DNA from: Vitrella brassicaformis CCMP3155
Taxonomy: Eukaryota; Protista; Chromerida
Reading direction: 5' to 3'
Length of the DNA stretch: 64,000 bases
Assembly: GCA_001179505.1 (NCBI GenBank)
Contig: CDMY01000262.1
Location: forward strand, 1 to 64,000
Both the position numbers and the translations under genes were made by a program. The notes beneath the pieces were generated by a model that made no database searches, was not told where the DNA came from, and worked only from the letters and a program-made list of their open reading frames with translations. Each line of letters opens with the position of its first letter. The first letter of the stretch is position 1. Below are positions 1 to 64,000 of the stretch, one piece after another.

Positions 1-330
1 AGTGGTCTTCTGTGGTCTCCTGACGGTCTTCTATGGGTACACGGGCCTCTTGATTGCCCGCTGCATGAGCCGGACAATGGACTACGGGAAGGAGCATCGA
101 ATACCACGGATAGCACAGGACTGGCCGCTCATTGGACGGGTGGCTTTTGGGCAAGTGGGGCAGACCATTGTCACGGCATCGCTCACCCTAGAGATCTGGT
201 ACGAAGGCTGCACGGGCACAGGCAATGATTGTCATCAGGGGCCTTTTCATTGTCTTGTGTTGTCAGGTTCGTATTGATATCATATCTGGTGCTGGTTGGT
301 GCTGGTGTTCAGAGCCTCGGGGTGGTGCTG
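1..330 (+). CDS. Amino-acid transporter (Aa_trans/AAAP family) internal fragment, cut by the window start; downstream exons not found
   Basis: ORF 2-198 plus intron 199-266 (GT..AG, phase 2) splices to ...GYTGLLIARCM...DWPLIGRVAFGQVG...LEIW|FVLISYLVLVGAGVQSLG, resembling AAAP TM2-TM3 (YTxxLLxxC, IGxxAFG). No further TM-coding exons are evident before 1500. Confidence 0.6.
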
Positions 331-1689
331 GTGCTGGTGTTGTATGGTTGGTGCTGACTTGAAAGACGTACGCAGACACTGACGTCAACTGTGTGCCTGG
401 ATCCGTGCGGTCATGCGTCAACGAATGAGCGAGCACACCACACTTCTGCCGACAATGCGAGGCGGTCGTCAGTTTGAATGCGTCCGTGAGTTGCTTTGGT
501 CTGGTCATTTCCTCACTCACACGCAGCAAGAGAGTCTGCATACTTCCACACACACACAAACATAAAGAAGAGATGACACCCACCCACACACCCACCCATT
601 CATCCATCCATCCTTTCATTCTATTTCATCAAGGCGATCAGCCACTTCACTCAATCAAACAGTCAGCCCCCCCTCACACCACAAACTCACACCTCTGTCC
701 CTCACCCCCTCACACCACTCCCTCACCCACTCACGTGGAAATGCCCTGTTGATGATGTCGTCCTCGACGTCGACGTTGAAGTGATTCAGCACGGCACGCC
801 AGCGGGACATCGATGTGGGGTAGCGGTCGGCAGGGCAAGGGGATACAGACACAACACCATGGGCATGCGAGCAGGTACTCTCATTGGTAGCTGTGTGTAT
901 GGGTTCTCACATGGTGTGGGTACCAATGGCGGAGAGGCTTGGCGACTGGCTCACGACCCTGCAGGCACCGCAAACGCACAGATGCATGCATTTGCTTCAG
1001 GGATTCAATGGTTCGGTTCTCGTCGACGTCCTACCCTGATAGACGCTCTTCTATCGCTCCAGAACGAGAAGAAGGAAAAGAATCTCTGCAGTGCATTCAT
1101 GCGTATGGCAGACGATCACACGTCGTGCCTTTTGCTCACCCGATGCCGTTCAGTGGTTCAGCGATGGGTCGCACCGGTCACACACAACAGGAAGCCTGCA
1201 ACCAATCCACAAGGATGCACAACGGAGGCGGAGGGGCTCATCGCCGCCATGCCTTGTGTGATGGTCGTGAGGGCGAAAGTGGCGGCCGAGATGCTGCTGG
1301 TGAGAGTGGACCAGTGAGAGGCAACAGACGGCACCTGATTCAGTCAGTGTACACAAAGGGGGATAGATGATGGATCATGGCGGCAGTGATGATGGGATAA
1401 CCTCTTTGACTTACAAGCGTCGCGTATCTCCTCAAAAGCATCTACTGGCCACCGATGGGCGACATCCACTCATAAACCTCTGCATCACCTCCTTCGTTCC
1501 ATGCTCACTATCGCCACTCACTATATCGATTCACCAAAAATGGCGATTCACTCAAGATATGAGCTGGTGCCAGCTCTATCCAGACCAGGGGGATGCATCC
1601 CCTTCTTCTTCCTCCTCTTCCGATCTGCGAGCTTACCTGCGAGCTTGTCTTTTTTTGCCTGCTGCTCATTTGAAAGAAAGAAAGCGACG

Positions 1690-4597
1690 ATGCCTTCTTT
1701 CGTATATGAGCAGCAGGTCGTCGCCTATGGAGCGGCACCAGCCCTCTTCCCACCGCAGCCCTTCCACCAGCATCAGCACCCGCAGCAACACCCCTTCTGC
1801 ATGTGGCCGACCCCTCCCCGAGTGCCCCTCAGGCCAATTGAGCGCCATCCCGCTCAAAAGCGGTGCAAACCGCCTGCACGGAAGCCGCCACGCACACAGC
1901 ACACACGTGGCGCCCCCTGGCGCACCCGCGTCAACCCGTACGTGTGTCCGCCTTGCCTTCGGGCTCGGCAGGACCCGTATGGCGCGACCGCGGCGCCCAC
2001 CGGCGCGCATGCGCCACCTGTCATGCCGGCCCCGCCGCACATGATGCAGCAGCACATCCGCCAGCCGCCTCCCATCGCTGCACTAGGTGCTTCGGCCGTG
2101 CATGCCCCTGGCTGGGGCTTCGTTCCGCCCGCCGCCGCCCTGGCGCCCAACCGTGCCCCACAGACAGCAGCAGCACCGCAGCGCTACGCCACCCGCGTCC
2201 GCCCCAACATCGCCGCCATCCCGAGGGCCATGCCAGCGGTGCCGGCTGCATCGAATGCCAGGGAGGGAGAGGGAAGGGAGAAGGATGAGGAGGAGAGGGA
2301 GGGAGAGGGGAGGGAGAGGGAAGGAGAGGAGGGGGAGAAGGACGGATGCCGCACCCCGCCAGCCATCAGTCACCAGCGGCAGGAGGACGGAGAGGAGAGA
2401 GAGAGGGGAGAGGACGAGGAGGAGGAAAGGGCAGAGAAGGCATCCCCCGAGCCGCCCTGTCAGCAGGAGGAGGAGGTGAAGGAGGAGCAAGAAGGCCGCA
2501 CCCCGCCAGCCACCACCCACCAGCAGCAGGAGGAGAGGGACGACGAGGGCAGGGAGGGAGATGTCCAGGAGAGGACCAGCCACACGAGCCAGCCGCCGGC
2601 AGCCTCTTCTACACCGGCAGCCCCAGCGTCACCCCCTCAGCAGGAGGACACAGAGGAGAGGGAGAGGGAGAGGGCAGAGCCTCAGGTTGACGAGGAGGAG
2701 GAGCGGGCCGAGGAGGCCGTTTCTGAGCCGCCACGAGAGGCCGAGCAGGGACCCAACGACGAGGCCGCACCTGCCGCAGCTGCTGCTGCCCCCAGCAGTG
2801 ACTTGCCTGTGGGCGAGAGTGACGAGACCGACCTGACTAGCGAAGGTACGCAAGGACGGATGCACAACAAGAAGGCGGACACAGTTTGACTTCATTCACT
2901 CACCCTCCTGTCTGTTGGTGTGATGTGTTGGTGCAGGTCTTATCGAGGCAGAGGCCGCTGCGCCCCCAGCCCCACTGCCACCCGCCGTGCCCGCCGCCCA
3001 ACCAGCCCACCACACCCGGCACGCTCGCCTTTCCGCCCACACCTTCGGGACAGACTATTGGTTCAATGAGAGAACCATCACATTGAAGGTGTGGGTGGAC
3101 GGGAAGGCGGGCTTGCTCAAGATGAGGACGCCAAGGGTCATCCTGGAGGCCATGAGGCTGGCGCGCCCCGACATCGACAGCCGAGTTGTCGACCGCATCG
3201 TCCACCGGGCCCTGATGGCGATCGAGGACGAGGCGCAGCTCCTCGATCGCCTGACGGGCCAACTGAGGGCACCGGCATTACTGTCGAGGGGTCACGTGGC
3301 GGAGGCGGACCCGATCAAGGTGCAGCTGCCCCCGCCCAACACCAGCACCCGGCAGGGCCTGACGGGTGACGAGAGGGTCACCATGGAGCTGGCTGGCCCC
3401 TTCTATACCGCAGAGCTGCTGCGTACGTGACAAGCACCCACACGATGCCATGAACTGCACGACGGATCTCATGCTCTTTGTGTGTGTGGGTGTGGTGCAG
3501 AGTACAAGGGGGAGGAGGCGCCGAACCTCACCCAGCTGACCATCGCCCGCGCCCGCATCACCGCCCTCCCCACCACACCCACCCCAGCGCAGCTCAAGGC
3601 CTTCGCCGCCGCCCCGGGCAAGGACCTCAGCGCCACCGTCATCAATGCCATCGCCGCCACCGAGCGCCACATCACCCAGGAGGGGCTTGTCAGCGCCCTC
3701 GAGGCCATCCACGACTTTGGCCAGCCCAAGAAGCTCGTGGAGGTGCCGCCAGGGGCCAGCGAGGAGGACCACCCGCCCACACGCCCTTACTCTCCCGCAC
3801 TCCACTGCGCCTTCAAGGACAACCAGCCCAATGTCGGCAGCTCGACCATGCTGCCGAGGATGTGGAGGGCGGAGGGAGGAGAGCTGCAGCTGATCCACGG
3901 CGACGCCCACGGGGGCAACCTCGTCATGGCTGGGGACGTGGGGAGGATGACGGCCTACCACATCGACCACGAGGCCACTCGGGAGGTCAACTACTCTGAT
4001 GTGGACGCCGTCACCAACCCACGTCTCGACGTCGTCAGCCCCCCACCCTACCGCCCCTACGTCTACCTGGCCGCCCGCGCCAAGAACGTCCCCTTTGCCC
4101 CGACCAGCAGCTACACTGACGTCTACGGCGTCACCATGAGTGTGGCTCTGTGTGCGCTGGCGGGGCACCGGGGGTTCTCCAAGCGCTTCCAGGGCTGGGG
4201 GATGGGCAAGCCCTGCGAGGTCGAGAGGCTCATCCCTGCGGACGAGAGGCTCATCCCTGTGGACGAGAGCCTCAACGCCGCCCTCCTCGAGACCATAGGG
4301 AAACAAGACGACACGGCACATGGGCGCTGCGGAGAGGAGGACAAGGGGCGATTCCCCAAAAAAGGCCGGAGGGCCATCGAGAGAGCCCACCGAAGGCTCT
4401 TCGGCGAGGTGTTGGGGGCCATCGAGGCTGAGGAGTGCGAGGTGGCCGGGGACCTGGTGGACCTCAGGATTGCGCTGGAGTGCCTGAAGACCATCCCTCA
4501 GCCACCCCAGCCCACCGAAGCCCCGCCACCCATCACCTTGGAGCCCCTCATCGCCACCCTCAAGCAGCTGATCGCAGATGCCTACCCCTCCGCCTAG
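1690..4597 (+). CDS. Divergent protein-kinase-like protein with long Pro/Gln- then Glu-rich N-terminus (kinase-like paralogue 1, intact, 912 aa)
   Basis: Exons 1690-2845, 2937-3422 and 3501-4597 splice in frame (both introns GT-AG, phase 1; 2739 nt = 913 codons; an alternative upstream start exists at 1501). Motifs: beta-strand Lys (GLLKMR), alphaC-like Glu (IEDEAQLL), catalytic loop LIHGDAHGGN (3896), IDHE (3962), alphaF-like YTDVYG. Confidence 0.75.
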
Positions 4598-4946
4598 GGA
4601 GGGGTGGCAACTGCCTAGCCGCCATCGCAGGGAGGGGGTGTGTGTGTGTGTGTGGACGGCGACCTGGGATGCGTCGACAATGAGGCAGACGCCGCCAGCA
4701 GCGCCCTCAGCAGCAAGAGCAACACCAACGTCCTGTCCACCACGCCTGTGGTGGTCCTGTCCACCAACGTCCTGTCCACATCCGCGTGTGCGTGGGCGTG
4801 TGTTTGCGGCTCAAGAGGGGGCGGGGGCGTGTGGGACGAGCTCAAGCCGGGCAGCAAAGGAGGAGGGGCGGACGGAGGGCGACCGTCGCAAGCAGGGGCC
4901 GCGCGACGGCGACCGTTGGGGCCGGAAGGCCAGCTCGGATGCCGAC

Positions 4947-5460
4947 ATGTACTCTGACGAGGGCGAGAGCGACTCGGTGTATGAGAATGGCGGTGGCGAG
5001 CCGCAGGGTCTGGACCTCGATGACCCCGACCTCTATCAAGACAGCGATGAGGACATGGAGCAAGACGATGACGTGGCGATCGAGGACGTGCCTGTCAAGA
5101 GGGGGCGGGGGCGGCCCAGGAAGGGCCAGAGGGGCGAGCGGGACGGTGAGTACAAGCCGGGCGACAAGGTCCAGGCAGCCAAGGGCAGCAAGAAGCGCCA
5201 GCGCAAGAGCGGCAAGGCTCTCGACGACGACATCGACCCGTCACTGCATCGGCTCAAGGACTTCATCAACAGGAGTGCGCGTGCCCAGCAGCAACAGAGA
5301 GGGCGGAAGGGCAGATGGACTTGCGGCGTCTCGCCTGACGGGGCGCCCGATGAGGACGACGTCGTGCCCCCGCTGGCGCCTCCGAAGGACTACGACCAGT
5401 CTGTGACGGACGGCAAGTCGGGTGCGTCGGACCACATCAGCGAGCCATGGGATCTGACTA
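4947..5460 (+). pseudogene. Acidic/basic low-complexity coding segment with an AT-hook (KRGRGRPRK); probably a gene fragment
   Basis: In-frame MYSDEGESDSVYENGGGEPQGLDLDDPDLYQDSDEDMEQDDDVAIEDVPVKRGRGRPRKGQ... with a canonical AT-hook core GRP; part is duplicated downstream with an in-frame TAG. Confidence 0.5.
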
Positions 5461-5676
5461 GCCGAGCAACCAGCAGCTGTAACAGAACACAGAGCAGTGG
5501 ACCAGCATCAGCATCTCGGTGTATGAGAATGGCGATGGCTAGTCGGAGGGTCTGGACCTCGATGACCCCGACCTCTATCAAGACAGCGATGAGGGCATGG
5601 AGCAAGACGATGACGTGGCGATCGAGGAGGTGCCGGTCAAGGGGGGGCGGGGGCGGCACAGGAAGGGCCAGAGGGG
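4974..5676 (+). repeat. Direct duplication of ~160 bp (4974-5134 and 5516-5676)
   Basis: Both copies begin tcggtgtatgagaatggcg and end ggaagggccagagggg; the second has ggc-TAG where the first has ggc-GAG. Confidence 0.9.
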
Positions 5677-5789
5677 TAGCTACAGACAGCCTGCACCAGA
5701 GATCTGAGCCATGGGACACCAGCCATGGGCGTGTCCACCTCATCCCAGCATCAGCATCATGCTGCGCGTGCCGCCACTGCCGCGTCTTC

Positions 5790-7793
5790 TGCAGAGGACG
5801 TCCGCAAGATCCGCGAGTACGACGAGCACCTGGTCGCCGTGGCGTTGAATGGAGGCTTCGGGAGGGATGCCACCGGCCTCACCGAGCTCATTGTCAAGCT
5901 CTTCAGCACTCCACGATTACCGGATGGACTTCATGAGCCCCTGATTGCCGAGATCGCGGAGGGCAAGGGCGAGGTGCATTTTGCTGTCCTGTGTCGAGTG
6001 TGGCGTAGCACGCCGACAGGGGCACAGCAAGATGGAGATCACCCTCGCCCACGACGCGCAGTCGTTGAAAAAAGGTGAGAGCGGAGGGAGGGAGGGAGGG
6101 ATGGACTGTGTGTGTCTGTGTGTCTGTCAGGTGTCTCGTTGTCGGTATGTGGTGGCCACTCTGCCGCTCGGCGTGCTGCAGGCCTCGCTCAAGTGCCACA
6201 TCAGACAACACCAAATCGACCAAAGCGACACACTCCAGAGAAGGTAGACACCCACCTCACCATGTGCTGCAATCTGCAGCCGTCGTGTCACGTCTTGTCA
6301 CTCCTCTCTGCATCTGTGTGTGTGTGTGTGTGTGTGTTTGTGTGCCAGTATGGTGAGGTTCGATCCCCCTCAGTCGGCGGCGAAGAGCTGGAGATACTCC
6401 GCTCAGCGGAGCTGGTCGTGCCGCGCATTATACGAGGCGAAGAGGATGAGTCTGACGGGTCTGACACCGACAGCGACTTCATCGACCTGCGCATCGACTT
6501 GGGCGTCATCGACCCTCGCAAGCACTTCTGGGCCTCGACCGTAACGGCATCGCGGCCGGTGCATGTGTCGTCGGTGCCGCCCAAGGCCCTGCCGGACGAC
6601 GGGTCATCGATGGACCCGTCAGGGCAAACAGGCGGCAGCCCCAGCCCGAGTCGATCCAGCTCCCCTCGGGTGCACGTCAGCCCTGTTCCCTCATCGCCCG
6701 AAGCATCGGTGACCCATTTGGAGAAGGGCCGCGACGCGACCAGAGAAGCGCTTTCCCAGGTGCACGGGCAGAAGGCAGTCGCTCAGGGCCATGTGGGTGA
6801 GGGAGGGGCAGCCGGCGTGGTCATCGAGGCCGTCGCCGAGCAGCATGTCGTCCAGGGCACGGCAGTTGTCGATCAGCCGTCCTTGTCGAGTTCATATGGT
6901 CGCAAAGCCTTCAAGAGCAAGCGGTCGCTCAAGCTGCACCAACTGGAAGGCCAAGAGAGCGGCCCGGTCGTCCAGGGAGATTCTGCACATCTCTCCACTT
7001 CCCGTTCCACTGCCGGCCAGTCACCTGTCCCGGTGGCGGTGTCCATGGAGGCAGAGGAGGGCGACCCGGGCAACGGCGCAAAGCTCGTGTGGGAGAAGGA
7101 AGGTATGAGACCTACACACACGCACACACATGGCATGGCGGAGGTCATCTCTCATCTCATGTCGTGCTCTCATGGATGGATGTCACGTGTGTGTGTGTGC
7201 AGGTGGTCGTCGGTTCGTGTGAGGCCGCGGGAGTGCCGTCTCCGCGCTGCAGATGCCGGGCCGCCGCATGCCAGCAATCCACCTGTGGGTCTTAGTCACT
7301 CGACGATTGACGGGCGAGGCCATCCGGCAGACCCGTTGGTCTCAGCAGCCCACACACGAAGGCCAGCTCTACTACGAGCGAGACACGACGCGTGTGCCGA
7401 GGCCTTACACGATAAGAGGCGTCAAGAAGGCCTTCCGCGAGGCGGCCGCATCCGATCACACACACTCGCCGGCACACCCACGCAGACGCACCCATTGCAA
7501 GCCAAGCAGCACCCACTGGTGCCGCTAGTTGGTGCCGCGAGTGCTGGTGCAGCAGCAGCAAACAAGGAGGATGGCGTGATGGTAGAGCTGGGGGCCAACT
7601 ACATCCACGGGTGTGGCGCTGGCCGTCAAGCAGGCCATAGGTTGGCCTGTGTGCTTGGACGGGAGGGCGTGAGCGAGCCGTGCGACACCGCCACCTTCAT
7701 GGATGCGGGCAGCGGGACGCGTGCGGACCCCGTCAAGGTGGCCGAGTGTGACCTGGTCTTCAGGGCAGTCGCGGAAGAGATCAAAGAGAGAGG
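5790..7793 (+). pseudogene. Scrambled fragments of a flavin-dependent amine oxidase (LSD1/polyamine-oxidase-like)
   Basis: Exon from 6131 reads VSRCRYVVATLPLGVLQAS (cf. the conserved 'VxxTxPLGVLK' motif). Segment ~7500-7793 reads PLVGAASAGAAAA...VMVELGANYIHGCG (cf. 'ELGAxWIHG'). The motifs are in reversed order and the LEARDRxGGR motif is missing. Confidence 0.55.
6377..6641 (+). repeat. Dispersed module C; inverted copy at 60409-60648
   Basis: Shared ...gacaccgacagcgacttcatcgacctgcgcatcgac...gtgtcgtcggtgccgcccaaggccctgcc...gggcaaacaggcggcagccc (DSDFIDLRID...VPPKALPDDGSSMDPSGQTGGSP). Confidence 0.9.
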
Positions 7794-8508
7794 TGCGTGT
7801 GTGCCCCCAAGACCATGACCACGGAGGCATGTCGGCACTCATCGTCTCTGTGCCTGCCTGTGAATGTGCGTGCAGCTCGTCACGAGTTCAACCCGTGCCA
7901 GAAGCATCCCCTGTGGCAGCAGACGCCCCCCACCCTCATGCACAGACAGTACGACCTCGCCATTGGCAGCCAACACACCACCGGACGGGTGTGCACACCC
8001 GATGACCCACACCACCACCGCCCCAACGAGCCATCCGCATCACACGGCGTCACGAGATACTGCAATGGAAACAACACAAAGCGGAGATCGCACACCTACT
8101 CGGTAAGAGACACACGCCAACAACCACAGCAAGGCAGCAAAACTCACAAGTGCTCTGTTCAGTGGTGGACGACACAGTGCGATCGCATCGGTCATCGACA
8201 GCGGCTCATCCTTGTTACTGGCATCGCAGTCATGTCGACGTCCTCTGTCTGCTCGCGGGGCTGCGGAGCGGTAGGCGGCGACTCGCTGCGACCCGCCGCT
8301 CGTTTGGCGGAGGGCGACATGGGTTCGCCATTGACGCGGGCGGCCGTGCTGGGCTTGAACAGCAGGCGATTGCTCCTCCCCGCCATCCACCCCCCAGCTG
8401 CTGCACACGTCGCCCCCGCAACTCTCTCTCTGGCGATTGAATTCGGGTTCATTCTAAAGGAGGGCCATCAGCTGATGGGGGGCTGCGGGTGGGGGAGTGC
8501 TCTCGTTG

Positions 8509-8725
8509 GGAGCTGCAGTCCGAGAGCCGGCCCCTGTTGATATCGGTCTCTGCTTGCAACGACAGGAAGGGAGTCGACTGGTTCGTCGATGTCAAGATGG
8601 GCAAGGGCCAGCGGCACGCCAAGCACCTCGAGATCCAACCGCCGTGGAGTATGTCAGCATCCATTCGTGCCAGCCTCAAGAAGGCCATCGCCTGCCGCGA
8701 TGACGTCCTGCGATTGGCAGAGACC
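8509..8725 (+). CDS. Possible AP2-like DNA-binding domain fragment
   Basis: ISVSACNDRKGVDWFVDVKMGKGQRHAKHL...SIRASLKKAIACRD has the pattern of three beta-strands (central W) plus a helix ending AIxxR seen in ApiAP2 domains; weak similarity only. Confidence 0.3.
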
Positions 8726-8825
8726 GTCAACAGGGAAGGGGTCGCGCCGCGGTTCCACCGGCGAGCCCTTGGGCGACCCTGACAGTGAGTCGTCAAAGCA
8801 GAACAGCGGCAACACCGGACGTAAG

Positions 8826-9015
8826 GTGAGTTCGTCCGGCACTCACTCAGTCCCCCCGTACAGTACACATGGACCATGACACGCACTCACTTGGTGTGGC
8901 TGCTGTGCGTTGTGTCGACCCATGCAGGCTGTGACACGTCGGCCATTCACGCCCAGCCTGCCAAACCCACACAACACAAGACAAGAGAAGGTGAGCACGG
9001 CAGACAAGAGAAGGT
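8826..9015 (+). repeat. Dispersed module A (intron + short exon); inverted copy at ~53470-53639
   Basis: Both copies: GT donor...acacgcac.cacttggtgtgg.tgctgtg...ac.catgcag|...cctg.caaacccacaca...gagcacggcagaca; ORF tracks 8876+ and 53366- both read TRTHLVWLL. Confidence 0.85.
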
Positions 9016-9374
9016 GCCGATATCTTACGACCCTTCCTTCCTTTGTCACGTGTATGCAGCCTTGAGCGTCAAGCAGCCCACAGGAGAGCCACCTGCCCAC
9101 TCTTTCGCGCGCCACACACACGACAGATGGATGGATGGATAAATAAATGGATGGACGAGTGGATGGATTGACGGTCGGGATGGATGGGATGGATGGATGA
9201 TAGGTAGATTGGAGTTTTCCCCCTTCTTCTCTCCACACCTACCTGTATATGTATGGGGCTGTGATGTCGGTCTTCTTTTTGTCGGTCGTGATGTCCATCT
9301 GGCGGCGTGCGTGCGTGTGTGTGTGTGTGTGTGTGTGTTTCGGCCTGGCCTCTTCTAAGTGTATGTACTGCCCC

Positions 9375-10398
9375 GGTGCTGCGGCCACTATAGGCCGCTT
9401 TGTGCTGATGTGGCCACCATAGGCTGCGTTGTGTGACACCGGTCTGTCTGTCTGTCTGTCTGTCTGTCGATCGGCTGGCTGCATGGTGTGTGTACTGTGG
9501 TCTGCTTTGGTTTCATTCACAGCACTGGCTGGCCGGCCTTCCCATAGGCGGCAGTGTGTGGCTGTCGCTGGGTGGGGCGGGACCTCATATCCCGGCCCCC
9601 ACTCACGTGAGCCACAACTGCGTGACATGGGATGTGCAGGCTGGCCCCGCTGCCGTCGTGTTTGCCACTCACTGGGGAGGGGAGGGCCACCGCTTGGGGC
9701 TGCTTTGGGGAAGGAACTAAGGGGAGGGGAACTGAGTTGCGTGTCGTGAGGGTGTCTGTCTTTCTGTCTGGCGTGTCGTGTGGGTGTGTCGCGGTGTCTT
9801 GTGCTGATGTGTTTCTTGTCCATCCATCCATCCATGCTACCCATCTGTCGACATGGGCAGTGAGTGAGGCGGTGACTGACGGTGTGGTGGGCGGGGGGGA
9901 CGCACCACGAGCGGCAACAGAACAGAAGAGAGAGAGACAAAGGCCCCCAGAAGAAGGCCAAAACAGAGAGAGGCCCCCAAAAGAAGGCCGAACAACAAAA
10001 GGAAGAACGTCTACTCTCTTCGTACAGACGCACATCTTGCACAAGTAAGAGAAGGCGACACGACGCCACACAACCACACAGCCACACATGTCTGTCTGTC
10101 TGCATCTGCCTGTTGTCTTGTTGCTTCAGGTGGGTCGACACACTCCAAGCCGCCAGTCAACTGGCCCAGCTGCACCAGCAGACCAGCACAGCAGACGACA
10201 ACGAGGTGCACCCCTCCCCTCAGCCCAAGAATCCGCCCAGGATCAAGCCGCGAGTGGCCAATGCCCCAGCGTTCGCGCACACAGCGCAGCCACACAGGAG
10301 AGGGAGGGAGGGAGGGAGGTGCTTGCCCGTGGGGCCAAGGAGCAAGTGCCCGCGCAACTGCGCAGCCCCACTGCTGCTGCTGGTTTGTACCCGATGTG
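9375..10398 (+). repeat. Dispersed module B (~1 kb); inverted, internally deleted copy at ~59545-60285
   Basis: Matching translations in opposite orientation (PKNPPRIKPRVANAPA.AHTAQPHRRGREGGRCLPVGPR; HHTVSHRLTHCPCRQ; GPQKKAK); no clear protein homology. Confidence 0.9.
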
Positions 10399-13095
10399 CT
10401 ACCACCACAAGAAACTCACAAGAAGGCCCGTGTGTGTTGGTTCGCTCTGGCATGAAGGCAGGCAGGCAGGGCACGCTGCATATGAGCGGCGATGGCTTGT
10501 GCGTGTGGCTGTCCATCGTACATATTTTTGGTACCAAGAGGCTGTGTCCAGCCTGGCAGGCTGGCAGGCAGGCAGGCAGGCAGGCGTGCATGGGTGTGTG
10601 GTGTACACGTGAGTGTGGTGTACCGCCGACGAGTAGCACCCCGCCGACCATTCACCACCCACCGCCACCACAAGAAGAGGCCCCCGCGCCCCCATGTAGA
10701 CAGACGGGGGAGGATGGCTGTTTTTTGTTTTTGTTAGTTAATTAGTGTATTGTATTGCTTTTTCTTCTCCTTTGTCGTATTCTTTCCGTCCTTCCGTATG
10801 GTGGTGACGCTGCTTTCTCCTTTGCTTTTCGTCCTTCCGTATGGTCGTGACACTCCCTTTTCGTTCGTGTTCGTGGGTGTGGTGTGTCGCTGTCTACTCC
10901 CCGTCTGTCTACTTCTTATGTGCGTCGGCGGTGTTCTCGTTGACCGAAAAAATCGGTTGGTGGTGGTGGTGGTGGTGGTGCTTGTCGGGGGCGGGGGGTC
11001 GGCTGGTGGAGGGTGGATGGATGGATGGATGGTGTCGGCCCGGGGCTGGCCATGGGTGTGGGTGGCGTGACGTCTGTCAGAGTGTCGGTGTAAACACTGG
11101 CACTGTCTGGTAATTTCTGGTTGCGTGACTAACTTATTTGTGAATGAGCTTTCATGCGATTTTCCCGTCTGTCTTTGCCACCCTGACCTGGATGAGGCCC
11201 ATGCCTGCCCGGTGACTGACTGTGATGCAGCCAGCGTGTCGGGGTGTGTGTGTCTGGATGGATGGATGGATGACAAACGAATTCACTCTCATGCGGTGAC
11301 AATCGTGACCCATGCATGGTTCGTGGATGCGTGAGATGCGTGTAGAGGTGTGAGCGTAACGCCATGCCCGTGTGCATCCGTGTCGACTCACTACTGACTG
11401 ACTGACTGACTGCGTACTTATTGTATTTTTGGTCCACTCCCCATGTGCTGTTTGTATGGATGTATAGGGTTACCTGACTGCACCCACACACTGCTCCTCT
11501 CCTGCTCTGGCGGTTTTGCTTAGCGGCACGTTCCACACCACACCCGACCGCCAAGACACACATGCGCACCACGAGTACACAAAGATCGACCCGATGCATT
11601 CGTCGTGACTTACTGCTGACCGACTAACTCCACATTGTTGGTCCACCTTCATCTACAGGCTTCCTTCTGTCATCCAGCGGTTTTCTTAGCGGCCCGCGAC
11701 ACGCCCACCCACCCACTCAGGCACAGCCTTCTCCTGCTGCGCAGGAGCACTGCTCTTCGCACATGTTTGTTTGCACCAGCCAGATGTTTTCATGTGTAGA
11801 GACACACACACACATACTTCCCATACACTTACTTACTTCGGACGGACCTACATGCCATGCACTACACTCATCCCACTCGCTCACCACACACACCACCTAC
11901 CCTACCTGAATGCAGTGTGTTGGTGGTGGACATAAGTAAGTAGCTGGACTGACTGGCTTGTAGGCGTAGCGTGCGGCAGCTGAATAGCGTCATTCCATCG
12001 CTTTTGTCCTGCGCGCCCCGCAGATGACACTGTGCCATCGTCATGCCATGACGATCGCCTGCCTTTGTACTCGGCATCGCTCTCCTTTTCCCATCCCGGC
12101 CGTCGGCGGAAGCCATTTGAGTATTGGCGTGACAACTTGGCTCTCTGTGTGTCTGTGTTCTTGGCCACCTCGTGTGTGTGTGTGTGTGTGTGTGCGGTCC
12201 TTCATTCTTCATAGCTGCCGCTGACAGCGCCCTGTCCGCCCTGTCCGGACTTTCGATCGACACATCGATCACTGGGAGACCGTCAGTCACTTGTTTGCAG
12301 TGATGTGCTGTGCCGCAAGTACCTGCTGAACCCCTCTGTGTACCACCCACTACACACACCATCGACCTCATGTTATGTACGTGACCGATTGACTGACCTG
12401 TGTGTACGGATCGGCTGGACGGTCTCAGGCCGTGCAACCTTGTTTTCCTTTGCCCTCTGCCTGCACTGCACGCATTCACTCGTTTGTTAAGCCCTTCCGT
12501 GTCGGTCGTTTGGATCTGTATGTGCATTCCCAGCTACACTCAATACGGTGGGAGGGGGTGCGTTTAGTGGCCGGGCCTTTGATGACGCCCTCGTCATGTT
12601 GGTTGGAGCTGCCTTCGGCATCGCATCAGGCAGCTCCATCACAAAGCGTTTAATTTGCCCGTGCAGGCAGTGCATATCACATGAGTAGGTGAATGCATGT
12701 AAGCGGCTATGCTCAGCCATTTGAGATGCATTTGTTGCCAGTAGACGCCGCTGCGTCACCAACAGTTTTCATTTTAACCTGTGGCTAGTGTCACTCACCG
12801 GTGTCTCGCTTGCGGTGCGACGGCAAAGTAGATCGCAGATGACTGACTGGTATGTATGGTGTATGGGCGTGCCAACCGGCAGAGAGGATGCGTACGCAGC
12901 TGTGCATTCATTCAGATCACGAAAAGTCGGCACCCTCCAGCAGCTACTCGACTCTATTCACCGTCTCGCTCAGTGCACTGCAGCGTTGTCTGTCTGTCTG
13001 TCTGTCTGTCTGTTCGAACTTTCGAGAACTGAAAAACGGCACCTATACACGAACACACTATACACACACCCACACCCACACCCACGCCGCTGTCC

Positions 13096-14364
13096 TCACA
13101 GCACCACCTCCAGCAGCCCACACGCGCCGCATTTGATGAACAGCGCGTCATAATCCTCATTCAGCTCAAATCGAGCCGTGGCCATGCAGTACTGACTGCA
13201 CAGAGAGAGGGAGAAACGGTGCAGCCACAGAAGACCATGTGTGGGAATCTATCTGATCTCACCTGTGGTCCTTGACGGCCGCGTCGAGACGCTCCCGGAC
13301 TGCATCGCGATCCAGGCCCTCATCCTGACAACACACACAGACAAAGAGCAATCGGTGTGTCCACTGAGTGTGTGTGAGGGGCCCTGCACCCACCTGCACA
13401 CAGAGCCTGAAGGAGCAGCCGCCTCCCTTGCACATGACAGTGCCGTAGCGCACATCCACAGTCTGCCGACCGCACAGCGGACACACGACTGCACACATCC
13501 AGGCATCCACACTCACTACCACAGCACTCATCTGGTGCATGTGGGAGCTTACTGTTGTCTTGTTCTTGCAGCCGCCATTCCTCCTCGAGTGCGGCCGACT
13601 CCTCGTCCAGATCAGCCTCCTCGCGAGCCAAATACTCCTCCCCCTCTGAACAACCAACCAACACACCAACCACCAATACTGTGACGGGCGCTCTCGTGTT
13701 AGGCAGCTTTCGTGCCCCACCCACCCACCCTGTATTTGCATTTCCTCCTTGATCGATTGCTCGATGAACAGCAGCAGGTCGATGTACTCATCATCCGCCA
13801 GCCTAATGGCCACATCGGCATCGTCCTCCCGCATGCTGATGTCCAGCGGCTCGCGGACGGCTCGTCTGGCCTCTCGCACAGACACAGACGGCAGGGAGGG
13901 CGAGGGCGGCAGGGCGGATGACGGCCGCTCCTGTTGGTAGGGCGCCTGGGATGTGGTTGACGCCTCTGCGATGCTGTCGCTGTAGGCATCGAGGCCAGCT
14001 TCAGCGATCTGGTGAGCCACGTCACGGACCTGTGGACACACACAGAGCACCCAGATGCATGATGCGCCCTCTTCCCTCGTCCCTCCTCCCTCCCCGCTGA
14101 CCCAGTTGCCCGTCACCGCATCCGATTGTGTGAGCTCAACTCTGCCAACAAAACAACACAAACTGGTGGCTCTGGACGTATTGTGTGCTGAATGCGTTGA
14201 ATGCGTTGTGCTGCTGACCTTCTGTAGTCGTCGAGCAGCCGCTGCCTGTCTTGCTTGAGCCGCTCCAGGCAGATCCGCCGCAGCTCTTGCTTGGCGCGGG
14301 GCGTCCAGTCCCTCTTGACGCCCTGCCGCACCCCAACACGGGGACCATCGCCAGCAATCGACAT
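13096..14364 (-). CDS. RPAIN: RPA-interacting protein (RIP/RPAIN), multi-exon, copy 1
   Basis: N-term KRDWTPRAKQELRRICLERLKQDRQRLL, middle DEYIDLLLFIEQSIKEE, C-terminal Zn-binding VVCPLC...VMCKGGGC...DH..CSQYC...LFIKCGACGLLEVVL*; this matches the RPA_interact N/M/C layout. ATG at 14364, TGA at 13096-13098. Confidence 0.8.
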
Positions 14365-14558
14365 GAGTGCGCGGAACAGTCCGCAGAGGGGCAGATCGAG
14401 GCAGATTGGATTCACTGAGGGACAACTGGCATCATGGTGATGCTATGCTCCTTCGTGGGCCTCTCTTTTTGCAGCCAAAGCAGTGCGAGCTGCAGAGATG
14501 CTCTGCAGCTCAGCTCGCAAGTGGGCAAAGCGGATGATTTTGCGCTTCTGATGGGGCC
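14365..14558. promoter_or_regulatory. Probable bidirectional promoter between RPAIN and DusA (194 bp)
   Basis: Divergent start codons at 14364 (-) and 14559 (+); inferred from geometry only. Confidence 0.45.
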
Positions 14559-15910
14559 ATGCTACTGGCACTCCTACTGATCTATCAACTACAGCTCTGC
14601 ACAAGCTTTATTCGACCGCGCGAGATCCGCCATGTCGGCAGCGGACGCCGAATGCTCGGCAGATTGGCACCCAGGGCGGCCGCAGCAACGGCCGCAGTGG
14701 ATATGCACCGCTTCTCAGTGGCTCCCATGATGGACTACACCGACAAACACTTCCGCTTCCTCATGAGGCTGCTCACACGCAATGCGACGCTGTACACAGA
14801 GATGATGGCCGCCAACGCCCTCCACTACACCAACCGCCAAGCAGCAGCTGACGCCACAGCCGATTCCATGATTCCGCGATCTCTGGCGACCAACGCCGAG
14901 AGCATCGAGTCGCCTTGTGTGCTGCAGCTGGGCGGATCTGACCCTGATGTCCTCGCAGAAGCGTCGCGGACCGCATCGGCATATCATCCTTTCACAGAGC
15001 TCAATCTCAACTGTGGCTGCCCGTCGGAACGAGTCGCTGGCAAAGGGGCTTTCGGTGCGGCACTGATGCGAGAGCCAGCTCTCGTTGCCGAGCTGTGCAA
15101 AGCGATGCGGCAGGGCGGGGGGCGGCCGACCACCGTCAAGTGTCGCATCGGAGTGGATGACCAGGACTCGTTTGAGGAGCTGCAGCGGTTCATCTCTACC
15201 GTGGCTGAGAGGGCAGGTGTGTCCCACTTCATTATCCACAGCCGCAAGGCCATCCTCACCGGCCTCTCGCCAGAGCAGAACCGCAAGATCCCGCCACTGA
15301 TATACGAGTACGTCTATCGGCTGGTGGAGGGCTTCCCGGGTCTCCGGTTCACGCTGAATGGCGGCGTGCTGACTTATGAGGACATCGACATGCACTTTGA
15401 GAGGTGTCCGACACTGACTGGGGTGATGGTGGGGCGGGCGGTGCTGGACAGGCCCTTCTACTGGAGCGAGGTCGACTCGCGCCTCTATGGCAGAGACAAC
15501 CTGGGACTCAATCGACGAGAGGTACACTACACAACACACTATGACCTTGTGGCTTCCCGAAATCTGTCGTGTGTTTGTATGTGTGGTGTGTGTAGGTGTT
15601 GGCTGCGTACGGCAGCTACTGCGATGCAGAGATGGAGCGCACCGACCCGTCACGGCAGAGGTCTCTCCGCAATCTGCTGCTGAAGCACGCTCTCAACCTG
15701 TTTGCTGGCGAGCCCATGAGCAGGAAATATAAGCAGCGACTGGAGGCGTTGCGGCAGCGGGGTGACGTGTCTGTGTCGGCCATCTTGAGGGAGGCGGAGG
15801 AGCAGCTGCACGAGGGGGTGCTCGAGAGGCGGCCTGGGAGTGGGGGGCAGGTTGCCGCTGACTGCAGTGACAGTGTGTTGATAGGGAGAGAGACGGGCCG
15901 ATGTTTGTGA
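14559..15910 (+). CDS. dusA: tRNA-dihydrouridine synthase, bacterial DusA type, with N-terminal signal-peptide-like leader
   Basis: Exons 14559-15521 and 15596-15910 (phase 0). Motifs FSVAPMMDYTD, LYTEM, LQLGGSDP, LNLNCGCPS, VKCRIG, IIHSRKA, PEQNRKIPPL, LNGG, GVMVGRA; leader MLLALLLIYQLQLCTS followed by an Arg/Ala-rich stretch. Confidence 0.92.
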
Positions 15911-16483
15911 GCGGTGTTTCTGCGACATGGTCGTTGATTGCATCGCTGCGCCTTCTCAGTCCCAGACACGCTCTCGTCTTTGGTCTTGTCGATGAGGACA
16001 AGGCAAGAGTGGAGAGCCTGGACGTGGCTCAGGAGGCACAGCGTGTACATCACGTCCACGTGAAAGACGGCGGGTCGATGAATGCTCAAAAGCACCATGA
16101 GCCTTACGGCTGGCTCATCCGCACGTGAGCAATTCAGCTGATTGAGAGCACCTGGAGACGTACGTCCATCAGCATGCACTCACGCACACTGCAACATTCA
16201 CCAACCACAACGAGGCAATCAATCACTGCATCCGCACAGCAACACACAAACCATCATCGCATCCGTCCAGAAAGACAGACGCAACGAAGCACCCTACCCA
16301 CTCGGCAACGCCCAGAAGGCCCCGGCCGCTTGACTGATGGTCTTACAACATCATGTCGGTCGACACCTGCTGCTTGCTGGCCGGCAGGGCGGTGAGGTCC
16401 GAGATTTATCTAGGTAACTAAGAAATCGTCGTCGTCGTCAGGCCGCAAGGATAGCTGAAGTTTGCAAACACCGTAACAATCGC

Positions 16484-17210
16484 GGGACGGACGCACGGAC
16501 GGACGGGACGGGACGGGACGGACGAGAAAGCCACACAGAGGGATCACTCACTCATCCACTTCAACACCAGCACCAACCAGGAGACTCGATAGCCTCTTAA
16601 AAACGCCACGCCAATCGTCGACAGACAGCATCACGGGCAGACCCCAGCTGAAGGAAGGATCCATCCCACTCACTGCCAAGGACCCACTGCCAAAGAGGGA
16701 AACTTCCGCATGCTGACGCGAACAAGCTGATACATAACGGCCGATATCGATCGCTCGCCGGAAACCGCCGCCCACAGCCCCCTTCCCCTCCCCCCTGCTC
16801 CCCTCCCCCCTGGTTGATATGCACATGTATCTAGGTAGGGCCCTCAGCACAGCAGGGCACGGCAGTAGTCAGGCAACAAACTCTAGGGGCGCAGGACGCC
16901 TCAAGAGTGTCTGTTAGGCACAAAGCAGAAGAGGGGCGGGATAGGGGTAGGCCACAACGGGATGGCCCCCATAGACACAAATATCAGCCAGCCAGCCAGC
17001 CAGCCAGGCCAAGGCAGGCAAGTCCCCCTTTCAGCCAGCCAGCCAGCCATCCGCACCAGCCGCTCGCCCTCCCCTCTGTCTCTCCCGTCCCCCCTCCACA
17101 CACCACACGAGTAAAAAGAGTACTGGCACAATGAATGTGGCATGAATGCACCCGCCCAACAGACCGACTCATCAATCCCCCAGCCCGCCAGCCAGCCAGC
17201 CAGCCAGCCC
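16484..17210. repeat. Intergenic microsatellite cluster ((GGAC/GGACG)n, (CAGC)n)
   Basis: ggacggacgcacggacggacgggacgggacg at 16484-16524; cagccagccagcc runs near 16987, 17031 and 17181. Confidence 0.85.
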
Positions 17211-17340
17211 CGTCTATCCACCGCTCCGCTCCGCTCGATCAGACTTAAACGTCCTCTCTCCATCTTCATTCAGACACCCGACACACCAGCCGTCCGTCAT
17301 CACCACGCAATAAGTAGTACTGCTGCAGTGGGCGTCATTG

Positions 17341-20186
17341 TCATCGGTTGCTCTTGGAGAGCTGCTGTGGGCCGGACGGCAGCGGAGGGAACAGGGGCAG
17401 GTCCATGTCGCTGCCTGCCTGGCCGAATGGCGCCGCATCATAGCCTCCACTCGTCCCGTTTTGGACGCGATAAGCAGTGAAGCCCCCCAGCTGCTGCCCT
17501 GCCCCGCCAAAGGGACCGTCATATGCCCCTCCCCCTCCGCCGCTGGACTGGCGATGCGCGTCAAAGCCAATAGCGCCGTGGCGCCCGGGGCTATACTGAC
17601 TCTCGGCGAATGACGATGGGCCACCATAACCACCACCTGCAGCAGGAGCAGGAGCAGGAGCAGCAGCAGCACTAGCAGCTGGGCCAGGAGCAGCCGATGG
17701 GCCAGACGGGGCTGTTGGTGCGCTGGTGCCGGGACGTGGTGGTGGTGGGTAGGAGGGGCGGGGAGGGGGGAACGCGGGCCGTGGAGGGATGAAGAGGTCA
17801 CCCTCATGCCGACCCGAGCTCCCATTCGCTACGGTCTTGATGTGCTGGGCAGGCGGCTGCTGGTATGGCCCCGGCGCGTGCAGCGGTGCACCTGGAGCGG
17901 CCCCGTACGACGGCTCGGCAGCCTGACCGAATCCGGTGCCAAACTTGGGCGGCGAGTAGGTCGGTGGGACAGCAGCAGCAGACGGACCACTGAGTACAAA
18001 CCCTCCATGAGCAGCGCCGCTGACGTCCTCAGCGCCATACTCGCCCTCAGGGATGCCAACGACGTTGAAGCCCCAGTCGTCCTCCTCCTCCTCATCGGCC
18101 TCGTCACGTGCTGCATGGGCATGGGCCTGCGGCTGTTGCTGCTGAGCGTCGTGAGGATTGTAGCCGTTGGGCGGGCCGGGGCGGGGTGCCGGGGTCGGCC
18201 CATTGCGCTGCATTGGCGACCCGACAGCACGCCACTCGTCTCTGCGGCCTGACGCAGCCGTGGGTACTTGGACGTCGCTCTCGTCGATGAAGCCGTGGGA
18301 TGGTGGCACAGCCCCCAGGTTGGCCGCTTGGATGCGCTCGGCCAAGGTGATCTCCTGACCCCAGGCGTTGCCGCCAGATGGTCTCAGCCCGCTGCCCGAT
18401 GACCACCGTGTTGGCGCCATGGCGGGTCTAGTGGCCGGCGACGGCACACTCGGTGGTCGTGCGGGTGCCGATGGACGCGATGGGGCTGTGGTCTTGGGTA
18501 AAGCGGGGTGGGCAGCGAACGTTCTGGGGGCCGGGGTGGTGGTCTTGGGAGTGGTGCCGCTGGAGGCTGAGGCCGAGGCCGAAGCTGAGGCCGAAGCAGA
18601 TGCGTGTGAGACGTCGCCGTTGAGTCTTGCCGCCCGATTCTGCATGCCCTGCTTGTAGGCCGCTTGTGCCTGCTGGGCGAGCTCGCCCTGCTGCTCGAAC
18701 ACGTAGAGGTGCGCCAGAGGACCTGACCGAGGACACAACACGATGGTGCGGTGCGAGGGATACATCGCGATGGCTCATTCATCATCGTGTGGGTGTTCTG
18801 TGAGATGTCTTACAGTTGTCCTTGGGTCCTGAGTATTTGCACTTGGAGGGGCCGCACGTGCGGCGGTCCTTCTCCATGCACAGCCACACACCCTTGGAGC
18901 GCACGAACTCTAGCACTGCAGCAAGACACACACACACACGACAGAGATACCATGCACTTCGTCTGTGATGTGCACGTGTGGTGGTTACGTTCAGCGGGTC
19001 TGTTGATGCGATTGAACTCGAGCCGCAGCCACAGCGGCACACAGCGGGACTGATTGCTGCACACACACAGAGGGGAGGGAGGGATACATTTCATTCTGTA
19101 TCTGGTGTCGAGCTGCCCGTCCCTCCCTCCCTCACCGGTCGTCCTTTCTGGGGTATGCCGGGTTCCGCGCCAGACTCGACAGCAGAAACGTCGCACCACG
19201 ACCTGAAAACGCATGCGATAGATACATTGTGTGTCCACCGGCTGTACTCCTGGTGTCTTGTCTCGTCTGTCTGTCTGTGTGTACCGTACCTGTGATTTGG
19301 TTGTGTGAGAGGTGCAGCTCCCATATCGGCACGGGGGTCTTCTCCACCAGCTGAGCCAGCTCACGCACACCTGATTGATGGGAGGGATGGGCAGGGCAAC
19401 AACAGAGAGATGGATGGATGGATGGACACAATGAGTGGTGCTCTGGGCGTCAGGTCAGGGCTCACCTTCGTCAGTGATTCGATTTTTGTAGAACTTGAGT
19501 ATCTTGACGTGCAGCTTGTGCTTCAAGGAGAACTCCTGCACACAACGATCCAACACACCATCGCCGTGGCGTTGCATTGTGTATGAGGGCTGTTGGCAGC
19601 TGACCACGAAGAGCTTGACTGATTTGTCCGTCAGATTGTTGTTGGACAGCGTGATGTCTCCAATGTAAGACGCGATGCCTAATTGACATTGACAAACGGC
19701 CGCACACAAGCCTGATGCGCTGCCGTCCTTCATCTCCGTGTGTGTGGCAGTCAGTGTACTTGTGGCTGCGGTGGCGAGAGTGTCGTCAAGCCAGCGGAAA
19801 AACTTCTCAATCATCTGGTCATCTGAGTCAAAGAAGCAACACCAACAGACGCAGGGAAGAGAAGAGCACTATGGCCATATATCGCTCCCTCCCAGTGCGT
19901 GTCGGCCCCCGTCCGTGCGCTAACCCATCTTGGGCGATGTGAATCCCTCACTGCGGTTCTCCATGGGGTCCAGCTGACCACAACGCGCACACACACACAA
20001 GCAGAGGCACATTCACTCACTCAGCCACACGCCACACACACCCACGGCCGTACAGGTGCCTGTGCTGGTGTGTGCGGTGCTGCTCACCATGATTTTGAGT
20101 ATCTTGTCTTTGGTGGAGAGGAAGATGAAGTCGTTCCAGTCCTCAATCGTCAGGTTCTCCATCGCGCCGGAGGCTGTCTGAGCCAT
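17341..20186 (-). CDS. RNI-like leucine-rich-repeat protein with long Pro/Ala/Gly low-complexity C-terminus
   Basis: Multi-exon; first exon MAQTASGAMENLTIEDWNDFIFLSTKDKILKIM|GT; LRRs ITLSNNNLTDKSV, LKFYKNRITDEG, LHLSHNQIT, LWLRLEFNRI; long final exon to 17341. Confidence 0.7.
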
Positions 20187-20469
20187 TCAGCCGATAGAGC
20201 ACACACCTTCACACACTGGCAGCTGCCCCACTCCGCTCTCCAAAAATGCACGCGCACCGCTTCTCTTTCCCTCTCCTCTCCTCAGCAATCTAAGCTCGCA
20301 GACGGTTGGTGCGATCGGGAGAAGAAGAGAGCCAATCCGCAGGAACGAATTGAGCAAGACGCTGGTGAAGCTTCAGACAGTTCTGTTCAATTGAGGAGAA
20401 TTCTCCTGCAACGACGGCAATGAACGAGTGGTCTGCAGATGTGCATAAGCTGAGGAAGCGGCAGCCTGC

Positions 20470-23400
20470 ATGAGGATGGCGGCCGAGGACATTCTCACGC
20501 TCGTCTTGCTCGCCACCTATGCAGCGGTACCCTGGCTCGCCAGCGCTGCCGATGAGTCGCTGGTCATGCGCAGGCTGTCGAGCTCTGACGTCACCAACTG
20601 GTGGCTGCTGGAGTCGCCAGCTGAAGACAAGACCGATATGGCAGCTCGGCTCAAAGATCCCATGCTCAAGCAGCTCAATCTGTCACCGTCTCAGGACAGC
20701 CCGCGGCCGAAGCGGCCTGTCATTCTGATCCCCGGTCTGTGTGGGTCGGTGTTGTCGGTGAGGAACCGCAAGACGGACCAAGTCACCCAAGTCTGGTAAG
20801 GCAGGCCATGTGGGAGGATGGGATGCCTTTGATCTGTCGGCTATGCAATTGTTTTGTCCTCTTGCAGGGCGCGGATGACATCGGCTGATCAGGTGGGTTG
20901 TCGGGAATGCATGAAGCACTTACTTAGTCATGGGATCGGTGTGTCTAACTCTGCAGCTGTTGTTGGCGCATGCTGTGGGTCGGTTTAATAGTCAGACGAA
21001 CCGTTCTGAGCCCCTCAATCCATCAGAGGAGGTGTTCTCCCCAGTAGACGACTTCGGTAACTGAGCTGCAGTGCACTGCACTGTGCACAAGAAACACCCA
21101 CCCACCCACCGCTCATGTCGTTCTTCCTTGGTCCTGATGCTCTCAGGTTTGTATTCGATTCAACGGCTGTTTCCCGAGATACGGCTGGGGCAGTCGGCCG
21201 AGTACCTCAGCACACTCATAGGTGCGGTGGTCACTGGCAAAGCAGACAAGGATCTATCACATGACGATCGCCCCCATGGGTGCTTCTCTTTCAGAGTCCC
21301 TCGAGGCCTCCGGATACGTGCGCGGCGAGACGCTTTTCGGGTTCCCGTTTGACTGGTACACAGTTCGTTACACAGCCACCGATTACTGATCTCCCGCCAT
21401 TTATCTGCAGGCGTCAGTCGGTTCGCAACCCGAGGATCCTCAAGAGGCTACGCACGCTCATCAAGACGGTGGGCCGTGGGGGCAGGGTGGACATCGTGAC
21501 GCACTCGATGGGCGGCCTGCTGCTCAAGGCATTCACCATCACACACAAGAAGGAAGCCAACGAACACATCGAAAACTGGGTGAGTGAGAAGGATTGAGGG
21601 AGGGAGGGAGGGAGGGAGGGAGGGAAGGCAGCCGGAAATGGCGCCCTCTCTCCTAACTGCAGATTGCAGTGAATACGCCGTGGCTGGGGGGCTCGACACA
21701 GACCATTTATGCGGCGCTGAGAGGCTACACATTCGGTACACTTACACCGCACCACACAATTGCGACGTCTGATATCTGTGGCACTTCTGCAGGCAATCCC
21801 TTCATCACGCCATCGACGATCCGCGCGATGCTGTGGGGGTCGCCCAGCATATTCGAGCTGCTGCCCGACTTCGACCACCCGTGGGAGCACAAGCCGTCCC
21901 TCACCGTCAAAAACGCCACCACACAGATCAGACTGGACACCTTCGATGCGTAAGGACACACTGATCACTGCCTGCACGAGTCCATTCCACACGTGGTGTC
22001 TTGTCTGCTGTTGATGCTTGCATTGCAGCCTGTATGACTTCTTCTGGGCGCACATGCGCGACTGCACGGTCATCACGCCATCCACCGGTGTGCCGGAGCG
22101 TGTCGGCTTCGACCGTCAGCTTTGGGACTACGTCATGGAGACCAAACGGTTTCTGCGGCAGCACAGCTACACTCCTCCGGCAGTGGCGGGCGACACGGCA
22201 CCAGGGGCGCAAGTCAGTGTCGACATAGAGGAGGAGACAGACGCAGAGAACTTCGCTGCTCAGATCAGGTGGGCAGGCGAGCACATGCGGAATGAGAGCC
22301 ATGTGTGTGTGTGTGTATGGTTCGTTTGGTGGTTGCAGTGGTCACATGAGAGGCAGCAGTGAGACAGCCGGCCGTACCGAAGCGAAGCCTCCCGAGGCGT
22401 CTACATCCCCCACTCGAGTGCACAACGAGTCGTCAAGACCCCCGCTGTCGTCCAACACATCCCACCTGTACACCTTCAACGACCACAGCATGTCGGCCGT
22501 CCGTCGGGAGGGTTTTGCCTTCTTCCATCTGTATTCCAACTCGAGGGATACGCCCCACAGCCACACGCTGGACGTCGGCAGCAACCCACTCAAGACCGTC
22601 GCCGACCTCAACATCTCGCCACAGGTGTGCAGATGGGGCTGGGGCGCAGCGAGACACGGGGGAATGTCTGCATCCATGTGTGTGTGCAGGAGGAGGTCAT
22701 CACTGCCCGCGGCGACGAGACTGTGCCACTCGAGTAAGACAAACATCACACACCACACACCACACACGACACCGCACATGGACCATCTGTGTGTATCTCT
22801 GCCATCTTCAGGTCTCTGCGAGCGCACGGCATCGGTCCAGAGCATGTGGTTCGGGAGGTGGAGCTGGACGAGGGCGGCCACCAGGACGTCCTCCACCGCC
22901 CACTGCTCACCGCAATCGTCAAGGAGGCCCTCGGCATCACATGCGACTGGAAGGGCCTCTGGTACAGCGACACTGAGGGTCTCTTTGCCCTCGACCACCT
23001 TAAGAACTCTCGCGTTGAGGTCCACACGGTACACTCCCGCCTACTGCTGCGCGGCGACATCTCGCCGGACGGCCAGAGGGTGGTCGGCACCGTCACCTGG
23101 CGAGGCGCCACAAAGCGGCGGCTGACGGGAGCGAGTGATGATGCATCGTCAGAGGCCATCGTAGCTGCAGCGGCCAGTGTGGGGCAGGAGGTGTCGCGGC
23201 CCGAGATGGTCGGTGAGGGTACCTTCTCGTGGCAGATGGAGGGTGGGTGTCAGGCCTTCACGGGCAGCTGGACACCTCATGTAGGAGACCGACAGGTGAA
23301 GAAAGAGACATCAAATGCGCCCTCTGTCTCGCTGTCTGCCATGGTAGTGTGCGTTGGTTTGTCGCCATTCAGGAGTTCACTGCCCTTCGTGTGACGGGCA

Positions 23401-25182
23401 AGCAGTGCTCGCACAGCCAAACACGCATATGCACGGTCAGAAAGGAGCAGGGGGAAGAGCAGGAACGGCCCATCGATCCGCAATCTGCCCCCGTGTGTGT
23501 GTGTCCAGGTCGAGAATGGTTTAGGTCTGACTGAGTGCATCCACGGCTTCTGGGTCCCAGGATGCCGCGTGCGATCCTGTCTACCGGGGTAAGAACGACC
23601 CACAAACGCCCCTGCATTGGTAACTGCCTGAATGTCTCTGTTGGTGCTGTATGTGTGCAGGTACACAGTGAGTGACAGCCAATGGGCTTCGCAGCAGCCA
23701 CCAGAGGGGTCACACGGCGGATCGTCGCCGGTCGTCAACTGGTCCAGCCTGCCCTTCCTGGACTTCGCTGCCAATGCACAGCCGCCCCCGCCCCCGGCCG
23801 GCAATGACGAGAGCACAAGCGGTTCGGCAGACTTCCCTCTACCAGCAAAGAAAGAGGTGAGCTCGAGGGGACCACTTTAACACTCGGCGGTTCATTGTGC
23901 TTTGTGGTGTTTTGTTTTGTTTTGTTTTGGGCGCGTGTGTGTCAGGTGGCCTGTGTGCCGTGCACGGCGGGTACTTACAAGCACCACTACGGCATCCAGG
24001 GCTGCATGCCGTGTGGCTTCATCCCGCCACACGCCATCTACACCGAAACGGCCGTCCAGGCGGCTCCATGCCCAACCGCATGTGACGCAGGTCGGCACAA
24101 AGACCAACAGCACAGCAGCACAGAAGTCGGAGATGTCATTCTACGTTCCACGTGTGTCGTCAGGTTATTACCGCACTCGATCTGGCCACTGCCGTGCGTG
24201 TCCGGCGGGCACATACAAGGACACGGTGTCCGACTCGCCGTGCAAGAGGTGTGCCAACGCCAACGGGCCCCTGTGGATTCCCTCACACGCAACGGCAATC
24301 ACCACACCGCAGTGCCCCGTCGATTGCCTTACTGGGTAAGGGAGAGAGAGGCACCCTCACAAGCACAGCACGTGGTCCTCGCACAGCGGCCCTTTTTGTG
24401 TGTGCAGGTATGAGCTGGTGCAGGACGGCGGTGTCGACCGCTGTGTGATGAATCCGTTGTGGTTCTTCCTGTGGGTCGCCGGCTGTCTCGCGGCCCTTCT
24501 CAGCGTCACCTCCCTCGTCAGGTGGATGTTCGTCAAGTGCCGCGCAGCACGCAGCCGGGCATTGGCGGCTCGGCGGGTGTCAGGGTCCTCGCAACAGACC
24601 AGGACGGGCCTCGCCAGCGCCAAGCAAGACCTCGAGAAGGACTTCACACGCGGATACGCCATTCCCCAGCGAAGCAACTTCCGCAATAGAGTCGAGAGTT
24701 GCCTGTCGACGTGCCTCAAGCGCAGCGCCCGGTGCTGCTTCCCTGGAGGCAAGTACCGCCACGGCAAGTCGTCCAGGCGGTCGGCACAGCACTTCATTGA
24801 GGAGGGGAGATCAAGCCTACTCGTGCGCAAGCCCAGCAAGGACATGCACGCGGCCCCTGACGGCAGCTATGGTGTCTTCCTGCCGATGTCGCACCAGCAC
24901 ACGAAGGGCCCCATCCCCTCTGGGGATGGTCCATCTGACGCGTCAGCCCCTGCCCCACACAGCACACCTACCACTGCCGCACCTGAGGCCCCCAAGCCAG
25001 CACGTGACAGCAACGGCGATGGCCGCGATGAGCCCAAGACGCCGAGGCAAAAGTCGCTGCAGGTGAGGGGCAGCGGTTATGTCGGTGTGGCGACGGCATC
25101 GAGTGCACACCTGCACGGCTATGGCGAGAAGGACCGAGCCAGGTCGTCACGTTCAAGGATCTTTTCGGGGCGAATCAGCTGA
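20470..25182 (+). CDS. LCAT-family (plant LCAT3/4-like) phospholipase fused to Cys-rich repeats, a TM helix and a cytoplasmic tail
   Basis: Signal-like N-term; RPVILIPGLCGSVL, QVWARMTSADQ, LFGFPFDWRQS, nucleophile VTHSMGG, GDETVP (Asp), GHQDVL (His). Introns from 20796-20867 and from 22734 to 24407 were checked for phase and keep one frame through CTVENG...SCLPGY, CVPCTAGTYK, CRACPAGTYK, then TM PLWFFLWVAGCLAALLSVTSLV. Confidence 0.8.
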
Positions 25183-25721
25183 CGTTGCTCTTTTGCCATT
25201 TTTGAATAGAATACATGACATGGACCGGACCGGTGTCTGCCGCTGCTGCCGGATGGGATCGAGTCAGGATCGGTTGAGCTTTTTTGCGCTTCTCTTTTTG
25301 CGCACGCGTTTTGGCCTTTTGCATGCATCGACCAACCAAACCGACCCAAAGCTGTACAGCCCTCAGCTACTTGGTGGGTGTGGTATGGTGTACATACGCA
25401 GACGTGGCGTACAGACATGCATTGGTACGCCATGCATGCGGTGATGCTGGGTTCCTGCTGATGCGTTCGTGTGTGGTGTGTGTGTTTGTGTGTGTGTGTG
25501 CTCGCTTTATCGACATGTGGGTGCCTTTGGCGTGTGTGGGACTGACTGCAGGACATTTGCGTTGTCGTCGTTTCATCAACACGAAGAAAGGCTCATTCAA
25601 TGTCGGCCGTCCTCCTATGCAATGAGTAGACCCCCACTGGCAGACTAGCAATAGAGATATCGACACGCAGGCACCCACATCAACACAATCAAAACTGTCC
25701 ATCCCCACACACCCAGCCCCC

Positions 25722-27203
25722 TCAGAAGATCTCCACGTCCACCCTATACACCTCGTCAGCCCCCGCAGTGCTCCTCAGAATCTCCCGCACACACTCCACC
25801 TCCCTATCAGCCTCGCTGCCAGCCTCCAACACACCCGCACCAGGCGAACCAGCCAGCACCAGCAGCACACACGTCTGTCGGTGCACCCTCTCCTTGGCTA
25901 CCACCTCCCACGCACACGGCACGATGCCGTTGGCGACGTCCTCTCCCTCGACGGCACTGAGGCAGCTGGTGGCGTCGACGGCCTTGAGCTGCCGACCCAT
26001 GCTGCCCTTGAGCGACTCCTGCGCCTTGCGCGGGCTGCCGGCCTCTAGATACTCGTGACGCGTCATCCACCCCCGCAGCCGGCTGTGGGCGTTGGACAGG
26101 GAATCGCATGAGGTGCTCTCAGGCGTCTCCCGAGCAGGGGTGTCCTCATCGCTGGCTGGTGAGAGCGGCGGGAGTGTGAGCAGTGAGCACGGTTCGGTGA
26201 TGTCCATCTCAAGCAGCGTGTCGAGCGGCACCCGGTAGTGCTTGGCGTGAGGGCCGTGAGGCAGGGGATTGTCTTCGGGCTCCGATGATGGGCCGCCGCT
26301 GTTGTCTGATGGACGTGACAGCGGGATGGGACTCACAGGGCTCTCTGGTGGAGCGTCGGTGACGGGGAGGGAGAGGTTTGCCTCGCGCCACTCGCAGTTC
26401 TTGAGGCCCCTCGACGGTGGATCGAAGACGCCCACGTAGGCAAACAGATGCCGCAGGAATGCGCTGTGGCTGACCACCACCACCACAGGGTCCTCTCCCG
26501 CCGCATCCTTCTCGTCTAGCAGCCGCTCGAGCGTCTCGAGGAACTTACCGCACCGCCGCTCCACATCAGCACGCTTCTCGCGAGGGGCTGATGGGCCCAG
26601 CGGATCCTCCTCGTCGTCTCCAATTACGCGGAACCCGCCATCAAATAGCCCTTCGTACTTGGCCTTGAAGTCGCTGAGCCGCATGCGACCGTCACACACG
26701 TGGGCACCGCCCCACTCCCGCAGATGCTCGATTGCTGTAACGCTCTTGAGTGCCGGCATGGCGTGCCGGGCCGTCTCGACGGTGCGGCTGAGGGTGGACG
26801 TGAGCACCAGCAGGGGACGGGATGCAGAAGAGCCGTTGAGTGCCTCGCGGACGGCTGCGGGCATGTGTGTGCTGGCGTTCTTGGACTGCTCGATCCCCTT
26901 GTCGGTCAGCATGGCGTCGAAGTGAGAGGGATCTCGAAACACAGACTCGCGAGACTCACCCTGAATGCGCACATGCATCACCACGTCAAATCAATGAATG
27001 TACTCCCTGCTCCGCATGCTCACCGGCTTTCGTCGTTTGGCTGCCAGGTTGTGGGTCCCTTCTGCATGGCGAAGGAAGTACACCGTCACTGGACGGGAAC
27101 GGGTCGACTGCTGCATCTCCACTGACCCTCCCTCAGTGTCAGGGAGCAGCGTGATGAGGCAAAGAGCAGCGCAGCTGAAAATCCGTACCAGCTGAAGAGT
27201 CAT
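25722..27203 (-). CDS. Histidine phosphatase / phosphoglycerate-mutase-like protein with hydrophobic N-terminal leader
   Basis: Exon 1 MTLQLVRIFSCAALCLITLL...VYFLRHAEGTHN...KP|GTGAGC, exon 2 GESRE...LTDKGIEQ...STLSRTVETA...LRE...VVVVSHSAFL; these are the RHxE, LT..G, S.L.RT..TA and SH motifs of branch-1 His phosphatases. Confidence 0.85.
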
Positions 27204-27353
27204 CAACACACTGCTGCGCTGCGCAACCCCAGACGTTACCGGGGGGTTACATTCAGTGCATCGGCAATCTTAGCGCGCAGTGCGGGAGAGATCGGAGCGA
27301 CAGGAGGCTCTCTCGTGTGGCAGATCCGCACTGAGCTGAGTGCCTTCATACCG

Positions 27354-30300
27354 ATGATCCGTCCCTATCATATTCTTTTTCTGTCACTCCTCTCGTCAAG
27401 CGCCATTGGTGAAGTGCTCCGTCTTGGTTTTGCCCTTGGACGCCCCCTGGAGCAACGAGCTGCGTCTGTCCGCGACTCTTCCTTTCCCTATCGTGAGCCT
27501 GATGGCGATGATGAGGATGATCCGTACTATCGATCCCTCCCTGAAGCTTGGAAGAACCGGAGGCTTTCTATCGGCCGCCGCATCGGCATCTGCAGGTCGC
27601 CGGTGACAGCTGGATTTCAACTCGATCCCGCAATGTGATGTACGCCTACGAGGAATGGTTCGATGGCAGCCCCGATGGTTCGTCGAGGACACTGAAATCT
27701 ATCATCCGGTCCAAGATCCAGCTGTTCAAGAGGTATCCACTCATGGACGACAGGATGGCTCCACCCGAGAATATAGAGCTGGTCGGCGAGGGCTGCGAGG
27801 TGTGCGACGAGGACGCAAAGGGACCTCTCAGGACCTTCATCAAGAGCATGAACATCACGGCTCGCGACGTGCCCGCTCAATTCCCCGTTTGTGAGCTCCC
27901 TTTCATGCTCTGCATACGATCGGTTCGGCTAGGTGTGCGAAGACCCGAACATCGCCTGACGGGCTTGCCTGATCTTATTGAGGGATACTTCGTGATCATC
28001 GACCCGGTGTACCAGACGCAGCTGACGTTCCCCCCTGGTGGCTCACCATTGAACGAGTCCTTATACCAGCTGAAAGGCCTCCTGGGCGTCGTCCTGATGA
28101 ATGCGCCGATCGAAGGCACACTCTCCGAGGAGATCGGCAATCTCGACGGCTGGAGTTGCTTACAAATATCAAGTGGGGAACGGATTTGTAGGGGCGGTCT
28201 TCGCGTACTGAACATCGACCGGTGTCCCAATATCAGCGGCCCCCTTCCCAGCGCCATAGCGTCGTTGAAGCGCCTCCGCGGCATCTACATCGACAAGACC
28301 CCGATCAATGGCACCCTGCCGCCCTCCTTTCACCAGCTCTTCAACACGTCACTGGAGTCCCTCAGCCTGATAAACACCGACCTCGATTTCACAATGCAGT
28401 CGCTCTTCAACCACAGCCCTACTGGTCCCCCTCCCCCGTGCAGAACGTTGCGCGTCTTGAGGCTCGCCGGCGATAACATCACGGGCCGCCTGACTGGGTC
28501 CTTTGATCACTGCCGGGAGCTCGAGGAAGTGGATATCAGGAACTCTCGCGTTGACGGCCCGCTCCCCGCTCTCAATTTGCAGAAGCACCTCACTGTCTTC
28601 CGACTTCAAGAGTGCAGAGACATCACGGGGGTCATCCCTCCATCCTACGGCAACAACACGAAACTGGAAGAGTTTGAGATCGTCAACTTACCGGTCAGAC
28701 AGACAGCAATTATCGATTCACTCGGGCGCCCCTGGTGCATTCATTCCTTTTTGATCGTGTGTTGCTGTTTCCGTCAGGTATCTGGCCCGATTCCCGACTC
28801 TTTCAACCATCTGAAGTCGCTGAGGCAGCTCATATTTCGCAAGACCAAGCTATCCAAGCTGCCTGCCACTCTCGAGGCCCTGCAGAACCTGCACACGCTC
28901 GAGCTGGAGAGCAATACGTTCACAGGGCTCATTCCCGCATGGATCAGCAAGCTGAGCGGCCTGCACAAGCTGCGGCTGGGAGGGAACGACTTCATGGACT
29001 GGGAAGGCGCCACGTGGAAGATCCCACCTGCGTAAGCACTTGTCTGAGGAGATGCGACACCGATGGCTGGCTGGAATCGGCTTGTTCTGTGCTTCATTTC
29101 AGGCTTGAGCATCTTGACGCATCCAGGAACAAGCTGCCGCGGATCCCGCCAAATTGGAGAAGGATCGAGACAGGTACTCCATTAGGGCAGGAAGGGATGG
29201 GGGAACTGTGAATGTGTGAGCAGTTCGGCGGCTGTTCTTGAGTGGCAATCGAATCAAGAGAATCGGCTCGGGATGGGGAATACACGACCCTGGACTTCAC
29301 ACATGGAGAATACACGACCCTGGACTTCACGCACTTGCCAGTGAGGGAGAGGAGTACGGTGCCACAGAACCAAAGCGACCCGTCAACTTGTCTGTCTATC
29401 TGTCTGTGTCTTCAGGACCCTTTCCATCAGCCCGCATCCTTGCCCAAATCCTCAAGGTAGGTACATTCACACCACGTGCAGACTGACATGAGACGCTCGC
29501 TGCGTATGTGTCGGTGCTGCAGAATCCCCCGCCCTACTGGCCAACCACCCGCTATCTTTCGCTTGGCGGCAACCAGATGAACATGACGGCCGATCAGTTC
29601 CTGATGCCCTGGAAATACAACGACAACATGCATGAAATCTTCGGCGACAACAACTCTCTGCATGGCGCCCTCACGGCTGACGGGGTGGCCGCGATCGATA
29701 TGGAGGAGGTTCTGCGGACGCGGCTACTCGACACGCCACCATTCCGGCGGTACAAGAAGTCATTCATGGCTGCCTATCGGCTGCAGGAGAACGCCACGAG
29801 CATGAGCATGGTGGATCCGAATGCGAGTGACGAGCATGTGGAGGTTGACGATTTCGACCCTGACAAACATGTGGTGGATGTGGAGACTCTTCCCGAAATA
29901 TTGACTCTGGATTACCTCATGAGAGCCCTCAACCTCACCACCAGCCTGCGCGTCAAGAAAGGCTTCAATCAGCTGCAGCTTCTCAACCTCGAGAAGAATT
30001 CTATACAGGAGATCAGGGACGGAGTGTAAGTAAGCAGCACAGACGAGAGCCGCGGCGAGATGCAGGACTGATATATGTCGCCATCCCTGTCCCTGGCTGG
30101 CTCTCTGTGTCTTCTGCATAGGCGTGTGATCCCCGCGTCCTTGGTGTCTCTGCACATGGCCAATAACAGTCTGCGTTCGATCCACATGTCTGTTGACAGA
30201 CCGCTCGGCCACGTCGATTTACGCAACAATTTGCTACGAAGCATTGATACCGATTCTAGGTTCTTTTCATCCGACTACGTAAGGTTAACAGAGAACTCGG

Positions 30301-33300
30301 ACCTAAGATTTCAGCATACGAACGAAATGTGTATCAGCTTGAGACCCATCAAGGTGAGAAAGGGCTAGGATGAGCACTTACCTATGTGTTGGTGGCCGTG
30401 GTGATTTATGTGTGTATCTCTGAGGGTGTGTATGTCTGTGTCTTTCAGAAATGTCAGGATGTGCGTCGGGAGGCAATGAATCAGACTAACTTGAGTTATT
30501 GCCCCGACACTTCCTCATATGAGGAGTTTGGCATGCCGCCACTGGTGGCCGACCCACAAGGTGGACAACACATCATATCACACAAGGCATCCAGCGTTTT
30601 TGCCTGATTCTAGCGTTGGTGCAGGATATTCAGCGCGTATAGTGGGCAAGGGTGAGAAGCGCTTTGAGTGCACGGAGTTCTGCGCTGTACCCAGTCGAAT
30701 TGAGGTGAATTTCATCTAGTTAAACGCCCAGGACAGGAACAAATATGATATGCTCCCCTGGTCTGACAGGTCGACTACACCTTTGCCCCAGATGTCCTTT
30801 GTCGCTGCCTGCCCGGCTATGCGGGCACCGGCATCAACTGCACCAAGTGCCCCCCTGGCACATACAGCAACAGACGAGACGGCACACAAACGTGCAGACA
30901 ATGCCCCGATGATGCAGGTCAGAGACGAACAAACACATTACAATAGCCCTTGGGACTTACATTGGTACACACAGGTTCTGACGAGGGCTCAAAGGAGTGC
31001 TATTGCCGTCTTGGCCACCAGCGCGGCGAGGAGCCGTGCGAGCCGTGTACGGCTGGGTCTATCGGCGTGCGCAAAGGCGGCGCTGATGGAAGTCGCAGCG
31101 CGTGGACCTGCCGAGACTGCTTGCCTGGGTTGAACTGCTCGGTCCCCATCAACTACAATGCGAGTGTGCTGCCGGGCTTCTTCCAGCTCACTGTGAAGCT
31201 ACAGTCGGATCGCCCGTCTCACAACACCACAAGAGAAGTGACAACGTAAGATCTACACGCCAAAACGTATGAGGGAGTGTGCATGTTTTGGCGTGTTTTA
31301 GATATGGCGCTGGGTTGACTTCGTTGCCGATAGTGATGTCGTGTCCATTGCCGTCGGCCTGCAAAGGCACTAACAAGACAGACGGGCTGAACATATGCTC
31401 GGTAACAGCCAACTGCATCATTCTGAAAGTCGCTTTTTTTACCTTCCTCGCCTTGTCTCTGTGTAGGAAGGGCATGAGGGTTTTGTGTGCTCTCGGTGCA
31501 AGGCCGGCTTCCCGCGTCAGACGCCCCAGCAGCCGTGCGCCCCATGTACCCCACTATGGCAGATTGTGCTTATTAACGTGTTGCTTGTTCTCGCCACTCT
31601 GATGGCCATCTTCATACTCACGGCGCTTGCTGAAAGGTCCATCTCTCACGCAAAGCTTCAATTCGATCGATCTTCGTGCGGGTGTGTGTCAGGGCTTCGT
31701 CGTCCCCGCGCGCTGAGGTGCCGTCTCAGCTGATCAAAATCGGCCTCTCACACATCACCGCTGTACGCAATGGCGGATAAAAGAGAACTCATGCACCCAC
31801 CTTCCATCACCTGTATATGATGTTGCCGTATGTGTGTGTGCTCAGGTATGTGGTTTGGCCTTTCTCGTATTCGACGAGTCCATCTTGGGCGACCAGATAT
31901 CCTCACTGATCGGCAGCTTCTTCGCCTGGACCGGCGGGGTTCCTCAAAGCTACCAGATATGGGAATGTCTACTGAAGCCATATGTGGGCGACAAGTGCGT
32001 TCTGTACCGCAATGCCGTGTGGTTGGCTTTGCCACTCGTCTGGCTCACTGCTGTGCCTATCATTGGTAACCACGAACACACTCCAGGGGGCGATGCATGT
32101 GATCATTTGTGGCTCCTGTCGTGGCTGCAGCGAGCGGGTTTGACCGAGTGCGTGATGCCTTCAAGTCAAGACGGCGCGTTGGCAGCAACAAACAAGCCTC
32201 ACTCGCCACCGACACAAACATTCGGGCCCTCTCAGCACCGCCATCCGTCGCCAACGGCAAGGCAGACACACCTGCCGCTCAATGCCCTCGCCAGCGGTCA
32301 GTCACATTTCAGGAGGACTTTCGACCCGAGTCAGTGACGCCACCCTCCTGCCAGCATTCCCTAACGGAGGCCCACAAGAGCGGCCGATGGCGGCAATGGC
32401 TGGATAACCGGGGGACCATAATGGTCGTCATCCTCACGTTTATCCATCCCACCGTGACCAAGAGCATGCTGGCCCTCCTGCGCTGCCGGCCTTTCCCCTA
32501 TGTGGGTTCCCCTATCCCTATTGCCTCAGGCGAGAGTGTCAGCCTGCTGCCGACCGACCCGATGCATGACATGCGGCCGAGAATGGACCTCGATTCCCAT
32601 GTTCTGTGTGGATCTGCCGAGCATGCCCCGTTCTTGTGGGTTGCTGTGGCTGGCCTGTTATTGTGGACGCTCGCACCAGTGGTGTGTGGCGTGGCGTTTC
32701 TGTGGCGGCACAGAGACCGCCTGCAGGACTATCACACGCGTAGAAGGGTGGGCTTCATGTATGCGGCATATCGCAAGAACTTCTACTATTGGGATTTTGT
32801 GCTGGTCATGAGGCGTGTACTTGTGCTGTTGATAGCACAACAAGCGACGGCGCAGCCCCGCCAGCAGCTGCTCGGCTGGACTGTGGTCGCCAGTGTGTGC
32901 CTGGCGCTGCAATTCGCTGTTTGGCCCTTCGATCGTGGCAACATGGACATCCTCAATCGATCTGAGCTGCGTGGGCTGCTGGTATGGTTCGTGTCGCTGC
33001 TCGTCATGCAGTTCGTTGTCATGCTGCCCGAGGGGACCTCTCTGGTGCTGCCGATCGGCCTCGTGCTGGTTGTCATTCTTGCCAATCTGGCGCATTATAT
33101 TCTGCTGGCCGCGCAGATATGTCGGTATGGCCTGCTGCAAGTCGGCTACAGATACACGGCCCTCACCGACCGCGAAAAGGCTATCGGTAGGCAACGGAAG
33201 AGCATCCAATCAGCACGCTCGATTCCATCTGGCTGCTTGTGTCCCCTCAGCCCGCGTGATGTCCGGTCGTGTCACGGGCCCTCTTTTGTCGTGGCTCATC

Positions 33301-36300
33301 AACAAAGAGGAGGAGAAACGGCGCATCTCACCGAAGGTCTTCTATGACTGGTCCAGTGCTGCCCTCTCTGCCGACGGTCCCCCCGCTGCATCAGGGGTTT
33401 GCCATCCGTCTTTCGGGTGGCCAGTACATCGTGCGGTGACAGCCATGCAGCTGACGTCAGCCGCCATGCAGGACGCCACCGAGAGACTCAAACTCACACA
33501 CGTCCCCAGCGACTTGTAAGCATACCAACACGCGCCGCGATGTCTTCTGCTGTCTGTGTGTNNNNNNNNNNNNNNNNNNNNNNNNNNNNNNNNNNNNNNN
33601 NNNNNNNNNNNNNNNNNNNNNNNNNNNNNNNNNNNNNNNNNNNNNNNNNNNNNNNNNNNNNNNNNNNNNNNNNNNNNNNNNNNNNNNNNNNNNNNNNNNN
33701 NNNNNNNNNNNNNNNNNNNNNNNNNNNNNNNNNNNNNNNNNNNNNNNNNNNNNNNNNNNNNNNNNNNNNNNNNNNNNNNNNNNNNNNNNNNNNNNNNNNN
33801 NNNNNNNNNNNNNNNNNNNNNNNNNNNNNNNNNNNNNNNNNNNNNNNNNNNNNNNNNNNNNTTCGTCATTGTCAGCCGCTGGGAATGGTCGTTTTCGCGT
33901 GGTTGCTATATTGTATTATTGGCTGGATGGGATTCTGCTCATTCGCTGCCTGTCTCGCGGCGCTTAAGCTAGGTCATACACAACACTCCCCCCTCCGCCC
34001 TGTTGTCTCCGTGCGCTCTTGGTCTGCATATGTTGCATCAGGCTCTTGCTGGTTGCTGTGTCCCTCGGCGAGCTTTCCGTGGTGGTCGCTTACTCGCAGC
34101 CTTGTATTTTGGCTGCTTATTCCCCTCCTCTTTCCACCACAGGCCGCCATGCTGCTGTTTCTCGTATACTTCTTACTGAGTCTTTTCTCTGCCGTGCTGT
34201 TCGTCATTATGCGGGCGTGCCTGTACCTACTTTACTGCCCGCCTCGCTTATATCCCCTCTACTCCCTTCCTCCCCGCCCCCCTGCTCGCAGATGGCAGCG
34301 ATGGCGCCCACCCAGTGACTTGCATCGGTTGCATGCCATTCAATGGCTCATGCACTGCTCTCGCATCTACTGGCTGCCCTTTTGGCAGCTTCATCATGTG
34401 GCAGTGCGTGTACGTCTAGCATCCATGCTACTGAGTGGGCGGGTCTCTGTTTTCGTATTCTGTGTCGCGGTGTGGGTGGTTGCAGCGTTTCGTGTGCATG
34501 GCGCGTGCTGGGATGGGAGGGGCAGTCAGTCGAAGGGGACGGGGATGGGTGCGTTTCGTGTGCATGGCGCGTGCTGGGATGGGAGGGGCAGGCAGTCGAA
34601 GGGGACGTGGATGGGTGCGTTTCATGCGTATGTAGGGGGGGAGAGGGGCACAAATTGGACTGACTCGTTGCATCTTCAGCGCATGGCGGCACCAGGGGGC
34701 ATGCCTCGCGTCTCCTCCGATGAGGGGGGAGGCATGCAGCCTGGGTCGCTCTCCTCATGCGTGCTGGAGGCACGATCAGCTCATCGTACAGGTACAAGCT
34801 ATGGTTCATTACATGTGGGCGGGGCGTCTGATCCATTCCTGCTGCGTGCGGTGTTGTGTGGTGGGCGGGGGATGGGCAAGTGGTGTGCCCGTGTATTTTT
34901 GCATATGGCTGACTGGCTAGCAGCACGCGGGGGGAAAGGAAGAGCCAGGGGCAGGGGGCGGGCGAGAGGCAGACCCATTCATAGACAGGCAGTGCCCACC
35001 AGGAGCGGCCCAGCAGGCGCACGGCGCTCCTCTGGCGTGGGACGCGGCTGCCCCAGCCGTCGGCCCCGCCCATCCATGCATGGATGCATTGCGTCGATCG
35101 CCATGACGCCGGCCAGCTCTTCGCTGCCGGCCTTCACGTTTCTGTGTTTGAATATCCAGGACTTAGCGGCGAAGTTCCGTGCATATGGTGATTTGCTGGA
35201 TGATTTGTGTATGTGGGATGGTTGCAAACGCGTTCGTTATGACTTTCTCGCCTTTATTGAGACGAAACAGGACGAGGATGACCCGCCTGTGGCTCTCACT
35301 GGCTATACTTGCTGGTCTTCGCCACGTGCCTCCTTGTACAGTAGTTCGGCGAACAAACAAGTCAAGTCGGGCGGGGTCGCGTGGTACACGAGTACGCGTG
35401 TCACTCACCTGCTCACGCGTCGAGAGNNNNNNNNNNNNNNNNNNNNNNNNNNNNNNNNNNNNNNNNNNNNNNNNNNNNNNNNNNNNNNNNNNNNNNNNNN
35501 NNNNNNNNNNNNNNNNNNNNNNNNNNNNNNNNNNNNNNNNNNNNNNNNNNNNNNNNNNNNNNNNNNNNNNNNNNNNNNNNNNNNNNNNNNNNNNNNNNNN
35601 NNNNNNNNNNNNNNNNNNNNNNNNNNNNNNNNNNNNNNNNNNNNNNNNNNNNNNNNNNNNNNNNNNNNNNNNNNNNNNNNNNNNNNNNNNNNNNNNNNNN
35701 NNNNNNNNNNNNNNNNNNNNNNNNNNTGCCTGGCGCTGCAATTCGCTGTTTGGCCCTTCGATCGTGGCAACATGGACATCCTCAATCGATCTGAGCTGCG
35801 TGGGCTGCTGGTATGGTTCGTGTCGCTGCTCGTCATGCAGTTCGTTGTCATGCTGCCCGAGGGGACCTCTCTGGTGCTGCCGATCGGCCTCGTGCTGGTT
35901 GTCATTCTTGCCAATCTGGCGCATTATATTCTGCTGGCCGCGCAGATATGTCGGTATGGCCTGCTGCAAGTCGGCTACAGATACACGGCCCTCACCGACC
36001 GCGAAAAGGCTATCGGTAGGCAACGGAAGAGCATCCAATCAGCACGCTCGATTCCATCTGGCTGCTTGTGTCCCCTCAGCCCGCGTGATGTCCGGTCGTG
36101 TCACGGGCCCTCTTTTGTCGTGGCTCATCAACAAAGAGGAGGAGAAACGGCGCATCTCACCGAAGGTCTTCTATGACTGGTCCAGTGCTGCCCTCTCTGC
36201 CGACGGTCCCCCCGCTGCATCAGGGGTTTGCCATCCGTCTTTCGGGTGGCCAGTACATCGTGCGGTGACAGCCATGCAGCTGACGTCAGCCGCCATGCAG

Positions 36301-37507
36301 GACGCCACCGAGAGACTCAAACTCACACACGTCCCCAGCGACTTGTAAGCATACCAACACGCGCCGCGATGTCTTCTGCTGTCTGTGTGTATGTGTGTGT
36401 TTGGTGGTTTGGCCAGCCATGAGTTTCTGTGGAGCCACGCCTTCCTGGTGCACGGCCTGCGGCAGAAGCGAGTGGAGATGCGCAGCCGTCGACGAGGCCA
36501 TGTGGTCGTCCATCTGCCCAGACCCGACGACCGCACAGTGACGGTGAGGCGAAGGACAGAACACCCCCCGTCTGTACGGTCGATCGGCCTCTGTGTGTCC
36601 CCAGGGTCTGCGGCACATGCGGACGAGCGACCTCTCCAACGTATTTCGCATTCAACGCTCTAGCGACGGTCGGTTTACTGCATGGATCATGATACGTAGT
36701 CCACTGATTTGTGTGATAAGTTATCACGGGATGGTGATGTGTGCAGTATCGACCCAATCGGACGCCGGCAAGACGTCCACTGATGAACCAAGCGACCAGC
36801 CGGAGCCCTCAGACGTTTCTGCGGGCATCACGTTGCACGACCTGCAGGTCGGTTGACACACACACGACACACTCAACGTGTGAGTCGTCGTCGTATGACC
36901 CTTTGGCCTGCTGCAGGCCAACCTGTGCTATGTGGTGGACGAGCTCGTCACGAGAGAGCAGATGCATCAGGCGGCCCTCAGCCGGACGGTCGACAGCAGC
37001 GATATCGAGAACGCCGACACCGAGGCACTGACAGACCACCGGCAGCATACTGGCGGCTGGCGTGGGCTCTATGAGGCGTTCCGCAAGGCCAAACGGACGC
37101 TCATCGAGGCGGGCAGCCAACCGGTCAGAGAGAGACGCTTAGTCGTCGTCTGCGTGTGTACTTATACCCACCTGTGTCATTTGTCCCACTGTCTGCAGGA
37201 TGCGATTGCGGAGGTGCTCGCGAGCCTCCCGCCCACCGTGGTGGAGACGCCATGTGACGATGCAGCAGAGGACGTGCTGATGAGCAGGGCGTCGTCGCCT
37301 GTCAGTTCGACCCGATCGCCGCTGCAGAGCGATTTCCACACCGCCGCCCTGACACCCCCCTGCCATCTCATCCGTGTCGATTGGCATCGGCTGAGCAGTG
37401 ATGAGAAGGACAGCGTGGACGTGTCAACGTCAGCAGAGGCCGGCTACGATGAGTGCAGTGGCCTGCCTCTCCCACTGGGTGCAGCCGACACTAACGGCTT
37501 GTGGTGA
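27354..37507 (+). CDS. Large receptor-like protein: signal peptide, extracellular LRRs, Cys-rich (GCC2/GCC3-like) repeats, multi-pass TM domain, cytoplasmic tail
   Basis: LRRs (LRVLNIDRCPNISGPLPSAIASL, LHTLELESNTFTGLIP); Cys repeats (CTKCPPGTYS, CEPCTAGS, CRDCLPGLNC, GFVCSRCKAGF); TM block with VGFMYAAYRKNFYYWDFVLVMRRVL. The donor after VPSD(33514) continues only after 36412, so the gene spans the gap region. The 5' join near 27520-27610 needs an intron or frameshift. Confidence 0.7.
33562..33861. other. Assembly gap (300 N)
   Basis: Run of N, same length as the second gap, so a placeholder. Confidence 1.
33862..35426 (+). mobile_element. Non-LTR retrotransposon (LINE) 5' fragment encoding the start of an APE endonuclease
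   Basis: Single open frame ending FLCLNIQDL...YDFLAFIETK...KSGGVAWYT (EEP motifs N, E and GGVA), truncated by the gap; intronless, unlike the neighbouring genes. Confidence 0.78.
34485..34627 (+). repeat. 66-bp tandem repeat (2 copies + partial) inside the LINE ORF
   Basis: Units start at 34485, 34551 and 34617; they encode AFRVHGACWDGRG(S/R)QSKGT(G/W)MG. Confidence 0.92.
35427..35726. other. Assembly gap (300 N)
   Basis: Run of N. Confidence 1.
35727..36390 (+). repeat. 664-bp apparently identical duplicate of 32898-33561
   Basis: Same sequence from tgcctggcgctgcaattc to gtctgtgtgt at a constant offset of 2829; both copies abut gaps. Confidence 0.95.
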
Positions 37508-38963
37508 TCCATATGGCAGAAGCGTCGTAGTCGACGAGTGTTTTCGAATGTAGCAGCTGTATCGTAGGTATCAGGTCGTCTTGTGTGCTTTGGGTGATAC
37601 GGGGCAATGAATACACTCGATCTGTGAGCGAGCGGTACACGCGTCCCTGTACTTGGAGGCCGAACTGCAGTGCCACCTAGCTGATTCCATTGCATCGTAT
37701 GCATCGTTGCCACTGGGTCATATTTCCTCTGTCACCGTACGGCCACACGACGCGTAATCCACGCGTCGGTGTGCCTGGTGGCTGCATACACAGGCAGAGT
37801 AGGATCGGATGTAGTGTACCCTGTATGTCCTTTCATACGTATTATGCGCATGGCTGAGGCACCACCCGACTCATCGACCACACGCACGTATTTGTCACGC
37901 CGTCATTGTCCCTCCGTTTTTGGGGTTGCACTGCGTGTCCGTGGTTTACACGACGTATAAGGGGTATCTTGTTCACATCGTGTGCAGTGTACATCCATTC
38001 GAATGTTCGTCTCGCGCTCAAGCGGAGCGTATGTGAGCACCGGTTCCGTGCGTCATGACTGTGAGTGTGTGTGTGTGTGGCTTCAATCATTGAAGACCCC
38101 GGCTGAGTGAACGAGCTGACAATATACACAATTCAACCATACCATGGCCATGGAGCCGCCAAAACACACAAGCGGTCCATCCATCCATTCATCAATCATC
38201 GGCTATGGGCACACACATACACACGTACGTACGGGTCCGTTGTCGGTCCGTCCGTCTGCACACCCACCCGTGACAACAATGTTCATCCTGCCTACACGTA
38301 CACAAACGCACACACGCACACACGTGTCATGTGAATGCGTATGTAAAGCCCTTCCCTCTCTCCCTCTCTCTCTCTCCCCCCCCCCTTGTATGTGTGTGTG
38401 TATGGGTACCTCTTGGGGCTGTCCTCATTGAGACACGTGCCGACCACCTGATACATGGAGAGACACGGATTGGCACGCTTCAGCGCACACGCTGTGCCAA
38501 GCGCGGAACACGCTACTGCTGAAGGTTTGTTTGAGGTGTGTTTAGCTATTTTAAGTGAGCATCTCGTTTCTGATCAAGATGGTCCTCCTGTCATTATCGA
38601 CAGCCGTCATCTCACTAGTATTGCTATTCGCCACATCACCACCACCACCACTACCACTACTCTCTAGAAAAGGCGCTAGCTGGTTCACCCATACATACGA
38701 TACAAGGCACGTCAATCCGAAGACGAACTCGGAATGCGATATGCGGCAACATTAACAGCAACCATAACACCAACATGGAGCACAAAAGCAAAGCTATCAA
38801 TACATGTCTTGAGCGAGTACCTTCACCCCACTGATCGGTACATGGCGGGAAGAAGGACATGCAGCTACAACTACACACACACGTACGCGACGCAACACCT
38901 TTCTCACGGCATCTCTCAGGGATGCAGCGCGCCGATTGCGCGATCCCGTGCCCGTGCAGTCAG

Positions 38964-39672
38964 CTACTGAGAAACCGTCTCATCACACAGACCACGACAG
39001 CACCGCACCAGCTCAGCGACCAGTAAGATTCCCATGTATACCCACCAGATCAGCATATGACCGGCCAATGCTGACATGCACAGTAGTGGCAGCACGACAC
39101 ACCAGTCTGCCACACGGTACACGGCTTTGCCTGCCGCTTGCAGCGCGTCGCGTGCCTCTGCTTGAAGCGCGGCGTTTGCCTCCTCGAGGTCGTGGTCATG
39201 CTCGCCTTCACGCTCCACAATTTTTACTTCATCAAAGATCCGGAGCAGCATAGCGATCAAAACCCCACCCACCACAGCACAAATGATTATCAAACGGCGC
39301 TCCACAAAAAGATGATCATAGTGGTAGGGAACGTAGCCGAGTAGACCCGGTGTCGTCAGCAAATATCCGATGTGTGCCGGCGAGTAGAAAGTGCCCTTTG
39401 GGTCGTGGGCACCAGATGACTTGGCCACGACGGCCATCCAGTCGGAGTACGAGCCCAGGCATGACCCCCCGAAAAGCGATGCCACGACAAGCACGACGAT
39501 CCAAGCCACAAGGGAAGAATTGTTGGAAATTGTGTAACAAACACCCTTGACGCACACGTCAAGGGAAGAAGGGCCACCACTGAGGAACACTGCAAACAGC
39601 ACCGGCACGAGGTACCACAGCTGATGGGTCAAGATGAGCGTGTAGAAGTCATCGTGGCGGAACTGAAGGCAG
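38964..39672 (-). CDS. Predicted multi-pass membrane protein, 5' exon(s) uncertain
   Basis: Open frame with several hydrophobic segments (LWYLVPVLFAVFL, LVAWIVVLVVASLFGG, LIIICAVVGGVLIAML, LAGHMLIWWVYMGILLV); weak resemblance to LtrA-type motifs (H..ER..III..G; WWxY). Confidence 0.5.
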
Positions 39673-40309
39673 CACAAGAACGAGGAGAAAGGGCACACAA
39701 AGCAAGGATGGTTGGACCCTCTTGTGCGCGTGTTATTCTTATCTCACCCATCTGGTGTCTGGCAGAGAGGCGCGAACGTGACGAGAGGAGTCACCAGATT
39801 CTGGCGTGACAAGGGGGGTCAAGAGGGAACCACGAGCTGCCTCCATATGAAGAAATGTAAGCGATGAATGGATGCCGAGGGGCAAGCGTGATGATGCCCC
39901 CGGACAGCTCGTCGACAGCCTCCTCCTTTCTCTCTTCCCTTTCCCTGTCTTCTCCCCTCCTCTCTCCAGCTCGCCCTCTAAGCTCGCAGGCAGAAGTGGC
40001 AGAAAAATCGGTCGGAAAAATAAAGGCCTCAAATGCCATTCGGGTTGCAATCTTCTTCTCGCATCTGCGGTTCAGCTACTAGCACTCCCGACGCGAAGAT
40101 CTGGAGTTCTGGAGTGACTGCTTCCTCGACAATGATGCAGCAGCTGAGATGGGACTCGTGTCAATGAATGCACCTTCTCATATCATCGCTTTGCGCCGCT
40201 TTTGCTTCCATTTCATTCTCTGCAGGCTGCAGCCGAAGGCTCTCGCCTCTGCGGCTCCTGCGCCATCTGTCGGGCAAGAGGGAGGGTGGAGAGCACCGTC
40301 TGTTGACAG

Positions 40310-43300
40310 ATGGCGTCGACATGCCGCCACAGATCACCGCGGGTCCTCAACGTCGAGCATCGTGTTCGTGCGCAGCAGCCTCCGGTCAAGAGAGTCAAGG
40401 CAGCATCAGCAAAAACCGACAACGCTGCCCCAACCACCCTTCGGACGCCTCAGCGCAATGCAGCGAAGAGGACAGCGCAGCCGTCCTGGTCTTCTCAGCT
40501 CGATGTGCCGGACATCGTCGCTGCCAGTGGGAGAGGAAGGACCAGTTCGACAGCCTCACTTGTGACCGATGTGAACCTCGCCTGGCACAAGAGGGACCCA
40601 CACGAACTCGATGCGCTGTTCGAAAGGGTGCTTGTCTCATTCCCGCTTTTATCGGCTGTCGATTTGGCGACTACGGCTCACAACTTCTGCAAAGGCCATG
40701 TCAAGAACCACGCCCTGTGGGTGCGTTTCTTCCGGCAGCTGGCTGCACGAGCAGGTGAGCTGTCAGCCCGAGATGTGTCGCTGATGCTCAACGTGGCGAC
40801 ACGAGTGGGCATCCATCCGCGGCACCTGGACATGACGGAGCCCCTCGGCCCCGAGGACCCGTCACCTCTGCAGCTGCTGGCTGAACAGAGCGCTCGATGT
40901 GCGGGAGAGATGTCCGAACAAGGTGGGTGGGTAACTGGGGACGGATTGACGGCGGCCAGCATCGTGCCTGTCAATGTATGTTTGTCTGCATGTCAGGACT
41001 GGGATTGACCATGAATTCATTATCCAAGATATGGGGGCCCGTGACGGCGAAGAAGGCAGCAGCAGCAACAACAGACGGCAGCAGCGACGAGACTCAGCAT
41101 GATCTCGTGAACAGCCGCCCTGTGCCTGTATGGCTCCACAACGTCCTCGCGACCCTGACGGTCCACATCCACAGCAAGGCCGCTGGCCGTCTGTTCAGCG
41201 CTCCGAATGTGGCCAATGTTCTGCTCAGCTACGGGCGCTTCGGGTACCAGCCCCGTGAGTGCATCGAGGCGGTGATCGGGCTGATTCCGGACGTAATTGG
41301 CGAGATGACGACGCAGAACCTGGCCAATGTGGCCACTGCACTGCCGGTAGGGATGGGCTGGCTGATGGAGGGAGATTGGGAGGCTGGAGTGCGTATGTGC
41401 GTCTGTCTTGTTCTTTCTTTCTTCAGCTGCTGAGTCTGCCGGCATGCAGCCTGCTGCAGACATGTGATTTGATCGAGCAACGTACTGTGGGGCGGCTCGA
41501 CGAGTTTCGCGTGCCGGAGCTGTCAGCCATCAGTAAGCCAGCCAGGAGCCTCCGCCACCACAGAACCGTTAAGTTGTTTCTCCCTCCTCCTTTCTTTTTG
41601 CAGCTTTGTCGCTGACGCGTCTTCGTGTGGCCGCCGTTGGCTCGTCTGACCCCTCGGGCCCCTCCCCTAGCGACCTCCTGGACAGCCTAGCGCGCCACAT
41701 CCCTCCCCGAGTGCGTGAAGGAGGGCTGAGTGCAGCTGATCTGACCATCCTGGCGTCCACGCTGTCGCAAGCCACACAGGAGATCGGACATGGGAGGTGG
41801 AGGGGCTCCAAGGGCGACCAGCGGCTGCAGGCAAAGGCGTACGCGGCCATCGCCGATGGGATCTTCAATATGTGAGCAGTGTTAAAGGGCCAAACAACGA
41901 AGCAATGCCCCGCCGTGTTTCCGCCTTTTCCTGTCTGACCAGGTGTGGTGACGGTATGTCTCATCTGAGCCTGCAGCACCTGTCTGTGTTGGTCAATGCC
42001 TTCGCCAAGGGCGCGCTGACCAACCCATCCTACCACCGGAGCTTCTCAGGCCATGCTGACAGCCAGGCACCCATCCGATTTCTCACCCCGGTGGCAACGC
42101 GTCTTCGTCAGCTGCTACCCTCCCTGCCCCAGCCGCCTGATCCATCGAATCGGCCCCTGTCGTCAGCGTCGTCTCGCGACATTCGTGCCACGTGTCGGCA
42201 TCTGGCGATTCTGCTGTCGGGGTGGGCCAAGATCTTCGGGGAACTGGAGAGTGACGACGACAGGCAAAACGATGGGATGTCGTCATTTGGCATCGGGGAA
42301 TGGGTCGAGCCTGGGCTGGTGGAAGATCTCGCGACTGAGGTGAGTGGGGAGGGATGGGCAGCAGCACAGGGACGGATGGATGGATGGAGACCGTCTTTTC
42401 TTCGGTGTTCAGGTGGCGGCGCGTGTGGACTTCTTCTCGCCGCTTCATTTGGCGATGGCACTCAACTCATTGGACCTGCTGCAAGTGAGCCAGAACGCAT
42501 CGGACTTGCAGTGACCCCACATGGATGGATGGATGGATGCCGCTTACTGCAGGCGTTGCCATCGCCATTGGCCTCGGCGGCTGCTGTGCGTGGCAGCGGG
42601 TGGCTGGACAGAAGCCTCGCAGACGCAAAGGATGCCCACTCGACCTCAGGTTGGTCCTAGGGCACAAAGCAGCTTTGTTGTCTCCTTGGAATGATATGTG
42701 ATTGAATCCTTTTTTTCTGATCGTGTGCAGAGCTTGGCGACATGTGTCTGCTGCTGGGGATGGCCCTCACCAACTCAGACGGACAGGTGCAATGCTACAC
42801 AAGCACGCCCACATGCCCAAGCCCCGGCTGCCTCATCGAGCGATCATCTTTGTGCTTGGTGCAGCATCTCCATTTCTTCCATCGCCTAAGTGCCTTCATC
42901 CACGCCAACCTCAGCACCATCCCGCCCCGCGCCACGACATTCCTTCTGTCACTGCTGTCCAAGAACAGCCCGCTGATCCTACCTATTACAAACCCAGCCG
43001 CTGCAGCCCCCATCGGTGAAGACGGCCGAGTGTTGGACAGCAGCAGCTATGGCCCCATCACTGCCGCGAGAGATCGTGAGGCTTTCGACGACAGTCGTGT
43101 GTTTGTGGGGCGGGTGGTGGATGTGATACTGATGTCGAGTGGTGGTGGTGGTGGTGTTGATAGGGAGAGGGCGGATGGGAGTGTGGATGACCCTGCGTTG
43201 GGGCAGAAGGGCAGCCATCGGCTGCCGCCCCCCATGGAGCAGGTCGGGCCCATCAGGCCTCTGCATTTGTCGGTAGGAAGACGCAAAAATGACGACACTG

Positions 43301-43930
43301 TCGTGGAAGGGGCACAAGGGTTATCGAGGTTTGTCGGCGCCGTCCTTTGTTGTGTGTGTGCAGAACTTGTTGATAACCTTCACACAGCTGGACCTGCCTG
43401 AGTACTCGGTGAAGCTCATGTTCCAGCTGCCCCACTCGGCCTTCCACAGCAGAGGCATCCAGGTACGTACGAACCAACAAAGCACCATATTCGTCTCTTT
43501 TGTGTATCGCCTGTCTGTCGACTGCCTCCTCTAGAATTTGAGCCTCCTGCTGCTGAATTCGGTGCTGTATGCCCTCGCCAGCACCGCAGCGGCCTTCACC
43601 TCGCCAATGCCGCCATCGCCGACCCCTGGCATCCGCTGTCGCTTCCCTCGTTTCACGAAAACGGCCCTGGGACTCTTCCTGGACCGCTACAAAGCGAATG
43701 GTGCCGATGCCAGCAATGGTGGCAGTGGCTGGAGTGTTGAGAGGAACAGGGGGGAGAGTGAGGACGAGTCAGCCTTATCGGGGTTTTCCGTCTGCCTGCA
43801 CACACTGGTGTTGTTGGGGCCCTTGTTGGACAGGCCAGGCCATTTGTGTGAGGGGTTAGGTCTGAGAGCTCTGCAGCTGCAGAGTTTGGTTGGGGCGAAT
43901 GAGCTGATAAGTCGGCAGCAAGAGGGATAG
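40310..43930 (+). CDS. Helical-repeat (HPR/OPR/FASTK-like) putative organellar RNA-binding protein
   Basis: Multi-exon; recurring helical units LSAVDLATTAHNFCKG, LSARDVSLMLNVATRVG, FSAPNVANVLLSYGRFG, MTTQNLANVATAL, FRVPELSAI, LSAADLTILASTLS, LSLQHLSVLVNAFAKG. The true start is uncertain and no clear RAP domain was seen. Confidence 0.6.
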
Positions 43931-44426
43931 ATAGATCGGGGTAGACGGGGGATGGATGGGCAAGGTGTGCGCGCTGTTTGTCGTTTGTTGATGCGAACAT
44001 ACCATGAGCAAGGGAGGGACTGACGCATGTTCCTTTCATTGTATGCAGTAAACAAGGTCGTTGGTGCATCATCAAGACCATGAAGACAAGACAGCGACAC
44101 CAGAGCAACGGCCGTGCCATCGCCTTCTCCGCCCCTCGGCGGCCACCCCCTCGTTCTTCATTTGACAGCATCCTATCTGTCTGTCTGTCTAAGGTCACGT
44201 CTAGCAGCCCTAGTATGTATACATCTGCCGTGTGCTGCCCATCTCGCCCACTATCGCCCCGACGTGACCGACCGAATTTGAGATGACGGGATTAGACCCC
44301 ATCTCACAGACGGCCAAGTTGGAAGAGCTAGTGGAAGAAACGCAACTTGTGCGGCCCCAGGCAACACCACATGTCTCATTGGTAGACATACACACCTCTC
44401 TCCCGCGTCCCATGCCCATGACAGTG

Positions 44427-45855
44427 TCACCCCTTGTGTCGCTTCGCCTGTGGCTCCCCCTCCTCATGCTGGCCCGACACATCAGCACCCACCCTCGGCG
44501 GCGTCCCAGACCAGCCACCGCCACCAACAGACCCAGCAGACACAGACAAAAGCGACGAGGGAGGCGTCACAACACCATATCCCCCTGGCCGCGGCGGCAG
44601 GGGCCTCTTCTGCGCCGTGCCGGCTGTGAGCAGGAGGGTCCTCGATTGTGGTATGATGGGTCCGCCGAGAGTCCATGGGATGTCGGTGGGTGGCTGGGGA
44701 GTGCGGACGGTCGTCCACATGTCCGGGGGCAGCGGGTGGGCCTCAATGATGGACGGCCGGCCGCCCTTGGGAGGAGCCTTCGGCAGCACACTGACGGACG
44801 CACACACAGTTTGAAGAGACGGAGTGTGCTTCGGGAGACTCGTGGATGCTGTGCTGTGCTGTGCTGTGTGTTGATGAACGCACCTTGTCGAGATGCCATT
44901 CCGGCACTTGCTGGCAGCCTCACTGCTCATGAACTCCACATAGGCGTGCCTGATACACACACATAGATCCATCCGCGTGTTGGTGCCCTCTTATCTCAGT
45001 TTCAGTTTCCCACCCTGTGGCCTTTCCTGTGGTGGGGTATTCGAGCATCCTGATGGTTCGCACAGTGCCGTACTCCTCCAGACGCTCGCGCAACTCAACG
45101 TCATTCACCCACTGACGACAAATAAACCCGACAACCACACGTGTTAGGTACCTAACCTGCCTGTCCTGCGCATTGCCTACCCATGCCAGGCCCGATATCA
45201 AGACAGCCTGATCGGCCGACGGCTCTTCACCGCTCGTCGACTCTCGCGTCTCGGGAGGAGCAGTCAGGAACAAAGCAACCGCTGCACACAGCACATCAGA
45301 GAACACGGCAACAACCCCCTTCTCTCGCCGCCGCTTTGGATGCCCCCACCCCTTGTTTCCGTTCTTACGTCTTCGCTTGAAGGCGGGTTCCGTCGGCTTG
45401 GCGTGCCAGTGTCCTCTCCGCCCTCTCCCCCCTCCCATGACCATCGACGACGGGGCGCCGCCCTTGGCTCCCCGACCAGCAGCAGCAGATGTGCCTCCAG
45501 CCGCTGCAGCTTTTGGCTGCGCATGACCGGCACTCCGCCTGGCAGCCACTGCCGATGCCGAGGTGTCGACGTCTGCGAGGATTTCAACATTTTCGTCATC
45601 GATGTTCTCGGGAGCGGGTGTGTCTGTCTTGGCCCTGCTGTCGGCGCGTGTCGAGTCGTCTTGTCTGGTAACCGACGAGCTGGAGGGCGTCCTCTGGGGG
45701 GTCACCTGAGCGTCGGACTGACACCAGACAGACACCGGCATGCAGCGAGGAGAAACATTGCCTTTGTGTCAGGTGAGAGGGCGTTGTGTAGTCACCTGTG
45801 CCGCTTCCGCGCCGATACCGAGGTCGCCATAGATGTCAAACTCCTCCTCAGCCAT
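44427..45855 (-). CDS. CPSF6: Cleavage factor Im 68-kDa subunit-like RRM protein
   Basis: Starts MAEEEFDIYGDL; spliced RRM VLISGLAW|WVNDVELRERLEEYGTVRTIRMLEYPTTGKATG|HAYVEF matches the CFIm68 'L.WWT.D...E...GKSKGY..VEF' pattern; Pro-rich tail. Confidence 0.7.
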
Positions 45856-46724
45856 CACACACTCACTAACAATGCGTCAGAGGCTCAGGCCACGATCGTC
45901 AACGGAGCAAATCAGCACATGAAGCACAGCTTCGTTTGCAGGTCCAACCGGCTCAGGCAACGGGCGTTTTCTTCCACGAAAGGAAGCGCGAGCTGTGCTG
46001 CGAGCTTGAAGCCAAACAGAGGAAGATGTTCCTGAGATCTGTGCGTGTCTGTTGCGTGAGATCTGTGCAGACACGTGAAGCATTGGACGACGGCCGATGA
46101 AATCGATGATGTCCGAGTTGCTGGCAGCACGAAGCGCAGCGCGTCGACGGCTCGGCTGCAGAAGGTATGGAATCATGACACAATAACAGAGAGGCGCAAT
46201 GTCATCCATGCCATGCTGCATGCATGGGGAAACGATTGCTGTCTTTTGTTGGTTGTCAGATCATAACGACATGAGTGGCAGTGATCACTCAACGGTGGGC
46301 GGGCTCTGCCGACAGATTTCGTTTGTCAGGCGGACAGGGCAGGGCACAGAGCAGCAGCTCACGGATGCAGCCGCTGATCTGGCCAGATGATGAATGGAAC
46401 GTCGCGCTTCCTCCACGCTTCCTCGGTGTGTGTCGCTGACGGTGAGAAGATATCACACGCTCGGGACCGTGAACTGTCGACACGATGTCGACATGCGAAG
46501 AAGACTCTCAACATATCGTATAGGTGAGCACACCAGCAGCGGAAACACAACACACCTTCTCTGTGGGAGGGGTGTGTGTGTGTGTTGGTGGTGAGTGTGT
46601 GTAGGATTGTGTTAGCTGTCCACCAGCTCGACGAAATATAGTGGCGTCAAGGTGGTAAGTGACCGACGCACCGAGCGGCACGGAGAGGCGACAAAGTTTA
46701 TCTGTCGGCGTGCAGGGTTTAGTG

Positions 46725-48479
46725 ATGTCTGCCGCCGCTCCAGCCAGCGACCAGCAGCAGCAGCAGCAGCAGACGTATGTGATAGAGAACGTCGAGGTCC
46801 GCTTCCCGCCCGGCAGCAATGCGCCGACCAAACGGCTCGTCCGGAGCACCATGCGGCGCACCATTACGCCTGACGGCGTGAGGCGGCTCATCCGCAGAGG
46901 GGCCGACCCACGAGTGGTCGTTGAGCTGTTGTGGCCGCGTGGGCCCGCTGGCCGTCACGTCCTGGATGTGTGTGTGCTGTCGCTGGCCATCGACGACTCC
47001 AGCAGGCTATCTGCCCTCGAGGACGCCCTCGACATATGGGTGTTCCCTGACGCGGCGCAACTGGTGCTGCCGCTGTGGCCGTCACGGGCTCGGCAAGAGG
47101 CCGTCCTCATACAACTCATCCGAGCGGGGGCCCGCGTCGATGGGCCACCGGGTGCCCCCACAGACGTCATGAACCTGGGCACTGGCGACGATGAGAAGCG
47201 GACCAGCCACTGTCCCATCCAGATGGCGGTTCGCGCGGCCAACCTGACGGCGGTCAAGGTCTTGACGGCCAACGGGGTTGGGATGAGGGGGCTGACGCTC
47301 CTCTTCGTCCCAGGCAAGGTGCGGCCCAATGACGAATATGAGGCTGCGCTGATGGCCGTCTACACCCATCTCGTGCAGCACGACCCCTGCCTCGCGACAG
47401 AGCTGGGGCCCTGGAGCTACAACGTCATCCATCGAGCCGTGATGAATGGAAAGGGCTATTCCGACGGCTTCACCTTGGCCTTCCTGCAGCTGATGAAGGA
47501 CAATGGAGCCAGCGTCACCCACCGGCACCAGTTCGACTCGTTAGGGCTGGGTGGGGCGGATGCCACGCCGTTGCATGAGGCAGCTCAATACCGCGCGTAT
47601 CCCGCGATCGAGTGGCTGTGCCCCTACCTCACCCCAGCAGACATCAACGCGAGCAGCAGCGCCAACAAGACCCCCCTTGGCCTCGCTGGCGGACAGCTCG
47701 CCAATTTGGTGGGTCACCCCCTCCCGTCCGAGAGACGAGATGAGACGATCAGCGGGATGAAGGGGGCTGTCCGCACGCTGCTGCTGTCGGGTGCGGCCAT
47801 CGACATGGTGCCCACGGCCACCGACAGTGACCGACATGATCGTCGTCTGGTGGACGAGGAGTACGTGCAGCTCCTCGACCAGCTGGCGGATGACGTCATG
47901 GATGCGGTCAACGGTGCCCTCAACCCCCAGCGCGACGTCGCCAACCTGCTGACCCGCCTGCTGCCCCTCGCCCGCCCCAAGCCGTCTGATTCGACTGATG
48001 ACGCCCCTGCCGTCCCATCGCGGCCCTCCCCATTCGCACACAGCAATGAGACGCCCCAGATCGCATGGAAGGTCGGCGCCTTCTTTCACGAGCCAGAGGC
48101 CGTCGACCAGATGCGCCTCACGACCCACACCCCACTGGCTGGCCGCATCAAGGCCGCCATGCAGCACTTCGTCAAGTGCGCGGCGACCAAGACGGCCGGC
48201 AATCGTGAGGTCGTGGGTGTGATGGCCAATGTGGGCGGGAGGGTGGTGCGGGTGCCGCTGCAGTGCTTCGCTGTCAACAGAGGGCAGCATGCACACAGGC
48301 GGCTGGGGCTGCGCGAGGTGGTCCAGAAGGCCCGGCTGGACGAGGCAGCCAGATTTGGGCTGACGGGCGTGGTCAAGGGCTTCAACACCCACCTGGGCAA
48401 TGAGGAATGTCAGTTCGAGTGGCAGCAGCTGGGATGGGTCGACGAGACGGGGAGGTTCCAGCCGCTGGGCATCAGTTAG
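46725..48479 (+). CDS. Lineage-expanded ankyrin-repeat-family protein (single exon)
   Basis: PIQMAVRAANLTAVKVL, TPLHEAAQYRAYPAIEWL, DINA...KTPLGLA; ends WQQLGWVDETGRFQPLGIS*, a C-terminus I associate with the expanded Vitrella ankyrin family. Confidence 0.8.
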   Translation: MSAAAPASDQQQQQQQTYVIENVEVRFPPGSNAPTKRLVRSTMRRTITPDGVRRLIRRGADPRVVVELLWPRGPAGRHVLDVCVLSLAIDDSSRLSALEDALDIWVFPDAAQLVLPLWPSRARQEAVLIQLIRAGARVDGPPGAPTDVMNLGTGDDEKRTSHCPIQMAVRAANLTAVKVLTANGVGMRGLTLLFVPGKVRPNDEYEAALMAVYTHLVQHDPCLATELGPWSYNVIHRAVMNGKGYSDGFTLAFLQLMKDNGASVTHRHQFDSLGLGGADATPLHEAAQYRAYPAIEWLCPYLTPADINASSSANKTPLGLAGGQLANLVGHPLPSERRDETISGMKGAVRTLLLSGAAIDMVPTATDSDRHDRRLVDEEYVQLLDQLADDVMDAVNGALNPQRDVANLLTRLLPLARPKPSDSTDDAPAVPSRPSPFAHSNETPQIAWKVGAFFHEPEAVDQMRLTTHTPLAGRIKAAMQHFVKCAATKTAGNREVVGVMANVGGRVVRVPLQCFAVNRGQHAHRRLGLREVVQKARLDEAARFGLTGVVKGFNTHLGNEECQFEWQQLGWVDETGRFQPLGIS

Positions 48480-48589
48480 CTGAGGAGGGGCAGCACAGGG
48501 CCGTGTAGCACATAAGGGGGGGAAGAGGAAGGGATGGCGGTGTGTGTAGACTGGGTGGCTGTCCGCTGGATGAAGCTGTCCGCGGGGGT

Positions 48590-49856
48590 GACCGATGGCT
48601 TCATCTCTGTCTGATGTGTACATATTGTATGCAGTCTGATCTCTTTCGTTGGCTATTGCTGTTGAACCGTGGTTCGATTGACTCATTTCATGCCCATGAC
48701 CATCAGTCAGTCCAGATATGGCCTGCACGCGCGACATGAGCTTGACGGCAACAGAGTAGAGGGGTGTGGAGGCATCCATGCCCATCCTATCGGTCGTTGC
48801 ATTAATGTCTGCTGGGCTGAGATGCTGGCATAGCCACTCGATCACGTGATACGACCACGTCCACGATGCCGGAATCAGCATGTAAGGGGTGACCGTGGCG
48901 CCGTTGTCCTTCATCAGCTGCAGGTAGGCAAAGGTGAAGCCGCGCGAGTAGATGGGGCCTGTTTCGGCCGCTGAGTCGAGAACCGTGGCAGAGATGGCGA
49001 GGGAGCGGTCGTGTTTGACGAGGTAGGTGTAGATGGCCAACAGGGCCTCCTCGTACTGCTGGCTCGAGCGCACCAATCGCGGCAATTCCACCAGCGTCCG
49101 TCGCCCCCACAACCACCCTCGCCCTCGCAGAACCGCCCCGTTGACCACGAGTGTCTTGACGGCCGTCAGGTTGCCCGCTCGCACCGCCATCTCGATGGGA
49201 CCCTTGCTCTCGATGCTGAAGTACCGGGAAACCTTCCATGTCTCAGGAAAGCTGTTGATCCGGAGCCATCCGATGGCCTCGATCAAAGCCGGCAGGATGG
49301 CCGCCTGCACCTCGCGCGACGGCCATAGCGGCAAGACGACCTCTGCTCCCTGATCTAGCCCGATGCTAAGCCCCTCCTCGAGCACTGTTGGCGTGCTCCA
49401 GTCGTCGATGGCCAAGGACAGCAGACACAGACGCAGCACTCGAGTACGCCACTCTATACGCCGACGCCACAGCTCGACGTACACGGCGGCGTCGGCGCCT
49501 TGGCGGATGAGCTGCTGCACTTCAGCAGGGGTGATGGTGCGTAGTATGATGCCGCCCACCAGCCGCTGCGTCGCTTCATTCGTGTCAGGTGGGAGGCGGA
49601 TCTCGACAGCCTTTGGCTTCATCGCCTGCTGCTCCGGCCGCCGCTGCTGCTGGTGTGGTTGCTGCCAAGCTGATGATGACGACGCCGACTTGTCATTGAT
49701 TAGGCTGCCTACAGCGGCGTACGGCACGCGCTCGACCTTGAGCCGGCCGCCCGAGTCCCTGGCGTCCTCCTCAGTCACCGTCCACTCGGTGCCCATGCCC
49801 AGCGGGTAGGGACACACCCCATTCTCGTCTGTGAGTGAAGGCACAGAGAAAGACAT
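48590..49856 (-). pseudogene. Second member of the same ankyrin family, convergent, 3'-truncated (5' exons lie further upstream)
   Basis: Colinear with the + gene (VEIRLPP, LLSLAIDD, VLPLWPSR, PIEMAVRAGNLTAVK, AYLQLMKDNGA, DINA..STPL) up to ...SDRDEAIG, then homology stops; no in-frame stop until 47541. Confidence 0.65.
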
Positions 49857-50757
49857 CCGTGATTGCGTGGCGCGGGATGCAGCAGAGAGTGTGTCAGTAT
49901 CTCACGTACCTTCAGCAGGCTGTGTGCATTGCTGAGGGGTCGGTTGCTCGGAGGGCTGCGGCAGGCAGATGAGCACATCTGACAGAGAAAGGACATCACA
50001 TCATGGATTCACCTCATTCATCCATCCATCCATCTGTTTGTCGTCCGTTTTGGCTCACAGTCGAGGCCCGTGGTTGGAAGAGATGGCTCTATCGCCGGCA
50101 TGACGTGCCGGATTGAGGGCTGCAGACGTAACGCTCAGACGCGGCCGCCATTGTCATGTCCTATGGGAACGAAGAGAACTTCAAGGTGATCATCGTCGCC
50201 TCTCTGGCACAGACGGCATGCTGCCCACCTGAAGGCAAGTCACTCGCGAAGAGCGCCGCCATGCTCGCGCCGGTGGATGAATGGATACGATAACCTGCAT
50301 GGACAGACAAACAGCAGCCGTGTGGCCGTCTGCAGCGAGTCTGTTGCCCCGCTGCTCACCTGGCAATCGGTGTTTTTGTTTCGTGCAGGGAGGCAGCGAG
50401 GAGCGATGAACCAACGATAAGCCACTAATCAAACCGCCTCGCCAGCCACTTTTTGATGAGTTCATACCCGGAGTTTAGGGTAAGAGCTTAACACAGCATC
50501 AGAAGCCCAGCTCGCACGGCTAGCGATGCCTTTGGCTGAGCTGCCGGCCAACCATCCAACCAGCCATCCAGAGCTGTTGCAACCTCTACGCTCCTTCGAT
50601 CTCATCAGATCATGCCGGACCGCCTCTTTACGGAGTGGTTTGCTTCTCAGAGATTCGGGTCAATACATCCATCAGCAAGGGCGACGGGCGCTTGGTGTTA
50701 ACAAAACAAACCGCTGCTGCCGGCGAGTGGTGTTTATTATAGCTCTGGTTGTCGAGC

Positions 50758-52491
50758 ATGAGTGTTGAAGGAGAGCCGAAGCGTCCCCGCGCACAAGGCG
50801 GCGACTCGGCCGCTGCCGCTGCTGCCGGCGGCACACCGGTGAGCAACCGACAAGCGAACGCATTCACTCGAGAGAGCACACACGTCCATCATTCATCGTC
50901 TGTCTGTGTTTGTGTTGCAGTCCATCAGTGAGGGTTTGGTTCGTCTGGCGGAGCGCATCGCATCGCTGCACACACACATTGATCAGGCAAGTGGCGCAGC
51001 AGAGGCCCAATGGACTCACTGCTGGTGTGCTCTCGTCCACTGTGTGTGTGTGTGTGTGGTGCCTGCAGGTCTCACGAGAGGCTGCCGGTGTGCAGCAGCT
51101 CTTCAACACCACAGTAGCCGCACAGGTCAACCACACACACTCACACGAGAGAGTACTGCAGCCGTAACTCTCTCTCTGGTTGTCTATCTGTGTGTTCGGT
51201 GCAGACGCCATTTCTCGCCGCTAAGTGGGTCAACGTCTTCGCCGCTCTCTCGTCGGCTACTGATGCGCTGCGCGGCGTCGAGGATGGCGTCAAGGGCACC
51301 ATTCGGCCCATCGGCTGGGCCAAGCCGCCCCCGCCCGCCGACTCGGCTGACGGCCTGCCGCCTGATGTCTGCCGCGACGTCATCTACCCGTGCCTGCCCA
51401 TCGATGAGGCCGTCTGCTCGGCCCGCCCCATCAGCAGGGCACACGGCAGCCAACTCGTCAATGAGGCCTTCGTGCAGCGCTGCATCGCCAAGCACCTCAG
51501 CCGCCACTCGCTGACCGGCCTGATCGACGTGCACCGGACAGCAGCAGACACTGTCAATGCTGCGGCGCCCACCCCTGCTCCTCCGACCGCCAGCAGCAGC
51601 AGTGACGCACCGGCCGCTGCAGGCGGTGACGGCCCTCATGTGTCGCATATCTGCTATCTGTGCCGGTGCTGCTATGTACTGGAGCATGGCGGGGCGCTGT
51701 GGTGTGAGTGGCCCGACTTCATCCGGCTGGCTGACATCTACAAGCTGACTCCCTCGACTGGCCTGCCGTTGATCATGTCGGCCCAGTGGATGGCGGCCCA
51801 CCTGCCCACCAAGGCCGACTTCCACACCATGCCCCTCGCCCTTCGCCAGTACAGCACATTCGGCCACCTCTTCAACTACAGGGGCACCAGTCTGGCGCTC
51901 ACAAAGGTGGATGAGGCCGATGATGGCGACGAGGCCAAGAAGGAGGATGGAGAGGAGGGGGACGGAGAGGGGGACGGTCTTGTGACGAGGCAGCGCTACA
52001 GGATCCGCGATGTCTACTTTACGACGGTGCCGCTGTCCGCCCTCCCTGCCGACTGCCCCTTCCGTGACACATATGACCCCCACAACCCGCCCATCCGCTA
52101 CCATGGCCACTTCTTCCCCTCATTCACGGCCTTCATGAAGTGGTTGGTGCTGGCGAACTGGTATGGCCGAGAGGGGGTGGACGAGAAGCAGGTATTCTAC
52201 GCGGAAGTAGGCGATGGCGATGAGCCGTTTCAGCCACTGCTGACCCGTGACATCGACGGCCACACCACCATCGACTTCATCTACGGCGAGCGGGTGCGAC
52301 TCATCATCCTCAGGGGCACAGAGGAGGGGGACACCGTCGCCGCCTACCTGTGGCTGACCGGTGGCAGCATCGTCCTGTACACAACCGAGGCGGAGATTGA
52401 GGGCCAGGAGCTCTACGACTACCCCATCGCGATGTCCTTGGCCCACGCTCTCTTAACCAAAAACGGTCTCGCCCACCTCATCCCGCACTAG
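50758..52491 (+). CDS. Lineage-specific protein with F-box-like motif
   Basis: Short 5' exons from MSVEGEPKRPR, then long exon 51205-52491; LPPDVCRDVIYPCLPIDEAVCSARPISR resembles an F-box-like signature; coding-like codon use. Confidence 0.6.
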
Positions 52492-52522
52492 AGGAGAGCA
52501 CACAACACAAGTGAGCCGTTGT

Positions 52523-53022
52523 GGGGAAGAGACATTGACATATATACAAGATGCAACAAGCGAGTGCCTCGATGACATTGGTGTGTCTGTGTCTGTCTTT
52601 CTGTAGGTGAGATGATTCGTAGACTGGTGGTGCTGGCAGTGAACAGACAGCCCAGCAGCACTTGCAGCGAGATGTGAGTAGATGAGATAAAAGGGGCGCG
52701 GTGTCGACTGCCGACATCTGTACATGTCCATGTCCACGTCGTCCGGCCACGGTGGGAAGAGAGATTCACATGTACAAGGTGCAACAAGTGAGTTCCTTGA
52801 TGACATTGGTGCGTCTGTGTGGGTCTGTGTGTGTCTCTCTCTCTGTGTGTGTGTGTGTGTGTGTCTGTAAGTTGATTCGTAGACTGGTGATTCTTGCAGT
52901 GAACAGCCCAGCAGCGAGTGTGCAGGCTGACGGTGGAGGGCTGACTTGCAGCGAGATGTGAGTTGATGAGATGGAGGGGCGCGGTGTCGTCTGCCGACAT
53001 CTGTCCACGTCGTCTGGCCATG
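52523..53022 (+). repeat. Non-coding tandem duplication (two diverged ~230-270 bp units)
   Basis: Units start near 52524 and 52753 and share gggaagaga.att.acat..., gatgacattggtg, gattcgtagactggtg, cttgcagcgagatgtgag, ggggcgcggtgtcg.ctgccgacatctgt. Confidence 0.85.
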
Positions 53023-54132
53023 TGTGAGAATGAATGGTCATGTGTGAATTACACTGACTGACTGACGGTGGGCGGATTCACTCCCATCCAGTCCAATCCA
53101 AGTGTCCGTGTCCATAGTGGATATTCACACGCGCACTCACACTCACCCCCAACCACAGAGCGCAGGCCAGCCTCCCCCACACGCACCACATCAGAACAGG
53201 TGACACAACGACTACCGGCCACTTCAGTGTCTGTAGAATAAGTGACGACTCGCCACACGGCCGGCCAATACACTCCGGCAAAAGGCATGCCAATCGCAGC
53301 AGCAGCAGCCATCAGGGAGGGGACACTGACAGCTTCTCACTTCTGCGGTGACCTTGAAACTGCTCCTATCGAATATAAAGTGTAGACAGCGATTGATGGC
53401 CTGCGAACACCCAACACAACACAGGAGTGAGGAGCAGCAGCTGCAATTGAGACACACACTGGGTGATTCTGTCTCCTTCCTGTCTGCCGTGCTCATCTTG
53501 TGGTGTTGCGTTGCGCTGTGTGGGTTTGCCAGGATGGGCGCTCCTCACACCACCTGCATGTGTCAACAGGACCCACAGCAACCACACCAAGTGTGTGCGT
53601 GTGACGGTCAATGTGTTGGAGGGTACCGGATGGACTTACCTTGCGTGGAGTGAAGGAAGTTGCCTGTCTTGTAGGGACCCAGCCAGCCACACCTACCCAC
53701 CACAGAGAGAGACATACACAGAGACGACATACGTCCAACCAGCTGCATACATACCGGCTGGGCGTCCTTGGGGGATGAGGCCGCGTTGTTGTTGTCGAAG
53801 TGTCCAGCAGATATAAAATGTATGCAGCGATGTCATCTCTGCAGTCACACAGAAGGTCAGACTCACAGTTTGAAGATCGCGTGTCTCCTCTGCTCCCTCA
53901 CCTGAGAAGTTCCCGGCTTGAACTCGTCGTCCCGTCCCGCTCGCACCCTCTTGACCCGCAAACACACGCCCACCCACACCACTCCGTCCGCAGCAACCTC
54001 AGCACCGCCATCACCTACCGCGACACGATGCGGCACCTGATCTCATCCTCCGCTCCACATCCTCTCACGCACTCCATTTCTTCTACGCACCCCACTCCCC
54101 TCGCCCTGCGATAATCGGTGCCCACCCCTCCA

Positions 54133-56240
54133 TTAGGAGGGATAGGCCTGTGCGATGAGGGTCTCTACACAGTCGACGAGGGGCTGGAGCGATGCGTCGG
54201 GGGGCGGGTGGGCGAGTGGGGGGATGAAGGCAAGACACTCCCGTGCTATGAGCAAGTCCAGCAGCTCCTCCTTTGGCCCTCCGTGGCGGCTGATGGTGTC
54301 GTCGATGTCCGACAGCAGCTGCTGGTGCACCGCCGTGGCCTCGTCGAGGCCGTGCTGCAGGAAGTGCTGGGGCCCCGCCTGGGCCTGGGCCTCTAGAGAG
54401 CGGACAAGCCGCTCGTAGAGGGTGCCGCTGCCGATTTGCTGGTATGTGCCCCACCCTTGATGGCCGCGGCCCATGACGGGTGGCTGCCAGCGCCGCCATC
54501 CCCACGCTCATCGCCGTTGCATAGACGTCGCTGTACTGGCTTTTGGCCAGGTACTGGCGGCCGGCGGCGTGGGAGAGGTAGTAGCAGAGGGAGATGAAGG
54601 GATCTGGTGATGGGATGCTGAAGACGGGGTTGAGGGCCTTGTGAAAGTCTTCGCCCTTCTGCATCTCCCTCACCGCCTCGTGGTCGATGTGGACCACCTC
54701 CATGTGGCCCCTCGTGCCGACCACCAGCAGGTTGCTGGCATGAGCATCCCCATGGATCAGCCACCCCTGTCGCTCCTCGTCCCTCCTACACAGCCGCGGG
54801 ATGTTGGTGGACATGCCCACGTCGAGATAGCTGCGGCAGAAGAGCTCACGCAGAGGGGGCGAGTGGGGCTTGAGTGGGAGGCACTCCTGGCTCTCGTCGG
54901 CCTCCACAGGCACGGGCAGCGTCTTGGACTTCTGGAAGTCCCTCATGGCGGTGAGGGCGCGAGAAGGCCGCGATGGATGGCTGGGCGGCTGAAGACCTTG
55001 GCTTCTGAGTCGCAGCCGGGCAGGTCTTGTCGATGAAGGTCCCAACGATTATAAAATGTAGGCAGCGATGTCAGGTCTGCAGGCAGAGACAGATTGCCTG
55101 AATGCACACAAGCTATAGACATAGTGTGTCTGCTTGGTCTCTCACTCCTGGCTCTCGTCGGCCTCCACAGGCACGGGCAGCGTCTTGGACTTGTGGAAGT
55201 CCCTCATGGCGGTGAGGGCGCAGGAGGCCGCGGTGTATGGCTGGCCGGCTGCTGTGGTGGATCGAGTAAACGACCTCCGGTTTGATGGGCATGCCGGCGC
55301 CTGCCGTGCCGTATCCGTGTGGGGCGGGTGTGGTGGGGGTGATGGTGGTGCCTTCGGTGACCATGGCGTTGATGGCGGCCCGGGCGACGGCAAAGTGGTG
55401 CAGGTTGGGGGCACCGTGCCCGTCGAACTCTGCCAACACGGACACCAGAAACGACACTCTTCTCTGTGGCGATGCATGCCGATTGTCTTTGCGTCTCCTT
55501 ACCCATGACCTTTACCGCATAGTAGGGTCGACCGGTCGTCTCTCCCGCCCCCTCGACCTTCTGCCCTCTGTGCGTCCTCATGTTGGGGGTCGCCACTGTG
55601 ATGGCGACGGGCTCCTCCACGCCGACATAGCCGCGGGACAGCAGGGGGGCGCCCTCAGCTGTCCCTCCAGCCGGTGGAGCAGCTGGGCCTCGTCCTCGAT
55701 GCCCCTCAACGCCGCCCGCTCCGCCCTCTCGGCCTCCCTCTAAGCCTTCGCCCCTCTCGGCTGGGGCTGCCCCGACTGCCTCAGCAATTCCCGCAGCAGC
55801 GGCTTGGGCGTGCGCATCTTGATGATGCAGTCCTTGCCGTGCAGCGTGGCCCTCAGGGAGATGGTCCGGTCGTTGAGCCAGTAGTCGCTGGTGAGGGTGT
55901 GCTCCCCGAGGGCGACACGCTTGGACGCGCTGCTGCGAGGCTGGGCGGGAGTGCGGAGCAGACGCAGACAGCTCCTGGTCCTCGACAACAACTTCACCAA
56001 CACACACATCACACGCGCAGACAGAAAAGTGAATCAAGTCACATTTCTTCGCCCTCTTGTTGTCCATCCATCCATCCGTACCTTGGCTAGTCACGCTGGG
56101 CTCGTCACAGTCACCCACAGGCGACTCACTGGGCGCACCGGCGGCAGGGGCACTCTCGGCAGGTCTCTTCTCCTGCGTGGCGGCTCGACAACCGCCTCGT
56201 GGTCCCTCTCCTCCTCCTCCTCCGGCTGGCGGGTGTGCGT
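54133..56240 (-). pseudogene. Kinase-like paralogue 3, frameshifted and interrupted
   Basis: DYWLNDRTISL...CIIKMRTP, GIEDEAQLL, LIHGDAHASN, IDHE, YSDVY, ends AYPS*; same two intron positions as paralogue 1; several frame changes plus an inserted module with a ~100-bp flanking duplication. Confidence 0.8.
54983..55145 (-). repeat. ~160-bp intron-bearing module, copy 3
   Basis: gtgagag...48-nt intron...cattcag|gc(a/g)at...ggtcttcagccgccc on the minus strand; see also 56668-56818 and 58194-58356. Confidence 0.92.
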
Positions 56241-56667
56241 ACCGTTACCCACGACTCATTCACCGCAGCTCCGTCGCAGGCACTCATTCACGACTCACTC
56301 ACCCGTTACGGGCGACAGGGGTGCTGCTTTGGGCTGTTGGTGTGTCCGATAGGGGCGGGGAGAGAGAACAGCCAGCTCTGGTGTCTCTCGCTGGCGTGGT
56401 CTGTCTTCTGTCTGGCTGTCTTCTTATCTACAGAGGTGTCAATACAGTATCTGAACACACATAGACACACACACACACACGTCACACAGACATACGGCAA
56501 CGAGGGAGTATATGCCGTCCTCACCTCCTGAGAGTGTGTGGGGTATGTGTGCTGTAGTGAGTCAGTCGCTGCCGCCCGCTGCCGTGCGTGCCCTGGCCTC
56601 CTGTCGTCGCCGCTCCCTCTCATCCTCTTCCACACGCTGATTGAGCCGGCGTTGTTGAAGTAGTTAC

Positions 56668-56818
56668 GGGCGGCTGAAGACCTTCCAGCCGGACAGGTCT
56701 TGTCGATGAAGGTCCCGGCGGATATAAAATGTAGGCAGCGATGTCAGGTCTGCAGACAGAGACACATCGCCTGAATGCACACAAGCTATAGACATAGTGT
56801 GTCTGCTAGGTCTCTCAC
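56668..56818 (-). repeat. ~160-bp intron-bearing module, copy 2 (12 nt shorter)
   Basis: Same sequence; immediately followed by a kinase-family scrap NYFNNAGSISVW (~56630-56667). Confidence 0.92.
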
Positions 56819-56878
56819 GATGTTTCTTCCGTGTCCTCTCCCTCTCCCTGCGATAGACGATTGACCCCCACCCCTCCA

Positions 56879-58600
56879 TCAGGAGGAGTAGGGGGTGGCT
56901 GCGATGATCTCCTCTACGGCAGTGATCAGGATGTCGAGCGGTGACTCTGCGGGGGGCTGGGCGAGGGGAGGGATGGACAGGAGGCACTGCCACGCGATCT
57001 TGAGGTCCGTCACCTCGTCGGCTGGGCCTTCCTGGGCCTCCTGCTCCTCGATGGATTTGATGATGTCGGCGACGAGGGCGTTGTGGGCGTCGGTCACCTC
57101 AGCCAGCCCCGTCTCCTGGAACTGCAGCCGCCTCTCCGTGCCCGCCTTGCCCTTGGACGCCCGTAGGTGGCCGCCGCGAAGTCGGATGAGGCGGTCGAAT
57201 AAGGAACCGCTCTGTCCGCCTCCCTGACAGCGCCCCCAACCCATGAACGCCCCCGCCCACGCCGGATTCCCCGCCAGCGCCGCCAAGGCCACCGTCAGGA
57301 TGACCCCGTAGTGGTCGGTGTACTGGCTGTCGGCTAGGGTCATCCTGTTGGCGGCCTCGTTGAGGTCATAGCTGACTGGCACAAACGGCACGGGGGAATG
57401 GACCTCCAGGGGCGGGTTGGTGTCCTGGTGGAAAGGCCGGTCCTGCTGCAGCTCCCTGCTGGTCTCGTGGTCGATGTGGGCCACGTCCCCCTCCTCCTTG
57501 CTGCCGACCATCAGCAAATTGCCGCCGTGGGCATCGCCGTGAATGAGGGAAACCTGCCCCTGCCCGCTCCTCCAGATGGACGGCAGGTTGGAGAAGCCTC
57601 CCACCACCATCGAGTCCGGCACGTGGCAGTTCTGCAGCTCCCATGAGTATGGCACAGCGCTCGGGCAGCCGTCGGGTGGTGCGCCTTGTGGTGGTGGTGG
57701 TGGCAACGGGTGTAGGGTCTTGAGGCTGCCGAAGTGCCGCATGGTGGTGAGAGCGGCGAGCAGGCCCTGGTGGATGGTGCGGCGGGGTGTGCTGGCGATG
57801 GATGTCAGCAGGGATGGCGTCATGGGCAGGCCGAAGTCCAGCTGGAAGGGGAGCAGCGCTGTGCGGGGGTCCAGCTGGTTGGTCCTCTGGTGGTTGGCGG
57901 CAGCGTGGAGGAGGGTCACCTGGGTGAGGTTGGGGGCGTCCTCGCCATCAAACTCTGCATAACCACACAAATGGACACCCACAATACATGTATGCTGCTG
58001 CCTTTTCTGCTGGTGTTCGGCTGCTGGCTTACTCATGACTTCGACGGCATAGTATGGACCCTTCAGCTTCACCTCGACGAAGTGCTGGGCCGTCACGCCC
58101 TCGGCACCCCTCCGATTGGCCATGTCGGCCGGCGGCAGCCGCAGCTTGAAGGGCGTGCTCCTGCGGACGAAGCCCCTCGACAGGAGCCGATATGGGCGGC
58201 TGAAGACCTTGGCTTCTGAGTCGCAGCCGGGCAAGTCATGTCGATGAAGGTCCCGGCGGATATAAAATGTAGGCAGCGATGTCAGGTCTGCAGACAGAGA
58301 CACATCGCCTGAATGCACACAAGCTATAGACATAGTGTGTCTGCGTAGTCTCTCACTGACGGCACCTTCTCTCGATGTTCTTCTGTTCCTTCAATGCCCC
58401 GCATGCAGGCGACGTTGAATCGCTCCAGCCTGTTGTCGCAGAACTGGCCCATCTCCCGCAGCAGCAACTCAGGTATCCTGAACTTGACGATGCACCCCGT
58501 GCCGTGCAGTTTGGCCCGCACGCTGATGGAGCGGGCGTTGAAGTAATACGTGCTGGATGTCAGTCTCGTCAGATAAAAAATGTAGCCAACGATTGGTGGC
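56879..58600 (-). pseudogene. Kinase-like paralogue 2, lacking the N-terminal exon and frame-disrupted by the module
   Basis: YYFNARSISV...CIVKFRIP, MRGIE, then module, then LLSRG, GPYYAVEVM|intron, LIHGDAHGGN, IDHE, YTDHYG, TPYSS*. The N-lobe and the rest are in different frames, and each GT-AG splice I tested within the module leaves them out of frame. Confidence 0.78.
58194..58356 (-). repeat. ~160-bp intron-bearing module, copy 1
   Basis: Same sequence, sitting between the alphaC-like helix and LLSRG of paralogue 2. Confidence 0.92.
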
Positions 58601-58675
58601 CTGCACGGAATACAAGACACCACACCAGCAGCCGGCCTGTACAAGATACTGGTAGCGCAATGATGGTCAGATCAA

Positions 58676-59393
58676 TCAGATTGCATCCACCTCTGAACTG
58701 AGGATGCGGCGCTGCATGTCCCTCAGCCGCTCCATGCCTGCCGGGTCGGGGTCGTGCGGCGCCGTCCTGACCTTGACGCGCTCCATGCTGCACATGTTGG
58801 TCGACTTTGGTGCGGGTGTGGCGTTCCCGTAGTGGGACAATGCAGTAGGTCGACAAACAATGAGGGAATGTGTCGAGTCGTGTGTTTTGTGCTGTGTATT
58901 GATTCATTTCCCTGTCTCACTCGCCTCTTTGCAATTTCGCCGATGTAGGCGGTGGCGAAGCGAATGTGGTGTGGGTATGCGGGCTTGCCCGTGGCCACGG
59001 CGTACACCTCCACGACCGGCGGCGGGCAGGCGATCCCCTCGAGGTGAGCGAGGTGGTGGGCGAGCTTCGCCTGCATACACACATACGTACACAGCAACAC
59101 AGGCCTTGACCATTGATCCCCGTGTGTTGTGTGTCGTACCACGTCGGCGATGGGCGTTTGCGGGATCTTGATGGCAAACGAAGGCTGAGGTTGATCATGA
59201 GGGTGCACATGTCATAGAGAGACTGAAAGGAGGGAACAAACCACACACACGGGGGTGTCATCTTTTCTCGGCTTGCTGTCCCCCTGCTGCAGCTGCACTG
59301 CATTCTCACCATGCCGCCGCTGTTGCCCATTTTGGTGATGTCGTAGTTGCCGCGCGCCCTGTATGCCGGCCCCCACGGTGGGTCGAAGTAGAC
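58676..59393 (-). pseudogene. 3' fragment of a trimethylguanosine-synthase (TGS1-like) RNA-cap methyltransferase
   Basis: Spliced exons VYFDPPWGPAYRARGNYDITKMG | SLYDMC..(frameshift)..FAIKIP | ...VVEVY...ATAYIGEI; resembles TGS 'PPWGG.Y..FD...M' and C-terminal 'TAYFG'. The 5' part is absent and module B lies upstream. Confidence 0.55.
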
Positions 59394-62300
59394 CTGAATG
59401 AATCCACACACATACACACACACACACACACACGTGTCAGATGCTGACCGTCACGGCGCCTCTGTCTGCTCCGTCGCTCTCTCTTGAGCCCCGATGGAAG
59501 ACCGACCGGCCAGCCAGTGTTGTGAAAGCGAATCACTCTCTCGACACATCGGGTACTAACAGCAGCAGTGGAGCTGCGTGGTTTGCGCGGGCACTTGGTC
59601 CTTGGCCCGACGGGCAAGCACCTCCCTCCCTCCCTGCCCCTCCTGTGTGGCTGCGCTGTGTGCGCGGACGCTGGGGCATTGGCCACTCGTGGCTTGATCC
59701 TGGGCGGATTCTTGGGCTGACGGGAGGGTGCTGTAGACACTGTTTGGCTGCACTCGTGGGCTGGAGGTGGGCGCCCGTTGTCGTTTTCTGTGCTGGTCTG
59801 CTAATGCAGCTGGGCCAGTTCGCGGCTTGGCGTGTATTGACCAACCTGAACCAACAAGACAACAGACAGATGCATGCAGACAGACATGTGTGGTGTCTGT
59901 CGTGTCGCCTTTGCTTACCCATGCAAGATGGGCGTCTATACGAGGAAGAAGACGATCTTTCTTTCTTGTTGTCGCCTTCTTTTGGGGGCCTCTCTCTTTG
60001 TTTTGGCCTTCTTCTGGGGGCCCTTTTTCTCTCTCTCTCTTCTCTGTTCTGTTGCCGCCCCTGGTGCGTCTCCCACGCCCACCACACCGTCAGTCACCGC
60101 CTCACTCACTGCCCATGTCGACAGATTGGCGCGCATCTCATCCAGTGTTGTGAGCCCAAATCAGACCACAGTGCACACACCATGCCAGCCAACCGATCGA
60201 CCAGTCACGCCGAGAGACAGACACACCGGTGTCACACAAAACCGCCTATGCTGGCCGCACAACGCTGCCTATGGTCGGCCGTGGCGACCCCGCTGCCACT
60301 CCTGCTTCGCCCTTCTGCACGGCCCCTGTGTGTGTGTGTGTTGGTGCTGGTGTTGCTGCACGGAGTCCCTGGATGCCTGTCCTGCCGCTGACATTAGTCA
60401 GATTGGATGGGCTGCCGCCTGTTTGCCCCGACGGGTCCATCGATGACCCGTCGTCTGGCAGGGCCTTGGGCGGCACCGACGACACCAAGAAGTGCTTGAA
60501 GTGCTTGCGAGGGTCGATGACGCCCCAGTCGATGCGCAGGTCGATGAAGTCGCTGTCGGTGTCAGATCCGTTAACTCATCCCTCCGCCTCGATAAATGCG
60601 GGGCACGACCAGCTCCTCTGACGCGGAGCCTGTCCAGCGCTTCGCCGCACACACACACACACAAAGACATTTCAGATGTTGAGTGGGCATTCAAGTGCTG
60701 ACCACATCGAACGCTGGCTTGCCGGGTTCTATCATGCCGCGGGCGATGATGTGGTCCTCCATCTTGTCAGTGAGGGCCATGAAACAGTCTTGGTAGATGA
60801 GCACATGGTTGGCCTGCATGAAATACACACGAACACACACACACATCTGTGACTGTCAAAAAATGAATGAAAGTCGCATGTCTCTCCTTACTTTGTGTGA
60901 AATCTCTTAATCGTCCTTGCTCCAATGGCTCCCTGATCAATTCTCAAGAAAAATGAAGTGTACGCAGCGATTCTCGGCCTGCAGACACACATGCGAGTTT
61001 GGTCGATGTGCTTGGGTTCCTTGAATATCCGTCCGCCAATTTTGACTGCAGGCGCGGCCCCTAAAGGACAAAAAGAAACAATACAAAGAGACATAGCATG
61101 CCGGGGCAAGAGGGATCTCGTCGGCGGTATGTCAAGCGCTCGGCAGATGGCAGCGCTGATAGCATAAGACAAAGACACAGCGCTGATAGCATTATCACAC
61201 TCTGACATACTATTTCACACTCTATTCGTGTCTTACTGATTCGTCGCAGCACACGTCAATTAGTGGTCTGAAAGGATAAAAAAAAAAAAGTAATTAAAAG
61301 CACGCTTTGCGTCGAATCACAAGCAATGGTCGGTCAGCATTGTGGGGCAGCGGTGGATGCGTCTGCACAGCAAATGTGCAGAAAGTGTTGTGCATAGTTA
61401 TTTGTTTCTCGAATAGACGGACCCTTTTGGAAGGCTTTTGGTCAGGGGCTTGTGGGTGGTGGGCGGGAGCTTGTTCGGCCTGCGTCAGTCTGACAATCAC
61501 GCTCTGACAATCTCGGCCTGCGTCACATCGCCGGTACCTTGACGGATATGTGCCATCCCGATTGTCTTCAACTCTCGCTGCACTCACACGCATAAAAGAC
61601 ATGACAGAGAGACAAACAAGTCACACATCGCATACAGTATTACATATCACCACAAGAATGTGCACTTACCTGAGGGAGCTACATTCGGAGAGACCGGGGC
61701 TTGCACGGCCAACTCACCAGCACTACACGACACCTCGCAACAGTCGGGAAACTCCGAGCAAGTGCTGATGGGCCACCACTTGCGATGCAGACGACACAGA
61801 GGGGAATGTGGCGAGGCGCCAAGCGTCGTGCAAAACGGTGGAGAAAAGTGGGATGCGGGCAGAAAGCTGACGCAGCGAAATCAGTATAAATTTAGTGTCC
61901 GCGGGCTTGTCTCCATCGCGCCGTCTCGGCCGAGAATTTCAATGGTGTCGACGTTTTCGAACCAGGATTGCCGGAAACGGCAGCGTCTGCATTGCTGTAC
62001 AAGAACGAAGACGTTAAAGGCCAAACAACGACCACAAACAGACCGTGACCAACACGTTACCATAAGAATGCTCACTCACCTGACAGAGGCGCTTCCAACG
62101 CGAGAAACAAGCCTTGAGTGACGCAGTGCGCTCGTCAGCTGCTCGGCATTTGGCACCAGGCAGGCACCAGAAGGCTCGGCAGATGGCGAGGCGCAATGGA
62201 TGCGGCTTACGTCGGTAGAAAAAAGTGGCGGCCGCCATTTGCTGATGCAGGGTGGGCTAGGCGCATAGCCCAAGCGCCAGGCAAAAGGATCAAGAACTGA

Positions 62301-63134
62301 AGGAGATACGGGCAGAAGAATGCCGAAAAAGCTGATGCGCGGCGAAACTGGCGATAAATTACTAGCTTTTCGAATTCCGGGGCTGTCTCGGCCATCGCGG
62401 AATTCTCGCCGTCTCCGGACGCGAATCTCGAAGCATTCCGAGCCCAGGGGCGGAGAAGGGTTGCTGCGAACGGCACAGAAATGCAAATGCGGACATATGT
62501 CACACACAAATGTTGCACAAACGAGCCATGGCAAACGAGTCAGCTCTCGTGGCCTTCTTGCTCTTGGATGGGGCTGAAAATGCTGGATTTGAGCAAAGCA
62601 GCCCCTGAGCATCCTCCATCATCCTCCGCGACTTGAGAGTGGCTCGTGGGCTTGTACAACAATCAGCAGTGTGGGCTTCTACAACACTCAGCAGTCAGCA
62701 GTGGAATCAGCTCGTCCCTATTTGCTTGCTTTACTCAGACTTGCTGGACGCAATTGCTGGACAGGGGACGCCTGGTGCAGCGTGACCGTTGATTCTGCGT
62801 GCTCGCATATACTGCACCCAAGCTAGGATAACAGCGACATGGGGTCTGCTGTCGGACAGGATGCGAACGGCCGCCATGTGTTCGCTGGACATGTTGTCTG
62901 CCAGCACAGAGTCATTCGTTCAAGGGACCATGCACACCATCGTGTTAACAAATGCACACACAGCGATGGTCAGCCAATTGGTCAGCCATCAGTCCAGCTC
63001 TGCAATTCGGCAACTAGATGTCCATTGCAGCATTGTCTGTCTGTCTGTTCGAACTTTCGAGAACTGAAAAACGGCACCAAGCTCACTGAAGATACACACT
63101 ATACACACCCACACCCACACCCACGCCGCTGTCC

Positions 63135-64000
63135 TCACAGGACCACCTCCAGCAGCCCACATGCGCCGCATTTGATGAACAGCGCCTCGTAGTCCTCATT
63201 CAGCTCAAACTGAGCCGTGGCCATGCAGTATTGACTGCACACAGAGAGAGGGAGAAACGGTGCAGCCAAGGAAGACCATGTGTGGGAGTCTATCTGATCT
63301 CACCTGTGTTCCTTGACGGCCGCGTCGAGGCGCTCCCGGACTGCGTCGCGATCCAGGCCTCATCCTGACCACACACAGACAAGGAGCAATCGGTGTGCCC
63401 ACCGGCTCTGTGTCCGTGAGTGTGTGGGTGTGTGGGTGTCCCTGCACCCACCTGCACACAGAGCCTGAAGCCGCAGCCGCCGACCTTGCACATGACGGTG
63501 CCATAGCGCACATCGACAGTCTGCCGACCGCACAGTGGACACACAACTGCACACAACCAGGCATCCACACCAACAACCGTGCACAGCATTTCTGTCGGTC
63601 GGGGTGAGCTTACTGTTGTCTTGTTCCCGCAGCCGCCATTCCTCCTCGAGTGCGGCCGACTCCTCGTCCAGATCAGCGTCCTCGCGAGCCAAATACTCCT
63701 CCCCCTCTGAACCAACACACACCAACCACCAACACACTCACGGATGCTCTCGTGTCAGGCAGCTTTCGTGCCCGCCCACCGACCCTGTATTTGCATTTCC
63801 TCCTTGATCGATTGCTCGATGAACAGCAGCAGGTCGATGTACTCATCATCCGCCAGCGTAATGGCCACATCGGCATCGTCCTCGCGCATGCTGATGTCCA
63901 GGGGCTCACGGACGGCTCGTCTGGCCTCTCGCACAGACGGCAGGGAGGGCGAGGGCGGCAGGGCAGATGACGGCCGCTCCTGTTGGTAGGGCGCCTGGGG
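63135..64000 (-). CDS. RPAIN: RPA-interacting protein (RIP/RPAIN), copy 2, runs off the window end
   Basis: Direct repeat of 12978-13950 at 63027-64000 with the same exons, substitutions and an in-frame 6-nt deletion; TGA at 63135-63137. Confidence 0.75.

What the first reader, a model, noticed from the sequence alone, without database searches (positions are those of the whole stretch)
1690..4597. Candidate undescribed atypical kinase family (HGDAHGGN / IDHE), intact copy here and three relatives at 54-58.6 kb
Seen: an in-frame 3-exon gene with a beta-strand Lys (LLKMR / IIKMR / IVKFR in the three copies), an alphaC-like Glu, a long insert, catalytic loop HGDAH(G/A)(G/S)N, IDHE, a conserved NP..SP.P(F/Y)..Y segment, YxD(V/H)Y, and a shared C-terminal helical end (YPS/YSS*). 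Both intron positions are conserved between paralogues 1 and 3, and intron 2 in all three. Established: HxDxxxxN plus a D-containing Mg-binding motif define the protein-kinase-like fold. HGDxHxxN with IDxE is typical of APH/choline-kinase-like enzymes, while a DVY-type alphaF is ePK-like; no Gly-rich loop is evident. Inference: a lineage-expanded kinase family that fits neither class well, preceded by a large disordered Pro/Gln/Glu region and with no obvious signal peptide (unlike ROPK/FIKK). I do not recognise it as a named family.
Basis: partly seen in the sequence, partly recalled or inferred. Interest (0 to 1): 0.75.

Follow-up and report, generated by a model that had tools for sequence, protein, structure and literature searches.

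The report
Orphan divergent kinase family in Vitrella
The gene is real and encodes a very divergent protein-kinase-fold enzyme belonging to a small, fast-evolving and mostly decaying gene family found only in the alga Vitrella brassicaformis; it is a new kinase family but has no demonstrated function.

Summary
The three-exon gene at 1690-4597 (+) is real. Its junctions give exactly the public 912-residue record CEL98062.1 of Vitrella brassicaformis, named only "uncharacterized protein".

A profile search of 1.84 billion proteins found 12 hits. Eight were traced to V. brassicaformis, three to unnamed environmental contigs, and one is a weak insect EcKL kinase.

The genome holds about 12 loci at 30-45% identity, and most are broken. 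Only two gene-length relatives lie at 54-58.6 kb. One is a pseudogene; the other has a 154-nt insert in helix C.

Catalytic residues are invariant despite synonymous changes. The 5' flank and the first 190 codons are much younger (dS about 0.2, against about 1 in the kinase domain) and are shared with other kinase-like genes.

Verdict: a new, lineage-restricted kinase family, probably active. Moderate interest.

The parts
822..977 (+). Upstream 156-nt block, 94% identical to the stretch upstream of the C236 paralogue. Possibly a regulatory element or a conversion patch; it is not known whether it belongs to the gene.
   Evidence: blastn; own-genome search finds only these two copies; no Rfam match.
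1551..1689 (+). 5' flank / 5'UTR that is co-conserved with exon 1 in paralogous loci.
   Evidence: Continuous blastn alignments 1551-2426 to L014 (85%) and L016 (76%).
1690..2259 (+). Exon 1, first part: conserved Pro/Ala-rich basic N-terminal module (aa 1-190). Predicted disordered. Shared with about 10 loci, including genes that carry other kinase-like domains.
   Evidence: dS is 0.21-0.24 here, against 0.8-1.4 in the kinase exons. pLDDT is about 30.
2260..2845 (+). Exon 1, second part: acidic Glu/Arg/Pro low-complexity linker (aa 191-385).
   Evidence: Sequence; pLDDT below 50.
2846..2936 (+). Intron 1 (91 nt, GT..AG, phase 1).
   Evidence: The junction matches P0013. About 72% identical to the corresponding intron of copy A and of the C236 copy.
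2937..3422 (+). Exon 2: kinase N-lobe. It contains strands beta1-beta3 with K447 (codon 3119-3121), helix C with E482-D483-E484 (3224-3232), and beta4-beta5. There is no Gly-rich loop (YWFNERT; R431 is invariant).
   Evidence: Alignment A2; model secondary structure.
3423..3500 (+). Intron 2 (78 nt, GT..AG, phase 1), located at the hinge. The position is conserved in the paralogues.
3501..4597 (+). Exon 3: kinase C-lobe and stop codon. Catalytic loop HGDAHGGN at 3896-3919, IDHE at 3962-3973, helix F YTDVY at 4112-4126, then the C-terminal helices.
   Evidence: Pfam APH E 3.2e-5; alignment A1; model and fold search.
56879..58644 (-). Paralogue B. The C-lobe reading frame is open with all motifs present. 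The N-lobe is interrupted in helix C by a 154-nt local repeat (58195-58348), which could only be removed as an extra intron. There is no N-terminal module. No matching protein record was found.
54133..56262 (-). Paralogue A, a pseudogene. It keeps only the tail of exon 1. It has a TAG in exon 2, several frameshifts, and a copy of the 154-nt repeat (54984-55133) flanked by an exon duplication of about 95 nt.
   Evidence: Only a 247-aa fragment is annotated (P0003, CEL98078.1).
56620..56810 (-). Third copy of the 154-nt repeat, followed by a degenerate N-lobe-like fragment (..NYFNNAGSISVW..).

Best explanation
The gene encodes a 912-residue cytosolic protein made of three parts. The first is a conserved but disordered Pro-rich/basic N-terminal module (aa 1-190). 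The second is an acidic disordered linker. The third is a very divergent kinase domain of the eukaryotic-protein-kinase (ePK) fold (aa 412-912). The domain keeps the core phosphotransfer residues: a beta3 lysine (K447), helix-C glutamates (E482/E484), a catalytic Asp with a metal-binding Asn in HGDAHGGN (D682, N687), the metal-binding Asp of IDHE (D703), and the helix-F Asp (D754). It lacks the Gly-rich loop, the DFG and APE motifs and the HRDLK lysine, and it carries an insert of about 100 residues before the catalytic loop. I infer that the window copy is an active ATP-dependent phosphotransferase, most likely a protein kinase because the model has the substrate-binding G-H-I helices of ePKs. 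It belongs to a family of about 12 loci seen only in Vitrella brassicaformis and a close environmental relative. The family evolves by tandem duplication, fast divergence and frequent gene death. The promoter-proximal flank, exon 1 and intron 1 have been homogenised or swapped recently between loci, probably by gene conversion or recombination around intron 1. The fold, the family limits and the evolutionary pattern are shown here. Catalytic activity, the substrate class and expression are inferred.
Against: The structure is a prediction from only 13 paralogous rows. No model coordinates were available, so the K447-Glu pairing and the active-site geometry were not checked. There is no Gly-rich loop. 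In the HGDMH subfamily the beta3 Lys is Arg (P0001, P0006), a change that inactivates classical kinases. Most loci are broken. The only close paralogue pairs give dN/dS of about 1.2-1.5, though at least one of those copies (C179) is a pseudogene. Deep comparisons give 0.3-0.9 with saturated dS. By sequence the only family match is APH, not Pkinase.
Confidence: 0.6

Rival explanations
1. The protein is a pseudokinase, or the family is largely functionless. It would keep the kinase fold as a scaffold or decoy, or simply be a young family drifting towards loss, without phosphotransfer activity.
For: Most of the roughly 12 loci carry stops or frameshifts. dN/dS is about 1.2-1.5 among the close C362/C263/C179 copies. 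There is no Gly-rich loop, DFG or APE. One subfamily has Lys-to-Arg at beta3. No annotated protein was found for copy B.
Against: The window copy is fully open and has every catalytic residue. The motif residues are invariant over a divergence at which synonymous sites are saturated, with synonymous codon differences at those positions. Deep dN/dS is below 1. Kinases without a Gly-rich loop can still be active (from memory: the Toxoplasma WNG kinases).
Confidence: 0.25
2. The protein is an APH / choline-kinase-like small-molecule kinase (an ELK) rather than a protein kinase. It would phosphorylate a metabolite or an antibiotic-like compound.
For: The only Pfam hit is APH PF01636, at E 3.2e-5 and 24.3 bits for exon 3. 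The only hit outside the Vitrella lineage in the large search is an insect EcKL protein at E 2e-5. The weak PDB profile hits at the catalytic loop include MTR kinase, YihE and UbiB/ABC1. HGDxHxxN with IDxE is an ELK-style motif pair.
Against: The APH match covers only profile positions 79-189 of 239 and falls below the cut-off on the full protein (19.5 against 23.2 bits). All 50 listed structural matches are ePKs, and the alignments span almost the full target domains (290 of 298 residues of the TGF-beta receptor kinase). The helix-F motif TDVYG is ePK-like.
Confidence: 0.1

Closest known systems
Eukaryotic protein kinases of the TKL type (TGF-beta/activin receptor kinases, IRAK, plant receptor-like kinases, RIPK)
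   Different: There is no Pfam Pkinase or PK_Tyr_Ser-Thr hit at E <= 1 and no sequence match to any solved kinase. It has no GxGxxG loop. It has HGDAHGGN where ePKs have HRDLKxxN, and IDHE where they have DFG. It has no APE. An insert of about 100 residues lies between helix D and the catalytic loop. Other ePK groups score only 2-4 Z units lower, so assignment to the TKL group is not established.
APH / choline kinase / EcKL phosphotransferases (Pfam PF01636, PF01633, PF02958)
   Same: The Brenner-type HGDxHxxN loop followed by (I/V)DxE. A borderline PF01636 hit. A mayfly EcKL protein is the only hit outside the Vitrella lineage (E 2e-5).
   Different: The match is limited to the catalytic-loop region. 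The full-length score is below the gathering threshold. The predicted C-lobe is ePK-like. There is no EcKL or Choline_kinase hit.
UbiB/ABC1 and Kdo/YihE-type atypical kinases
   Same: The catalytic-loop wording HGDAHPGN / HGDxHxGN. Weak profile hits to 5yjz, 7cy2 and 1zyl (E 0.4-0.5).
   Different: The E-values are not significant. No other region aligns, and the downstream motif differs.
Lineage-specific kinase expansions of apicomplexans (FIKK, ROPK, WNG); comparison from memory
   Same: A divergent, fast-evolving, multi-copy kinase family confined to one alveolate lineage, with many degenerate members. WNG kinases also lack the Gly-rich loop. ROP2 appears among the Foldseek matches at rank 26.
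   Different: There is no signal peptide or export motif at the N-terminus (by eye). No sequence relationship was detected. The organism is a free-living alga. I did not test homology to these families specifically.

Membership tests
Eukaryotic protein kinase (Pfam PF00069 / PF07714) | Scores at or above the Pfam gathering threshold | tested here: not met
   No Pkinase hit at E <= 1 for the separate exons or at E <= 0.1 for P0013.
Eukaryotic protein kinase (Pfam PF00069 / PF07714) | Bilobal fold with helix F and the G-H-I helical subdomain | tested here: met
Eukaryotic protein kinase (Pfam PF00069 / PF07714) | Gly-rich loop GxGxxG between beta1 and beta2 | tested here: not met
   The turn reads F-N-E-R-T and no copy has a glycine there. 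N and R are conserved instead.
Eukaryotic protein kinase (Pfam PF00069 / PF07714) | beta3 Lys and helix-C Glu | tested here: inconclusive
   K447 lies in the third strand and E482/E484 in the long helix. The position is Arg in two paralogues. The salt bridge could not be checked because no coordinates were available.
Eukaryotic protein kinase (Pfam PF00069 / PF07714) | HRDxxxxN catalytic loop, DFG and APE | tested here: not met
   The loop is HGDAHGGN, which keeps H, D and N. IDHE replaces DFG and keeps only the D. There is no APE.
Eukaryotic protein kinase (Pfam PF00069 / PF07714) | Conserved Asp in helix F (DxWxxG) | tested here: met
   Y/S-T/S-D-x-Y-G lies at the start of helix 752-768 and is conserved in all copies.
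APH phosphotransferase family (PF01636) | Scores at or above the Pfam gathering threshold (23.2 bits) | tested here: inconclusive
   Exon 3 alone scores 24.3 bits and full-length P0013 scores 19.5 bits. The paralogues score 14.6-16.5 bits or nothing.
APH phosphotransferase family (PF01636) | Brenner motif HxDxxxxN plus a downstream Asp | tested here: met
   HGDAHGGN and IDHE are invariant across copies.
APH phosphotransferase family (PF01636) | ELK-type C-lobe without the ePK G-H-I subdomain | tested here: not met
   The predicted C-lobe aligns end to end with ePK domains, and no APH or ChoK chain is among the 50 listed matches.
EcKL (PF02958) | Pfam hit | tested here: not met
   No PF02958 hit for any family member. 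The relation rests on one profile hit at E 2e-5.

The most novel reading that the evidence does not exclude
The locus may be part of a cassette system. A recently homogenised promoter + exon 1 + intron 1 unit encodes a conserved disordered N-terminal module. This unit is recombined onto a set of hypervariable kinase-like bodies of at least three types: HGDAHGGN/IDHE, HDDLHGDN/IDYE and PGDANPNN/IDFE. In this reading one common regulatory or targeting leader drives a diversifying set of kinases or pseudokinases, as in arms-race families such as immune decoys or effector kinases, but in a free-living chromerid alga.
Probability: 0.15. Interest if true: 0.7.

Novelty: new variant of a known kind. 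Interest (0 to 1): 0.42.

Why it matters
Chromerids are the closest photosynthetic relatives of apicomplexan parasites, whose own lineage-specific kinase expansions (FIKK, ROPK, WNG) are central to their biology. This is an ePK-fold family that standard kinase profiles cannot detect. It combines ELK-style catalytic motifs with an ePK body, and its loci are born and die quickly. It is therefore a useful case for how new kinase families arise, and for how far the catalytic core can drift while keeping Lys/Asp/Asn/Asp. It also shows that kinome counts for chromerids based on Pfam miss whole families. Practical importance is limited until activity and expression are shown.

Tried and rejected
- The word-index search with exon 3 alone found nothing. 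Candidates are limited to 200-637 aa, and even paralogues in that range were not retrieved, so this blank says nothing.
- phmmer and profile searches against PDB sequences gave no significant hit. The best E-values were 0.2-0.8, at the catalytic loop only.
- NCBIfam gave nothing useful.
Two JGI metagenome scans, with exon 3 and with the environmental fragment P0009, found no relative. No orthologous DNA was therefore available for dN/dS on the window copy.
I could not look for transcript-derived contigs or fetch the ENA contigs.
- A viral origin was considered, because the ESM feature neighbours include virus clusters. BFVD matches are ordinary giant-virus Ser/Thr kinases at E-values similar to the PDB ePK matches, and the gene has spliceosomal introns. 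There is no support for a viral origin.
- The 154-nt repeat was tested as a mobile element. There are only three local copies and three weak partial hits in the genome, so it is a local rearrangement product, not a transposon family.
- The upstream 156-nt block was tested as an RNA gene. There is no Rfam match.
- A zinc site in the N-terminal module was considered. The four Cys are replaced in the C256 copy and the region is predicted disordered, so I rejected it.
- Literature searches for a chromerid kinome analysis or for the accession numbers found nothing on this family.
All searches with my own model were run exon by exon, by reference. The full-length sequence that I folded is the public record P0013 returned.

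Full report
ORGANISM AND GENE MODEL. The window is contig C262 of a genome of 72,700,666 bases in 1064 contigs. These are exactly the figures published for Vitrella brassicaformis CCMP3155 (PMC4501334). The proteins recovered carry that organism's name. Reading the sequence gives exon 1 at 1690-2845, a 91-nt GT..AG intron, exon 2 at 2937-3422, a 78-nt GT..AG intron, and exon 3 at 3501-4597. Both introns are phase 1. The public record P0013 (CEL98062.1 / A0A0G4EM91, 912 aa, "uncharacterized protein") was returned by a search with a paralogue.

THE OBSERVATION. tblastn of the exons against the window finds two gene-length relatives on the minus strand, not three.

Copy A (54,133-56,262) is a pseudogene. 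It keeps only the tail of exon 1. It has a TAG in exon 2 and several frameshifts. It also has a duplication of about 95 nt of exon sequence flanking an inserted 154-nt repeat.

Copy B (56,879-58,644) has an open C-lobe frame with all motifs. However, the same 154-nt repeat lies inside helix C, where the otherwise invariant EDE reads EGTEE, and there is no N-terminal exon. A GT..AG pair in the right phase could remove most of the repeat as an extra intron, but that is only an inference.

A third copy of the repeat, followed by a degenerate N-lobe-like fragment, lies between copies A and B at about 56.62-56.81 kb. Intron 2 is at the same phase-1 position in all three copies. Intron 1 is shared, with recognisable sequence, by the window copy and copy A.

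SEQUENCE-LEVEL IDENTITY. Pfam gives one hit: APH (PF01636) on exon 3, at E 3.2e-5 and 24.3 bits against a cut-off of 23.2, covering profile positions 79-189 of 239. On the full protein the score drops to 19.5 bits, and on the paralogues to 14.6-16.5 bits or nothing. NCBIfam gives nothing. No solved structure matches the single sequence or the family profiles. The best E-values are 0.2-0.8, all at the catalytic loop, to MSK1, UbiB/ABC1, YihE and MTR kinase.

A profile of the C-lobe exon from the paralogues (A1) was searched against 1.84 billion representative proteins and found 12 proteins at E <= 1e-3. Eight of these are V. brassicaformis "unnamed protein products". Three short fragments (P0008-P0010) come from ENA metagenome contigs and are 83-90% identical to family members, which points to an environmental Vitrella relative. 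The twelfth is a four-domain EcKL protein of a mayfly, at E 2e-5. Two JGI metagenome scans found nothing. At HMMER sensitivity the family is therefore confined to the Vitrella lineage. I found no paper that mentions it.

FOLD. AlphaFold2 on P0013 with 13 paralogous rows (A3) leaves aa 1-411 unstructured, with pLDDT about 30. It folds aa 412-912 with pLDDT mostly 70-95. The order of elements is three N-terminal strands (K447 in the third), a long helix carrying EDE, further strands, a hinge at the intron-2 position, helices, a poorly modelled loop of about 45 residues, a strand leading into HGDAHGGN, two strands leading into IDHE, and then six helices beginning at YTDVYG.

By predicted fold this is therefore a complete ePK domain including the G-H-I helices. 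It is not an APH-type enzyme. The lead of the TKL-type kinases over other ePK groups is only 2-4 Z units, so I do not assign a group.

THE FAMILY. A six-frame search of the genome finds about 12 loci at 30-42% identity. Their states are as follows:
- The window copy is intact.
- The C262 copy at 70.8 kb has one in-frame TGA before the catalytic loop and is annotated as two genes.
- The C236 copy has an intact kinase domain, a TAG in the N-terminal module, and Arg at beta3.
- The C258 copy has a frameshift inside HGD..N, and the annotated protein skips the catalytic loop.
- The C69 copy has two TGA and has lost HGD.
- The C179 copy has two TGA and a frameshift.
- The C362 (two loci) and C263 copies are partial or lack a detectable N-lobe.
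- C91 has only fragments.
- Copies A and B are as described above.

Two subfamilies are visible. One has HGDAH(G/A)(G/S)N with Lys at beta3. The other has HGDMH(A/P)(A/D)N with Arg at beta3. UniProt labels one fragment (CEL98105.1) "protein kinase domain-containing". The others are labelled "uncharacterized".

SELECTION. H, G, D and N of the catalytic loop and D, H and E of IDHE are invariant in 8 of 8 copies that keep the region. The EDE of helix C is invariant in 7 of 7. The codons at these positions differ synonymously. In the same alignments overall identity is 30-45% and synonymous sites are saturated: pS is 0.49-0.63, and dN/dS is 0.3-0.9 by Nei-Gojobori. This argues for long-term purifying selection on the catalytic core. 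The only close pairs (C362, C263, C179; 86-90% identical) give dN/dS of 1.2-1.5 from few substitutions, and at least one of these copies is a pseudogene. It could not be tested for the window copy, because no orthologous DNA was obtainable.

THE N-TERMINAL CASSETTE. The first 190 residues are not just low-complexity sequence. They are 55-85% identical to about 10 loci. The nucleotide homology runs on into 139 nt of 5' flank. dS in this block is 0.21-0.24, against 0.8-1.4 in the kinase exons of the same gene pairs. Homology to the C236 copy and to copy A resumes at the end of exon 1 and across intron 1 (72% identity), and stops within 13 nt of the start of exon 2.

The same module heads genes with other atypical kinase-like domains. 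P0014 (CEM02824.1) has HDDLHGDN...IIDYE and scores 26.7 bits on Pkinase, below the cut-off. P0015 (CEM34416.1) has PGDANPNN...IDFE. Both align to this family only around the catalytic loop. Other family members (P0002, P0006, P0007) have unrelated N-termini. The simplest reading is that the 5' part (flank, exon 1, intron 1) has been homogenised or exchanged recently among loci by gene conversion or recombination, while the kinase bodies are old and divergent. This is an inference from the divergence pattern and was not formally tested. The module is predicted disordered, and its cysteines are not conserved in the C256 copy, so a zinc site is unlikely.

MECHANISM. I think it most likely (about 0.6) that the window copy is an active ATP-dependent phosphotransferase. 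It would use K447 and a helix-C Glu to position ATP, D682 as the catalytic base, and N687 and D703 for metal binding. The invariant Asn and Arg of the beta1-beta2 turn would stand in for the missing Gly-rich loop. It would act on proteins, because the predicted C-lobe is of the ePK type. None of this has been shown experimentally. The main rival (about 0.25) is a pseudokinase or a functionless decaying family. A small-molecule ELK-type kinase is less likely (about 0.1).

CLASSIFICATION. This is a new, lineage-restricted family within the protein-kinase-like superfamily. It has an ePK-type predicted fold and ELK-style catalytic motifs, so I rate it a new variant of a known kind. Interest is moderate. 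It is an undescribed kinase family in the sister lineage of Apicomplexa with an unusual mosaic evolutionary pattern. However, it is confined to one genus, most loci are broken, and there is no evidence yet of expression or function.

Noticed in passing
window 58195-58348 (-), 54984-55133 (-), 56686-56806 (-): A 154-nt repeat is present in three copies at 94-100% identity, all inside this small kinase array. Elsewhere in the genome there are only three weak partial hits. One copy sits in helix C of copy B. One sits in exon 3 of copy A, flanked by a duplication of about 95 nt of exon sequence. One lies 3' of copy B, next to an N-lobe-like fragment. It starts with GTGAGA and contains CTGCAG, so it may behave as an intron. 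Its origin is unknown.
   Followed up: partly
window 822-977 (+): A 156-nt block about 700 nt upstream of the ATG is 94% identical to C236:147412-147566, upstream of the paralogue there. That is more conserved than the coding DNA of the two genes. These are the only two copies in the genome, and there is no Rfam match.
   Followed up: partly
window 1551-2259 (+); loci L014-L022: The N-terminal module and its 5' flank are shared at 65-90% nucleotide identity with about 10 loci. These include genes with other atypical kinase-like domains (CEM02824.1, CEM34416.1). dS is about 0.2, against about 1 in the kinase exons.
   Followed up: partly
proteins P0008, P0009, P0010 (ENA metagenome contigs of 2-4 kb): These environmental fragments are 83-90% identical to family members. 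P0009 is 83% identical to the start of exon 3 of the window gene and includes translated intron tail. This suggests genomic DNA of a close Vitrella relative in a public metagenome. The DNA could not be fetched.
   Followed up: partly
G000:C258:107273-108305 (L006) and protein P0002 (CEL97903.1): The public gene model for this paralogue removes the whole catalytic loop (..VWTRDGGE|FVREM..), apparently to step over a frameshift inside HGD..N. The locus is probably a pseudogene or carries an assembly error.
   Followed up: partly
window 4578-5936 (+): The next open frame downstream is acidic and contains two near-identical internal repeats (..SDSVYENGGGEPQGLDLDDPDLYQDSDEDMEQDDD..) and an AT-hook-like RGRGRPRKG. 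It is unrelated to the kinase family.
   Followed up: no
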